A stretch of DNA of 64,000 nt, taken from the NCBI GenBank assembly GCA_965644295.1, contig CBFFRP010000136.1:124001-188000 (forward strand), in the 5' to 3' direction. Both the position numbers and the translations under genes were made by a program. Shown in pieces: positions 1 through 64,000 of the stretch; position 1 is the first letter of the stretch, and each line of letters begins with the position of its first letter. Origin of the DNA: Paraphysomonas bandaiensis. Its lineage: Eukaryota > Protista > Chrysophyceae. The notes below the pieces were generated by a model. That model made no database searches. It was not told where the DNA came from and was given only the letters and a program-made list of their open reading frames with translations.

Positions 1-78
1 GTGCTCGTGTCTCATTAAACAGAGCAGAGGGTAGTATAACATAACATGCCTTGAGGTTCATTACATCTTGTATTGACC

Positions 79-3000
79 ATGGCAGATATTGATATTACTT
101 CTCTGAGGAAACCCATCGATGTATGCGATGTGGGAAACTCTCGCATAGCTCTTCATTATGTGTTTGGAACAGACATATCTCGAAGAAATAATATCATCCT
201 CGTTGAAGATCATCGCATTGCATACGTCTCTGGTAATGCGGTTATATTTGAAGATATTGTCACTCATGAGAAGGAGTACTTGATGTCTATTGATGAAGGG
301 GGGGTGGGCTGTGTAGCTATTCACCCTTCAAGGTACACTCTCTCATATATATCACCCCATCCGTCTCATATATAGCAGAAAATACATTGCTGTTGGATGT
401 AAAGGGTTTCAGCCTAATATATACATATATGACTACCCCTCTCTTAATGTAAGTGTGTGCAGATGATGAGGATTTATTTCATGGCTTGTGTTCGTATAGA
501 TTGTGAAAGTCCTCCGTGGAGGTGCGGAGAGGGGCTACTCCTGCCTCACATTCAACAAAGAAGGAGAGATGCTTGCATCTGTTGCCAGTTCACCTGATTT
601 CATGCTCACGCTCTGGTCCTGGGAAGAGGAGAAAATAACGTTGCATGCCAAAGCTTTCGGTCAGGAGGTCTATACTGTGCGTTTTTCTGATTACGACAAC
701 AGACGATTAACGACCAGTGGAACCGGGCATATCAGATTCTGGAAAATGGCGTCTACATTTACTGGGAAAAAGTTACAAGGGTCAATTGGTAAATTTGGTA
801 AAGTCGAATTGAGTGATGTCTCTGCATTTGTAGAGCTTCCGGATGGAAAAGTTTGTAGTGGGACAGAGTCCGGTGCCCTGCTACTGTGGGAGGGTAACTT
901 TATCAAATGCCGATTTACCCAGCCCGGTGGTGCGTTGTGTCATGAGGGTGAGGTAACATCTGTAGAGTTAGATCGTGAGAACGGGTGCCTGATCACTGCT
1001 GGTGAGGATGGGTTCATTAGGTGGTGGGACTTTCATAAGATAGACTCGGCCGAAGTTGACTCCGACCACTCGATGGACTTCGCAATGCAACCCTTGAGTG
1101 AGTATAAGGTCCCTGAAAGTGGAGGTATCAGGTGTCTGGTCCACTCTGGTGATGTTAGTGGGGAGAAAATGCACTTTGTTCTCGACAACTCAGGGCGGAT
1201 GTCTGTTGTTAAGGTACCTGCAGAGGAACCATTTGGTGTTCCCACAGGTTCTCCTGTGCAACTTCTGTCCTCCGGGCATGGTAGCGCTATCACAGGCATG
1301 GACGTTTCACCCACCGGACACATTGCAGCAACTTGCGGAATTGATGGAAAGATAATTTTTTGGGATATTAAAGGGCGACAGCAATTGGGCGAACGCTCTT
1401 TTGAAGTACCTGTAGTTTCACTTTGTTGGGTGCCAACTAATGTGGAGCCCAGTGGACAGTCTGTTGCTATTGGGTTTGCAGATGGCGTTTTCAAAGTTTT
1501 GCGCATCAGTAGAGATCCATCGATGAAAGAATCCTTCAGAATGACCCAAATAATGGCAATGAAGCCACACAACAACGCCCTGACTCACATTAGTTTTTCG
1601 AACTCTTTACCACTTCTAGCAACAGGCGGTAAAGATGGCATCATATTTTTCTTCAGTTGTAAGCAGCGGTTTGTCGATGGACAGCTCTCCAACTGGACCC
1701 CACTGCGTTTTGTAACTCTTGCGAAAGTAGAGGAAGGTAGAGCTCCTACAACATGTACTTCAATGTCTTGGTCTGGATCATGTGTACTGATCGGGTGTAG
1801 CGATGGAGTGGCGAGAGAGGTCGACTCTGAGCTTGTAGTCGCCAGTGCGAATGAAGATGCAGAGACTTTTGAAGCCAAGTTTAAGTTGCGAGAAATTACT
1901 GTTAAGGCACGCACAATGGTGGCGTCAAATAGTGCCGCAGCAATTGACACGGAAGCCAATGAAAATGAAGAAAAAGCCGTTGCCGCTTCGGACGGAAAAT
2001 CTTCCCCAGAGTATAATTTTGTGCCAGCTAAAATTAACAAATGCGTGTACTCATTTGCCCATAACAATACCCGTCATGATAGATATTTTGCTTCTGTCTC
2101 TATCGGTCAATCTCATATGCTGCAGGAGTGTGTGTTTCGGAATGAGACACCACTTCGTGATTTGCATATTGGTTTGTACTCCCATGACGGTAAAGAATTC
2201 AGGAAGTATCCCGCCATTAATGTAATGGGGTATTCAAGCAGTCGCGACTTTATTCTAGTTGGGGCATCTGATGGTTCCGTAGTCGTGAAGCCGACCAATT
2301 TTGTGGAAACATTTGTAAGTACTATTGGACATAATAGCGCATGCGGTGGTGTTTCAGCAATTGCGCTCACCAGCGACAACGAGTACGTGGTTTCTGCTGG
2401 CTACGATGGGCTACTTGTTGTAAACAGATTGAACTGCGGTAAACTCATCGAAGCAGCTAAGCCGCTATCTCTGGATGTAGAAGCCGGTGTCTATGCTGGG
2501 CAAAAGAGTAAAGAAATATCACGAAAAATTCCCGAGCCTAAGTACATGCATAAACTATTACAGAGTGAAACTCCAGAGGGGTTTGACCCGGTATTTCCTG
2601 GTGGTTATGATGCCGAGTTGAATCTGGAAGAAAGTATAAAAGCCCTTCCCCCGGATGAGGAGGTAGATGACATTGAGCCTGGTGCCTACAGCATCGAAGA
2701 TGCCAAGCTGAAGAAAGAAGAGGATAACAAGAAGTCGGCTGCCGAGATTAAGAAGGATAAAATCAGACAGATTGTTGTAAAGTTGCGTAAGGAATTTGAT
2801 GAGTTACGTTATCATAATGAACAGCTCCCTGACGTTATCCGCCTTGAATCAGATGAGCTTCTTGTTGATGCAGCATACTTTAAGCTTCTTGAGAAAGAAG
2901 GCAAAGCGATGGTGGAAGAAGTTCATAAAGAGTGTGAATATGTTGCAGAAAAGGCCCTTGTTCTGCGGAATAAAATACACAAGAGATTAATGACTGATAT

Positions 3001-5902
3001 TATTGTCGAAGAAATGCCTTTATATGGTTTGCGACAAAAAAAGCCCCCAAAAGTTCTATCGTTAAGAACTGTGGGTCTTAATCCCGATAAAGAAAAAGCT
3101 CTTCGTGAAGTACACAAGTCAATTCGAAAAGAAGAAGAGGAAATTTCCAAAGCGCGAGTAGACGCTGCTATTGCCAGTGAATTGGATACATCTGAAGGGG
3201 GCGAATCAGCCAGTTTGCTGTTGCGCAATTTGCAATCCAAGGCTGATAGCGCCACTCATACGTTATCAAAGACTGCTGAGGGTGGAAAGGGCGGAACATT
3301 GCATGCGACTTCCGGTAGGCGGGAAATGCGCGCAAAACGTATTGAGGCATTGAAAAAACACGAGGCAGAAAAGCCAAAGGAACATGAAGATGACCCACGG
3401 GATATTTACGCAATTCAGCATGCAGAAAAGACGATAGGTTCTTTTAATTTGAAGTCTGCCGACAATTATGAAGTTCCGGAAGATCAAATAATTAACGCAG
3501 AAAAAAAGCGTCGCCAGATGATTATGCTGGAGGAGAGCATGATCGCACTGCGGCTCAGATTCAACGAAAGGTTTCTTAGTATGCGTAACTTAAAGAAGGA
3601 AATTGTTGAAGTGATAGACAGCAATAACAAACGTATTCGTGAAATTGATATGGAGTTGCATACCGATGTCAGCAGTGTGTGGGACCCTAAGCTACAGGTT
3701 GAAGAATTTGCTGATGATCGCGATGAACTGACAGAGAAAGAACTGGACAGCTTCATTGCTGCTAGGAAAAAGACAGAGTGGAAGAAAGTTGTTGCTCCAC
3801 CACCTCAAATATTTACTGGAAGTAAAACGGTTCTTGAAACAGACATATTGACCGGAGACCTCAATGTTTGTCCCCGAAGAGTAGAGAGCAATGACGAAGT
3901 TCTTTTATCGGATGAGCACATAGATGAGAACAATATGATTAATGGAAATCGTGATAAATCAGTTGAATCTAAGCCTTGTAAAAGGGATGGTGAAATTGAC
4001 GACTCAATTATATCGTTCCATATGTCCGACAAGCTTGGCACCAAGTTTATGTCTCTTGAACAGTGTATACCGTCCCTTATGCATGCTCGTCATCATTTGA
4101 ACCAGATACGCGCTTCGGACACGACGAAGCAAACCATATCTCCTGAAGAGAAGAGAATAGCCAATGAATACCGCCGAAGTTTGTTGTTTGAAAAGCAGTT
4201 TTTGATGAAGAAGAATGAAGATCATATTGCCGCCTTTGATTCCAATTTAGAGGACCTTCGTCTTGAGCGTCATGCCTTAGCCGGCGATTTGAAATTGGCG
4301 GAACTAAAGTTGCTCACTCTTTACCAAGAGTATCAGCTGTTATTAACTTTTGAAGAACGCGACTCTGCCTTGAGACAGAAAGAAGAAAGGTGTAAGCGAG
4401 AGAAGCAGGACATTCAGTCGAACTCTGGTGATATACAGTCAAAACTGGACAGTAAACTAGACGATCAAAGCGTATGGAACGAAAAAATGTCAAATTTGAC
4501 TGGAGAGTTTAAGTCCCTTGTTCCTGAGAGTAATCCTTACTGTGAAATATTGACGAAGATATTCAAGAAAAAAATCAAGCGCTCCAAGGGCGGCGACGAC
4601 ATGGATGATGAAGATGATGAAGAAGAAGAGGACGATGATGATGACGACGATTATGATGACGATGAGATAGAAGACGTTTGTCCTCCTGGGTGCGATGTGA
4701 CCTTGTATGATCATGTGTTAGAGTTTCGCGAAAAGAGACTTGATATCGAAGAGGTTCTGACAGAGATACAGAAAGTTATTGACGATTTAAAGAAATCTAA
4801 GGATCGTCTAAAACAAAGAGAAAAGCAGATTGACAAAGACGCGAAGTCTACGGAGCTTGAAATTCAAAATTTTCAACGTCAGAAACAAGCTGCTCTCAAT
4901 AAAATTGAAGTGTTTGTTCCTCTAAGAATTTCTCAGTTACATACTTTCACGACATCTGGTGTAATATCAGGCCCCGATGACGACGAGGCAGCCCTTGCAC
5001 AGCTTCGTAGCGATCCTGACTTTATTAGCGATGAATCTACACTTCGAGATCCTAATAAACGTCAGATGGTACAGGATATGGATCTCACTTCGCACACAGT
5101 GTTCAAAAATTCGTAAGTAATATATGCTTGCCAGTATTGTATGTAATGTATGTATTCAGGGCTCTGCAACGACTGAGTGCACGTATCGGAGAACTGAGGG
5201 AAGAAATTGTCGAGGCAAAAGTTAATTTCAAAGCGCTTCATAAAGAAAAAGTACGTCTCGAAAAGGAGCGGGGTGCTCAACGAAAGAAGATTGAGAGTTG
5301 GACGGACAAGTGCAATGAATTGCAGATGCTCAAGTTCGGGAGGTTAATTGACTTAGACGTATTAGAACAGGGGTCGGATCGCACGAAAGAAGAGGAAGCT
5401 GAAGATGCTATTGCTCAGATGGAACGTGCACACCAAAAAGAGATGGCCAAACTTGCTGCTGAACTTGAAGAGCTCAAACAGAAATTTGCAGAGGTAAATT
5501 GGGTCAATTTATAATCAACATATTGTAATATTTTCTTCGTAGACTACAGCAGTAAATACGGCTCATTTGGAAAATATGGGCGAGCTAGCAGGGAGGAAAC
5601 TTGAAATAGCACGTGAAATGAATGTCCCCGGTGAAGCTCTCGCACAAGATCCTCAGTTATCAGACTACAAGGATTCTATCGAACGTGATAAACTGGCAAC
5701 TTTTGTCAAACTACAATATAGGGAGATTGAATCCTTAAAGAGCGAAATAACAATGCTGCGTCGTAAAGAGACAGCACAGTTCGCTGCATTTCTTCCACAA
5801 GCCCCTCCTCCGCCTACATCCCCCCCTGCTTCCACCCGAAGTAAGAATTTAACACTCCCACCTATTCCTAATGTGGACAGGCGAGGTGGATCACCGCCAT
5901 AA
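79..5902 (+). CDS. CFAP44: Cilia- and flagella-associated protein 44 (WDR52), multi-exon; true start may lie upstream of the window (possible intron 31-85)
   Basis: WD40 repeats (e.g. LITAGEDGFIRWWD, AATCGIDGKIIFWD), then long coiled coils and an acidic run followed by CPPGCD..LY..VL..REKRLD typical of CFAP44. GT-AG introns at about 332-377, 449-500, 5113-5159 and 5494-5542 join the ORFs. Confidence 0.9.
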
Positions 5903-6873
5903 TGAATGATGATGTCTATGTTACTACCTACCTGAACTTATTGAACAGTTTGCATTCATAGTTGATCGATGTGTACTTCTGTTGTCAACTTTCTAATTAA
6001 TGTCAAGTTAGTAATCTTATATTCCGTAAGTGATATACAATGTCGTTCAAGTTGAGCTCTCTGTCGATTCAATATACACTATTTTGACCGTTATATTAAG
6101 AAATGGAGTTGTGATAATAGGAATAATAGCAGTGAAACTGAAATATAATGACTGTATAAGACCATGTTTCTCTATTGTCTAAGATCTGATAATATTGATT
6201 GGTAGTGGAGATAACATGAATATGATAAATGACAATGAATGATAACTGTGATTAATTTATAATTCAAACATTGAGTGTATAATATGTTCAGTTAATTGTT
6301 AAGCGTGTCTTTACAATCTAATTATTTCAAAATTTCGTCGTGGTTTCTTCAGTTGCGTAAATTTAGTGAAGAGTGCCCTCAACAAAGTCTGGGGGTAAGT
6401 ACCGGTGAGATTTCTTCGGGAAACTAATGTGAGCCGGAAACAACGAACAACATAGACAGCAGATAACGTTCTGCCCACTCATAGCCGAGTGACTATGTGG
6501 TGTGTGGTCAAGAGATACTAACTACTAGAAGTGTCACTTGTGTAGAGAGTAGAAGTCAATGGGCCCACTTCAAGGGTAACCGGAATATTGGGCTGCCTGC
6601 TAAAGTCAAGTATCCGGGATGAATAATAGTAAAACAATGTTGTGATTATTAGAGTGTAAAGTAATGAACACAGTAGAGTTAGAATTATGAATAGTTAGAA
6701 ACATAACTATCACATGCACAACAACGGAATAGTTAGAAGTGTAACTGATAATGACAATCGTTATGATGACGATCATGTATCTTCAACAGATACTCTCTCT
6801 AATTCAGTTGATATATTTCGTTGAACATTATAACTCACAGATACTGTCTTGTATTAAGCTGTCCTAATAGGTT

Positions 6874-7105
6874 GTTCACCTTAAGGACTCAGGTATATCA
6901 ATATTCTTGCTCATTGCGTTTGCTTTGAGTGATACAGAGCAAAAGTGGTTGCACCTTGGTGCTTGTGGTGACGCACAAGCAGCTAGCTTTTCAACAGTTA
7001 AATAGTAGGATATCAGAATTAAGCACTAGTTACTTAAATTGCTATTTCAAATTAGTTCTTGCTCTTAAACGCCTATTGCTAATAAGAAATCATTCACTGC
7101 TAGTA
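6874..7105 (+). repeat. Dispersed repeat family copy A (longest copy)
   Basis: Alignable by eye to 17798-17958 (+), 18491-18551 (-), 43801-43979 (-) and 51299-51411 (-). Shared blocks include AAAGTGGTTGCACCTTGG, GACGCACAAG, AGTAGGA and CATTCACT. Confidence 0.8.
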
Positions 7106-7449
7106 AATAGTGTTAGAATTGACGTCTGTTCAGAAGCTAAAAATAGATTTAAAAGTAGGTAGAAAACCTACAAACTATTTATACAGCATTGTCTTTTCGG
7201 GGAAAGGTCGAGATATAGAAAAAATTGATATATTTTTTCTTAACGGGGGCCTTGAATATGTATCCTGCATTCCTTTCAAGTGACATTTCAAAAACAGTGG
7301 TAAAAAGTAAAAATGTACGTGCAATGAAAACCAAGAAAACTCATATATAGGTTTAGACAAAATTACTTTTGTTAATTAAGCGGAAAAAGTTCCAAGTAGA
7401 ACTCAGTGAGTGCTACACTTGCATAGTGACGGTTTCATATTCAACGTTT

Positions 7450-9960
7450 TCACTTAGCTTCGTCCACACCTATCTCAGCCAGCATGTATCCCTCTGATAC
7501 AGAAGCCCCTTCCTCACAGAACAGTGTCACAGTCCTGCACACACCACAGTCAGATAATAGAATCAAATTCTAAGATACTAACCCATCGCAAGGAGCAGTA
7601 ATAACATGCTCCATCTTCATAGCCTCAATCACTACTAGATTATCCCCGGCAGATACAGTTTGACCTTGTTTGACAGATACTTTGATAACTTTCCCTGGCA
7701 TAGGGGATTTAACGACGGGGTGGTCAGATGCATCCACACCGGAGAGATAAGATGTCGCAGGAATAGAAAATTGAGTGTGAGTAAGTTGATCACCTACTTG
7801 TCCGTCCATCCACACTACATATCAACGATCAGTAAAAATATAAACAAGCATATTTGCTGCAATGTACCATCAATAACGGTGCTAGCAGCAGTCAAACTGC
7901 CGGAGCGGTAGCAGCTCACAGTGCCAGAACGCCTGTGTCCATCAACTTCCACAGACAGTTCCCACACACTTTCCGAGGCAGATGGATGAGTAGACCCAGC
8001 ATCCACCTTCCGAATTGACTTTACAACAGCAGTCACAGGCGTGGATTCACCACTTGGAAGGGAAAAAGTGAATGAGTCGCCTTTCGAAGCAACACCAACA
8101 GATACAGAAGAGGAGTCAGGCCCCACTATGTTGATCGCATTCGTAACAGTTCCAAAAGATCGCCAATCGCCACACACAGCCGAATCCCATGGCTTGAATT
8201 GTGTTTTGCTCGGCTGGGCCGTGACAGGTGTTCTTGCGGCAAATATGTGAGCGATTAAACCAAACACAGAATGAATTGACACCCCGGAACCTGGTGCCGG
8301 AGAGAGTTTAGACATGATCTCACTCAAGTTTTCGTCAAAAAAAGCAGTGGTAGCCTGCTTCTCTGCAAACCCTGGGTGACGCACCGTATGTACCAGGAAG
8401 TCGATGTTATTAGACAACCCAGACACCTGCGTAATGTGTAAGGTCGTCTACACGCATTAAACTTCAATTACCTGAAAATCTCGAAGTGCTCGCTCCAGCT
8501 TACGAACGGCCTTGTCGCGAGTAGAATCGTGAACAATGAGTTTAGCAATCATTGGGTCATAGAATGTACTGATTGTGTCACCACTCCTGATTCCAGAATC
8601 AGCACGTACTCCCTCCTCGTTTTGGCCAACAGGAGTCTGAAGATGCACGACTTTGCCAGTCGCAGGGAGGAAATCTTTGCTGGGGTTCTCAGCATAGATA
8701 CGAGCCTCAATTGCGCACCCGCCTCCATTCTCCCTCTGTCGCATCTGCTCGTAAACACCTTCCTGAGTGAGTGGAAGAGGTTGTCCTGAGGCCACGCGCA
8801 GCTGCCACTCAACCAAATCTAGGCCGGTTATCATTTCCGTAACTGGGTGCTCCACCTACACAAAACTTTATAGAGAAAGAAAAAAGTAATACCCATTACC
8901 TGCAGGCGCGTGTTCATCTCACAGAAGTAAAAGTCATTTGAGACGGAATCAACCAAGAACTCCACAGTCCCTGCTCCAACATACCTATACGACAATATCT
9001 TCGCTTTAGTCAAGCAGACAACAGTAGCGGACATGTACCCGACAGCTTTGGCACATGCAACCGCGGCATCCCCCATCTCCTTCCTCTTTTGGTCCGTAAG
9101 ATTAGGGGCGGGGGCCTCTTCCAGCACCTACATAACAGTTAATTGGATAGCGACATGTACGCGCAGGACACTACTTTCTGATGTCGCCGTTGTACGGAGC
9201 AGTCCCGCTCTAAAAGATGAACAGCATTGCCAAAGCTATCTCCAAACACTTGCAGCTCAACGTGGCGGGGTGCACGAACAAGCTTCTCAATTAAAACATT
9301 TTCATCATTGAATGATTTGAGAGCTTCCCGCCTGCAGGACTCGAGGGCGGAAATAAACTGCGACTCCTCCCACACGGCGCGCATGCCCTTGCCACCACCG
9401 CCCGATACGGCCTTTATCATAAGCGGAAATCCTATTTTCTTAGCTTGGCTCAATAAATTATCGTTACTCTGATCGTCGCCATGGTAGCCTGGAGTCACAG
9501 GAACATTCGCTTTAATCATAATGTCTTTCGACTCGCTCTTCGAGCCCATTGCTCGGATAGCACCAGTCGGGGGACCGATGAATACAATACCACTATCCTC
9601 ACACATTTTGCAAAATGGCAAATTTTCCGATAAAAAGCCATATCCCGGATGAATAGCCTGCGCTCCAGTGGCCAAAGCGGCGTCTATGATACGCTTCCCA
9701 TTCAAATAAGACTCTGAGGCCGGGCTAGGGCCTATGTGAACAGCTTCATCCGCCATCTCCACATGAAGTGACTTGGCATCTGCATCTGAATAACATGCTA
9801 CAGTTTTAATCCCGAGATTTTTAGCAGTACGAATAACGCGACATGCGATCTCTCCTCTATTAGCAATAAGGATCTTATCGAATAGTTTCTTCTCTGCTGG
9901 TGACGAGAAAAGACGACGAAATGGTCTTGTAGCAGGAGAGGAATATAAATGCCTCAACAT
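7450..9960 (-). CDS. MCCC1: 3-methylcrotonyl-CoA carboxylase alpha subunit, mitochondrial (biotin carboxylase + biotinyl domain), multi-exon
   Basis: Transit-peptide-like N-terminus [20 protein letters not shown]. Motifs [60 protein letters not shown] and biotin site EAMKMEH. Last exon ends ...GVDEAK-TGA at 7450. Confidence 0.9.
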
Positions 9961-10054
9961 ATTGTAGATAGGCGAAACAGAATATGAATTCGTCGCGAGA
10001 ATGCACTCTGAGACTGCTGAATACCCTGAAACACCTGAAACCATATATTTCACA

Positions 10055-10472
10055 ATACACACATACACACATACACACATACATACATACACACATACAT
10101 ACATACACACATACATACATACATACATACATACATACATACATACATACATACATACATACATACATACATACATACATACATACATACATACATACAT
10201 ACATACATACATACATACATGCATACATACATACATACATACATACATACATACATACATACATACATACATACATACATACATACATACATACATACAT
10301 ACATACATACATACATACATACATACATACATACATACATACATACATACTGTACATACATACATACATACATACATACATACATACATACATACCTACG
10401 TACATACATACATACATACATACATACATACATACATACATACATACATACATACATACATACATACATACA
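10055..10472. repeat. (TACA)n tetranucleotide microsatellite, about 420 bp, in the MCCC1 / 4-TM divergent spacer
   Basis: Direct reading; few interruptions (TGCA, TACTGTA, CCTACG). Confidence 0.98.
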
Positions 10473-10578
10473 AGGACGGTGTGTGTTGCCTTTTCTTCGT
10501 CTTGACTTTAGATAAGATTCAGGTTGATATAAGCTCATATTATTATCAGTCATTTCTTGCAGTGTTTCGCACTGCAAA

Positions 10579-11280
10579 ATGGATAATCTTGTCTCTCCTC
10601 ATAATATGAAGGACAAAAGACACGTCCTGATACTTGGCATCGCGGTACATGCAGTAAGTTAATAAACTATGACTTACTGGGTCTGATTGGGCTGTAGGTT
10701 CTGGTTTTCGCTTTTGCCATCTCATCTTTTTGTGTTGCGTCTACTGCTAACGCGTGAGTTTCACTTTCTATTCAGTGTGATTTTGTAATAGAGTTTACTG
10801 TGCAGGGGGTTTAATGTTGTTTTAACAGCACTATTGAATATTGCCTTTGTATGTGGGTCGTACTACGTTGTAAAGAAGACAAAATCTCCATTAGCGGTAT
10901 GTTTGTGCTATATGTATTTCATGAGTGATATGATTGAATAGGTTGGATTCCTTATTGGTGTTGCAGCAATGATGGCAGTGTTGTCGTTGATGACGGCAAT
11001 ATACTGGGGACAGCTTAGCAACTGTGAAGTTGTATCAGAAGAAATTGACCAGTACTCGTGCAGTCAGAAGGCAGCATATGGCGCTGTCAGTGCCTTTGCG
11101 GCTATGCTTTTTATAGCCCAAAGTGTGTTTTTCGGCGCCGTAATTATTTGGCGAGGTGAACTAATAGATGATAACGAAGTGTACGACGACATTACCCGAG
11201 CTCACCCAGATACTCCTTATGACCCCACGCCTCCTAGTTCGTTCGAAGCTGGCATTCAGCCGTCGACTATTGATTTGTAG
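10579..11280 (+). CDS. Uncharacterised four-transmembrane protein (about 185 aa), 4 exons
   Basis: ATG at 10579; three small GT-AG introns (about 10645-10697, 10754-10805, 10897-10941) give MDNLVSPHNMKDKRHVLILGIAVLVFAFAISSFCVASTANAGFNVVLTALLNIAFVCGSYYVVKK..., four hydrophobic segments and an acidic tail. Confidence 0.8.
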
Positions 11281-12360
11281 GTATTCGTGCAACTCGGAAC
11301 GTATATAGATGCAGTTGTTGGGCACAGTAGATCTTGTCAATATTAATGTATTAAGAAATTGTACTTGATATTTTTTCAGGAAAATTGTACTATGATTCGT
11401 GCTTTTGTATTCGTTTATTCCTTGTTTGGTCAATATTAAGGATAGGTGCATAGGTGCTAAATGGATACTAAGGCAATGATGTATATGACATATACATATC
11501 CGAATATAACAATGAATGCATGCAGTATATGTGAGAATATTACAAGTGTAGGTTGTTCGTAACAGCAGTGTTGTAACAGAAGTATGATTGACTGAATAGT
11601 ATACAAAATTACCAATATTCGACAAGCCACAAATAAGGAATACCGGAATAATATATTTTTGTACACATTTTATAACACCAAGTAATGAGTCAAGATTGAA
11701 TTCATATTAAAATAATGAACGGAAAATTTATGTACACTTGTTCAGCTATGCATATTGTATTATATTGACGGTCCACCGCTCACTTTTGAGCTGCTGAGGC
11801 ACAAGGCACAAGAGCTAAATATGATTCCAATAGCTAATAGTCGTGTGCAAAGATTACAATAATATAAAGTGTATCCGTGCATTTGGAGCCAAATATCTAT
11901 ACTTTACATTATGTACAATGAGACATGTTGCGATGTAATTTCAAATAGCGCTTCTGCCCCATACTGACAGCGTAACTAATCACTGCGTGTGGCTGAGTGC
12001 TGTGACCGCGCACCTCTACCTATATACACATTGCATAGTTCAGGGCTTCCCCACCCTGGTTCTCACTGCATATTCAGCGCTGAATACCGTGTGATAATAA
12101 TGTAGCTAGTTGGGTTCAGTAGCAAATAACGTATGGGACTTATCAAGTATTAGTTAGGTACCCACCCGGCCCCCACCCGGATCTACCTAAGTACGCGCTC
12201 AGAATGGAGCAGCTTCTGATTGCCTCGTATTTTGATTTATTATATACCACAAAACAAATCTAGGCACTTGACACTTTAACTATTTGAGATAATATATGCA
12301 TCATATTAACATATCCATCATTGGAATTACACAACGTAAGTTATTGCAATAAAATATCAT

Positions 12361-12769
12361 TTATACAAATAAGCCTTGAAAAGATGCCCTCCTAGTATCA
12401 TTGAATTGCCTGAACGACGAATGTTATAAATATATTACAATTGTATACCGTGATTCACCTATTAATTCTGGCAGACGTGACCGCCCGATCTCGAAAACGT
12501 TGTTGCCTATTAACAGATGCTAGAGGACCTATCGATAATTTCTTGCCATTAGATTTGGAGGCAATTGCTGGTGATACTTTCATTGTGACAGACATGGTTT
12601 GGTGTCGACTCCGGTGTTTAATAACCTTTAATAAAAGCATTAATAAAGCATAAAATATTACAATATGATAAGTCTAACTCACCTTATGGTAAACCAAAAA
12701 TATCAGTACAGCCAACAAAAGGGCGGCCACTATTACAACAATTACTACTTGAACCACAGTAAGCACCAT
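12361..12769 (-). CDS. Three-exon 100-aa single-pass membrane microprotein (only exon 2 appears, as a fragment, in the ORF track)
   Basis: Exons 12769-12683, 12625-12459 and 12409-12361, with canonical introns GTGAGT..TAAAG (57 nt) and GTGAAT..TTCAG (49 nt). The frame is preserved to TAA, and the N-terminal ~25 aa are hydrophobic. Confidence 0.7.
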
Positions 12770-13094
12770 AATGAATGTATATTTCAATAAGCGATCTAAA
12801 AATATTGCTTCCAAAGCAATGTATCGACAATTGCATATAAATTGGAGCTAAACGAAACCCAAAAACCTGTTTCGAAATGCTAAATGTCACTACACTGTTT
12901 CAAACGGATGATAAGAGTCTAATTAGCATTTCCACTCATAGTTGAGTCAACAACGACAATAAGTTGCACAACCGAAGTATCAGTTTCAAGAATAGTTCTA
13001 CCACTAGTGTAATAGAGAGATTACAGCCAGTGAGTTGTTTATAAGCACAAGACATTAAAGCAGTCCATCAACGCAATTTCAATCACAGTTTCAC

Positions 13095-14236
13095 TGTATG
13101 CTGTATGTATGTATGTATGTATGTATGTATGTATGTATGTATGTATGTATGTATGTATGTATGTATGTATGTATGTATGTATGTATGTATGTATGTATGT
13201 ATGTATGTATGTATGTATGTATGTATGTATGTATGTATGTATGTAGGTAGGTAGGTAGGTAGGTAGGTAGGTAGGTAGGTAGGTAGGTAGGTAGGTATGT
13301 ATGTAGGTATGTAGGTATGTAGGTATGTATGTATGTATGTATGTATGTATGTATGTATGTATGTATGTATGTATGTATGTATGTATGTATGTATGTATGT
13401 ATGTATGTATGTATGTATGTATGTATGTATGTATGTATGTATGTATGTATGTATGTATGTAGGTATGTAGGTATGTAGGTATGTAGGTATGTATGTATGT
13501 ATGTATGTATGTATGTATGTATGTATGTATGTATGTATGTATGTATGTATGTATGTATGTATGTATGTATGTATGTATGTATGTATGTATGTATGTATGT
13601 ATGTATGTATGTATGTATGTATGTATGTATGTATGTATGTATGTATGTATGTATGTATGTATGTATGTATGTATGTATGTATGTATGTATGTATGTATGT
13701 ATGTATGTATGTATGTATGTATGTATGTATGTATGTATGTATGTATGTATGTATGTATGTATGTATGTATGTGTGTATGTATGTATGTATGTATGTACAT
13801 GTATGTATGTATGTATGTATGTATGTATGTATGTATGTATGTATGTATGTATGTATGTATGTATGTATGTATGTATGTATGTATGTATGTATGTATGTAT
13901 GTATGTATGTATGTATGTATGTATGTATGTATGTATGTATGTATGTATGTATGTATGTATGTATGTATGTATGTATGTATGTATGTATGTATGTATGTAT
14001 GTATGTATGTATGTATGTATGTATGTATGTATGTATGTATGTATGTATGTATGTATGTATGTACTGTAGGTAGGTAGGTAGGTAGGTAGGTATGTATGTA
14101 TGTATGTAGGTAGGTAGGTAGGTAGGTATGTATGTATGTAGGTAGGTAGGTAGGTAGGTAGGTATGTATGTAGGTAGGTAGGTAGGTAGGTAGGTATGTA
14201 TGTAGGTAGGTAGGTAGGTAGGTAGGTAGGTAGGTA
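13095..14236. repeat. Compound (TATG)n/(TAGG)n microsatellite, about 1.14 kb
   Basis: Direct reading; TAGG-rich blocks at about 13244-13295 and 14067-14235, with TATGTAGG octamer runs near 13300 and 13460. Confidence 0.98.
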
Positions 14237-14378
14237 CATATAGGTGTATGTGGTTGTACAGGTCATCTGCATATTCATGTATTTATAGTGGGGTATGGTT
14301 TATTTAAGGTCTCAGCACACTTAAATATCACCATTATATCGCCACATTAATTACATACCTTCAGCCTTCAACGTAGAC

Positions 14379-17122
14379 ATGCAAGATGAATTAACCGTCT
14401 GCATGACGGAGCCGGAAGAGTCCATGCAGGACATGTCAGAGGGTGTATTATCAGCCTTTCGATCTCTTGTATTTTCCTCCTTTCCACACCTGCCTGATCT
14501 CACCACCCCCCCTCCTTCCATCACCAATGATCCCTATGATCTCAATACTCAATCTGAAACAGGCCGTGTGAGTGGAGTGCTTAGAGGTATATTGTATGAG
14601 TTTGTCAAGGAGCTGTCAGAGTATGCAGAGGAGTTAGATATTGCGGGAAAGAAAACTATCGATATTGATGATGTTATTGATGTAGCCAACGATGTTCAGA
14701 AAAGTTGGCAAATTTTGGAATATTTAATTATTTCTCCGTCCAATGTAGTTTCTGTTAATACCATTGATTGGTTGAAGGTAAGTGTTTGCCGTCAATATTG
14801 TTTCACGTTTCACACACCGCTCAGGGAAAAGTGAACGACGTAGACCCAATTCTGGTCACAGAGAAGTTAGAATATTATAAGTCGATTGCAGAACCCGAGT
14901 TGTCGGATCTAAGCAATGACAACCAGCAATTAGTTGGCGGTTTCTGGGGCTTAATTTTCGACTTAGTTCTGCGTGGAGACTTGAACACTGCCTGGGAGGT
15001 CTTGTCTCTTCATTCTGAGATTAGTGCTCTACCAGACAAAAATCCAGACTTCAAGTCGCTGCGGCATATCTTTACTAGCCATCCTCTTTGTAGAGAGTCA
15101 CTGGAGGGAGTAAGCCTTAGGGAAATGTATTCTTTGTGGAAGGAATGGCACCAGGTGCGTGTGAGAATGTTAACTGCTCAAATTGTTTCTCTCTTCGTGT
15201 TACCGTATTCATCTGTGTTAAGGGATGCTTTGTAATGTGTTATATGTAGTGTGTGGATAGTATTAGAGCGGAGAGTCCACTTACTGGTAACATACCGGAG
15301 TTAGATCGTCTCCTTCGCGTGATGCTTGGTGACAAGAAAACCTTGCAGTCTGTGGTGCATCAACAGGAGGAGACCAGAAATAACTGGTATGTGATGAGTG
15401 TGTCTCTTCTGCTATTCTCCCAGCCAGCGCTCTCGAGGCCTGATGTTGGACGAGTATTAGAGGAAGGTATGCGATTATGTGGTGGGGCAGAGGATGAGGA
15501 GGAGCGCAAATGCATTCTTCATCTCTTCCACGGTGAGGTTGGACCTTTATTGCGCTCTCTCAAAGAGCGTGGAGATGGAGCCAGGGATGGTGCTGAAACA
15601 CAGATTCATCAGATTTTGGCCGCAGTTATTCTACTAGCAGGAACCCATCTCTCTCGGATGTTGCAAATGGTTGGTGCACTCGAGACTACCGGTGTGCAGA
15701 ATGAATTTTTGAATACAATGGCAACGGACACTGTTGATATCCTTGCAAAGCTAGGAATACCGGCTGAAGTGATTAATGGTTATATGCACACAGCTTTTTT
15801 GGGTTCTTCAGCCGAACAACTTGCTCGTGAACTCCTTCCTCGCTGCGAGGTGACCTGTGATTCGGATGCTCTCGACCTCAGTGCTCTTCTCAGGGAAGCT
15901 GGGCTCGCGGCTGAATCAGATTCTGTCCTTGTGTCAAGGGGGTTGTACTGGCTTCAACGCGCAGAGCGACCGAAATTGATCAAAGAAGATTCTGATAGTT
16001 TGCTTTATCGGCTTGGAGGGATGGAAGCAAAAGCCCTACTCTTCTTCTTGCGTGGACAGGACTCTTCTAGGGCTCGTGCCCTACTTGACCAAAATATGTT
16101 GCGGTGTGTGGTTTCTGTCTCGAAGTTCGATAACCTTAAAGGCCTACTTCCCTGCGCCCCAGGGGATATGCTAAAATCTCTTATTGTTTCTTCGGCTCCT
16201 GTGGAAATAGGGATCGCCTCTGGAATATTGTGCGCTGTGAACTCACTGCGAAACGAGCAGCTCTGCCGGTCCGAGGTCCACGCTTTGAGAGCTTACGTCG
16301 AAGTAACTCAGTGTCTGCTTGAAATGCCAATTCTGGACCATGAATTTCCTAAGTTGCCACTGACTGACCTCATTTCAATCATGCAGTCCCTTGGTAGTGC
16401 TGCTGATTCTCTTAAGATTTTGCTGGCTCCTTTTGAACGGGACACTCATTCGCCCCTCTCTTCCTCATGCAGCTCTGTATGCCCCCAAAGGTGTGTAACT
16501 GCAGTGCTGTATACACAGTTTAATTGGTTTCAGGTATTGGACGCATATCGTCGACCTTTGTGTTTGGGTTCAGCGGGCACATATTATGTACCGTGGCATG
16601 CTAGAGGTTGCGTTGAAGGAAGCCGAAGCCGACTGTTTTGAAGAAAAATCTCAACTTTCTGAGTTTCCACCCGTTCTCTTTTTCAGGGAACACCTGGATA
16701 TATGTCTCCGCATGATGCACTTGGGTAAAGCTAATTATTTAAGTAACACAGTGATGGCAATGTCAAGTGGTATAAGAGACGATCAACGTAAGTGGCCATT
16801 TGCCCTGCAATGTGTACTGCTTAATGAAATACAAATTTCAGGTCTACATCATGCTCTTCTTCAAATGGTTGAAGCAGCAAGCTGCTACGAGAATTATTGT
16901 TTTAGTTCTCTAGAGTCGTCTTCAGCTGCGGCTTATTCTGAAGCCCAGCAGAGCAAATATTCTTCGAGATCTGTTGCATCGGGAGAAGGAACTAGTAGGT
17001 CTTTAGCGTTACATCTCAGCAGAAGTGATCCTCCAGATACGATATCATCATACAGAGCGTCTCGCTTTGAAACATATTTGACGGCACCTGCATCCTCATC
17101 ATCGTTAAGAATGCTACCGTAG
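14379..17122 (+). CDS. NUP85: Nucleoporin Nup85-like alpha-solenoid protein, multi-exon (start approximate)
   Basis: Motif FWGLIFDLVLRGDLNTAWEVLSLHS and downstream W..W, L..L.G and W-x-rich helical segments resemble Nup85. GT-AG introns at about 14778-14824, 15154-15249, 16491-16532 and 16788-16841. Confidence 0.7.
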
Positions 17123-17458
17123 TGCACATCTAGTTTATCCGGAAACTGCCAGATCTTTGTAATAGTATTAGTTTGAGATTATCAGCCTAAATATCATCTG
17201 GCTAAAAATTATAATATTAAATTTGATGGCCCTTGCACTAGTATTGTGACTAAGCCTGTTGATGTTTATGCCTGCTGTAATGTGAAATGTACAATATTAT
17301 GGCTCGGGAATATTGAAAAATATCTCCTAATGGTAGATAATTTCATACCACGTCTATTAATGACAATAGTGTTTTCGGAAGCGGTCCCCAAAAATTTACT
17401 TATTAAAATGAATTGGTCAATACGATAGATGTCACTGATTTGATGTGCTATCATCAAG

Positions 17459-18184
17459 CAGGGCCTGGTAACCATTAATGGCCCATTAATGGTATTCCGG
17501 TTCCCGGCAATTATAATGGCGTTAATGAAAAATGTCCCGGCAATTATAATGGCCGACCCATTAACTGCCATTAATACCTACAAACTAAAAGTAGATAATA
17601 CCGCTCATAATAGATAGTGTGGTGCTCCCTTAATTACTAATTTTTAATTAAATAGCAGACAACTAATTGTAACTGCTTCTCGCTTTCTACTGGCACATCA
17701 GGATCTTCTTGCAGGGCTCATGGAGGGTATAAACATCCCACAACATGTAATTGGCTCGTAGGAATAGCAACGATCCTAGACGATATGGATTCATGTTCGG
17801 CGACGCACAAGCAGCTTTCGTAGCGTTAAATAGTAGGACAATAGAGTTTGTATTGATTAGTTACGGGTAGTGGTCTAACTAGTATGACTAGCATTCTTCT
17901 AGCCACTAATTGATGCAAGGTCTCAACGACTATTGCTAAATAATCAGACATTCACTACTGGATTCATGTTTCTACGTTCAGGTGTGATTATCAACTTTGC
18001 ACAACAACATTAGATTGTGCTTCAATATGAAGCAAGCTGCGGTAGTTGGACTCATAGGTACCATGTCGAGCTCTCTTGTGGTGACCTCGGCGCTGTCCAG
18101 AACACGCTGTGCAATTAAAAGATTCCCAGGAAATTATAATGGCATTACCATTAATGCCATTACCATTAACGGTTACTAGCCCTG
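17459..18184. mobile_element. Non-autonomous TIR element (hAT-like MITE), 726 bp
   Basis: Left end CAGGGCCTGGTAACCATTAATGG versus right end (reverse complement) CAGGGCTAGTAACCGTTAATGG; many subterminal CCATTA/TAATGG repeats; second copy at 63934. No 8-bp TSD visible. Confidence 0.8.
17798..17958 (+). repeat. Dispersed repeat copy B, nested in the MITE and flanked by a 12-bp direct repeat
   Basis: TGGATTCATGTT at 17786-17797 and 17959-17970; the interior matches about 6968-7101. Confidence 0.75.
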
Positions 18185-18490
18185 GTGTGAACGTGGTTAT
18201 GATGACTTCCGAATAGGTATAGGCTCAATGCCATCATATTAATGACATCAAACCCACACCGTGTTCGAGTCTTGGAAAACCCTCGAACGTTTCGACTGCT
18301 CATTCATATATATAGAATACGCACATTTTCTGATAGTCTGATTGTTCTAGCCTGTGAGTGTTTTAGCCCTCACTTCCTTTACAAGAAGCTAAAACTCTGT
18401 TGATTATACGCCACTTCTAGGGGAAAATAGTTGGATATATAAAATATTGCAATATTTTATCAGTAGACGTGTTGGCAAAGCAATACAAGT

Positions 18491-18551
18491 CTACTATTTA
18501 ACGCTACTGTTTGTGCATCGCCGTAAGCACCAAGGTGCAAACACCTTCGCT
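18491..18551 (-). repeat. Dispersed repeat copy C (fragment)
   Basis: Reverse complement reads GCGAAGGTGTTTGCACCTTGGTGCTTACGGCGATGCACAAACAGTAGCGTTAAATAGTAG, matching copies A and B. Confidence 0.7.
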
Positions 18552-19523
18552 TTAAAAAAATATAATTTAATCAGGAGGGATCCACTTAGGGTAAAAGGAT
18601 CCACTGAGGTTACATGAGGATCATAATAAGTGTATAGGGTCCCCATACTGAACTGGTTATATAGGGTAGAATTCGGGGCATCGTTGTTTCAGAGCATTTC
18701 GTGGCCTAGTTTTGAGGTACAATTGGCAGAGTCACTGTCGTCGAGGCTGTTTGGGATGCTCAAACTGGTGCGCAGCGGAGAACGACACCAGGGACTGAAT
18801 TCTAGTCACTACTACTAGCTAATAAATTTAATAAAACATATGCTATTTAATACAAGTACAGTCATATTACATTAAAATATGTTTTGTTACTAACTTGATT
18901 CATTAAATTCGAGAGAGTCACCGCCATTACCAAGAATGGCTGAAGCGAATATAATTGATATTTTCCTCTCGGTTTTTTTCAAAAATAGACCCCGTAAATG
19001 TAGTTGGTATTTAAAGTTTGAGAAGTCAATATCATTTTGACTACGTATTACCGTTTTTCTCACTGCATTGAACGTATGCTACAGTTCTATCCTAGAGAAA
19101 CATACGTATTCCAACACACTGCACCAAAAGCGACTTAATTGATATAAAATGTAATGAATATTTGAATTCAGGATTAATTATTTCGTCTATTCACATAAAA
19201 TTTGTATTAATTTCGGTGCAAAAATGGGTGACTAGTCAGTTAGTCAGCTTGTCTGATGGCACCGTCCATACCGCTATGCCGGTCTGTAGAAATAAATTTC
19301 ACTCAAGAGATGCATGAAATCATATCGCGCACAAGTGTAAATATGCAAATAAAACATGATGCGTTATATTCAATGTGTACAGTAAGCTCAATTAACTACT
19401 TGCAGCTGATCTAACTAGCCTAATTGGAATTGAAGAAGCACGAATTTTACCCATCGCATACAATAATAAATGAAGTAGTACATATCACGGAACTCTATCA
19501 CTGAACAGAAATGCTAAATCTGT

Positions 19524-20568
19524 CTACCCTCCCTTCCTGTCAAACTCCACAGTACATTTAACGTATCTGTCAGAGCAATTTGCAGCTAGTTCTTCGCTTG
19601 GAATAGGAAGTTGATCCCCAACTACCCCAATATTTCTGAATGATTTACATGGCCACCTACGGAAACGTCGTCATATTAGCAATGCTGACACTTTAAGAAC
19701 TTACGAGGTCATCATCTTAGTCTCTAACAGCTCATCGCGAATGGCATTAATTCCAGCTTCAACAACATATGCATCAATACTGCGTAGCACGCGAGTTGCA
19801 TTCTCATAAGGACTGACGATCGCCTCCAGTTTACTTTGCAAGGCAGTCGCCGCTGCAAAAAGTACAGGGCGATCTGGAAGTTGTACGCCGATGAAAGATA
19901 TAATTCTTTCTAACTCAAAGGATGGCCGTCGTATAATATCATCCACAAAGACTAACACGAGACATAACTATATATATGCACAAAATATAACATTGTCTAC
20001 CTGTTAGCATCCGCGTGTGTGCAGCGACATGGGAGAGGCGGCAGTGCCACCGCAATAACTGCCTTACCTGGGCATCAAACAACAGAGCACCAGCAGGACT
20101 TTTAAGTCTACCAGTGGGAATAAGGATGCTGAGAGACTGCGAAATAGGCCTCCTGACAAGCCGGATTATCCTAGACCAACCGTGATTCTTTCCGTATCCA
20201 TAAGCTGGAACGTTCGTATCATACACTAGTTGCAATGATTCAGATGGCACAGCTAATCCCAGTTCAGAAATCGTTTGCTGTATGAATTCCATGCCTGAAT
20301 ATGGTAAAGCAAGCAACCCCACACGATCCACTCCATGTACACTGGTGTCAAAGCATTTGGGGCCTAAACAGCTCCTGACAGTCGACTCAAACATTTGTGA
20401 TGTTTTTTCTAATGAAGAAAACTCTCGAATTTCACTTCCTGCTCCATTGTGTGGATCACAGTCACTGGATGGATCACTGACGCCGTATTTTATTAATAGA
20501 GTCACTAATAAAACAAACACCACTAAACACACAGTGAAAAACACTCTTCTCTTGTTGATATATTTCAT
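19524..20568 (-). CDS. Type II membrane protein with a degenerate P-loop sulfotransferase-like domain, 3 exons
   Basis: Basic N-terminus plus TM anchor. LLALPYSG (5'-PSB-like), IIRLVRRP (3'-PB-like) and VDDIIRRPSFELERIISFIG resemble sulfotransferase motifs; two GT-AG introns; stop at 19524. Confidence 0.65.
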
Positions 20569-20965
20569 GATCAGTGTGGGATATGTGAGGGTTGTTTGAT
20601 AGGAGCATTTAATATGGAGGGGAGGGATATATATATATATATATGTATGGGAGATACAGCTATCTTATATATGGATATGTGTGTGTATATTGAGGTAGAG
20701 TGAGAGGGATGTGTGTGAGTACGATATGAGAGATACGAGTACAATAGTACGATATGATAGCATAATTGTACGATGTACTCTGCTGTATTCGACAACAAAG
20801 ATATAAAGAGACTGTGAAGCAGTACGTATTCTTGACATATTGTATTCCGTATTCTCTCTGTGGTATGTAGAGAATATATGGAAGCATCTGTATGTCTTCC
20901 ACAGCAGCACATCATACAGTGGAATACATTACAGAGGTACTGTATATGGAAGGACGTGTACATAT

Positions 20966-21080
20966 CATACATACATACATACACACATACAGCAGCACAC
21001 ACACACACATCATTCCTCATATACATACATACATACATACATACACACATATCATTCCTCACATACATACATACATACAT
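20966..21080. repeat. Degenerate CATA/CA repeat tract upstream of the TPR-DnaJ gene
   Basis: CATACATAC and ACACAC runs with a duplicated ATCATTCCTCA unit. Confidence 0.8.
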
Positions 21081-21143
21081 AGCCTCCATTATATCCCCAC
21101 ACAACGAGCTTGGCATTTATCCAGCTGAGTGAGTTTTAAGGAC

Positions 21144-23024
21144 ATGGCAGAGGATGATGAAGAGTATAAGCTTCATGCTCTTGGTCTTAAGGATAAAGGC
21201 ATATCTGGTTCCCTGTACTCTGCTATCGTCTCATGGATGTATGCAGGCAATGAAGCGTTTCAAGAGGGAGATATGCAATCTGCGATAGAGTTATACTCTC
21301 AGGTGAGTGTTATACTGTATTCCATATACTGTATACCGTATAGTGGTCATGTACATGAGATCAGAGAGCTCATATGTTGACAGGCCATTGATCTCGACCC
21401 AGACAATCACGTTTTTTACAGCAACCGCTCAGCGGCTTATATGAAGTCCGATTCTATCAGTAAAGCACTTCGAGATGCGGAAAAGTGTGTTGAACTAGCA
21501 CCAAACTGGAGCAAGGGTTACAATAGACTTGGTGTAGCACAGCAAGGTCTCAAGAGATTTCCTGCAAGTATAGACAGCTTCAAGAGAGGTAGAGTTATTT
21601 TTACTAACTGTTCGAGTTATTGAAGATTGTTTCCAGGTATTGAATTAGATCCAGACAACCGCAGCCTGTGGTCAGCACTTAGAGCGGCGGAGGAAGCTTA
21701 TGAGGCGGATAAGAAGGTGCGGTTTGAGGAAGCAGCTCGAGAACGGGCAATAGAAGAAGAAATACTCCGACAAAAAGATTTAGCTAAGAAGAAGTCAAAT
21801 GATTTGAAAAAGACAGAAGCGGAGAAAAAGGACGATAATGCCCTTTTGTCAGATTTTTTTTCATCGGTTTTGCCTACAGAGGAGCCTGTAGCAGCTGCAC
21901 CAGCACCCGCACCCGCTCCAGAGAAGCTCCCTGACCCACCTGCTCCCTCATCACAAGCGGAAACAACACCAGTAGTTCCTGAGGAAGAAAAGCCTGAGCC
22001 TGCTGCAGATGCAGCGCCAGCGGGCGAGGATGACCTGCTTGCGGGTTTCTTCTCTGAGTTGAGCGAGCAATCGAAAGAGAAGGAGCAGAAAGAGGAGGCT
22101 GCAGCTAGTGCAAAGCAGTCTCAGCAATTGACCGAAAAGTACACTACACAGGATCTCGGTACCGCCAAGGAGCAGCACGCACGATTGACCTGCAAAAACT
22201 ATGAGTGGAAAAACCAGAACCCGTTTTACGTGATGCAGCTGGATATCGATGCTACCGAGGAAGATATAAAGTACAGATATCGCAAGTTATCGGCGAAGAT
22301 CCATCCCGACAAATTGCGGGACGTAGAAAACTCTCGTCTCGCTTTTGAGGAGGTGTGTGCTTGTTCTTGGGGTAATGGGTTGATATTTATATCTGTACTG
22401 CAGCTGAAGGAGGCCTACCATAAGTTGTGCGATAAGAAGCAGCGGGACATTGCGATTATGAACATTGAGCACGTACGTAGTGAGGTCAAGAAAGAGCGGC
22501 GTAAGCTCATATCAAAGGGGGTATGTGTGTACTCAAACTAATAATCATCTGATGACATGTGGCATACCACAGATGAAGGAGAGTGAACTACCTCCCCTGG
22601 AAGAAGTCATTAGTAAACGAACGATGAAGCATTTTGCAGGTAGTGAATGAGTTATTAATTATTTCTCGTTTTTTGATGAGCCGCAGACATGTATCTGCAT
22701 CGTAAGAAAAGCGACAAGAATCTTCATGCACATAATGCTCGAGAGCGAATGTTCGAGGATCAGGAAAAGGAACAGCAAGAAAAGTTTGCTGAATTTGACA
22801 AGGAGTGGTCTGAAGGAGATAGGTAATGATAATGTAGCTATTGTTTATCAAACTCGTCATTAGGTATAATGAATAGGAGAGAGAAGCGTGTTGGCAACTG
22901 GAGAGGTTTCCAGGAGGCGCCTGACGCAAAGAAGGTGCGGGCATCATCATACAAAGAAGAGTCTCGAGCAGTTGAGAAACATGGTCAAGTGAAGTTAGAA
23001 ACGTGGAAGAAGAAATGGAAGTAA
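21144..23024 (+). CDS. N-terminal TPR domain (Hop/STI1 TPR1-like) fused to a DNAJC8/Spf31-type J-domain protein
   Basis: [35 protein letters not shown] TPRs; J-domain NPFYVMQL..IKYRYRKLSAKIHPDK; DNAJC8-like tail EW..DRREKRVGNWRGFQ; several small introns. Confidence 0.85.
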
Positions 23025-23862
23025 TCTATCGATGTGTCTCTTTATGTTGGAGTATGAGTAGGACGAATATAGACATTGCTCTAATAACTTTCTGCTCTGT
23101 TAGTATTACCGTAATTCTAGCACTTTGTGTCTATTAACATACGCCCACACTATTCCCTATTCCATACTCATTATCTCTGCTCTCTGCTATATTGCGTATT
23201 TAGAGAATACTGGCAATTTAGGTTGATATATAAGATTAGTGTATCAAGATACTCTGAATTATATGTATATATATAATTATTTTTAGTACACTGACCTCTA
23301 TACTTGTAAGTATAGTTTAAGTTATAAGTTAGCTGTTTAGAAAGCCTTCTCTTGGTATAACAATATAGCAATCACTCACTTAGCCAGTTTTAGCTAATCT
23401 CTATTCTTCACTTTGATGCGTTGTTTCTAGAACTCAGTGGTATCACTCAAAAATTATGTGTGACTGGAGACCATTTTGTATAACTGATAAACCTAAGCAT
23501 GAACACATGCAGCAACTCCCTAGTCTTTTTCATCTTTCACCAAATTGGCTAGATTGAATAATATATCTCGTCTTTTTCTATTTTAGGTACTTCGCTGTAG
23601 GTTGCACCAACCATTGGCAGGTATCCGTAAATATTATAGACTTCGACACGTAATAACACCACATGTCATTGTACACAGACTAAACACAAAACTTTTAATA
23701 TTATAAAGTGGATGCCTTGTAAATTTTGGAGCTCAACGATAAAAAACACTTTCGCGGAAGTAGTCTCTATTTCTCTATATCATTTATTACAACACAATTA
23801 ATTTATGTTGAAGTCACATATATACAACGGCAACAACCAATACTATCATGTCAATTATAGTG

Positions 23863-25215
23863 TCATATTTTCTCTTCCAAATGAAAACGATAATTTCCTA
23901 CAAGAGAAATAACAGAAATGACAACATTAAGGGTGCCAATGTCCATTGCACTCATGAAACGATAGGCGAAGAATCCCGCTGCAGCGCTGACACCGCTAAA
24001 GAAATATATAGCTGCAAAAGCAGTATTCCTGTCTTCTTCAGCATTTATAAATAAATCTGCTACAACAGCTTTGTTCGTACTTTCCCATATACCCCTCCCT
24101 GCACCGAAAATAGCAACGAGGGGAATGATGACTGCCCAACTTGCAATGGTCCCATTGTCCATATACATCACAACTGAGCAGCAAAGACCGAAACAAACTG
24201 CACCAGTTATCATGATGCCGCACTTCCCATGTAAATTAACGTATGTCGCCAAAGGCATAGCCAGTGCTGCAGCGATTACAATAGAAAAAGCACTCAATGC
24301 TCCGATATAACCCTCCTTTCCATGGCTATCGAGAACGATCCCATCTACGTAATAGGACATGAAAGCAGCGCAAAACCCAAAGGATAGTTGGTATGGCACA
24401 ATGGTAAAAAAAAGATCGTGGCTCTTCACTAGTCTGAACACCGCTAACGCCTCTCCCCACATCATGTCCCACAGGGTATGCTCGCTATCCTTAGTTATTC
24501 CTTCATGGCATATGTCATCAGTCGTATGCTCGCACCCAATATTCTCTATATTGCAGACAGCAGCAGTTGATAACCATGCAAGCACCGTATAAACCAGAAA
24601 GGCGAACACCTGCCAGCTACCCGTACCTCCTGAACGCATAGAGAGATAAATTAATGTCACCAAGAGTTTCCCTACAGCTTCCGAACCAAGGTATATTGTT
24701 GCAAAATACCCAGCAAAATTAATATGAGCCTCTTCCACTGATACAGAATGTTTCCCCGCATACAATACAGCACTTTGGGAGTAGTAGCTGCCTTGTGCTG
24801 GCCACATTAAGCCAGCTCCAAGGCCACCTAAGAAAGCACCGGGGACGCAAACATACCACTTAACAGAAGGAACAGCCAGAGCAATCATAAAAGTGGTGAC
24901 ATACATCAACATAGATGCCATACCAATAACAATCGATAGTTTGGCACCTGTCCATCGCAAAGTTGGTCTGGACACAAAGAGTGCACTGACTGAATACACG
25001 ATATACAGGAGCCCGCCAGACACCGCCCCTAGATCCTTCCCGAGCTCAGGAGTAGCGTATATCAGCACTCCATCAACAGTAGCATGAGCGATAGAGAAAG
25101 CAGAAGAAAATAAGAGATAATTATTGAGTATATTAAACTTAGGGGCATATACAGCAGCACTATCGGACAGAAAGGGGGCTGTGACACTGTCTCTGGAGGT
25201 GTTGGTGATTAACAT
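23863..25215 (-). CDS. UNC-93-like MFS-fold membrane protein, intronless
   Basis: 450-aa ORF with about 12 hydrophobic helices and the motif GLGAGLMWPAQGSY typical of the UNC-93 family. Confidence 0.85.
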   Translation of the reverse strand: MLITNTSRDSVTAPFLSDSAAVYAPKFNILNNYLLFSSAFSIAHATVDGVLIYATPELGKDLGAVSGGLLYIVYSVSALFVSRPTLRWTGAKLSIVIGMASMLMYVTTFMIALAVPSVKWYVCVPGAFLGGLGAGLMWPAQGSYYSQSAVLYAGKHSVSVEEAHINFAGYFATIYLGSEAVGKLLVTLIYLSMRSGGTGSWQVFAFLVYTVLAWLSTAAVCNIENIGCEHTTDDICHEGITKDSEHTLWDMMWGEALAVFRLVKSHDLFFTIVPYQLSFGFCAAFMSYYVDGIVLDSHGKEGYIGALSAFSIVIAAALAMPLATYVNLHGKCGIMITGAVCFGLCCSVVMYMDNGTIASWAVIIPLVAIFGAGRGIWESTNKAVVADLFINAEEDRNTAFAAIYFFSGVSAAAGFFAYRFMSAMDIGTLNVVISVISLVGNYRFHLEEKI

Positions 25216-26227
25216 CTGTTAGAAAACGTTATCTCACCACAAGTGTGGTCTGCATCGTCTATTCGTCAGTGCAAACTATGCCCTTATTCCTCTCATAGGC
25301 CTGTTATTGTGTGTCTGTGGATATGTGTATATATGTACACTGTATATGGCCCATATCACATCATACTTGAATAGACAAAATCCCGCTATTTTGGACCAAA
25401 ATACCGTAATTACCTTCCTTAAACCTCGAAATCCCTGTTTTTAGTGCTGTGTATAGATACAGTCAGACATCTTAACGTTATAGCAGTCCTCCTTCATATG
25501 ATTCGCATGTCATAAAGCCATATTGACGCTCTATAATTCGGCATTTCTCAACCGTTTATGCATGTGGGTAATATAATATGTCCGTACATGCATTGCAATA
25601 TAGTCTATGGACCGATATTATGCATCAAATTGTGACTTGCATACAGCTTGTTGCTTGTTGTATGCGTAACGCCGCTAAGGCGGGAGTAACATGAAGTGTA
25701 GGCCACCGGGATGCCTTGACGGCATCTAAAGTAAATGTTGTTTGGGGTATCACCACATGGAATGTAAACCTTCATTGCTCTCATCAAATAATCATAGTCT
25801 GCGTGGCAAAGAATGAGAATTGGTGTCGTAAACGAAATCGTATACTCATATACATAGCTTTTGATGCTACATGTAGGGCTGTACTACGTTCGAGGGAGAT
25901 AATGTTGAGTAGTATGTACTTATCTAGAACTAGGATCACATGAATTCTCTGGGCTCAATTCACTTTTTTATGTCATCGCTATCACGAACGTCGAGTTCAA
26001 TTAATGCAATTGATGTGTCTATTGACTCCATACAAATTGATAAATAAAGAGCAACAAACAGTTTGATAAATTATAATTACATATAGCACTGGCTAGTTTG
26101 ATAATGACGAACTCTATAGCTTAGCATTCGCACAATAGATGACACTAGCAAGTAATATTTAAGAACAACACAGCTTAGTATTGCATCAGCAACAACGCTA
26201 CATTACGATAAACGAAAAGTCATACAC

Positions 26228-27999
26228 TTACAACCGCGACAGATTGATTCTAGGACAAATACAGTCCCTCCACGGCCCACTCTTTAACTCCAACACTTCA
26301 GTGGAGAGCGTTGGTACATTTTTATCGCCCCCCCCCCTAGGGCAACATGGTACCACACTCATATTTTGCTGAAGATATTGCGAGGGATAAGGTTCGGTGT
26401 TTCGCACGTGTTCATCAGCAGCGAGAGTTAGTGACTTGGCAATGGCTTGGTACTGGGGCTTGGACGTATTAAGTGGAATCGCTTCAGCTGGATCCCACTC
26501 TACATTAAAGAGAAGAGGAGGATCATGCACTTCTCCTGGGTCGCTGAAATTAAACCCACTGCGAGTAATAAAATGAGCCTTGTATGGTCCACACCTTATG
26601 GCGTACAGTGTATGCTCCCGCCAGAGATATATGCACTCGTGGGGATCTGACACTGGTTCATTGGACACCAGCAGCTCTCTCAAGCTAACTCCGTCCAAAA
26701 CCAATCCCTCTGGAACCGGCTTCCCCGCAAAATCTAAGAATGTTGGAAAAAGGTCCATTGCGACAACTGGAGCGCGAATTACTTGTCCGGGAGGAACTTT
26801 TCTGGGATATGACAGCAACATTGGTACCCGCACACCGCCCTCCCAAGTGCTGCCTTTGCCTTCAAAGAAAGGCGCGTTGCTTCCCCCGTCGTAAGGTCCC
26901 ATACCGCGTGTAGGACGATTGCTGTTAAGGCCATTATTTGGGTTAATCCATGCCCCGTTGTCTGAAGTGAAAACGATAACTGTGTCCTGTAGAAGATTAC
27001 CTTTCTCAAGGGCGCGGTATATGCGACCAATACTCATGTCCATCTCTTGTACACTATCTCCGAAGAAACCACGTCTACTCTCACCCTCATAGTCAGCACT
27101 AAGGAACAGTGGTACATGTGGATTTTCATATCCTATATGAAGAAAGAATGGTTTCGAGAAATCCAGATGGTCGAAGAGAGACTCGTCCTCTTGTGGCCGA
27201 ACTTCCGCCTTGATGTCGGTCAGCTCTTTGGTATCTGCTGCTCCTTGACCCACCGCGAACCGAAGGACCAACTCCTCCACAAGTGAGGTATATCTTGACG
27301 TCAGATCGCTCTCGTTGAAGGGCTGTTCTATATAGTTGAAGCCAGTGGAAAGAAGTGGCACCGGTGGGAACACAAGGCCCTCTGGCATTGGTCCTGGATA
27401 CCCTGTGCAAGGACAATCAGTTTGCTTACGGCAATAGAAGTTTGTATGGCCATACCTTCCTCGTGAGAGTACGGGAGACCATAAAAAAAGTCAAATCCTT
27501 GATTGCCTCCACCAGGGAGGCATGCCTCTTTTTCATTATGGCCCAGATGCCTGAATAAAAACTGAGATATGTACACTGGAAGTCAATGAATTTACCATTT
27601 TCCAACCATAAGAGTTGAGTAATCTTCCTTTAGAGCTCCAGCAATAGTTAGCTCAGATCGGGGAAGGCATCCAACACTGGTGGGGTAGAATACTCTGAAT
27701 ATACTATCGACGGGATAGTCGAAATCTGTGTATATCCCTGACCTAATGGGCAGCCGACCGGTCATCAGAGAGGCTCTTGACGGGGTACACAGCGGAGCAG
27801 ACGCATAAAACTGAGTGAATCTTGCCCCAGAACTAGCAATACGATCAATATTAGGTGTTTCAATGGTCGGTGATCCGTATGAGGTGAGGTCATTGTAACC
27901 CAAATCATCCGCCACTATTAGTAATATATTAACACCATTGCTGTCCTCAGCGATAGCCTGCACACCCAACACACCAATAAGTAGAAGTAAATATAACAT
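26228..27999 (-). CDS. Secreted/lysosomal arylsulfatase (family S1), 3 exons
   Basis: Signal peptide; NILLIVADDLG, formylglycine motif CTPSRASLMTGR, GKW/HLG split across an intron, FTSDNG, GKGSTWEGGVRVP. Confidence 0.95.
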
Positions 28000-28337
28000 G
28001 GGGATAAAGGGTTGAGGGTGTTAATTGATGTGAAGGTGAGTCTGTTAATGAGTGCTAAAGTGGGATGGATGGATGTATATATGTGTATATGTATTTACTG
28101 CTGTAGAGTGTATGTACTGTAGGTATGTATACTGCTGGTATAGTGTATATGTGTATATTAATGCAGTGGAATACCTCAAATACATTATAGGAATACGCTG
28201 TTCCAATGACAACAAGAGTCCTTCATATCATACATACACACATACACACACATAAGTCCCTCTCATCTCATCCACAAGACCCCTTATCAAGTAACCAAAG
28301 TCTCTGTGAGTGCATCCCATGATCAAGTGAATCACCC

Positions 28338-31300
28338 ATGAGCTCAAATCATATCCCTGATGAGTTCATTGAGATCTTATCGCGTATAGAGCAGAGGCTG
28401 TCGTGTTGTATGTGGTATGATCATATGCTCTATATATCACACCCAATAACATCATAGATACACTTACAGTCAAGCGTATGAGTCTCCGGAGTTCTTTAAT
28501 TGTGGACATGTCCTCTGCACGTATGTACATATCTCATACACAGCGTAGTGTCTCGTGTATAGTGTTTAGTTCTCGTGTATAGTCATATACAGTCTATTTT
28601 AAATAGATTGCTATATATCATATGCATGTTATGTATCTGCCACTTCTGTGAGCTCACTACTGAACAGATCATGTTGCGAAAATACGAAATCAAAGTGTCC
28701 ATTGTGTAAAACAAGCATCATAGAACCGGCCTCGTCAAGGAATCGCATATTGGTATGATGTTTATGATATGTAAATTGCCACACGATTCATGTTTTCACT
28801 TTCATTAAGGACAACGTTATACCTTTATTAAAGTGCATCAGGGATCATTTATCGAATCAAGAAGCTCAGGTGCAGCAGACACTTTGTGAAGTATATTCTG
28901 TGGTCTTATGCGTGAGTAGGTATCAGCTGTGCAGGATGGAAGCACGAAGGGTATTTCTTGTGGTGCTGTGGAAGGCAACACTACTCACACTGATAACGCC
29001 GATGAAGAAAGGATATGTAGTGAAGCAGATAGTATATGTGCTGATTATGCTAGCACAGTGGATAAGAGTAGCAGTGAAACCCAACACGACTGTGGTGCTC
29101 CCAAGGAATATTTATCGAATCAGGAAGCTCAGGTACAGCAGACACTTTGTGAAGTATATTCTGTGGTCTTATGCGTGAGTAGGTATCCGCTGTGCATGAT
29201 GGAAGCACGAAGGGTATTTCTTGTGGTGCTGTGGAAGGCAACACCACTCACACTGATAACGCCGATGAAGAAAGGATATGTAGTGAAGCAGATAGTATAT
29301 GTGCTGGTTATGCTAGCACAGTGGATAAGAGTAGCAGTGAAACTCAGCATGACCCTGAGTGTAATGTAGATGTTTGTTTATCATCACCAACACCGACCCT
29401 GACCCCACCTCCTTTTCGTATTCCTCGACATGGACGTCCCTTCTTATCTACATCAGCACCAGTTTATCAGGATAGCCCTACGCAGAGGGACGCCTCTCTT
29501 TCATCAGGAGAGAAACAAGAAGGATATGTGCCGGATACGTATTGCGCCCCGGTGTCCCTTTCTGGAAGTAGTATATTCTCTCCCAATAGTGGACATGTCA
29601 CCGATAAACCCATTGCCTTGTGCGGTTCAAGCCCGGAGCATGGTGTGTCTGAGGGAGAGGGGAGCTTGTGTGACAGTGACGCTGATATACCACACTTAAC
29701 TCCTGGTAGAGCTCCGGAGCGAGTGATGGACACATATCAAGTCGACTCACTCCATTTTAATTCACCTTTGTCCCCTCAGTCCTCAGTACATTCGCTGATA
29801 CATCAAGACAATTCTGGTATACATGCCACCACACAGGAAGCACAGGGAAAAGGGCTGATACTTGAGAAGGATATTTTGAACAGTGACACCGAGATAGGAT
29901 CATATCGACAATGTGATATCGTTCCTGACAGCTACGACGTCCCTCCTGTGCCTGTAGTTGCGTCGCGGACGTCAGCAACTGTTGTCGGAGATCGAAATGA
30001 AGAGACACCTACACAAGGTGACCCTTATGCTGTACATGATGACGAAACTGCGTGTGGATCGGTAGCAGCGCCGACCCACAGCCCCCGTCATTGCTTCAGT
30101 ATTGCCACATGGGGCGAAGAGGTGTTTGTTAAATATTGTTAGACGCTCAGTGCACTTATATATTCTACTAGATATACGGCGAAATTCTGCACTTGAGGCG
30201 CTCAATGGAAGATGGTACCTGTCCTCATCCACCCTCCGAAGCCATGCTTCATCCACCGCCGACGCGTACTGTCGATTCTAATACCACGATTTGTGGAGAG
30301 CCGAAGAATGTGAAGGTGGAAAATAAGATTGACACGGCCAGTTTACCCAGGCCCGTGGACTTCAAAATTGCTCTCTCACATTCAGGGGTACGAATACGAC
30401 ACTCTGGACTTGACCTGGCTACGAAGGAGCTGCTGAAGACATGCGTCGACAGAGGTAGCTAGTTTTTACAGCGTTTTCTCTCCTAACACAAGTTCGGTAT
30501 TTGGTGTAGGTGTGGTCACTCTAATTGGAGGTAAACTAAAGGGTGACTGGGACCTGCTCCTGGTTGATGTTACGGACGATGGGGCACGGCGTGTGTGTGA
30601 GCGGACGAAAAAATACATTCAGGCTGTGTGTATAGGGCCACAGTGGATAATAGATGGTTTTGCATGGCTAGAGGCGAGTGCTAAACGAGGTCAGTGCATT
30701 CTTCCACCAGAAGAATTTGAGGTACCCGTATTGCCATAGCTGTATGAATCTCACCCCCATTAATAGATTGACGGAACAAAACACGACTCTTGTCTCGGTG
30801 GCCCGCTGAAGTCCCGAATGGCTTACAGGGACCACGAGGTATGTCAGTGTCACTTGTCACCGTGTCGGTTATGTACTTCACCAGGGAAAGTCGATGTTAT
30901 TATCCGGATTTTTGTTTTTCTTTGATTCAACCATTGAAGTGGTTCTAAAAGACTTGACTCGTGGTGGGGAATCTATTGATGAGGGAGAGCTTATGTGGAT
31001 GATTCACATGTGTGGGGGATGCGCTCTAAAGAGTGGCTTCGCCAGTGCGAAAGTCATTGACCGTGAAATTGGCGATGCTGACACGAGGTATTAGTTCAGT
31101 TAACTTAAATGAGATTGCTTGTTCATGTTGTGTTTGTTTTGTAGAGGAAAAAAATGCATTTATTTGGGAAAAGGACGGCTGGAACACAAGAACAAAAGAA
31201 AAAATGATGGCGATATAAAAAGTAAGGAGGATGTGAATAGCCGTTTAATATATTCAGCTTGTGGTATGCACTGGAGAGTTAAATGTGTACCTCAACCACT

Positions 31301-31352
31301 GTTGTGGTTACTTGATGTTATTTGTTGTCATAAAGTGTTACCGTATAGATAA
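28338..31352 (+). CDS. RING finger + tandem-BRCT protein (BRCA1/BARD1-like), multi-exon
   Basis: Spliced C3HC4 RING: CCMC-QAYESPEFFN-CGHVLCTSC...CPLCK (introns about 28414-28469 and 28521-28667). Disordered middle; BRCT-like RTKKYIQAV..GPQWIIDGFAWLEAS..LPPEEFE, GP..SR.LLSGFLFFFD and WLLDVI. Confidence 0.75.
28847..29346 (+). repeat. Near-identical tandem duplication, period 263 bp (50-nt intron + 213-nt exon)
   Basis: Intron copies at 28870-28919 and 29133-29182; exon copies start at 28920 and 29183. Confidence 0.95.
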
Positions 31353-32366
31353 TTAGTTGTGACGTGAAATTATTTTAGACTAGCACACCTTGATTACAGT
31401 AAATAACATTTTTTACACAATATTTGTCTACTAGAGGAGAGTTTTCCGCTGCATCAGTGTACAGAATCATTCAACATAGTTTTACTGACGATCACTTCTT
31501 TACATGCCATCAGCATACTGACTTACAGCGAGCCATATTCTTTGAGGGTATATTATATATTACACGGCGTTGTCTAGCGGATAGGGTGATAGGGTTGACA
31601 GTGTTGAACACTATTTAACCTTTTATGTATATTGTATATATGTGCAATGTTTTATTGTTTTATAATTCATGCGCGTAGTACGTTGGCGTGACAATAAGCA
31701 TCATGTCTGAAATTTATTTGAAATGCAGCATTACAGTTGGAAATAAGCAGCTGAAAAATGTTGATGTGCGCTGTTACTATTGTTGACACTGGTATGGTGT
31801 TACAACAATTAAAAGTAAGCAATGCTAGACAAACTATGACACAATTTTCATTTTGAAAGCGAGGCTTGGCAGAAACTTTATATATATGGCTAATAAATGT
31901 ATTAGTGCTACAAAATCAACAATCAACGACACTACAGGTTGATTTGTACGTTGTAGAGCAAATAGCTGGAAACAATCAAATGCCACCAAGTGTCGAAATG
32001 ACACTTTTGCTTTATGTAATAATACACGATTAGAATTTATTGACCTCTAACCAAAGGTACATTCAGTAGGGAAACGTCGAAGCTAAGGAGGTCATGCTTG
32101 CTAGTGCTTTGGGGCGGTTCAGAATATTTATGTATCAACAGCACTGATACTGAAAGACTCACTGTCTTATGAGTTGTTATGGCCGTGCTGTGGTGGCTAT
32201 GAAACGCAGTCCAATTTTTTCTACTGCTCAGCTCTATATGAACTCTTCGAATGAACAAAGCGTAAATGCGAACTAAACGTAAGTATTTCATTTCCGTGTT
32301 ATTATGTAGATGATATATAATATCGACATCAACCTAATACTCCAAGTATTCCTACTCAAGAATAAC

Positions 32367-33933
32367 TCAATCATTCTCTACTTGTTTCACCTTCTCTCCT
32401 TCCCAATTCCTCCACTCCATACCCTTCGGTGCTTGTTTTTCATCTTCGTAATTCTTTTCCCCAACCTCCTTCCAATTAGTGGAGAGCACAGTACCTGTGT
32501 TACGCAACATCAATGGGCAACCGTACAATACACAAGCAGAATACTGACCGCCTGATGTTTGAAAGGACTTATTCATTGCACGTCTCGTGTCCTCGTCTGC
32601 CTTGGCATATATGTCCCGGAACAGCGTTTGAAGTGCTTCCTATTTACAATAATATTAGTTCACAGATTACAATACTCATGGCATCATACCTCTCCTTCGG
32701 GCTTCTCCTTCTCCAGTTCATCCTTGATCTCGTTTTCAATCTTCTCCCAGTCCCTGTGGGAAGCGTATGGCTTGGGCTGAATAAACGCGTACCATTAAGA
32801 CATTGGAATGACGTATCCACGCATGCATTTGCACACCCTACACGTTTATAACAAAACAACTCATGGAATGTACACTACCTTCTTGACTTGCTCCGTCGTA
32901 GAGGTGGGAGCACGACGTACTGCCGATCCCTCCAGACTCGACCATTCTCCCTCTGCTGCTTTACGTAGAATCACTTCCACCTGACAGTAGTTGATACATG
33001 AACTGCGTCGGAGCAACAAGTGTGCACACATTTCCACCAATATATGACATGCTGAAATAATTCCTACCTTAGTTTTCTTTACTGCCACTCTACACTCTTC
33101 TGGAACAACGGCCGCAAAAAGAGGCTTGTCGAATACAACCACTGCAGAGCAAATGAAATAAGCCGTCCGTTAAATAGACGTATGTGTGGGTGGCACTCAC
33201 CTTCTGCACCATCTTGCATGACGGCAATGCGGAGGTGCTGCGACTGGAAGTTCACCAACGCATCAGACTGCTGAAGATTTTTAACCAGTACGGATATGTT
33301 GACTTGTGAAGAGGACTGGTAGTACTGGTATCGGATTGAGGGCAGCGCAGAAGGAGCAGGAACAGGAGCCACCACAGGCTTCTCGGGCTGTGGAGGAGGA
33401 GGCTTGGAATCCTCCAATTCTGACCAATGGAAGACGGAATTACATCTCAAAACACACAATACTTTCCCAATCACACCTTTTAACTCCGAATCACACTTGC
33501 GGATCCATCGCATGTTCAATACGCAATCTTTCCCCTTGTCGGCACGCAACTTCTTGGATATCTCAAAGCACTTCTTTGAGCTTTCGAATTCATCCAATTC
33601 AAACAAAGCACAACCCTTTCTGAAATAACTAGGCTCGTGATCAGCATTGAGGGATATAGCTCGATTACAGTCCTGTGCAGTGTGATCACTCCATGGGCTC
33701 ATAGACGACACAGACACACATACCTCTACAGCCCGTGAATACTGTTTCAACTTTAAATGAGTTGAAGCTCGACAGGCATAAAGAGGGGCAAAATTAGTGA
33801 GTGTTTGAGCGGCATTGTTGTAGTGCTGTATAAGAATTAATACACATCATACACACACATACATACACACCTCCAGAGCGGCTTCGAACTCCTCATCTAT
33901 ATATAGAACATTACCGTTATTGAATTGCTCCAT
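32367..33933 (-). CDS. SGT1: SGT1 Hsp90 co-chaperone (TPR-CS-SGS), multi-exon
   Basis: TPRs, CS domain (IRYQYYQSSSQVNISV) and SGS domain [51 protein letters not shown] after splicing. Confidence 0.95.
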
Positions 33934-34463
33934 TCCTCTCTGTCTGTAAGGGTGATTATCAATCAGATGGAAGCAACTGTACTATAAGTGAGAGGTGGGG
34001 TGGTGATTCTATTGGACTGTTTGTATTGTGATCCTCTGCAGATGGGTGTGTACTGCTGTATGCTGCATGAGTCGAGTGTCGAGGTGTGTACGTCTAGAGG
34101 TCGAGAGTGTATGTATGTATGTACATGGTACAGCTGTATGAAGAGTTCGAGAAGAAACGTATTCTGTATTCCTCTGTAGTGGAAGCATCTCTGACTCACA
34201 GCTGCTGCTGTATATACATGATGGTACTGCATACAGTATACAGCATACAGTACATGTATACACAGCTCTCCATACTGTACATGTATGCGGTATGATGATC
34301 ACCTCATAGTATACACTGCTGTATACATGGCTCTCTGCTCTGCTCTGCTCTGCTCTGCACATACATATACCATATACATACATACATCTCACCTCCTCTG
34401 TAGCTCATACTCTCATATCAATCCACTTCCACCCTATTAATCACTCTCACCACAACACCACAC
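33934..34463. promoter_or_regulatory. Putative bidirectional promoter (SGT1 / b5-fusion gene)
   Basis: 530-bp head-to-head spacer; GTATGT-rich left half, CATACA-rich right half; CTGCTGTA at 34053, 34205 and 34316; short (CTCTG)n run. Confidence 0.6.
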
Positions 34464-36194
34464 ATGGCCTGGAAACGTGGAACACAGAATAACTCAGCAG
34501 GGGAGATCCGTAAGGGCCATATACGTGAATTCCTCGTATCCTCTAGTAAACAGAGGGGTGTGGTCGGTCAACTCAAGATACTGGCTATGGAAAACACACA
34601 GTTTATTAAAGATTTTGGTGAAGGATACTTCGCATTGATCTGCTCAGAGACGAATGGATTACCCTCTCAGTTCTCTCCATATGTTGATAAGAACGTCATT
34701 CATCTGCACTCTCATGATCATCCCAGGTACACACACACACTCGTTGCAATGAGATTGTAATGCTTTTGTAGATGTGTCCTTTCAGCTCTAATAAACGATC
34801 AAGTTCCGAGAGGCTGTATAGTGTTAAATGAGATTCAGTGCTTAAACTCGAAGGTCTGCGTTGGCGAGTTGGAAGACTGGACTGTCTATCAGGGGGAAAG
34901 TTTTACATATGATGGTCGGGAGGGAGCAATAGGAGATACTGAAGTTCGTTATGTGGACCGACCTGTGCCGTCTTTACAGACTATGGCGATGTGGGTGCGA
35001 CCACGTTACCCGAATGCATCCGATTGTGCTCCTGTGACTCGATTAAATGGTACCACTTTAGCACAGCATATCCAACGGTCGCTTTACGGCGCTATTGTGT
35101 CTGCGGATGAGGTATTTCAAGTCACCTTGGAGGGTGTTGCGGTAGTGTGTCGCGTAGGTGATATGGAAGCTGCTGGAGAGGAGGAACAAGAGGAAGAAAC
35201 AGACATATGCATGCCGGATTGCCATAGAGGTGTGGTGGACGTGGACACTGTAAGTTCCTTGGTCTAATTCCCTCCGATGTACTAATAATATGCATAGTCC
35301 GTTTATTTGTGGGTAGAAGGAACACCCCCAAATTTCGAGTTGCATGATAATCCCATTCGGTCCACTAATCGTGTTATCGCAAACGTGGTGACGGTGTTGA
35401 GTTCTGACGATGAACTTTTCCCCGTAAAGCGCCGCCTACTCCGCCCTTGTATATCTCTCACATCAATAGTTCAAGCAGGACGAGGCAAGTACAAAGATGA
35501 TGAAACAAAGGACAGGCCAGATGAATGGGATGTGCGCGTTCCAGTTGACGCCTGTACCTTCGATAGGGTTTTGCTGTACCTTGAGCATGAGGCACGTGGG
35601 GAGCAATTCAAGTTCGACCCGCTGATAGCCCCTGAGCTTCTAGAGGCCGCCCAGTCACTGCAGGTGCGAGGGCTACAGGAGGCTTGTGAACGAGTACTAG
35701 GAAGTTTTGAGGAACGTGTTCGTCGCACACCTATCCCCTTGCAGGAGGTTATAGATAGGAATGAGCAGGGTAGGCTAATGGCAGAGGATCCGTCTAGACG
35801 GGGTAAACGGGGGGACACCCTTCTCATCATGTCTGGCATGGTGTGTTTGTAAATTTCAGAGCTTTACGGTGTTACATATTTTTGTTTTCTATAGGTACTG
35901 GACATAACGCGGTGGTTAGACGAGCACCCTGGTGGATCAACCATTATCCCGGAGCAAGCACTGAATATGGATTGCACCGCCTTCTTCGAGATATACCATG
36001 CCAGTCGTCAGTCTTTTCTTTATTTGAAAGAGTTTTACATAGGTGAGCTCTCTGAAGTAGACAAAGAAAAGGTTCCTCTACCGCCAGGCGGAGCTGTGCC
36101 GTCACCTGCGTTCTTAGAGCAGCTGAATAGAGTAACCCCGTGGAGACTTAAGCAAGAGGATTTACAGAATTATGTTGTTCATAAATCATTTTAG
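34464..36194 (+). CDS. Multidomain protein: NSF/CDC48-N-like domain + Skp1/BTB-like domain + C-terminal cytochrome b5 haem-binding domain
   Basis: b5: VLDITRWLDEHPGGSTIIPEQALNMDCTAFFEIYHAS..LKEFYIGEL (both His ligands). Skp1-like: VLSSDDELFPV..VDACTFDRVLLYLEH..ELLEAAQSLQVRGLQEAC. The N-terminal part resembles the two NSF N-subdomains. Three GT-AG introns. Confidence 0.75.
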
Positions 36195-36838
36195 TTGCGA
36201 TTCGTTGATAGTTATGCTTTATCCATATATTTCTGATGTGTCATATAAAAATGTTTATTATTTGGAGGAAAATGGTAGGAATTGTGCTTGGATTAGCACG
36301 TAGTGAAGGTTTACTCAGCTGATGAACACTCCGAAATGCCGAAATGCACAATCTAATTCGAATTCTCTATTGGAAGCATTGCAGTTCTGTTTTCCTTAAC
36401 TTATTACTGCTTCGTAAAGCTATACCGTAGTTAACTTGAACTACATCAGTGTTATAATATGTAAATAATGTTGATTGATTGTGTGATTGACAGTTGACCA
36501 TTGAATAGGAAGTATTCTAAAAGCAAGCGTATATAGAAAAAATATATTACTTTATTTCAACTACGGCTATTACATAGTTATACTACATAAAAATTCTACT
36601 GCGCATTAATAATTAATACTGCACTTAAATATCTACGACTAATAACGTCCTGCTACGTAGCCGCAAAAATGAATAAGCTGTTTACATGTTTACATGCACC
36701 AGTCACACAACATATCACGTGAAAGAAAGGAAATCAATACACTGTTCAAATCCGGCGGTGTCCACAAATCTACTACGTAATACAAGTTATTCTATCGAGA
36801 ACTATAGACAGGCAAATATAATTAATAGATATCTAGTA

Positions 36839-39800
36839 TCAAGTATCCGTTAATTCGGAAATCATTGATGAATCATTCTTCGAGCGTATGCCATGTTTTA
36901 TTCGGAGGCTCTGTTTCGAGTACGACGGATATCTTGCAGACACACCTGCGTAGACGTTTCCTAAGTAAAAGTACATAGAGACTGGGTCAGTGTCGTCCAC
37001 ATACTCTGACTCGACTTCCAGTTCCATCGTGCTGCGCGTTTTATCAACGATTCGAGAAGAAGAACCAACACCCGTTTGAGTTTCGTCTAGTGCTAGAAAA
37101 CTGTTGTTAGTCGAAAGAGACCAATCTAACGAATTGTTAGCGCTTCTATCTATGGTCGATGTGAGACTTTCGGTGTTGGCAAGCAGCCCACCCAGCTTAA
37201 AGTACTTTTCTAACTCGGGATCACTTTCCGTAAGCGCAGTATCGTTCTCCTCTATATCGAGTTTTATTTCATCATCTATCCTAGAGTACTGCAAAACGGA
37301 CTTAGGTTCAGGGAGAGGAGTATCCACAGCTGTAGATGTAGCAATTTCTGAAGATGAGACTGCACGGACAGCCACTTTGACTGGGGTTCGGCGGCGGCGG
37401 CTAGGAGGTGTGATTGGATTGTCATTTCTTGAAGAAGCAGATTCCGTCGAAACAGTGGAATTCACAATTGTTTCGTGGTGTTCGGATGCCTTTATTGGAG
37501 AGGGACTTGGCACAACGTCTCTTATCTCAGGTGATTTTTTATCAGGTTTGATGCGAACAGGAATACGGGATCTCTTACCCAAACTTACCGGTTCATGTTG
37601 CATTCTAACCTCACACACCGGAGTTATTGGGTCGCGCGTCGGAGAACTTATCGCATCAGTTTTCTCGTCATACACACAATTCACTGAAACACTGCTTTCA
37701 ACGAAGGAATTTTCAGCACAATTTTTATCAGCATCGTTATCCGATTCATCCGATGGTACATCACCGACATCCAATAGTTGCATTAGTCCAGCATGCGATA
37801 CGACCTCTTCTTCGCCATTCCCAGGTGTAGAAGTCGTGGATCTTTGGTCCGGTCGTATCTTCCGATTCTCATCGTCCAGTCGTTTCATTGCTGCTGCAAC
37901 ATCTCCCGACAAACTAGATACAAAACATTGCGCTTCATCGGATGCCCTGCGAGATGACTCGGGCTTCTTTTTCGCACTAGCAGCTGTTCTCTCTCGCCGT
38001 AGCCTTTCCATTTCCACTCGAGATGCAGCACGGGCGGCCTCTTCTCGCTCCTTCAAACACTCCATCATGTTGTTGACAGAAGATACAAGTTCCTCGACGA
38101 ATAAGTGTGCATCACCTGGAGGACCCAGGGGTCGGCCGTTATTGTATATAATTACTGGAGCTTTTTTCTGATTCGAGGAACGATCCAACCCAGAAGGCAT
38201 ATCTCCCTGTGACGCTTGTGGCACACTTTTCCGGGGAGTTACTGGACTCACCGATCGTTTGGGTGCAATAGTAGAAGTGACTACAGGTTCCGGAAGAGTA
38301 TCTACTTCAGCCTCACATTCCACATCCCGATTTGGGGAACTAGTTGCGTCATATTGACTTGGCGAATCCTCGAAAGGTGGGGACACAGGTGGAGAGGCTG
38401 AACTGGTTGTTGGAGACAGTATTTTCACTAAATCGGATGACCTCACTCGCCGCTCCGGAACACGCCTCTCCCCTATAGGAATATACGGTGGTACCACGTT
38501 GCTGGTGTTACCTCCGGTACTCCTAGCACGTACGGTAGCAACCGAAATATTTGAAGATTTCTCGACGGCTGGTGTCCGAAGTTGCATTTGAATTTTACAC
38601 TCTGATAAAGTTGACGCTGAGGATGATACTGATTGAGTTGTTGAGACACTCTCCTCACTATCGGACACACTGTCGATCACAACAGGTGCCTCTGACTCTC
38701 CCGGAAGAGACGCAGATGAAAGTACGACTGCATCAGATTCTTCATCTATCGATTGAGGTACAGAATTTCCTGGCACATCAGGAGAGACACAGGCGTGGGA
38801 AAAGGAAATTGTGGGGTTGGGCTCAGGGCTCTCTTTCCGGTTCAAGTCCATTTCAATATTCTGAGAAATATTATCCCCCTCATCAATATTTGGCACACTC
38901 TCCTTAGCACAGTCAATGTTCGTTACAGTCTCCTTATCACTATCCATATTCGATGCATCACCCTTGCCATAATCCACATTTTGGACTGGCTCCTCTCTAC
39001 CATCAACACTCTTCGCAATGTCGTTGCCCCCATCACTGTTCTCCACAGTGCTTTTCCCCCCTGAAAAGCCTGAAGGAGACGGTGTAGATGTGTCCACATA
39101 CAGCGGAGTGATTCCTTGGGGACTGAGGGTGATGCGGGAAGGCTTTACTCGCGGAGTGGGTGATGGAAGTGGAGATGTAATTTGTCTGGCAAGTTTGCTA
39201 GCCCTTCTGCTCGGTGATATCGCCCCCTCGCTATCATGAGCACTAAAATCGTCTCGTGATGATTGGGGAGCATCCATGCTGTAACTAGAGCCCTTCAATT
39301 CTCTATGGGTCTCGCTGTTGGTCGAGTTTATAGTCCCCATAAGTCGATGAATTCTTTCTCGCAGTGCTTCCCCTTCAGGGTCAGAAGCTGGTGCGATGTC
39401 ATTGACTGCTGCAGATGTAGTCGGTGGAGGGGTGTATCTGAAGACTTCTGTTTGTTGGGAGTCCTCCTCAACATGTGCATGTCCACCGCTCTCGATATGT
39501 TCTAGAGTATCTAACAAGCTAGCTGATGCAACCGAGCTCTTTTTCGCGACAGTTGTGGGCAGCGCCAATGTGGCCTGAGGAGCAGCCTCCTCGTTAGTTG
39601 AAGATGCTGCGCTGAACAAACTCCTAAAACTATGCCCAGAACTTTTCCCTTTGGACATTGATTTGTTGGCCAGTTCAGACTTTATAGGCTCTGGCATGGC
39701 AGCTGTTGGGGACTCATTTGCATCGTCCCATTCTGAAGATCGCCAGTCTTTAAAGCTCCCTTGAGATCTTAATTTTTTCGGAGCTTTCTCTGTACTAGTG

Positions 39801-39991
39801 TCGTCACTGAAATACGATTCTGATGAAGGGATATTACTCGGCTGAGCTGATAGGCGTGACGGTCGTTCGCTCTGAGCTCTCTGAAATAATGACTCCGAAG
39901 GAGGATCACTTTTCTTCGACTTACCGAACAGTTTTGATCGGACTATACTTGTCCATGATTTATTTTTGGTAAGTTTTCCCCTCTTGCTCAT
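36839..39991 (-). CDS. 1050-aa Ser/Pro/Glu-rich, largely disordered protein with a short coiled coil, intronless
   Basis: Uninterrupted 3153-bp ORF, many SP/TP sites, no recognisable globular domain. Confidence 0.85.
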   Translation of the reverse strand: MSKRGKLTKNKSWTSIVRSKLFGKSKKSDPPSESLFQRAQSERPSRLSAQPSNIPSSESYFSDDTSTEKAPKKLRSQGSFKDWRSSEWDDANESPTAAMPEPIKSELANKSMSKGKSSGHSFRSLFSAASSTNEEAAPQATLALPTTVAKKSSVASASLLDTLEHIESGGHAHVEEDSQQTEVFRYTPPPTTSAAVNDIAPASDPEGEALRERIHRLMGTINSTNSETHRELKGSSYSMDAPQSSRDDFSAHDSEGAISPSRRASKLARQITSPLPSPTPRVKPSRITLSPQGITPLYVDTSTPSPSGFSGGKSTVENSDGGNDIAKSVDGREEPVQNVDYGKGDASNMDSDKETVTNIDCAKESVPNIDEGDNISQNIEMDLNRKESPEPNPTISFSHACVSPDVPGNSVPQSIDEESDAVVLSSASLPGESEAPVVIDSVSDSEESVSTTQSVSSSASTLSECKIQMQLRTPAVEKSSNISVATVRARSTGGNTSNVVPPYIPIGERRVPERRVRSSDLVKILSPTTSSASPPVSPPFEDSPSQYDATSSPNRDVECEAEVDTLPEPVVTSTIAPKRSVSPVTPRKSVPQASQGDMPSGLDRSSNQKKAPVIIYNNGRPLGPPGDAHLFVEELVSSVNNMMECLKEREEAARAASRVEMERLRRERTAASAKKKPESSRRASDEAQCFVSSLSGDVAAAMKRLDDENRKIRPDQRSTTSTPGNGEEEVVSHAGLMQLLDVGDVPSDESDNDADKNCAENSFVESSVSVNCVYDEKTDAISSPTRDPITPVCEVRMQHEPVSLGKRSRIPVRIKPDKKSPEIRDVVPSPSPIKASEHHETIVNSTVSTESASSRNDNPITPPSRRRRTPVKVAVRAVSSSEIATSTAVDTPLPEPKSVLQYSRIDDEIKLDIEENDTALTESDPELEKYFKLGGLLANTESLTSTIDRSANNSLDWSLSTNNSFLALDETQTGVGSSSRIVDKTRSTMELEVESEYVDDTDPVSMYFYLGNVYAGVSARYPSYSKQSLRIKHGIRSKNDSSMISELTDT

Positions 39992-40710
39992 GATGACAAG
40001 ACTCCTCTGTGTGTATATGAGGTGTATACAGGGCTACATCTACTGCTACATCATATGCAACATAACTACACTCACACTGCACTGACAAATGATCTATGCA
40101 CTACACTCGATCACCATGAATGTCTGCTTGCATACATTACGGCATGAACATGTAATGATGACTGTGTTGTGTTGACCATCTATATATACATACATGTGTG
40201 TGGAGTTAAGAGAGCGACTGTATTTGCTCGTTAAAATAACGTATACATACATGCGTATACCTCATATACAGCAGCAGTATATAGTACACAACTTGTTTGT
40301 ATCTGCTGATGATGGCGCCTAAATCTGTGGAGTGTTCTACTTTGTAGCACCATTAAAACCGAAAATAGGGGGTTTTCATGTTCGATTACTTTATTTTTAT
40401 TCCCCGTGAGAGAAAATACATACATATATATTAGCATATTCGTACTACGAAGTACGAAGTAGTAAACCGCTGCAGTGTGATATACGGCCATATGTATCGA
40501 TATATACATATAGATGTGGAGAGAGACACACTGATATATATGTGTAGAGCCGGACACACGTCTTACCCTCTTCTCTGATTCCCTTTAACAAGTGACGGGG
40601 TATGTTCATGACGTATTGAAGCACTCTTATATTCCTCCGCACTCTACAGGGATCTGTAGATATATATACACACATATATAGCCATACATATACTTATATA
40701 GGACAATAGT

Positions 40711-43308
40711 ATGCTAGCGGTGGGTGCTGCATCCGCTGCAGGCTCAGCTGTTTCCTCAGTTGCAAGTCATGCTATATCAGGCCTTCTTTTTGGGAGTACG
40801 CACAGACATGTCTGCTGCTAATTGTGTTCATGTTCTGTTCGCAGATTTCAATCCGAACTACAAAAAAGAGGATCGAAAGAGAATGAGGTATATTCAAGGG
40901 AAGTACGCTCAGGCTTATGGTGATAGCTCTGATGACCCCAATTCAGTCATAGCCGCAATTGGTACACTTTTCCTCTCTAACTGATATCGCTTACTCTAAT
41001 TCTTCCACTTGCCGTACGTTATTTTTTCAGATAGTGACAGCAAATTAAGAATGACAGCAGACGGAATGAAACCCGCAAATTGTTTTGTGGATGAGAGGGC
41101 ATTTGACGATGCGTTAATGATGAACTTTCACCCAGGTAACGATTGTTTTTGTGTCGTTACTACTACTAATTTGTCAATAGTTCCTGGCCATCAAGGAAAG
41201 TTTTGTGCAAGTCATGCCAAAGCGGCATTAGGCATGATTATCGAGTATCAAAATCAACGGAGGTGGTGGAAGTAACAATGTAAAATCGTAAATATTGCTA
41301 ACATCACACGTAGGAGGCGCATATACGTGCCAGGTGTTTCTTCAGCCGGTCGACCTAATGATTATATAAATATGTTCTTGGAGGAAATGAAGTCCTGGCT
41401 ACGTAATCAGCTTACACTGGATAACGTATGCGCGGAGGAGCTCGAGAGGCGACATGTATATATCACGAAGCTGAAGCACGACAATTATTACTGGTATGGT
41501 GCAGTGCTATTGTTCTCTTCATCTGATAGATGTACGTTGCATGCAGGTGTTTTCCACAAGAAATAGGCGAGCATAAAATTCACACAGTAATTGACTTCGT
41601 TCATGAGCGGGTGTGCGATGCCCTTGAGGTGGTGCAACGAGAAGAAAAGAATAAGTCACTCCAAACTCTCTTTATGGAGCTCAACGACAATACTGTAAAT
41701 GCCTTCGAGTTCGGCAAGTCGTTTTTGGCTTACATTCTTTACACTTCTAAGAAAGCGGGGGCGAATTTACCTAACTCTTCTGTGTTTGACGGTAGCACAT
41801 ACGAGAAGGGTAAGTTACATCGCTTGTTGTTCAAAGCAACCCATTCTGTGATGAAATTGTACGTCGCGGATATGCGGGAGACCGATCGCCGTATAGAAAA
41901 TGGGGAAGCGGGTGCGATTGAAAATGGGAATGGCGGTGTAGATGATGAAGACGACGACCTATGCGGAGAATACGATATAAGTGTTCCGGAGTTTGTACGG
42001 GAATCCGCCCTTACTGCGACAGTGTTTCACATATATATTACGGACCGACGTAAAAACAAATGGCTTCTAAAAAAGAAGTACGATGATTTTGTAGCGTTAC
42101 ATAAGCTTATATCCAATGATTTCGAGGCCACCGACAAACCGCTCTATCTTCCTCCTAAATACTCAAGAATGTTTCCCTCCGCATCGGAAATTATGGAGAC
42201 TGGGAGTAGATTACGTATTTATTTACTCCAGGCCGTGAGTGATCCGGATGGTTTAATGCCTGCCACCAAGTCTGCCTTGGCCAAATTCATCGGTGTCAAA
42301 ACTTTAGATGTGCCGGAGAAAGCGAAGCTGCGTAAACCAGAGAATATCCCGAACTATTTCGTGGACATGAAGTCAGAGTATGCTGACCAGCTAGTTACCG
42401 CAGAGTCCAAGGAGGACCCTGCGCAAAAGCAGCTCATGGCCTTCCGAAGTACGTGGGGAGTGGAATACACGATGAAGATTCTTGATGCATACGCCTTGCT
42501 GCAGCGAATGGCCACTATTTTGGGTTGGACCCTTGAGATTAACCACTTTTTTGTTTCTATGTTCGGCAATACGTTGGCATTTTCTAAGCTCCCACTGAAG
42601 GATCTGCTGTCGACACAGAAGGATATCATGAACAAGCTATTAGCTATTGCGAACGAAATCTTTCAATATGCTTGTGACCTGAACGCGCAGCAGCAGTATA
42701 AGTGGCATAAAAACCTTCAGGTTGGGTTGTATATGTGTTTCTATGATCTTTATTTGACCAGATGTTAATAGTCGAGCGAAAATGAGCTGAAAAGACTTCG
42801 GCATCATTTAGAGAAAGGCATATCTGTGATAACACGCATTGAGACGGAGCACTTAGACTACCAGGTTCAGATGCGCCGGTTGCAGGATGTGGCTGCCCGG
42901 TTTGCTCCTCTAATGCATCGGTTAGATTGTAGTCTTCCCAACATACAGTCCGAACTAGGCCTCCCCCGTACTTCTACAGCTCAAGTCATGCCATCTGAAC
43001 CTCATTCTTATTCGTTCATGGGTATCACCAATGGTGATGGTGATCTTGTTGCTGACGATGCCTTATTGATTACAGATGGGGGAGGTCGTGATGATAGTGC
43101 AACTAGAGTGGAGGAGCTACCTGCAGATGAAAAGAAATCGTATAAAGATTCAAAAAATATAGAGCCTTCGAGTGATATTCCTGAAGCTGGATATGAGTTT
43201 GCGGAGCCTAAATATGATTCTAATCAAAATTCTTCGATGGCATCTTCGAAAGGACAGCATGTACCCTGTGAATCGAAAGATCACAGTGCAGTGTGCACTG
43301 TATCATAA
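40711..43308 (+). CDS. PX-domain protein with C-terminal CaaX box (CTVS), multi-exon
   Basis: PX-like TVFHIYITD..KWLLKKKYDDFVALHKLI..LPPK..RLRIYL; ends AVCTVS-stop; ATG at 40711 and several GT-AG introns. Confidence 0.75.
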
Positions 43309-43800
43309 GATTACCAATATCATTCGACCTTGTTTTCGTTTATTTAATGCAAGCGTGTTAAGTTTTGTACATTTTTACTGTGGTGCTTATGACGTTATTC
43401 TAAGCCGCATATCGTATTATGGAAGTGAACTCTGTAGCGTGTGATACAGAAAATCGAAAATGCTTTGACCTAATGCGTGCCAGCTCTACTTAGATTATTC
43501 TCTCTTAACGAGGCATAATGTATACGAATATTTTTAAAGCCATGATGCTCGCAGTGTATCGAGTAATTACATAGGGCAGGCAATTAAAGACAACAGTCGT
43601 ATAGAAAGTAGCAAAGTAGATTTAAGTCCTATATTTTGTAAAGGAGACTGCAGTACATATGCATACGACTACTACTCTGCTGAATGTAGATTTATGAACA
43701 ATGAACACCATCTTTGCCCCCGAGTTTCTATTTGTGATAACTGTGCTTCATGCTTCGGTAAATTGGTCGTTGATACTCTTTCTATGTTAATGTGTTTTTT

Positions 43801-43979
43801 ACTTAGTAGTGAATGTCTTATTAATAGCAATAGGTGTGTAAGAGTCAGAACCAATGTTAACTAACTTGCACTTAACTCTGATATCCTACTGCTAGAGCTG
43901 CGATAGCTTCTTGTGCGTCACCATAACCACTTTCAGAGCAAGCAGAATGTTGATATACCTGACATCTGCTGACATCAGG
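43801..43979 (-). repeat. Dispersed repeat copy D
   Basis: Reverse complement matches about 6890-7101 with internal deletions; 37 bp (43936-43972) identical to 51345-51381. Confidence 0.8.
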
Positions 43980-44706
43980 TGTGTTTCTACTTACTGAGGC
44001 AATATTTTATCTAAAGATGCCGATAATATTTTAGTTACGTGTATTATAATCGACATACGACTTTCAGTTGTATGAGAGTAAACTATTAAATTACCTCACA
44101 ATGAAAAGTGTAAGAGTACACGTTCATGGTACTAAGAGTTACATAACTACTGCAATACTGAATACAGCTATCCGATTAAGCAGAAAATGATTTCTTAACC
44201 GTACTATCAGTAACTCGTTCCCTTATTGTGAAATTTACAATTGCAATTCGCAGTCACTCTACAGCGAGATAAATGATCCCATCATACGCGAGTCAAGTCG
44301 TTGAAATCAACCACACAAGTGAACTATCATCTCCTTCATGATGTTGGAATCTCCGTCCCATTTAATCAATCACATCATAGTGTGTACATGTCCATCCTCT
44401 TCAATATCATCATACCTCCGCTGCACTCTCTTTCAACCAGATATTATTATATCTAGATCCATTGTAAGCTCATCCTGACCGCTTATCGTTCTTAATCCGC
44501 CCTCTGCTTGATAGATGCTGATATCCATATGCAAACAACTGACTACTTCTACGTCGTAGCAAGTGCTCCTGCTGTATTTTAGTGCACCAATATAGGGGTT
44601 TTGAATACAAAGTAACTAAAAACTATGGATTTTATAACAAAAAGTCTGTACAAGACTATCCTAACATAAAAAATTCATGTACTGCTGTATGTGCTGCTGT
44701 ACGTTA

Positions 44707-46491
44707 CACGCGTTCTTAACAAAAAAAAACCTACCCACAAATCCTACCTTTTTCAAAACCTCGGTGGTGAGGTTTTGGGTTTTCGTTTTGCACCGTACTA
44801 ACAAAAAAATCCTCCCCATAAACCAGAGGATTTCGAAAACCTCTGCATTCGTCCACCAGGTTTGAATATTTAAACAGTGTACTATAGAATTACTCGATAA
44901 ATCATTATTATTCGATAATATAAGGTTAAAAATGGACACTTCTTCAGTTTCCAATGACATGGGCGGGTTTGTTGACCCTCAATAGGAAGCAGATATTGAT
45001 GATATCGAGTCACCAACTCTTGGAACAATTGAAGGTCGAGGCTTCATCATTGACATATCAGACTTGAGTGAAGTTGTGACATAAGAAGCGTTTCGAAGAG
45101 AGACTGTTCATTGCTGTTGGTAATTCGGCTCAGTTTTCCATGGTGAGATGAATCTCAGGAGTGAGTATCTACATAGAAACGTAGACGAGCGTCGAAGGAA
45201 TACAGGCAACAATTTCTGCGCGAGAAAACGAGCAAGGAATTACGGAATACGAGATAGATCTTGCGGAGTGGGAGTTCGGAAAGCAGTTCCATCTAGCTGC
45301 GTCAATGAGAGCATCAAAGTATAGCCATGAGATAAAAGATAAACTGTTAGCCATGAAAACTATTCGTAGTTCGTAGTATATAGTATATAGTATTCACTAG
45401 CTTCAGCTCCACCCCCATCAGTAAATTTTAATGACAGTAGTGTAAAATATGATAGCTAGGATGTTGCGAACACTCACAGTTGGAAATGTTAACGACTGAT
45501 GTGATGACTTTGCCATTATTAAAATACTTAACGATATATAACGGTAGTGAATTCAATTGTTGATAGCGTGGCGAATACATGGTAATGAAAGTGACACTAT
45601 TGATAAACAAATGCAATACGTGAAGGAGGGATATGTATACAGTCACACCTATTGCAACGTGCCCCAGGGGACATATCTGTGTTGGTCAACATTCAACATA
45701 AGGCAGCCAAAGAACTCTTGACTGGTGTCTAATATTTTGGAAGTCAATAATAATTGTTATTATCATCATTTTCAGTGTTCTACACTGTTGATTACACACA
45801 GTCTCCCTACTCAACATAGTAACACAAATCACAGTCTTTACTCTTTCAAAGGAAGGATATAGAAGGACTAAATTATAAGTGTTACTTTTTCGGTCCTCTC
45901 CAACAAATCTCAGAAGATAATGTGCCATATATATATATCATGCTGCTGGGAGTAGATTTCCTCTTTCATCATAGTTAACTCATGATGAATCTTCGGTATA
46001 ATCTGGGATAAGTTGTTAAAGATAAGTTTGTATCGTCGACAGAGGATCGCCAACAGAGCGATCCTGAGTTCATTGCGATTCAGTATATACTATTCCCCAT
46101 AGTACAGGTGGCATATAGTAATAGAAAAGGTTTGCTCAAATTTACCGCACTCCTTCGTCAGTGTCCAGCCCATAATATGGATCTTCCATACCAGATACTT
46201 CTTCACCACTATCACTGTCAACGTCCTCCATTAGCACATCCATGGTCAAGGGCTAAACCAGTTATAATATGTGTTTAGTGTGCTCTATTTGTTATATAAT
46301 ATCGATTCATATGGTACATCGACCAGACCATAGGTTTTGGACCCGAGGTTTTGAAGGACCACCCGGATGGTCGTTCAAAACCTCACCCCCCCATTTTTGG
46401 GTAGGTTTTGAAAACCTCCTATGGGTAGGTTTTGTAAAAGGTAGGATTTTTCCGAGGTTTTTTGGTAGTTTTTTTTTGTTAAGAACGGCTG
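44707..46491. mobile_element. Degenerate DNA transposon, 1785 bp, with TIRs, a TTA target-site duplication and two convergent ORF relics
   Basis: Left CACGCGTTCTTAACAAAAAAAAAC versus right (reverse complement) CAGCCGTTCTTAACAAAAAAAAACTAC; subterminal AAAACCT/CCTACC repeats on both ends; TTA at 44704-44706 and 46492-46494. Confidence 0.8.
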
Positions 46492-46771
46492 TTACAGTAA
46501 ACAATGAAATATAGAAGGAACTGCTTGTGATACTATGACGTGTGCTTTGTATCTAGAGCCTTGTTACATACCTATAAACTCCAGTGCTATATATATGTAT
46601 TGTACTTCACTTCGTCTTGGAGTAAGTGAATTTATTAGACTTCTCCAATCATCTGCTCTGCTATAGGTGTGGTGGTATATATATACTATATACAGATAGA
46701 CGTATAGGAGGAGGGCATCTATATATATATATTCACATAGCAATCACTATAAGTGTTAAACAGTTCATCTC

Positions 46772-49700
46772 ATGACATCTCATCACGAAAACTTTGTAAA
46801 GAAGATGCAATCCTCTCTTAGACGAACTAATTCATTTGTCCTGAAGCAGCCTGTAAGTATAGAGGAGAGTATTCCAGAGGATTTAGATAAATCTATGAGT
46901 AAGAGACCGTTTAACCCTCATGCTTTCCTTAAACGTGTTACTGTGGCTTATATGAGGAGCAATAACACTCGTATTCTTATCATATTGGGGGCGGTTATCT
47001 CTTGCATCCTGTATGTGGTGGAAACATATGAGAAGTATCGTGGACAGTCTCGTACACTTCCTGCTGTAATTGATATCGCTATATTCATTATATTCCTCAT
47101 GGACTACTTCTTTAACATTATGTATGCGCCATCGAAACCTCTCTACATATTTAGTTTTCAGGGATTCATTGATTTGGCCTCCTTGTTTGCTATTGTGAAC
47201 TTGGTCAGCACAGCGGACTTGAGCTTTCTTCCCCTCTTTCGCCTGCTGCGGCTTATTAAAGTCATGCGCCTATTTCGCACTGCTTCGATTGTAAATGTAG
47301 AAAGGCCAACTCCCCCCAGTGCTTCGGAAGCCATTCTTTTTGAGATTGCATCTTTAATTATTGGGATCTTACTGGCAATTTTCCTTGGAGCTTCTGTGCT
47401 GTACACCATCATTCAGCAGGACGGTGATGCTTTCGTGTATGGACCCGATAGTACGTTCTCAATGCAAGAAGACACCACATTCTTCGACTGTGTGTACATG
47501 GTTCTGGTTTTTGTCTCTACATTAGGGTTCGGTGACTTTGTACCCAATAATACTGTCGGGCGCCTCTATGTCGTTGTCGTTCTGTTACTCGCCTTAACAG
47601 TTATACCTCTGAAGGTAGGGCAGCTCGTAGATGTCATTGGAAAGAAGCCCCGCTATATGAACGAGGTTGGTATAGTTAACTATGTGTGTTTTTGATCCTC
47701 ACGAATGTTGTAAACAGTATGTTCCTGAAGTTGGGCAGCCGCATATTCTTATATGCGCCAATTTAAACCAATGGAACTTCCAGAAGCTGATAACGCTTAT
47801 CCTCTCTCAAGGAACTAATGACCCCGAGATTATCGATGATGCAGTTCCTGTTGCTTTGCTCAGCTCAGTCTTCCCAACACCACAGTTACAACTCCTTCTC
47901 GTGCACCCAATGAATGCCAGAAAGGTCCAATTCTTTGTTGGGTCGGTTAAGTCTCCCAGTGATCTCCAGCGTGTGCGAGCCGCAGAGGCCAAAGCTATAT
48001 TTATTTTCGCTGATACCAACTTCACTGATACTATCGATGTAGTTGACCAAGACGATTATTCCACTAAACTCAAAGTTGTATCGATAATCAATTTTTTGTC
48101 AGGAGAACTTAGCTGCAGGTCTGGTCAGTCGAGCCGTCCGACCATTATCTGTCAAACCGTATCACATGAGGTGTGTTTCTCCCTGCTAAACTTTGGTGTG
48201 GACCGCATTATCAGCATCAACAACATGAAGTACAAAATTCTCGCATATACGGCGCTGTTCCCTGGTTTCCTCAGTATAATTACCAACCTAACTATTCCAT
48301 CTGCAATATATAACAAGCGTGGGACAACCACTGACCCCAAGAAGTGGAAAAACGAGTATGAATGGGGGAACTCTTTTGAGTTGGTGGAAATACCTGTGCA
48401 GTCGAACACCAGCTCCGATTTTAAACGACTTAGTTTTTCACAAGCCTGCCGCTTTCTTTACCAGTGGTCCAAAGGCACTACAATTCTGGCAGGCATTTTC
48501 GACTGGAATGGGCAGGGATCTGTCGTGATCAACCCCGAACGGAAAGTCAGAATAGGAGAGTGTAAGTCCATATTCATGATTTGCAATAATTTGGAACTTG
48601 CACTTGCCATGCTTAATACTGACAACCTGAGAACCATATTACGCCGTCTGAGGAGTATGCGAAACTTTGGGGGCACTGAGGAACTCACGTTCATGGACCG
48701 TGTGCGGTCATCTGGTCATCACACTCATGGGCCGGACTCTCCTAAACCTCCCATGCGCTCCAGATCCGATACAGAGACTGCCAGTGCATTTCAAGTGCCT
48801 TTAAATATGGTCTTTCGGCGAAATACGGGATGTTTCAAGCAATCCCTACACTCAAACCCGAAACCTAGCGAGACAATCAATCCCGAGGACCACTCTGCCA
48901 AAAAGACTTCAGACGATTATGTGAGTATCTATTGCGTGAAATGTCATATCACTCAGAAGTATATAGAATGTGCAGACGAAGAATCAACGTGCTGTATCTG
49001 CCGAAGATAATGTTTCTGAAACACAGAATATAGTAGGTATGTAACTTTGATGTGTGGATTGTGCTTGTACTCACTGTATTCTAATCTCAGCGAGCAAGTC
49101 TGAGCGGGCTAGATCGGAGTCTGCAATTGTGATGGGGTCCAAGAATAATGATCCACTTCCTCATGCTATCGAACTGTCCCGCATTCCGTCCATGTCCATT
49201 CGCTTAGGGATGGGCTTGCGACATGAGCACATAGCACCGCAGCGATTCCAAGAGCACAGTACGTTTGGTTTTATTTGTCCTTAACTTCATAACATTTTCC
49301 CTCAGTTGTTCTCGTGTGTGCATTTTCACCTCAATTTGCTATTCCACGCATTGTAGCCGCGATCGACACATTTGTCGTATCAATTCGGTCCAAGAGCTGG
49401 GATCCAATTGTTGTCCTTGCAACTCGAGCCCCTGCCATTGAAGAATTTGCTAGAAAGAAAACTCAAGATCGCAATGAAACGTTTGACCCCTACTTAACGT
49501 TTGTTCGAGGTGTGCCCAACAGCATTAGAGGTCTGCAGGTGAAGTGGCGAGCATGTATTTAGCACTTCTTGTAATTTTCTCTCTTGTGCAGTCGGTAGAT
49601 GTATGCCACGCACGCTGTGTGGTAATAATAGGGAATGAGTATCAGAGTGCAGATGACAATGCACAAGATTCAGAGGAGGTACAGGGTGACCTGTATATTG

Positions 49701-50672
49701 TTCTTGCTGCGCTTGAATTAGATTCGATAATGAAGTCGTACAAAAGACGTCTGGAACGAGAACACAAAATGGTGAAACTTCCTATCGTGATCCAGGAGTT
49801 GTACAACGAAACAACGATAAACTTTCTTCCGGATAGCTATCACACAAGGAAGAAAGTTGGTAGAACTTGGGATAGGTTCACTCGTAGGGTCACCACAAGT
49901 CGCCGGGGAATAGCGCTTGACGACGAAGTTCCCCCTTCTACGCCAGGCGCTGAATGCGGAACCCAGGCCCGCTACTACGAGGTCGGTTAGAAGCAAACTC
50001 TGAACTGTGCTAAAACTATTCTGATATCAATTGCATTATTAATGTTGTGTAGCTGGTTCCTGGAGCCAATTCGGCGACGTCTCGAATTGCAGTGAATGAT
50101 GATGACGCAGACATGTATCTCAGAATGCCGGCTCTCTCTCAGGTTGAGAAGTCGAATATTTCTATTGTGTAACTATAATACCCGTTTGTTGCAGGGACGA
50201 GTATTATCACAGAATATTATTGATGGGTTGACGGTGCAGATGCTTTACAACCCTAACATTCTTGAGTTCTGGCAGGTCCTTATGGGTATGGAGAAGCGAG
50301 CACCGGTTGACCTAAACAGCACGGAACATGTGTTGAATTTTCTTCATCAAGGAAGTTTTGACAAACTAGATATCCCAACAGCTTTTTCTGGAACTTTTGA
50401 GGACCTTTTTGATTTGCTTTTATCTTCATATGGAACTGTTGCCCTTGGATTGTACAGGTGAGTCTTGTGATATCAATAATTTCTGTTTTTATACCTTCAA
50501 AAGAAACCCCCCTGAGAAGTCAAGTTACGTTGCAATCTTGCCTCCGGCTAATTCCCCCGTGTATGCTCACGACCAAGTGTTTGTATTACTGACTGGAAAG
50601 TCGGATATGGCAAAGCCACAAGGTATTCAACTTGGGCACTCTGACTCATATGTCCGATTTCAGCTGGAGTGA
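46772..50672 (+). CDS. BK/Slo-family calcium-activated potassium channel alpha subunit, multi-exon
   Basis: 6 TM with S4 LFRLLRLIKVMRLFR, pore STLGFGDFVP, RCK1 (HILIC, GS..SPSDLQRVRA..A.AIFI, PG..SIITNL, W..EY..G), RCK2 and final VALGLYR. Confidence 0.9.
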
Positions 50673-51298
50673 TTATTGTGGAGCGAATTACACCTACATG
50701 TCCAGTGATTAACTGCGTGAAAGTTAGAACTAAAACAAGTTGTATATAAGAGAAGATGAATAGTGTTGGATTAGTAAATTTATTGTTGAGTGTTAGGTAA
50801 GTAACAATTAACAATTATAAGTAATTATAATTGACCCAGTATGGTCTTATATAAGCACGGGTTATATGGAGGCAACATATTGAAAAGAGGGTGAAAAGTC
50901 TCCATCTTAAAGTTTGGACAAGATGCGATACTCCATATCCCTAGGTTAAAAGTGTAGCCTATCCTCATGAATGTATAGCTATTTTTTGTTTATAACTTGT
51001 TTATTTTTGATATCCTACTATTTAACTTATTAGGACTTAGCTTCATACGAGACAGTCTCTGTGAGTTGTAATGTTTAATGAAATATATCATGAACTGAAT
51101 TAGAGAGAGTATTTGTTGAAGATACATGATCATCATCATAACGTCGTCATAATCAGTTACACTTCTAACTATTCCGTTGTGCATAATAGTTATGTTTTAT
51201 AATGTTATTCATAATTCTCACTCCTGTGTTCATCACAACATTGTTTTACTATTACTAAGATCAATTCTTTATTATGCTGTTTGTGTGTTATTTCGAGC

Positions 51299-51411
51299 GC
51301 CAAGGTGCAACCACTTTCGCTCTATCACTCATAGCAAACGCAGTGAGCAAGCAGAATGTTGATATACCTGACATCTGCTGAAGTCAGAATTGTTGAGTTC
51401 TTAAGGTGAAC
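51299..51411 (-). repeat. Dispersed repeat copy E
   Basis: Reverse complement matches about 6874-6960 (GTTCACCTTAAG..CAGGTATATCAA..TGCGTTTGCT..AAAGTGGTTGCACCTTGG). Confidence 0.8.
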
Positions 51412-52668
51412 TAGCTCGAATACTTGACTTTTTGCCAATACCTTGGATGCCCTTGAGGTAGGTCCATTCCCGGGTGCCTGTTTATACGTCAGGGCCCAAA
51501 CAGGTCTACACAAGTTAAACTTGTCTCTTGTATCACGCAAGCATTGCTTAGGCTACGAGTGGGCAGAGAAGTATTTCTTCACTAGATATATTATGCGACT
51601 TACATTATTTTATCGGAGAAATATATCCCCCAGCCAGAGGATAACACGAAAAGGTGCAAGCCCAACTTTTTGTTAAGGGGTTTCGTTGGCATCATCACAT
51701 TTATACACAACACGCTTAATCTCTGCTGCAGTGCAACTCACTCACATACTGTGTGCATGTTATGAGGCACACAATCCTGATATAAGCATGACGTGACCCA
51801 AGCCCTGAAATGGCTGAGTACCGCTGATCCAATCACCTTCAGCATCAGAACTCTCAGTAATATATTTAGAGTATTGTTTCGAAATCCTGGCTAAAAAGAT
51901 AGATCCCTTGCACTGTCATCATTCTGATCTTGTACATCAAAAGAAGGATATTATAGAACTTGACTTGGAGTGATAGATGATGATCTACTTTTGAATGTTG
52001 ATTCATCATATTGTGGCTTCCCTAAAATTGTGCAATTCAAAGATGCTACTTTCAATATCATAATCTGATAATATCACAATTAAGATGTTTGATGTCATAT
52101 TTTCCCGGAGCTAATATGAGAGCTCTGTTCGTTAAGCCCTGCAGTGCGATGTGCAATTGAAAAGAATTAATAGTGTGCAATAGGTAAGTCATCTCATAGG
52201 TGTATTGTTGGGTGAATATAGTCACAAAGGAAGTAAATTTATTTACTGAAAAGTGACTATACAAGATATAGAGTGACTTGTGTACATATGTCAAACAGAT
52301 AATTCTGAGAACAGATGTTACATAAATATGTTGTAAAGCGTTGAGATTAATAATTATTATTCTTTATTGAAAGTACGTTGTGTACAGCAGGGAGAGGTTA
52401 AAGTTAACGTGTAGAGCAAGGTTAACTTCAGTGTAATGTGCAATTCTAACACTGTTACGCCCAACTCAGGTCAAAAAACAGTTTTTTGATGTGGGGATAA
52501 GCCATACTGAAAAATACATATTTCAATGGCGACTTTAGTGTCCAAAGGTGAATATCAGTAATTACTTTATGATAGACCTCAAGTAAGTATTTTCACCAGT
52601 AGAATTGCATAATCCATGTATATGTACAACAAAATTCCTGTATACAACAAAAAGATGATAAAGAAAAC

Positions 52669-55600
52669 TCAAGGCGTAATCTGATCAACGCCGAAGAGCA
52701 TTCTTCTCCTTTCTTCAGCTGAATTGTTTCTAGCGTACATAACTCTGTTTAGCTTAATGAGGGCCGTGACAAAGTCTTGTGATGAAAAAATTGTACCAGA
52801 ATTATCACCATTGTCAGATATCTCGACTAAGGCCACAGAGCATGCGGATAATTTGCCCAGAATCCACTCGGGACAAGAAGTTGATGCCTCTTCAAAATCT
52901 TGAAGCCATTTACCAACTTCAAAACTATTATCAGTAACTAACGCCTGCTTCTGTCCACTAGGTGCCGATGATGACTTAATTTCACCGAATGCAGTGAAGT
53001 CTGCTTCAAGCATCCTCTTCACATAGTTGAACACTGCAGCAGTATAAATTTCCTGTGATTCCACTATCTCATGGACAAGTGTAGAGTGAGCCGCGCGAAG
53101 AACAGCACCAGGTGTGTCATACGGGCGTGTACGACAAAAAAACCACGCTGTTCCGTAGTTGGGGTCTGCGTTAACGCACCTGTGGGAAGTACATCGTAAG
53201 TACATGTACATCAGCATATATTATTTACCTTCGGAGAAGTCTGTCCAAAGTGACATGCTTGTACGCCTCCGTGCAGTGCCCAACATCAAGGCGCATCGAT
53301 CCTGCCAAGCGCATGTTTTCGCGCCTCTTTTCCCGCCCAACTACATATTCTGAATCGTGCCAAAGCTCATCGCTACCGTAGAATGCTATGTCTCTCAGCT
53401 CCTGTAGTCCTAACTCTCCTCGCTCGAATATACCAGAGTTATCAGATTCCTTGTCGTATCGCTCAAGGAGGCACATGAACCGCGACCACGGCACACCCAG
53501 GAGTGTTAATACCCGAGGAAGTAATACCTGAACCAGCATTTCGAGGCGCACATACTCTATGAAAGAGTCACCGTATTGCGGGGTGAACTGGATTGCAAAT
53601 GACAGGTATTTTTGCGCCATACCAAGATCGAATGACGAAGCAGATAAAGGATTCAAAAGTGTTCTTGCTCCCTCGCACCAGACCTCTCCACTTTTAGGTA
53701 CTACCTGTAGGGCTCGAGAAAGAATTGTGTACTTCGAAGGCACCTCATACTCAGGTGGTGGAATCACGTCGCTGTACTCAGCTCGGTCCAGGCCAGAAAA
53801 CAAGCGTTCTTCACTTGCTTGTGTGTGTGTCATTCGTCCGCGACACTCAATTCGGTGAGCAAGTTGCACCAAGAGAGCCCAGAGACGACCCGATCCAGAG
53901 TCAAGAGACAGTGCCTTGTCCGCCAGATACACTGCTCCAGCTACATTACCTGCCCTCGCCTCCACCAGTACCGTCTCTAGGAAGAGTTTCCACTCATTTT
54001 TAATCTCCCTTCTGGCTTTCAGAAGAATCTTGCGTGCACTATTTATGTTTCCCTGAAACTCCTCTAGTCTTGAACACTCGAGGAATACGTGGTACTTAGA
54101 CTTTTCTGGTACCTCCGAACGTGCCTGTCGTAGAAGCGCCTTGGCTGTCATCGTCTGACCCGCACTCAGCTCCATGCGCGCACCAGCAAGGTATACTTTC
54201 CACCGCAGATTAGGAGGACAGGTCATCAGACTATGTGTGAAGCATCGGCGTGCACTGTCTCCCAGCTCGTGTCTGCATTGCATTAGGGGTTTTCCTGTGC
54301 TTATATGTCGACCCAAGGCTACTATCTCCGCAGCTCTCTCCTCAGTTTGCGCCTGCTCAAAGTGAATCTTCCATACTAGTTCCTTGCTGATGCTGCATAT
54401 TGCCTTTTCGCACTCGGTGCGTGTATGAATGAGTCGCGGCGCAGCGTCCCCACTCGTCCATCGACTCGCTTCCTCGAGCATGTCACGGCGTTCCATCAGA
54501 CGCAACATTCCAAACCAGAGAGGGCCATACCGAGGCAGTTCAGATAGACCTCTCTGAACTACTACAAGTGCCCGGTCAAAGAGATCCGACTTCTCCTCCA
54601 AACGAAAGGCCTCATGGTATATCGGTCCGTACCAGGATATTTTGTTCATGAGGGCTGCAAGAAGTTTCCGCGCTACAGCAATATTGCCAGCTCGCGACTC
54701 CAATAGCGCCCCTTCAAGCACTGTGCGCCATATGTCATCTATGGACCCATCTTGCAGCCGCCCCAGCATTTCCCTGGCCCCACCGATATTGTTGAGTCGC
54801 TCATGCTGCTTGATTGCCTTCGTCAAAAGAACATCGTTATATTTATTGATTCGGGCACCCCTTCGTAGGATCTTGAGAGACTCCTCCAGGTGTCCACACT
54901 CCTCCTCCATCTTGGACCACTCAAGCCACCCCTGGTTAATAGTGGGATACTCCTTACACACCTTTGCATATAGATATTTCGCCTAACAACATTCAACGGA
55001 AAACACGTTAGAAACTACATGAAAAAACACGTCAGTACTCACATCGTCATATCGGCTGTTTCGTTTCAACGTATCGGCAACATCGATAAACACACGCCAT
55101 TTTACTTTTTCGGGAATCTTAGGAATTTCAGACTTCGCATATGCAACGGCCTCCACCACAGACTCGCCCTCCTTGCTCTTGAATTCTTTCACGAAGTTTT
55201 TGTATATGGACTTGCTGACAGGAGACTCCACCTGCTCCTGTCGGTTCTTCGGAGATTTAGACCGCCTGTCAGACCCAGTTGCACACCCAACGACGTCACG
55301 TTGCTGGCGGTTGGGCGGATGTTGCACGTAGGAAGGGTGTGGATGCTGCTGGGTGGTGAGGTGGGGTTTGTCCTGGGACTGCAAATTCAGGGGCTTCGTT
55401 TCAGCTCCATAACCACCTTTCTGTTGACGAGGAACATGGCGATGTAACTGGCTGTTCACCCAAGCACCAGGCTGCTGGCGGTAGATGGGTTCGTATCCTG
55501 GCGGAGGGTCGGTCATGTGACCATGCTTGCCGTTGGTAGTATGACTCGGTGGCTGCGAAGAGTATCCCGTTTGGTGAGGTTGTTGAATCGGCTGGCGAGG

Positions 55601-56449
55601 GGGTGAAGGTTCCGGATGGAATGTAGGCTGCTGCTGAAAGTGTTGCGGATAAAAAGGCTGGCTGTAAATATTTTTGCCTGGGGAAAATTCTAGGCCAAGA
55701 CTAGGGGGGGGGGCTGCCTCAATGCTGCCATACCCCCGACCCTGCCCCACTTCTTCAATATGAAATCGATTTCCATCTTCATCATCTAGATAATGCTTCC
55801 GGTGACCAGAATATTTGGAGTGGTCATATACTTCCTGCTGCTCCTCGATATGAAGATTCTTAGTTGCTTTTGATGATGAGCGAGGTATGGACTGGTTGTA
55901 GCTGCTATCGCGGTAGGGCCAAAACGGTTCCTGTTCAGAAAAAATATCTTTCCCACTGAACCCTCCTGTAGGGTACAGCTCGTCACGCTCATTAGAAAAA
56001 GTCCCCTGCGAGTGGGGATTTTGAATACTTTCCACCAGATCATGGAGAGAATAATTCTCTCCAAATGAGGACTTTCGCTCCACACGAGGGGACAAATTAC
56101 CGAAAGACAAGAGTGCTTGTTGTCTATCAGCCGGACTTTCCCTCCTATCCAGGTGTATTGAATGCTCAAAAGCACCAGCTAGATTTCCAGTAATATCTGA
56201 CAAGCCAGGTCGTTCACCAGCACCAGGGGTCTTTCTTATGGGCCCTTCCTGAGGAAAATATACAGGCCCAGGAGTGAGGGTTGCTTTTCTTGATTCCATG
56301 AAACCAATAGATGAAAACAAGTACCCTTGCTCTCCATAGTTATGATTATCTTCAAGAGATTCAATTATTTCTTTCTCAGGAGTATCTTGTAAGGGCTCTT
56401 CGGCTAATGAAACTAGTTTTACAGGCGATCTTTCAGATGCCGATTTCAT
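52669..56449 (-). CDS. HAT (half-a-TPR) repeat protein, PRP6-like C-terminus, with a long Q/P/H-rich disordered N-terminus; 3 exons
   Basis: Repeats such as WLEWSKMEEECG, WKVYLAGARMELSAG, VPKSGEVWCEGAR, PQYGDSFIE and CVNADPNYGTAWF; introns at about 55042-54985 and 53228-53180. Confidence 0.8.
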
Positions 56450-57092
56450 TATTAAATATATTAACTCCACCGACTAGCGCCGTTACTATCTTCTCGATAA
56501 TACACTATCATATCAGTATAAAAGCTTCTAGTGGGTGAATATAAGGATATTATAAAGGTTCTCACTCTCTATTATAGTGATCTATGAACCCCCAGCAGTT
56601 GAGAGGAAAATATGAGGCTCATTCTCCAATCACTCGCCTCGGTCTTGACGTACTGTACGTGTCTCTGTATATGGATCTATGTATGTATATGGGGGTAGGA
56701 AGACATGACAGTTAGAACTAAAAAGAAAATCAGTTCAAATTTAGTTCAAAAGGAAATATATCTTTAATAGATATTCTAAATTTTCAGTTTATTGATTTGT
56801 GTGTACTTTGGAGCTGTATTTCGAAATTTAAATGGTATGGTATGGTATGGTAGGTATATATGTATGTACAGCAGACAACTGTGTGGATGATATCTATAGA
56901 GATATACGTAGAGGTGATGTGAAGAGTGAAGTGCAGTGTGTTAAAGTTGTTCGGATATACCCCACACTGAACACTATTAACTCATAGCTATATAAGATCC
57001 CTCCACACATAGTCATCTTCATATTACAGTATGGAAATCGTGTATATTTCTTGACGAATACATTGTTTTTAGTTAGCTATTTTCTATTCTAA

Positions 57093-60000
57093 ATGGCGAG
57101 CAACAATCTCGAGCATGAGGCATTGTTTCTCATATATGAATTCATGAAGCACTGTATGCCGTCTTTAGAGGCAAGAACTGTGCTTGAATCCGAGTTGGTA
57201 TGACTTGTAGTGACTGGTATTGTTCTCTTATGGCTTACATATGTACAGGATCGTAACGGTATGCTTGGCCATATCTATTCTTGGGACGGATCGAAGAGAC
57301 AAGCCTCAATACAGGATCTTGAGAGGAAATACCACAATATATCTCCAGATATGCTTATTAAAATGCTCAAAAGTTCTACTGGGAACCCTGATGAACGAGT
57401 TACATCTGTTTTGAACTACCCCATGCCTATGCGATCTGACAGAGTAAACATGGATGAAGTCCGCTCTGTCTTGACGCGACTAGCGGACCTGTCTATAGAG
57501 GAGTCCCGCAACAGACAGGAACATAAGCGATGTGAGACTACATTACGTCAGCTGGAACAAAGTGTGACGGCACTCTCCGACGGGGCAGGGCCGCCTATAA
57601 CCGGAAATCTCGATGTCGATGTCCACAAAGAGATGGAGGATGACTGCAGTGCGCCGAACACTTCCGACACAGCTGTTGTTGCAGAACTAAAGCTTGCTGG
57701 GCTGAAGAAGCAACTCCGCCGACAAGAGGCGCGTCTCTCTGAGTGTGGGTCTTCTGCTACTAGTATGGCGAAAGAGCGTCAGTCACTTGTCACGTCCCTT
57801 GCAGAGAAGCATCCAGGTAGTCTAGTCAGTGGAATACACACGGGTGTTATCAGTTCTGGTGTGGAGTGGGTGCTAGCAAGACAATTAGGCCAGACTCGAT
57901 ACGGTGTGAGATCTGGCGGGATAAATGTTCCTCGCTTGTCGACTCATACAGACGAGCCAGTATGCTCTCCCGTCCGACATGCAACGGTTGGTGACATGGT
58001 TGTACACCGATACAACCTTTTGTGGGCAACCAGCGGACATCTGCTACACCCCGCCTACTGTTGTGTCATGGACCGTTCAGGTAGATACGTTGTGACGGGA
58101 GCGGATGACTACTTGGTGAAAGTGTGGGACCTGGAAACGGGGCAACTAGTGAGGACCTGTCGTGGACATCCGGGGCATATCTCCTTCGTGGCTATATCAC
58201 CCGACAACTCCCTTATGGCAAGCGCTTGCACAATGGGGTCCGTGCGCCTCTGGCGGTTTTCAGACGGGCGGTGCTTGCATATCATGAAGCATAATTGTGT
58301 CGTCAATTGGATGCAGTTCGACCCGTGTACTAGCGCTCTTCTTTCTGCTGGTGATAATGGTAATTGCATCGTCCTTGACCTCAGCCTTGTGTTGGGGTCG
58401 CATGGAGATGACGGTGACAGCGGTATTGAAGTCGACGACATTGCGTTATCTCCCTTAAGAGAATTCCCGCTTCTGGACTGCGCCGTTGAACACGCCCTGT
58501 CCACCGACATTGCGAAAACTGAAAGGGCGAAATTTAAGGGTCTTATGAGTTGGAATCGAGACTCAAGCGACTTGGAACCCACCTCATCCCTTTGTCTACC
58601 ACATATAAAGGACGGACTCTCTGGAAAGTCTATCCGAGTGAGTAGCTTAGATGTGTGTTGTGTAGGTGGGTTAGTGGTGACGGGCTCTGAGGATGGCGTG
58701 GCAAGACTATGGCGGTTCAATGATCCACCGACGACAGCTGACTCAGGAACAGGAGAAAAGGAATTAAGGCGACCTGAGGAATTAGAAAAATTACGGGGTG
58801 CATTATCGGAGCATGACTATCAAAAGGTGCTCCTAGTTGGCCGCCACTTAGTATGCAGGCTAGAAGGACATATGGATGCGGTAACTGATGTTCGTTTCAG
58901 TAACTCTGGGGACAGGATATGTACCGGAAGCCTCAAGGACGGAACAGTCAGACTCTGGTCCTTTTCGAAAAGTTTCACCAAGTGCGAGCACATTATTCTT
59001 AGCATGAACGATGACGCAGATTCCCTCAGCCCACTGGATGCATTTGCGCAGAATGGAAGACGGCCAGGTCGTTCCGCCCGTGTTTCCTCCAAACCCGAAG
59101 TCTACAACGTGTGCTGGACATGTAACGATCAGAACGTGGTAGTTGTGCACAGCTGCGCCGCCCCACCTCAGCGCTCATCGACTTATGGGAAGTTGGCAGC
59201 GACTCGCTGCAAGGTGTACGACTCAATGAACGGACAATTGCTACATTCATTCCACGTAAGCAATGAACGCTGCCACGTCCTGGCTACACATCCCCTGTGT
59301 CCATATATTGCATTTACTGGAGGAAATGATGGGTATTTAAAGATTTGGAATATTCAAACTGGTGCTATTATTGATCAACATCGCGTTGGTTGTCCACCTG
59401 ATGTAGAAGATCTGCAGCCTGACTCCTCCATAGAAATTGTGGATGCCTCCTTTTCAAAAGATGGAACGCGCGTCGCTGTCACGGACTTTATCGGGAGAGT
59501 AATTGTGATTGGTCGGGATGATCCTGCTCGATACACTGAAAGAGGAGTCTATCCAGAGCAATACTTCTCCACGGACTATGCGGAGGTTTTTCACGACGAG
59601 AATGGGTGGCCAATCGATGGGGGCACGCAACTGCCATTACATGAAGCTCCAGTCGGTCCCCTGGTGAGTCTAAACGGCTCACCGTATCCACAGCAGCCAA
59701 GGTATTTGTCGATGCCCCGCCCATTGACTAAGGAAGAGGTTAAGGCGGAGCTAGAAAAAATATTTGACTGGGCCAGATCTTACAGTAAGGCCCGGCAGAG
59801 AATTTTCTTTGCGATGAAACGACTAAAGCATGGCACTAACGCCACGGATGGATCGGGAAGAGTGGGAAGACAGTCCAATCGACCAAATGTTTGGGGCTCT
59901 GCACTTAGTCGTGACAGGAGTGGGCATAACAGCAGGGTGCATACAATCTCTGATCTCCCTCGAACCTCAGAGAGAGAATTGTTTGAACACAAAAATGATA

Positions 60001-63000
60001 TCATTTATCTCAGTGATGAGCAGGACGACACCTACGGAGATATTTTCTCTGACTCCGACGACAGCAGAGACTACGAGCAACGTGGTAGAGACCGTCAACG
60101 GACTGCTCGTTATGGTCTTCGATCAACGGATGACTCCATGAGGAGCGGTCGTCGTTTGGGTGGTAGACGCCGCCGTAACCGTCAACGGCTGGAGGAGGCT
60201 GTTGGTGAGAACGCATCTCACGAGCGTGCGCAGAGAGCGGCGCGCCGACGAGCCACCCGTTTGATTACAGAGGATAGCGAGGATATTAGTAGTGACAATA
60301 GCGAAGAAAGCGGAGAGAGTGATGGAGGGGCGATGTCTCTCAGTGAAGATTCGGACAATGGGACAGAAAATGCAGAGGAGAGGAGTAGTCGGACGGAGGG
60401 ACAACAAAAGAAGGAAGAACGAAAAGGTGGGCGTAGAGGACAGAGAAAGGAGTACACCAAACAGTCCAATGCAATCGTACCATGGTCAGGCCATGGAAAA
60501 CACAGAACGGTGGCCCTGGGAACTCGCATAGATAGAGACTGGCTTCTTCAGGACACACCCTCTGACCTGCAATATAGTCCTCAGATCGGGGACCGCGTGT
60601 TGTATCTTCCACAGGGACATCTTGAGCACCTTAATCGTTTTCCGGAGACTCGCCGTCCGCCTTGGATGCTCTTTCCACACAAATGGCCTGTGGTAGAGTG
60701 CCTTGTAACCGGACTGACATATCAATTTCCCTCCCAACCTGAGCACCGCAAGTCTCAGTCCGTTGTTGTACGTGTTTCCCTCAAGCTAATTGGAAGACCA
60801 GTGCACTGGGGTCGTGAGGGTGAAGGGCATATATTTACACATTTTTCTCCTCCTAGTGTGTCTCGACATGATTCATTCTCAGAAATTTCTTTTGAGGTTA
60901 CCCTTCGACATTCAGAGGCGCCAGACTTTCTGGTTCCATGGCACGTGTATATACGCTCAAGTATGATATCCTGGGCTCCTGGCTCTCGTTTCATCACTTA
61001 CTTCGAGGAACCTGGCGAGGATGAATTTGGCCTAGTATTCAAGGACTATCCTGGAGTAGTCGAGGGCGTTTCGGACAGTGAAAGGTTTGAGTGGCCACAG
61101 TCACCTTGGGAAGCCTTGCAGATCCATTGGGGACTTAGAGAGGCGTCGGTGTCGGAGGAGCAGCTGGAACGTGTCAGTCCGTGGGACGCTTTTCCTATAG
61201 TCCCCAACGACCTCTGGACTAGTGTCACTGCGCCGTCATTGCCCGAAGAACTTATCACTACGCTTGTAGCTGATATCGAGGCCGCCATGACGGAAGAGGA
61301 TTTCCATGCATTTTGTTTTCCAGTGGACGAGCGTGTGTTTGCAGATTATTACTGTTTCGTGCCTGTGCCCATGTATCTAGATTTGATTAAGCGACGCTTG
61401 GTCAATAAGTACTATCGACAGGTAATACACACCGGTGATGTAGTATGACAATCTCTGATAATGTATATCAGGTTGACTCACTTCTCTTTGATATTTCATT
61501 GGTGCTAAGCAATTGTGAGGAGTACAACGCTGATGGTACTCCCATAATTGCTGATGCTATGAGACTTGTCGAGAGACTCAAGGCCGTTTTATCACCGTGG
61601 GTTGACTCCAGTGGTATTGACTTAATGATACTTGCTAATGCGACTAAGGTTTGTTTCAGGAAACAAGGTGAACGAAAGTGCTAATTCATATTCCAAGGAG
61701 TCCTATGTCGAGAACATGGCAGGTGAGGCAAGCTCAGACACAGAGATGGCCTCTGCTGATCCGGAGCTTGTTCTTCGTGTATCGCGGCAAAATTTGACTG
61801 TAGACGGGACATCGAGTGAGGACACTGGCACTTTGCGACGCTCCTCTAGGCGTGGTGAGTCTGCCCGACAGGAGGGAGATGGCACAGGGTCCGGCCCGTC
61901 ATCTCAGTCAAGGAGTGATCTAATGATACGCTTTAATGCCTCAAGTAGAATGCTCTCTCCAGCCCAGTCAGCAGCTGTAAATTCACAGCGCGACGAGCAA
62001 AATCGGGAAGATGATGATGCTACACTAACTATTCGTGTGCGACCAGGAAGCGTGCGCGGTGCAGCAAGTATAAGTTCTGACGCAGATGATATTAATACCA
62101 TTGAAGCCAGCAATGAACGCCCCCAAAGAAAGCGGCGCCGCGTCAGATATATGGGTGATGAATCAGAGGATACCGGAGACCATAATGGAAATATCAGTAA
62201 TGGGGAGAATAAAGAATCTAGCGATTCCGAGCAGAATATTAACGAAGAGAAGATGCGTACGAGGCGTGCCACACGAAGTAGTCGTTCTGGCCTCCGGAGC
62301 AACGTACAGTCGTCGCATGAAGAATCCAGCGACTCCGAGGAGGACGTTAACGAAGAGAAGATGCGTACGAGGCGCGCCACACGAAGTAGTCGTTCTGGCC
62401 TCCGGAGCAACGTACAGTCGTCGCATGAAGAATCCAGCGACTCCGAGGAGGATGCTATCGAAGAAAATGTGCGTACGAAGCGCACCACACGAAGTAGTCG
62501 TTCTGGCCTCCGGAGCAACTTACAGTCGTCACATGAAGAATCAAGCGACTCCGAGGAGGATGCTATCGAAGAAAATGTGCGTACGAAGCGCACCACACGA
62601 AGTAGTCGTTCTGGCCTCCGGAGCAACTTACAGTCGTCACATGAAGAATCAAGCGACTCCGAGGAGGATGTTAACGAAGAAAATGTGCTTCCGAGGCGCA
62701 CCGCTCGAAGTAGTCGTTCTGGCCTCCGAAGCAACGTACGGTCACGGCATGAAAAAGAGTCTGAGCCGAGCGAGCGGGTTACACGAGGCAGAATTACCGA
62801 GCGACACAAACAATCTACCACGACGTCCGGAACCGAGCCTACCCGATCCAACAACCGACCTTCTAGGCGGGATGGTGCCCGTGTATCGGATACACTGAAA
62901 GAAAAGATGACCATCATCTTGGACGGCGCATGCGAGAATGACAGTGGCAACATATTCGCTGAACCTGTGGACGAGCGGGATGCCCCAGGGTACCTCTCTA

Positions 63001-63260
63001 TCATTACGCACCCCATGGACTTTTCACTTGTTAGGTGGGATACTTTCTATGACTTTGCCCCGTTATTGTAATATCAAATTTTATACAGGGCTAAACTTAA
63101 TAGCGGCAAATACAAATCTATTCGACAGTTATCAGAAGATATCATGCTGATATTCGATAATTGCGAACTTTATAACGAGGAAGACTCCGCTATTTTCAAG
63201 GAGTCACGTAGACAGCGACGAGAGATCAAGAAGCTCATTGCTTTTTATGAAGAGTGTTAA
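57093..63260 (+). CDS. PHIP/BRWD-family WD40 + two-bromodomain chromatin protein
   Basis: N-terminal EALFLIYEFM..LESEL; WD40 (YVVTGADDYLVKVWD, GHMDAVTDV); PEQYFSTDY and YSPQIGDRVLYLPQGH motifs of BRWD; bromodomains FCFPVD..DYYCFVPVPMYLDLIKRRL and FAEPVD..PGYLSIITHPMDF..NCELYN. Confidence 0.9.
62211..62750 (+). repeat. Coding minisatellite: 5 x 108 bp (36 aa) in the inter-bromodomain linker
   Basis: Units start at 62211, 62319, 62427, 62535 and 62643: EESSDSEEDxxEExxRTxRxTRSSRSGLRSNxQSSH. Confidence 0.97.
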
Positions 63261-63933
63261 TAGCGTTTATGTGATATTCGTAGAACTAATAGCACGGGGG
63301 ATGGAAATACAGTAATGCCTCGCCTGGATATGAAAGTTATAGAGTGGTGTTGCAGAGTGTTACAGTGGCTTGTAGTTAACTTATTTTAGTTCTAAATAAC
63401 AATAATTTCTTTGGAGTTGAGTAAATTGAGGACAGGATTGTAATATTTGGAATCTAGACTTCAGAGTTTTAAAGCAGAATCGATTTGCGCCATTGACAAG
63501 ATTGGCACTACATGTCTTATATTGACATTGTGAAAATCTATTTATACTTTGTTTTGTCAGATAACCATTGTGTGTTCGCTCACTATTTTGTTCTGTTGTG
63601 AAGAAAGATTTCTTTCAGAAAGACATAGAGTGCATATGAAATATGCAAACTACTCAGCCCTTTCAGGGTATGGGTCATGTCGTGCTAATGGTAGTAAATG
63701 TCTGATTTATTGCTTTGAGTGTTATTAGTATAGTACAATTACCATATCCTTATGTGCATAGCATAGATATGACACAATAGTTTGATTCTTTTCTTCTCGT
63801 AACCTCTGGGTACACCTATTTCCTCCAGAAATAAGCAAGTTATAAAGCAAAAATCGCTATACATTCAGATATATTAGGTTTTCAACAGCATGAGGATAGT
63901 CTACAAATTAAACTATAGGGATAAAGAGTATCC

Positions 63934-64000
63934 CAGGGCCTGGTAACCATTAATGGTAATGCCATTATAATAGCCGGGACATTTTTCATTAATGCCATTA
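63934..64000. mobile_element. End of a second copy of the hAT-like MITE (truncated by the window edge)
   Basis: CAGGGCCTGGTAACCATTAATGG identical to 17459-17481; GCCGGGACATTTTTCATTAA is the reverse complement of about 17522-17541. Confidence 0.85.

Follow-up and report, generated by a model that had tools for sequence, protein, structure and literature searches.

The window analysed in this study is a 64,000-nucleotide stretch of a Paraphysomonas bandaiensis contig, and its positions 32367 to 36194 hold two divergently oriented genes, one encoding SGT1 and the other a protein that joins a cytochrome b5 domain to two further folded domains (here the b5-fusion gene and protein). The features of this locus are as follows:

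32367-33933, minus strand: SGT1 gene, 9 exons, 353 aa, defined by RNA contig joints and the spliced translation
33933-33871, 33825-33724, 33672-33477, 33419-33201 and 33141-33068, minus strand: SGT1 exons 1-5, from RNA contig joints
32980-32879, 32776-32690, 32639-32549 and 32494-32367, minus strand: SGT1 exons 6-9, from RNA contig joints
33934-34463, no strand: divergent spacer of 530 bp separating the SGT1 ATG from the b5-fusion ATG
34464-36194, plus strand: b5-fusion gene, 4 exons, 527 aa, defined by RNA contig joints, translation and collinear homologues
34464-34726, 34772-35249, 35298-35840 and 35895-36194, plus strand: b5-fusion exons, from RNA contig joints
34551-35249, plus strand: NSF/Sec18 N-domain-like region, about aa 30-247, predicted from a profile and a homologue model, with approximate boundaries
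35379-35720, plus strand: Skp1-type POZ domain, exon-3 residues 28-141, predicted from an AF2 model, Foldseek, VIA and a profile
35733-36050, plus strand: cytochrome b5 domain (Pfam PF00173, E 1.4e-8; profile to b5 structures, E 2e-22)
36051-36194, plus strand: C-terminal tail, conserved, with the consensus end KSF

Both gene models were defined with spliced RNA contigs from four runs, in which all introns were of the GT..AG type (n=8 for SGT1 and n=3 for the b5-fusion gene, the latter being 45, 48 and 54 nt long). SGT1 extends from an ATG at 33933 to a stop codon at 32367-32369 on the minus strand, and the b5-fusion gene from an ATG at 34464 to a stop codon at 36192-36194 on the plus strand; a divergent pair with 530 bp between its start codons had been described in a sequence-only reading of this DNA, the coordinates and peptide strings of which were confirmed. 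The transcripts of the two genes form two distinct contigs, with spliced forms of both present in 4/4 runs. Within the spacer, SGT1-side transcripts stop at approximately 34000 and b5-fusion-side transcripts start at approximately 34421, while contig depth, a quantity unusable for ranking expression, was 0 in the four runs over approximately 34042-34309, except for 0.71 in one run over 34042-34175. The spacer sequence is of low complexity, comprising a (GCTCT)n run at approximately 34330-34358 and TGTA/TACA-rich stretches. The two genes are thus divergently oriented and independently transcribed.

The minus-strand gene is an ordinary SGT1 with the full TPR-CS-SGS architecture, in which nothing unusual was seen. 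Its earlier identification holds, as the spliced model has the same sequence as database entry P0245, a 353-aa MMETSP transcript whose precomputed domains are, in order, TPR (PF00515/PF13181/PF07719), CS (PF04969) and SGS (PF05002); Pfam searches with the individual exon pieces also detected CS (E 5e-7) and SGS (E 1.4e-9). The genome contains one SGS locus, indicating that SGT1 is single-copy. SGT1 (SUGT1) is an Hsp90 co-chaperone that binds Skp1 through its TPR domain and Hsp90 through its CS domain. A canonical Skp1, identified by a match to the Pfam Skp1_POZ model, is encoded on another contig (G000:C421) and is the expected partner of SGT1 in this organism. This Skp1 keeps the lysine and aspartate at the Sgt1-contact positions, which correspond to K30 and D35 of yeast Skp1, the residues engaged in salt bridges with Sgt1 (PMC5282575).

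Because the 527-aa b5-fusion protein was not found in the protein collections searched, the full-length model considered here is that of its nearest homologue, P0158 (62% identity over residues 1-527; 524-aa model, pLDDT 87, pTM 0.77), and the pTM suggests that the three domains may pack together. The NSF-N-like region in the N-terminal half, which is split by an intron at 34727-34771, returned no match when single exons were compared with Pfam and NCBIfam. A family profile, in contrast to these single-exon searches, matched the N-domain of NSF (1qcs, E 1.1e-5) and also that of Sec18. With the P0158 model as the Foldseek query, 50/50 top matches were NSF/Sec18 (best E 9e-11, TM by target 0.78), and ESM Atlas rows agree with an NSF/Sec18 N-domain fold. 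The predicted two-subdomain fold is shared with NSF/Sec18 at a TM by target of 0.73-0.78 and about 10-13% identity, but the AAA ATPase domains are not: none of 37 homologues gave an AAA Pfam match, and a POZ domain comes after the N-domain instead. The sequence-only reading had recognised the Skp1-like and b5 portions of this protein, both of which stand, and had missed the N-terminal NSF-N-like domain.

The cytochrome b5 domain, split by an intron at 35841-35894, scored 35.1 bits with Pfam Cyt-b5 (PF00173), above the cut-off of 23.7. In common with microsomal b5, flavocytochrome b2 and plant RLF, it possesses an HPGG motif and two invariant histidines, the second of which, in YHAS, is displaced by one position from the canonical GHS when aligned with HMMER. 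Residues H435, P436, G437, G438 and H459 show no variation among 75 homologues; both predicted haem histidines are therefore kept. No transmembrane tail follows the domain, so that the b5-fusion protein differs from tail-anchored cytochrome b5 in being soluble, and whereas the usual partner in cytochrome b5 fusions is a reductase, desaturase or oxidase, the partners here are non-enzymatic domains. In the conserved C-terminal tail, S523 and F524 are almost invariant.

The segment ahead of the cytochrome b5 domain had been noted for a resemblance to Skp1, and structural modelling indicates that it is a true Skp1-type POZ domain. The peptides LSSDDELFPV and ELLEAAQSLQVRGL both lie in exon 3 (35298-35840), and a HMMER comparison with the organism's own Skp1 aligned precisely these two stretches, which correspond to strand 1-2 and the AANYLDIKGL helix of Skp1. 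In the AF2 model (pLDDT 85), three strands and a set of helices correspond to Skp1 residues 1-130, the range over which the fold is common to both proteins. According to VIA, 50/50 top entries for this model were Skp1 (Z 12.4-13.5), including human Skp1 (6c16) residues 1-130 at Z 13.5 and an rmsd of 2.1 Å over 99 residues, and the top Foldseek matches were Skp1, Elongin C and BTB at a probability of 1.0. Additionally, the family profile retrieved Elongin C (E 0.005) and Skp1 (E 0.02) from the PDB, with 30/31 PDB matches being Elongin C, Skp1 or BTB-domain proteins. Combined, these results place the likeness to Skp1 beyond chance. The best sequence-level relative is Elongin C, an adaptor of Cul2/Cul5, with marginal profile matches (E 0.005-0.02 over residues 3-100) whose alignment spans almost all of Elongin C and takes in the loop matching SGPGQF; TM by target is 0.67-0.71, and the b5-fusion POZ domain has one extra helix after the Elongin C-like core.

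This POZ domain appears to fall outside the recognised Skp1, Elongin C and BTB families and is missed entirely by Pfam. The Skp1_POZ model (PF03931) matched neither exon 3 at E <= 1 nor any of 37 homologues at E <= 0.01. The BTB model (PF00651) remained below threshold in exon 3 (12.2 bits vs a cut-off of 20.5, E 0.21; just the last 26 profile positions spanned) and reached E <= 0.01 in 2/37 homologues. Single-exon searches of Pfam and NCBIfam yielded just this sub-threshold BTB match, and the folds could be assigned only with the help of family profiles and models. Unlike Skp1, which is free and about 165 aa long, the POZ domain forms part of a multidomain protein of 527 aa, and the C-terminal Skp1 domain (PF01466) is absent, as the structural match stops at Skp1 residue 130 and the cytochrome b5 domain follows directly in its place. 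The last part of Skp1 helps to hold F-boxes; with the domain ending at the equivalent of residue 130, the b5-fusion protein does not possess this part.

A functional pairing of the two genes had been proposed from their arrangement, in which SGT1 and the b5-fusion gene would be co-regulated and the TPR domain of SGT1 would bind the POZ domain, bringing Hsp90 to a cullin adaptor responsive to haem or redox state. Consistent with this proposal, the POZ model superposes on the Sgt1-bound yeast Skp1 BTB domain (5an3_D, Z 13.1, rmsd 2.0 Å, 96 residues), an acidic loop ahead of strand 3 is common to both the b5-fusion protein and Skp1 (PMC5282575), the genes diverge from a common spacer, and each is represented by spliced transcripts in the four runs. 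The single-copy state of SGT1 also makes the adjacency improbable a priori: apart from Skp1, the b5-fusion gene is the only gene seen in the genome with a Skp1-type POZ domain, Pfam BTB matched at least 14 other loci, and the chance of a POZ-fold neighbour for SGT1 is put, as a guess rather than a computed value, at well under 1% by a rough, post hoc estimate that takes the genome to have about 17,000 genes, about 25 of them with a POZ fold, and follows the scanning of very many windows.

The comparison with relatives argues against this pairing. A tblastn search with SGT1 against the b5-fusion orthologue loci (L001-L062) gave no match at E <= 0.01, and SGT1 was next to the orthologue in 0/22 informative loci, each of which has at least 2.1 kb of upstream DNA and all of which are distant, at 34-54% identity to the window's b5-fusion protein; the relatives at about 60% identity (P0158, P0160, L010 and L019) are represented only by transcript-sized or short contigs. 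As a positive control, the same search found the SGT1 orthologue in L065 (E 4e-126), and in the reverse direction the b5-fusion gene was absent from L065, the one SGT1-orthologue locus examined. Missing linkage in relatives was the first of the outcomes set in advance to count against the pairing. As the relatives compared do not share this gene order, the adjacency is probably a coincidence, most likely a lineage-specific arrangement that arose by chance. A physical interaction with SGT1 would still be compatible with the absent synteny. In an ungapped hand alignment of the sequences, backed by the hydrophobic pattern, the Sgt1-contact positions K30 and D35 appear to be replaced in the family, by T/S in 75/76 members and by A/S in 61/76, respectively; this residue-level reading of the interface is tentative because hhalign places helix 2 differently. 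A predicted complex of P0245 residues 1-122 (TPR) with exon-3 residues 24-146 (POZ) scored 0.04 vs a mark of 0.34, which speaks neither for nor against binding. With no conserved linkage, a canonical Skp1 elsewhere that retains both contact residues, and the apparent replacement of these residues in the family, the client/co-chaperone pairing was not borne out and is highly improbable. If true, it would be a rare eukaryotic case of functional gene pairing, but the evidence does not back it.

The likely explanation for the locus is therefore an incidental adjacency of an ordinary SGT1 and a gene for a soluble haem adaptor in which SGT1 has no special part. The b5-fusion protein would most likely be a soluble haem protein, whose cytochrome b5 domain may act as an electron carrier or as a haem/redox sensor and whose NSF-N-like and POZ domains may be docking modules, either for partner proteins or for self-association, allowing the protein to act as an adaptor.

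A more specific candidate role, independent of SGT1, is that of a cullin-RING ligase component, either substrate receptor or adaptor, in which the POZ domain would dock on a cullin in the manner of Skp1, Elongin C or BTB proteins, the NSF-N-like domain would pick the substrate and haem in the b5 domain would gate the activity. The nearest structures (Skp1) and the best sequence-profile matches (Elongin C) are both cullin adaptors, and in NSF and Cdc48 the N-domain serves to bind adaptors or substrates. Moreover, the POZ surface motifs D.E.FPVKR.LLRPC and TFDRVLLYLEHE show very strong conservation all the way from oomycetes to diatoms. However, the POZ domain has no counterpart of Skp1 after residue 130 and belongs to neither Pfam BTB nor Skp1_POZ, and the high pTM of the P0158 model suggests that some of the conserved surfaces may be intramolecular interfaces. 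As a weak further indication, the positions aligned to the NY of the Skp1 AANY stretch, which we take to be Cul1 contacts, are variable across the family. On balance, a cullin-bound role is distinctly unlikely.

Another alternative holds that the Skp1 likeness reflects a shared small alpha/beta fold devoid of functional meaning, and that the POZ domain would be a spacer or oligomeriser within a b5 electron carrier of lipid or sterol metabolism. Sequence identity to Skp1 is just 15-20%, and hhalign in local mode, comparing the family with the organism's own Skp1, aligned 125 columns at 20% identity without significance. POZ folds often serve merely to oligomerise. Family members are annotated merely as "cytochrome b5 domain protein", and several carry the JGI label 'cytochrome b involved in lipid metabolism'; this label, however, is a generic automatic one for b5 domains with no test behind it. 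The b5-fusion protein also has no membrane anchor, and its POZ surface motifs are conserved far more strongly than a spacer would require. This alternative is unlikely.

In the most far-reaching reading, the family would be an invention of stramenopiles that links a haem b5 sensor to the ubiquitin or chaperone machinery. With the POZ domain docked on a cullin or, like Skp1, held by SGT1-Hsp90, and the NSF-N-like domain selecting targets, the protein would be an adaptor for degradation gated by haem or redox state. Such an adaptor is quite improbable; if true, it would be of a kind described in no eukaryote. The partners of the b5-fusion protein could reveal whether a redox- or haem-linked adaptor specific to stramenopiles exists.

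The b5-fusion gene is expressed, and its product, with three folded domains, is the single-copy member of an uncharacterised family. The family comprises 217 representatives at E <= 0.001, full-length and collinear. Named members occur in algae (Pelagophyceae sp. CCMP2097, Chrysophaeum, Aureococcus, an ochromonad, Rhizochromulina and Proboscia) and in oomycetes (Phytophthora, Pythium and Plasmopara), covering diatoms, pelagophytes, ochromonads, dictyochophytes and oomycetes, all of which are stramenopiles. In literature searches that covered the fusion itself, PITG_04850 and b5 together with Elongin C or Skp1, no paper on the family came up, nor any that describes this combination of an NSF-type N-domain lacking its ATPase, a POZ domain of the Skp1 type and a soluble cytochrome b5. 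The family is present both in ecologically dominant algae (diatoms and pelagophytes) and in crop-pathogenic oomycetes. Separately, one related cluster in the ESM Atlas carries the label "commonest Chlorophyta".

Contigs of four RNA-type runs placed on 32300-36300 resolved this region into two spliced eukaryotic genes with canonical ends at every intron, and the coordinates and peptide strings of the sequence-only reading were all correct:

33933 to 32367, minus strand: SGT1 gene, nine exons, 353 aa (RNA contigs, translation)
34464-34726, 34772-35249, 35298-35840 and 35895-36194, plus strand: the four exons of the b5-fusion gene (RNA contigs)

SGT1 has eight introns of 45-102 nt, while the b5-fusion gene has three very short ones (45, 48 and 54 nt) and a 527-aa product. 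The start codons lie 530 bp apart. Transcript contigs end at ~34000 on the SGT1 side and start at ~34421 on the b5-fusion side, with no depth over ~34042-34309 in any of the four runs; therefore, the genes are expressed as two separate transcripts from a divergent spacer. The spacer is of low complexity, with TGTA/TACA-rich stretches within 34100-34400 and a (GCTCT)n run at ~34330-34358 (34326-34365 was left out as repeat on reading). Run X2 contained an unusual joint leading backwards, from 34502 to 34377, and run X9 departed from the window at 35789, 35800 and 35936. At 32368, the RNA contigs of X1 and X5 carry T for C, changing the SGT1 stop from TGA to TAA on the minus strand, a silent strain difference. 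Tail-to-tail with the b5-fusion gene, an uninterrupted 1050-aa ORF (36839-39991, minus strand) encodes a Ser/Pro/Thr-rich low-complexity protein.

The minus-strand gene is a normal SGT1: its spliced product and database protein P0245 (an MMETSP transcript with TPR, CS and SGS domains) are identical, and Pfam recognized CS (E 5e-7) and SGS (E 1.4e-9) on the exon pieces. The SGS domain occurs at one locus only in the 62.6-Mb genome, that of the window, indicating that SGT1 is single-copy.

The b5-fusion gene is also single-copy in this genome. Within its product, Pfam recognized only the C-terminal cytochrome b5 domain above threshold (E 1.4e-8); the exon 3 BTB match was sub-threshold (12.2 vs. 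20.5 bits), and nothing was found in the N-terminal half. An exon 3 query against 1.84 billion representatives returned 217 relatives at E <= 0.001, most of them 450-600 aa long with the match at approximately residues 250-450. Full-length homologues align collinearly with the window's protein; P0158 is the best of them (62% identity over 1-527). Where an organism is named, it is a pelagophyte, an ochromonad, a dictyochophyte, the diatom Proboscia or, in many cases, an oomycete; every one of these proteins is annotated simply as hypothetical or as a "cytochrome b5 domain" protein. Literature searches turned up no publication on this family. An extension beyond stramenopiles is possible: in the ESM Atlas, one related cluster of 500-aa Cyt-b5 proteins is automatically labelled 'commonest Chlorophyta', and marine metagenome contigs as long as 456 kb carry abundant distant members. 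In several other lineages (loci L001, L002, L005, L006, L007 and L008) the orthologues are single uninterrupted ORFs, as opposed to the three introns of the window's gene.

The central segment had been described as resembling Skp1. When a profile built from 76 segments of this domain was run against every PDB sequence, there were 31 matches, 30 of which were Elongin C, Skp1 or BTB-domain proteins; the best Elongin C match (E 0.005) spans nearly the whole protein, and Skp1 matched at E 0.02. Modelled with AlphaFold2, exon 3 of the window's gene (mean pLDDT 85) has three strands and the expected helices, and Foldseek ranked Skp1, Elongin C and BTB domains highest (probability 1.0). Structural re-alignment on human Skp1 residues 1-130 covered 99 residues at an rmsd of 2.1 Å (Z 13.5), and for the yeast Skp1 BTB domain crystallized with Sgt1 the rmsd was 2.0 Å (Z 13.1); the best 50 entries were all Skp1. 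The Skp1-like description is therefore right at the level of fold, but does not extend to membership of the Pfam-defined Skp1 family, as neither Skp1_POZ nor the C-terminal Skp1 domain matched the b5-fusion protein. Beyond the equivalent of Skp1 residue 130 the likeness ends and the b5 domain starts instead.

The full-length family profile matched the NSF N-domain (1qcs, E 1.1e-5) and Sec18 N. For the P0158 model (pLDDT 87), each of the best 50 Foldseek matches was an NSF or Sec18 entry (E down to 9e-11, TM by target 0.73-0.78). Thus the N-terminal half shares the N-domain fold of these proteins, although Pfam found no AAA domain in the homologues. The b5 domain matched b5 structures at E 2e-22, with its HPGG and second histidine invariant in the family alignment, and no membrane anchor follows it. 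On the best reading, the product would be a soluble haem protein, its b5 domain carried by two domains of docking type, and the pTM of 0.77 for the P0158 model suggests a compact unit. Both termini are also conserved (alignment A3): a strongly conserved N-terminal MAW.RG..NN.AG.IR with N9 nearly invariant (34464-34540), disordered in the model (pLDDT 32-39), and a C-terminal KSF (36183-36194). The two resemble short motifs for docking or sorting.

The gene pair had been proposed as a co-regulated client and co-chaperone, with linkage expected to be conserved in relatives. SGT1 is single-copy and only ~14 other loci in this genome match Pfam BTB; therefore, a POZ-fold neighbour would be expected only rarely by chance (roughly estimated, well under 1%), although the adjacency is a post hoc observation in a very large scan. 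Conserved linkage was not found. Across 62 b5-fusion orthologue loci, obtained by exact look-up of homologues and a scan of metagenome contigs, SGT1 tblastn gave no match at E <= 0.01 (best stray E 0.3 at E <= 10), while the same search recovered an SGT1 orthologue at the positive-control locus L065 (49% identity, E 4e-126). SGT1 was absent from all 22 loci in which 2.1 kb or more precedes the orthologue start, room enough for the window's arrangement; these represent an estimated 14-15 lineages after allowing for duplicates. Every locus in the comparison is distant, with 34-54% identity to the window's protein among these 22. Conversely, no b5-fusion gene occurs in the 15.9 kb around the L065 SGT1.

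The genome also encodes a canonical Skp1 with the usual WCEE-type tail:

Contig C421, 88429-91515: Skp1 gene, three exons, 167 aa (hand-assembled from GT..AG sites)

In the yeast Sgt1-Skp1 structure, helix 2 and strand 3 of Skp1 form the interface, where its K30 and D35 make salt bridges (PMC5282575). In the organism's own Skp1 these positions are still K and D, whereas the fusion family has T/S in 75/76 and A/S in 61/76 sequences, at equivalents that we infer from an ungapped alignment preserving the hydrophobic pattern (hhalign places the helix slightly differently). On balance, chance is the most likely reason for the adjacency, and a real SGT1-POZ relationship is very improbable. The very strongly conserved POZ motifs (D.E.FPVKR.LLRPC and TFDRVLLYLEHE in the family alignment) suggest that a partner or the contacts between domains are conserved. 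A cullin, as envisaged in the proposed haem- or redox-responsive adaptor, is an unlikely partner; the b5-fusion protein itself or a redox client is possible.

Follow-up and report, generated by a model that had tools for sequence, protein, structure and literature searches.

A conserved stramenopile protein family predicted to combine a motor-less NSF-N-type domain, a Skp1/Elongin-C-type BTB domain and cytochrome b5

We found that a single-copy gene of Paraphysomonas bandaiensis encodes a soluble protein of approximately 527 residues, which very probably combines, in this order, an NSF-N-type domain without its motor, a BTB domain of the Skp1/Elongin-C type and a cytochrome b5 domain. The gene is located on contig CBFFRP010000136.1 (assembly GCA_965644295.1) at 34464-36194 of the window, by which we mean the whole 64,000-nucleotide stretch that was analyzed (positions 124,001-188,000 of the forward strand). 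The protein belongs to a conserved, unstudied family for which no characterized member was found. A haem- or redox-linked adaptor is, in our assessment, the best overall explanation of this protein, with a chance of being correct that falls slightly short of even.

The locus is one real, expressed gene. Four separate studies provided spliced RNA contigs, which revealed four exons, 527 codons and three introns (Table 1). At the 5' end, the RNA contigs begin at 34377-34422 and splice at 34726/34772, and single contigs cover 34473-36262 (X1) and 34422-36158 (X2). Because single contigs span all of the introns, the locus gives one transcript and not two genes, a split that had been considered when the DNA was first read by eye. 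The sequence-only reading had placed intron 1 correctly at 34727-34771, whereas its intron 3 (35842-35894) was displaced by one base, and for intron 2 only the start was given. The gene was found to be single-copy, and searches of the genome with both the N-domain profile and the middle-domain profile revealed no paralogues.

Table 1. Features of the NSF-N/Skp1-like/b5 gene and its neighbor, in window coordinates.
Feature	Position	Strand	Description
SGT1-like gene (TPR + CS)	33079-33750	-	Head-to-head neighbor; CS and TPR matches
Exon 1	34464..34726	+	87 codons + 2 bases; start codon, conserved N-terminal peptide MAWKRGTQNNSAGEIRKGHIREF, first predicted NSF-N-like strands
His-rich strand/loop HLHSHDHP (family LHxHxHP)	34701..34724	+	
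Intron 1	34727..34771	+	45 nt, GT..AG; absent from RNA contigs, 4/4 runs
Exon 2	34772..35249	+	159 whole codons from 34773; remaining predicted double-psi barrel, family-specific YDGREGAIGDT insertion, alpha/beta subdomain
NSKVC motif	34845..34859	+	Asn and Cys invariant in 70/70 aligned members; loop aligns with NSF Q66-Q76
Acidic linker + D.(Y/H)RG motif	within 34772..35249	+	Encoded by exon 2
Intron 2	35250..35297	+	48 nt, GT..AG; absent from RNA contigs, 4/4 runs
Exon 3	35298..35840	+	181 codons; final N-domain strands, variable linker, predicted Skp1/Elongin-C-like BTB, first third of b5
Skp1/Elongin-C-type BTB (predicted)	35382..35732	+	Exon 3 residues 29-145; AF2 model of the window's own exon 3
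Cytochrome b5	35733..36050	+	Split by intron 3; Pfam PF00173
Intron 3	35841..35894	+	54 nt, GT..AG; absent from RNA contigs, 4/4 runs
Exon 4	35895..36194	+	99 codons + stop; b5 core and conserved soluble tail
Axial His codons	35925-35927 (EHPGG), 35997-35999 (IYHAS)	+	From sequence
C-terminal tripeptide KSF	36183..36191	+	Exact last three residues in 80/99 b5-complete family members

The same architecture was kept in at least 115 near-full-length sequences, ranging from diatom-like sequences through oomycetes, and all of the named members are stramenopiles (algae and oomycetes). One ESM Atlas cluster carries the label 'Chlorophyta'. In this architecture, the predicted NSF/Sec18-type N-domain occupies approximately residues 30-270 and is composed of a double-psi barrel and an alpha/beta subdomain; an acidic linker and a variable linker then lead to the BTB domain, the last helix of which runs straight into the b5 domain, and a conserved tail ending in -KSF follows. 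Pfam searches with each exon of the window protein and with 19 relatives matched Cyt-b5 only. We conclude that an AAA ATPase is absent, as proposed from the sequence, because no AAA match was obtained in the window exons or the 19 relatives and the coding region is too short to accommodate such a domain. Since two of the three domains are invisible to Pfam, the databases list the family as merely 'cytochrome b5 domain-containing', and the only other name found for its members was 'hypothetical'. Literature searches returned no paper on any family member; together with these generic names, this agrees with the initial statement that no characterized protein with the trio was known. PlCB5L1, the sole studied oomycete b5 protein, was considered and rejected as a member, as it is an unrelated protein of 160 residues with a different layout. 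Two further candidates, P0035 and P0055, were dropped as relatives since they are bacterial repeat proteins with spurious multi-stretch matches.

Searches with the window protein were run for each exon separately, and its N-domain (exons 1 and 2) was modeled on the closest full-length relative, P0070, which is 51-62% identical to the window protein in these exons (62% between exon 1 and P0070 residues 1-88). The family N-domain profile matched the window with an E-value of 1.8e-79. The AF2 model of the P0070 N-domain had a pLDDT of 86.6 and a pTM of 0.83. When it was compared with the PDB using Foldseek, the best 50 matches were all NSF or Sec18, with a top E-value of 2.8e-11 and TM-scores of 0.76-0.79 against isolated NSF-N. 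Exhaustive structure alignment of the same model with NSF-N (1qdn_A) showed a Z-score of 19.2 and a root mean square deviation of 2.6 Å over 187 of 189 residues, and Sec18-N (1cr5) followed with a Z-score of 17.4. The other N-domains of the Cdc48 type scored lower, namely CDC48 (13.6), PEX1 (12.7) and UFD1 (12.6), with p97 at 13.6 or below. As judged from the model, the N-terminal domain is thus predicted to have the NSF/Sec18 N-type fold and to lie closer to it than to other Cdc48-type N-domains; the stretches marked by eye as a double-psi barrel and a CDC48_2 subdomain fall within this fold, and the specific naming of NSF/Sec18 was likewise borne out.

The sequence signal for this domain is weak. 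The family profile found a sole match among PDB sequences, Sec18p-N (E 0.077), and hhalign aligned the family with the NSF exon from the same genome at an E-value of 0.0018 over 133 collinear columns. The corresponding values were 0.014 over 51 columns for UFD1, where the overlap was confined to the N_B hairpin, and 0.018 over 27 columns for CDC48. Look-alikes retrieved with a protein language model belonged to CDC48_2, CDC48_N and PEX-1N clusters. The Pfam models CDC48_N (PF02359) and CDC48_2 (PF02933) gave no match at E ≤10 in the window exons or at E ≤0.1 in the 19 relatives, and single-sequence PDB searches with exons 2 and 3 returned chance-level matches only. A genome-wide scan with the CDC48_N and CDC48_2 models did not pick up the locus. 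The same scan also yielded CDC48, a CDC48-like gene, AFG2, UFD1 and a gene combining UFD1-N with UBX. In NSF, unlike in the family protein, the N-domain is followed by the AAA+ D1/D2 domains. A canonical NSF is encoded elsewhere in the genome (G000:C139); the family gene is therefore an extra gene and not a stand-in for NSF.

The middle domain was modeled from the window's own exon 3 (AF2, pLDDT 85.8). Structure alignment of this model with Skp1 (1ldk_D) revealed a Z-score of 12.3 and an rmsd of 2.5 Å over 104 residues, the best 50 rows were all BTB/POZ domains, and Elongin C scored 9.7 with a sequence identity of 28%. Foldseek placed Skp1 first (E 7e-5) and gave TM-scores of 0.66-0.72 for Elongin C. 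Additionally, the family profile matched Elongin C over its full length with an E-value of 4.5e-4. The middle domain is accordingly modeled as a BTB fold of the Skp1/Elongin-C type, a subtype that rests mainly on the sequence profile because classical BTB domains lie within about 1 Z of Skp1. The Pfam models Skp1_POZ and Skp1 did not match the window and BTB reached only an E-value of 0.21 (12.2 bits against a cut-off of 20.5); none of the 19 relatives matched the Skp1/BTB models at E ≤0.1. A homodimer prediction for the middle-domain core, for which the alignment was not used, scored 0.00 against a mark of 0.32, a value that speaks neither for nor against self-association. The genome carries four cullin genes.

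For the C-terminal domain, exon 4 alone matched PF00173 with an E-value of 1.4e-8 and 35.1 bits (cut-off 23.7). The same model was found in 15 of the 19 relatives (best E 9.2e-16), and the family profile matched solved cytochrome b5 chains with an E-value of 3e-15. Both His motifs, EHPGG and EIYHAS in the window, are present in 97 of the 99 b5-complete members. No membrane anchor was detected, as the maximal 19-residue Kyte-Doolittle mean was 1.39 for the protein and 0.51 for the last exon. By its sequence, this domain is a complete, soluble bis-His cytochrome b5 and is predicted to bind haem. The two axial His residues and the missing anchor had both been noted by eye. All three of the folds assigned in this manner (NSF-N, Skp1/BTB and b5) were upheld by the tools.

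We also compared the family with the surface through which NSF contacts its adaptor. The loop Q66-Q76 of NSF is part of the SNAP-contact surface, mutations of R67, S73 and Q76 reduce SNAP-SNARE binding, and the basic contacts to alpha-SNAP are made by R10, R67, K68 and K104 (PMC11532144). In the family, N114 and C118 of the corresponding loop are the only invariant residues among 70 aligned members. The basic contact residues are not kept at the R67, K68 and K104 sites, in a residue register taken from the weak hhalign alignment to the NSF of the same genome, in which the R10 equivalent is not placeable. At the R67 position, 29 of the 70 members have Arg, 20 have Leu and 15 have Met, and the window protein has Cys. 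A hydrophobic residue (I/V/L) occupies the K68 position in 64 of them, and the K104 position is variable. A basic residue is found at R166, a few residues ahead of the K104 equivalent, in 63 of the 70. Near the loop, the His-rich strand contains H83, H85 and H87 (family alignment numbering), each kept in 61-77% of members, and the complete LHxHxHP motif is present in 45 of the 115 near-full-length sequences. The presence of family-specific, invariant Asn and Cys in the SNAP-contact loop, in place of the basic residues of NSF, suggests a different ligand, which is probably not alpha-SNAP.

Based on the roles of these folds elsewhere, a mechanism for the haem- or redox-linked adaptor can be outlined, although only tentatively, and we consider it rather doubtful in its details. 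The NSF-N-like domain would serve as a recognition module and would bind its ligand, probably other than alpha-SNAP, through the surface loop with which NSF contacts alpha-SNAP, here bearing the invariant Asn and Cys and accompanied by the nearby His-rich strand. Through its Skp1-like domain, the protein may attach to a helical partner, for instance a scaffold of the cullin type or a helix resembling an F-box or BC-box. The b5 domain, which would sit roughly at the place of the F-box-binding helices of Skp1, could make this docking respond to redox state or haem occupancy, or could instead transfer electrons to the bound partner. It counts against the adaptor that b5 domains are usually electron carriers and not sensors. 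A more specific proposal, which we consider decidedly unlikely, is a new class of adaptor for cullin-RING (or similar) ligases: the N-domain would recognize a substrate or cofactor, the integral Skp1/Elongin-C-like domain would make a separate adaptor subunit unnecessary, and b5 at the F-box place would gate assembly according to redox state or haem occupancy. If true, the family would constitute a stramenopile-specific degradation switch that senses haem or oxygen, with FBXL5, which bears a hemerythrin domain, as a functional analog.

Other explanations were weighed against the haem- or redox-linked adaptor. The sequence-only reading had proposed either a substrate receptor linked to haem or redox state or an ATPase-less NSF decoy, the latter with an N-domain that would bind the alpha-SNAP-SNARE complex as NSF-N does and in this way link membrane traffic with haem or the redox state. 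NSF-N is indeed the nearest fold by a clear margin, SNAP-family proteins are encoded in the genome, the most conserved loop of the family corresponds to part of the SNAP-contact surface of NSF, and the conserved basic residue at R166 lies shortly before the K104 equivalent. However, the basic contact residues are not kept at the three sites that the weak alignment places, and the isolated N domain of NSF was itself reported not to engage SNAP-SNARE (PMC11532144). Nor did support emerge for self-association, which could have provided avidity. The decoy thus fared poorly, and we regard it as improbable.

Most known b5 fusions have a b5 domain that serves a catalytic partner, as in desaturase, nitrate reductase, sulfite oxidase and flavocytochrome b2. 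The protein might likewise be a redox enzyme or an electron-transfer protein in which the b5 haem gives electrons to, or receives them from, a site, catalytic or metal-bearing, that is built from the two invariant residues (Cys and Asn) together with the His-rich strand, with the BTB domain acting solely as a structural spacer or oligomerizer. Several catalytic b5 fusions occur among the b5 matches of the family; the combination of C118, N114 and LHxHxHP looks like a redox or metal motif; and enzymatic double-psi barrels exist, with formate dehydrogenase, nitrate reductase and aspartate decarboxylase reaching Z-scores of 5-6. A gene of the b5-reductase type adjoins the family gene in one relative, but at only that one of the five loci examined. 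Against a catalytic role, the fold resembles the non-catalytic NSF-N (Z 19) far more closely than it does the enzymatic barrels (Z ≤6), the His-rich motif has a limited spread in the family, and Pfam detected no known cofactor motif in the window exons or the 19 relatives; an enzyme is consequently unlikely. We also considered a functional module with the SGT1-like neighbor, in which Sgt1 would bind the Skp1-like domain as in yeast Sgt1-Skp1. This divergent neighbor has CS and TPR matches, and the middle domain matched, among other structures, the Sgt1-Skp1 complex 5an3, but RNA depth drops to zero between the two genes. The neighbor was rejected as a functional partner because synteny was absent at all five other loci (a metagenomic relative, Pelagophyceae CCMP2097, Phytophthora infestans, an NCBI assembly and a JGI contig), which leaves such a module highly improbable. 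Finally, the chance that the gene model wrongly joins two or three distinct genes, or the remains of a decayed NSF, into one is close to negligible: no supporting point was found, all four exons occur on single RNA contigs in several studies, the collinear layout is the same in more than 100 sequences, the P. infestans gene, which has no introns, gives precisely the annotated protein on translation, and an intact NSF is present elsewhere in the genome.

To our knowledge, the NSF-type N-domain has been described only in the NSF ATPase, as its adaptor-binding head. The family described here would carry such a domain without the motor, conserved in a major eukaryotic lineage that includes the relatives of diatoms and the Phytophthora plant pathogens, and would thus be a natural case for asking what the NSF-N fold recognizes besides SNAPs. 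If the haem domain controls docking through the Skp1-like domain, the family would represent a new coupling of haem or redox state to the assembly of protein complexes.

The predicted N-domain shares the two-subdomain fold of the NSF/Sec18 N-domains (1qdn, 1qcs and 1cr5) nearly end to end, with a weak, collinear sequence signal and a sequence identity of 11-13%. In contrast to NSF and Sec18, the family lacks the D1/D2 ATPase rings and possesses an additional conserved N-terminal peptide of approximately 30 residues, as well as a 19-residue insertion (YD.REG.IG.T) between the subdomains in 40 of the 70 members. The loop motif also differs, being Q-R-x4-V-x2-G-E in the NSF of the same genome and Q-(R/L/M)-x-N-x-x-(V/L)-C-x-G-(Q/E) in the family. 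UFD1 and the N-terminal domain of DEPDC5/Iml1 are Cdc48-N-type folds without an ATPase that act as free-standing recognition modules, but they are clearly more distant from the model than NSF-N (UFD1 as given above; DEPDC5, Z 8.6-8.9). Their partner domains are different, and the Pfam models UFD1_N1 and UFD1_N2 matched neither the window exons nor the 19 relatives.

The modeled middle domain has the BTB/POZ core of Skp1 and Elongin C and one to two following helices, with 22-28% identity in the superpositions; it is embedded in a larger protein, whereas Skp1 and Elongin C are free-standing. Skp1 continues into its C-terminal F-box-binding helices, while the family protein continues into the b5 domain. 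The anchorless bis-His b5 domain has counterparts in the fusions flavocytochrome b2, sulfite oxidase, Ncb5or/CYB5R4 and plant RLF, although its partners here are predicted to be two protein-interaction folds and not recognizable redox enzymes. The order of a recognition-type domain, BTB and helices is the same as in SPOP (Z 9.2 for its BTB/3-box), except that the recognition domain of the family is NSF-N-like and not MATH, and SPOP has no haem domain.

The N-terminal domain was modelled with AlphaFold2 from A2, a 70-sequence N-domain alignment in which residues 1-275 of the closest full-length relative, P0070, stood first, and the model showed a pLDDT of 86.6 and a pTM of 0.83. Against this profile the window exons scored E 1.8e-79; Pfam gave no match on exons 1 and 2. 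The Foldseek search of the PDB revealed NSF or Sec18 in all of the best 50 matches (best E 2.8e-11), with TM scores of 0.76-0.79 when normalised to the isolated NSF N-domains 1qcs and 1qdn. Independently of Foldseek, an exhaustive aligner was used to compare the model with each of 48,161 representative chains. NSF-N (1qdn) showed a Z-score of 19.2 and an rmsd of 2.6 Å (187/189 residues), and Sec18p-N (Z 17.4), CDC48A-N (13.6), p97-N (12.8), PEX1-N (12.7), UFD1 (12.6), Pex6 and VAT-N (9-10) and enzymatic double-psi barrels (at most 6) scored lower. The by-eye assignment of an NSF/Sec18 N-domain, including the preference for NSF/Sec18, was thereby supported at the fold level in a model of a relative. 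Signals at the sequence level were weak and pointed in the same direction. The A2 profile had a sole PDB match, Sec18p-N (E 0.077, two collinear stretches), and the language-model neighbours of exon 2 were CDC48_2, CDC48_N and PEX-1N clusters. Upon hhalign comparison with proteins of the same genome, A2 aligned with the N-domain exon of NSF over 133 collinear columns (E 0.0018), and the alignments with UFD1 (E 0.014, 51 columns) and CDC48 (E 0.018, 27 columns) were limited to the shared N_B hairpin. The N-terminal peptide of the family is nearly invariant and of low model confidence, and a 19-residue YD.REG.IG.T insertion is present in 40 of the 70 members. Separately, the genome encodes a second ATPase-less Cdc48-N-type protein, in which the UFD1 N-domains are fused to a Cdc48-binding domain, UBX, as well as a canonical UFD1.

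Features of the gene, its surroundings and other loci (G000, P. bandaiensis genome; L002, metagenomic contig)
Feature	Location	Strand	Content
SGT1-like gene	window 33079-33750	-	CS domain E 5e-7, weak TPR matches
Intergenic/promoter region	window 34230-34400		abundant short repeats, including catacata/tacatg runs and (ctgct)n
Four exons of the gene	window 34464-34726, 34772-35249, 35298-35840, 35895-36194	+	527 codons + stop, from the sequence of 34000-36700
His-rich strand	window 34701-34724	+	HLHSHDHP
Invariant loop	window 34845-34859	+	NSKVC
C-terminal tripeptide	window 36183-36191	+	KSF
Ser/Pro-rich ORF	window 36839-39991	-	1050 aa, converging on the gene's 3' end; no Pfam match
Canonical NSF	G000:C139, L029:3355-4340	-	at least three short 5' exons
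UFD1-N + UBX protein	G000:C201, L015:2321-3487	+	389-aa ORF; UFD1_N1, UFD1_N2, C-terminal UBX
Canonical UFD1	G000:C182, L030:1072-2139
Cytochrome b5 reductase-type gene	L002:5615-6577	+	FAD_binding_6 + NAD_binding_1
Family member	L002:7723-9393

The window's own exon 3 was folded with an 84-sequence alignment (pLDDT 85.8); in the Pfam search of the window exons, BTB scored only E 0.21. Foldseek placed Skp1 chains first (E 7e-5), and the tightest superpositions were with Elongin C (TM 0.66-0.72, rmsd 2.4-3.5 Å, 22-26% identity). In the exhaustive alignment the best 50 rows were all BTB/POZ domains, with Z-scores of 12.3 for Skp1 (1ldk_D), 11.9 for yeast Skp1, 10-11 for classical BTB domains and 9.7 for Elongin C (28% identity). 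As judged from this model, the middle domain is a BTB/POZ fold, which confirmed the earlier Skp1/BTB assignment as a fold. Support for the Skp1/Elongin-C subtype comes mainly from the family sequence profile, which matched Elongin C from end to end (E 4.5e-4) and Skp1 at E 0.15. Two helices follow the BTB core, and the b5 domain begins at once.

Cytochrome b5 was the only domain recognised by Pfam (exon 4, E 1.4e-8), and the family profile matched solved structures of b5, both microsomal and from the outer mitochondrial membrane, at E 3e-15. Both axial histidines are present, as had been read by eye (EHPGG and IYHAS), and the second motif is kept in 97 of 99 near-full-length members with HPGG. 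The predicted lack of a C-terminal anchor was also borne out, as no 19-residue stretch of the whole protein exceeded a Kyte-Doolittle mean of 1.39. Of the 99 b5-complete members, which range from diatom-like sequences to oomycetes, 80 terminate precisely in -KSF; we do not recognise this tripeptide as a known targeting or docking signal. Members without b5 have models that end at the site of the window's intron 3, so gene callers that disregard introns most likely cut them short.

All searches with the window protein were done per exon. When exon 2 was searched with HMMER, without restriction, against 1.84 billion representative proteins, 65 clusters were returned, many of them 500-580-residue proteins matched at residues 85-250; two multi-stretch matches were spurious bacterial repeat proteins. 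A word search with another full-length relative, P0005, found 173 proteins, and those with names were stramenopiles without exception: Aureococcus, Pelagophyceae CCMP2097, Chrysophaeum, Ochromonadaceae CCMP2298, Rhizochromulina, Mallomonas, Epipyxis and many oomycetes, including Phytophthora infestans (PITG_04850). The ESM Atlas contained two large clusters with the family layout, labelled Oomycota and, as given there, 'commonest Chlorophyta'. Nineteen full-length members aligned collinearly over their whole length, between an N-terminal MAWKRG... and a C-terminal ...KSF, and P0070 matched all four window exons in collinear order (51-77% identity). Members are annotated as hypothetical or 'cytochrome b5 domain-containing', and our literature search turned up no publication dealing with this family; PlCB5L1, a b5 protein from an oomycete, has 160 residues and is not one of its members. 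In two Aureococcus anophagefferens models (P0108 and P0114, 788 and 797 aa), a His_Phos_1 histidine-phosphatase domain precedes the family protein, which may be a fusion particular to this lineage or the product of merging gene models.

The sequence-only reading had suggested an ATPase-less NSF decoy, and a fold closest to NSF-N would be consistent with a SNAP-binding role. The genome has SNAP-family genes and a canonical NSF, of which one exon matches NSF residues 95-270 (E 6e-29) and continues into the D1 Walker A motif; its N-domain retains the QRK motif (ALQRKCMSVTLGE) corresponding to R67/K68. According to a review (PMC11532144, citing Zhao et al. 2015 and Matveeva et al. 2002), the residues of NSF-N in contact with alpha-SNAP are R10, R67, K68 and K104; the same review states that mutations of R67, S73 and Q76 reduce SNAP-SNARE binding and that an N domain on its own fails to engage the SNAP-SNARE complex. 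By the hhalign register, residues Q66-R67-K68 of NSF correspond to family positions 111-113, S73 to 118 and Q76 to 121. Most of the 70 members carry Arg (29), Leu (20) or Met (15) at position 112, where the window protein has Cys; Ile, Val or Leu occupies position 113 in 64 of 70, and the K104 equivalent is variable. Because these positions lack conserved basic residues, the alignment indicates that the basic contact set is not conserved in the family; the decoy proposal was not borne out, and we regard it as unlikely. The sole two invariant residues of the entire N-domain, N114 and C118, lie in the same loop (NSKVC), preceded by the His-rich strand. In our reading of these sequences, the family would use the face homologous to the SNAP-contact surface of NSF for a different ligand. 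This face could possibly be a metal or redox site instead. That the protein is a redox enzyme whose barrel carries a Cys/His site seems doubtful.

To follow the transcript, Logan contigs of four RNA runs from four studies, one a poly-A marine metatranscriptome, were aligned to window 34300-36400 (2,101 nt). All four runs skipped exactly the predicted introns, which are bounded by GT..AG and measure 45, 48 and 54 bases, and the intron coordinates read by eye were correct to within one base. Single RNA contigs (34473-36262; 34422-36158) span all four exons, which rules out two separate genes and leaves a negligible chance of a gene-model artefact. The gene is single-copy in the 62.5 Mb genome. 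Its RNA contigs start at 34377-34422, and depth was zero at 34300-34370; the divergent SGT1-like neighbour, head-to-head at a distance of approximately 700 bp, is therefore a separate transcript. That the two genes form one functional module would fit the presence of the Sgt1-Skp1 complex among the structural matches of the middle domain; however, none of five other loci examined had an SGT1-type neighbour, so the adjacency was taken as coincidental and the module as highly improbable. In a single case, a b5 reductase-type gene lies approximately 1.1 kb upstream of a family member on a metagenomic contig, and such a neighbour was absent from four other loci examined.

Our results show that the gene product is soluble, expressed and conserved, with all three folds, including both haem ligands, under selection. 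The three-domain architecture is very likely correct. Only tentatively, we propose an adaptor in which ligand recognition would fall to the NSF-N-like domain and docking on a helical partner to the Skp1-like domain; the ligand is probably not alpha-SNAP. The haem of the b5 domain would either make this adaptor redox- or haem-dependent or pass on electrons. The three component folds are individually known, as are Cdc48-N-type folds without an ATPase; UFD1 and DEPDC5, both among the structural matches of the N-domain, are already known examples. The novelty lies in a domain specifically of the NSF type that lacks the motor and is fused to Skp1-like and b5 domains, together with the recognition of this architecture in a widespread 'b5 domain-containing' family.
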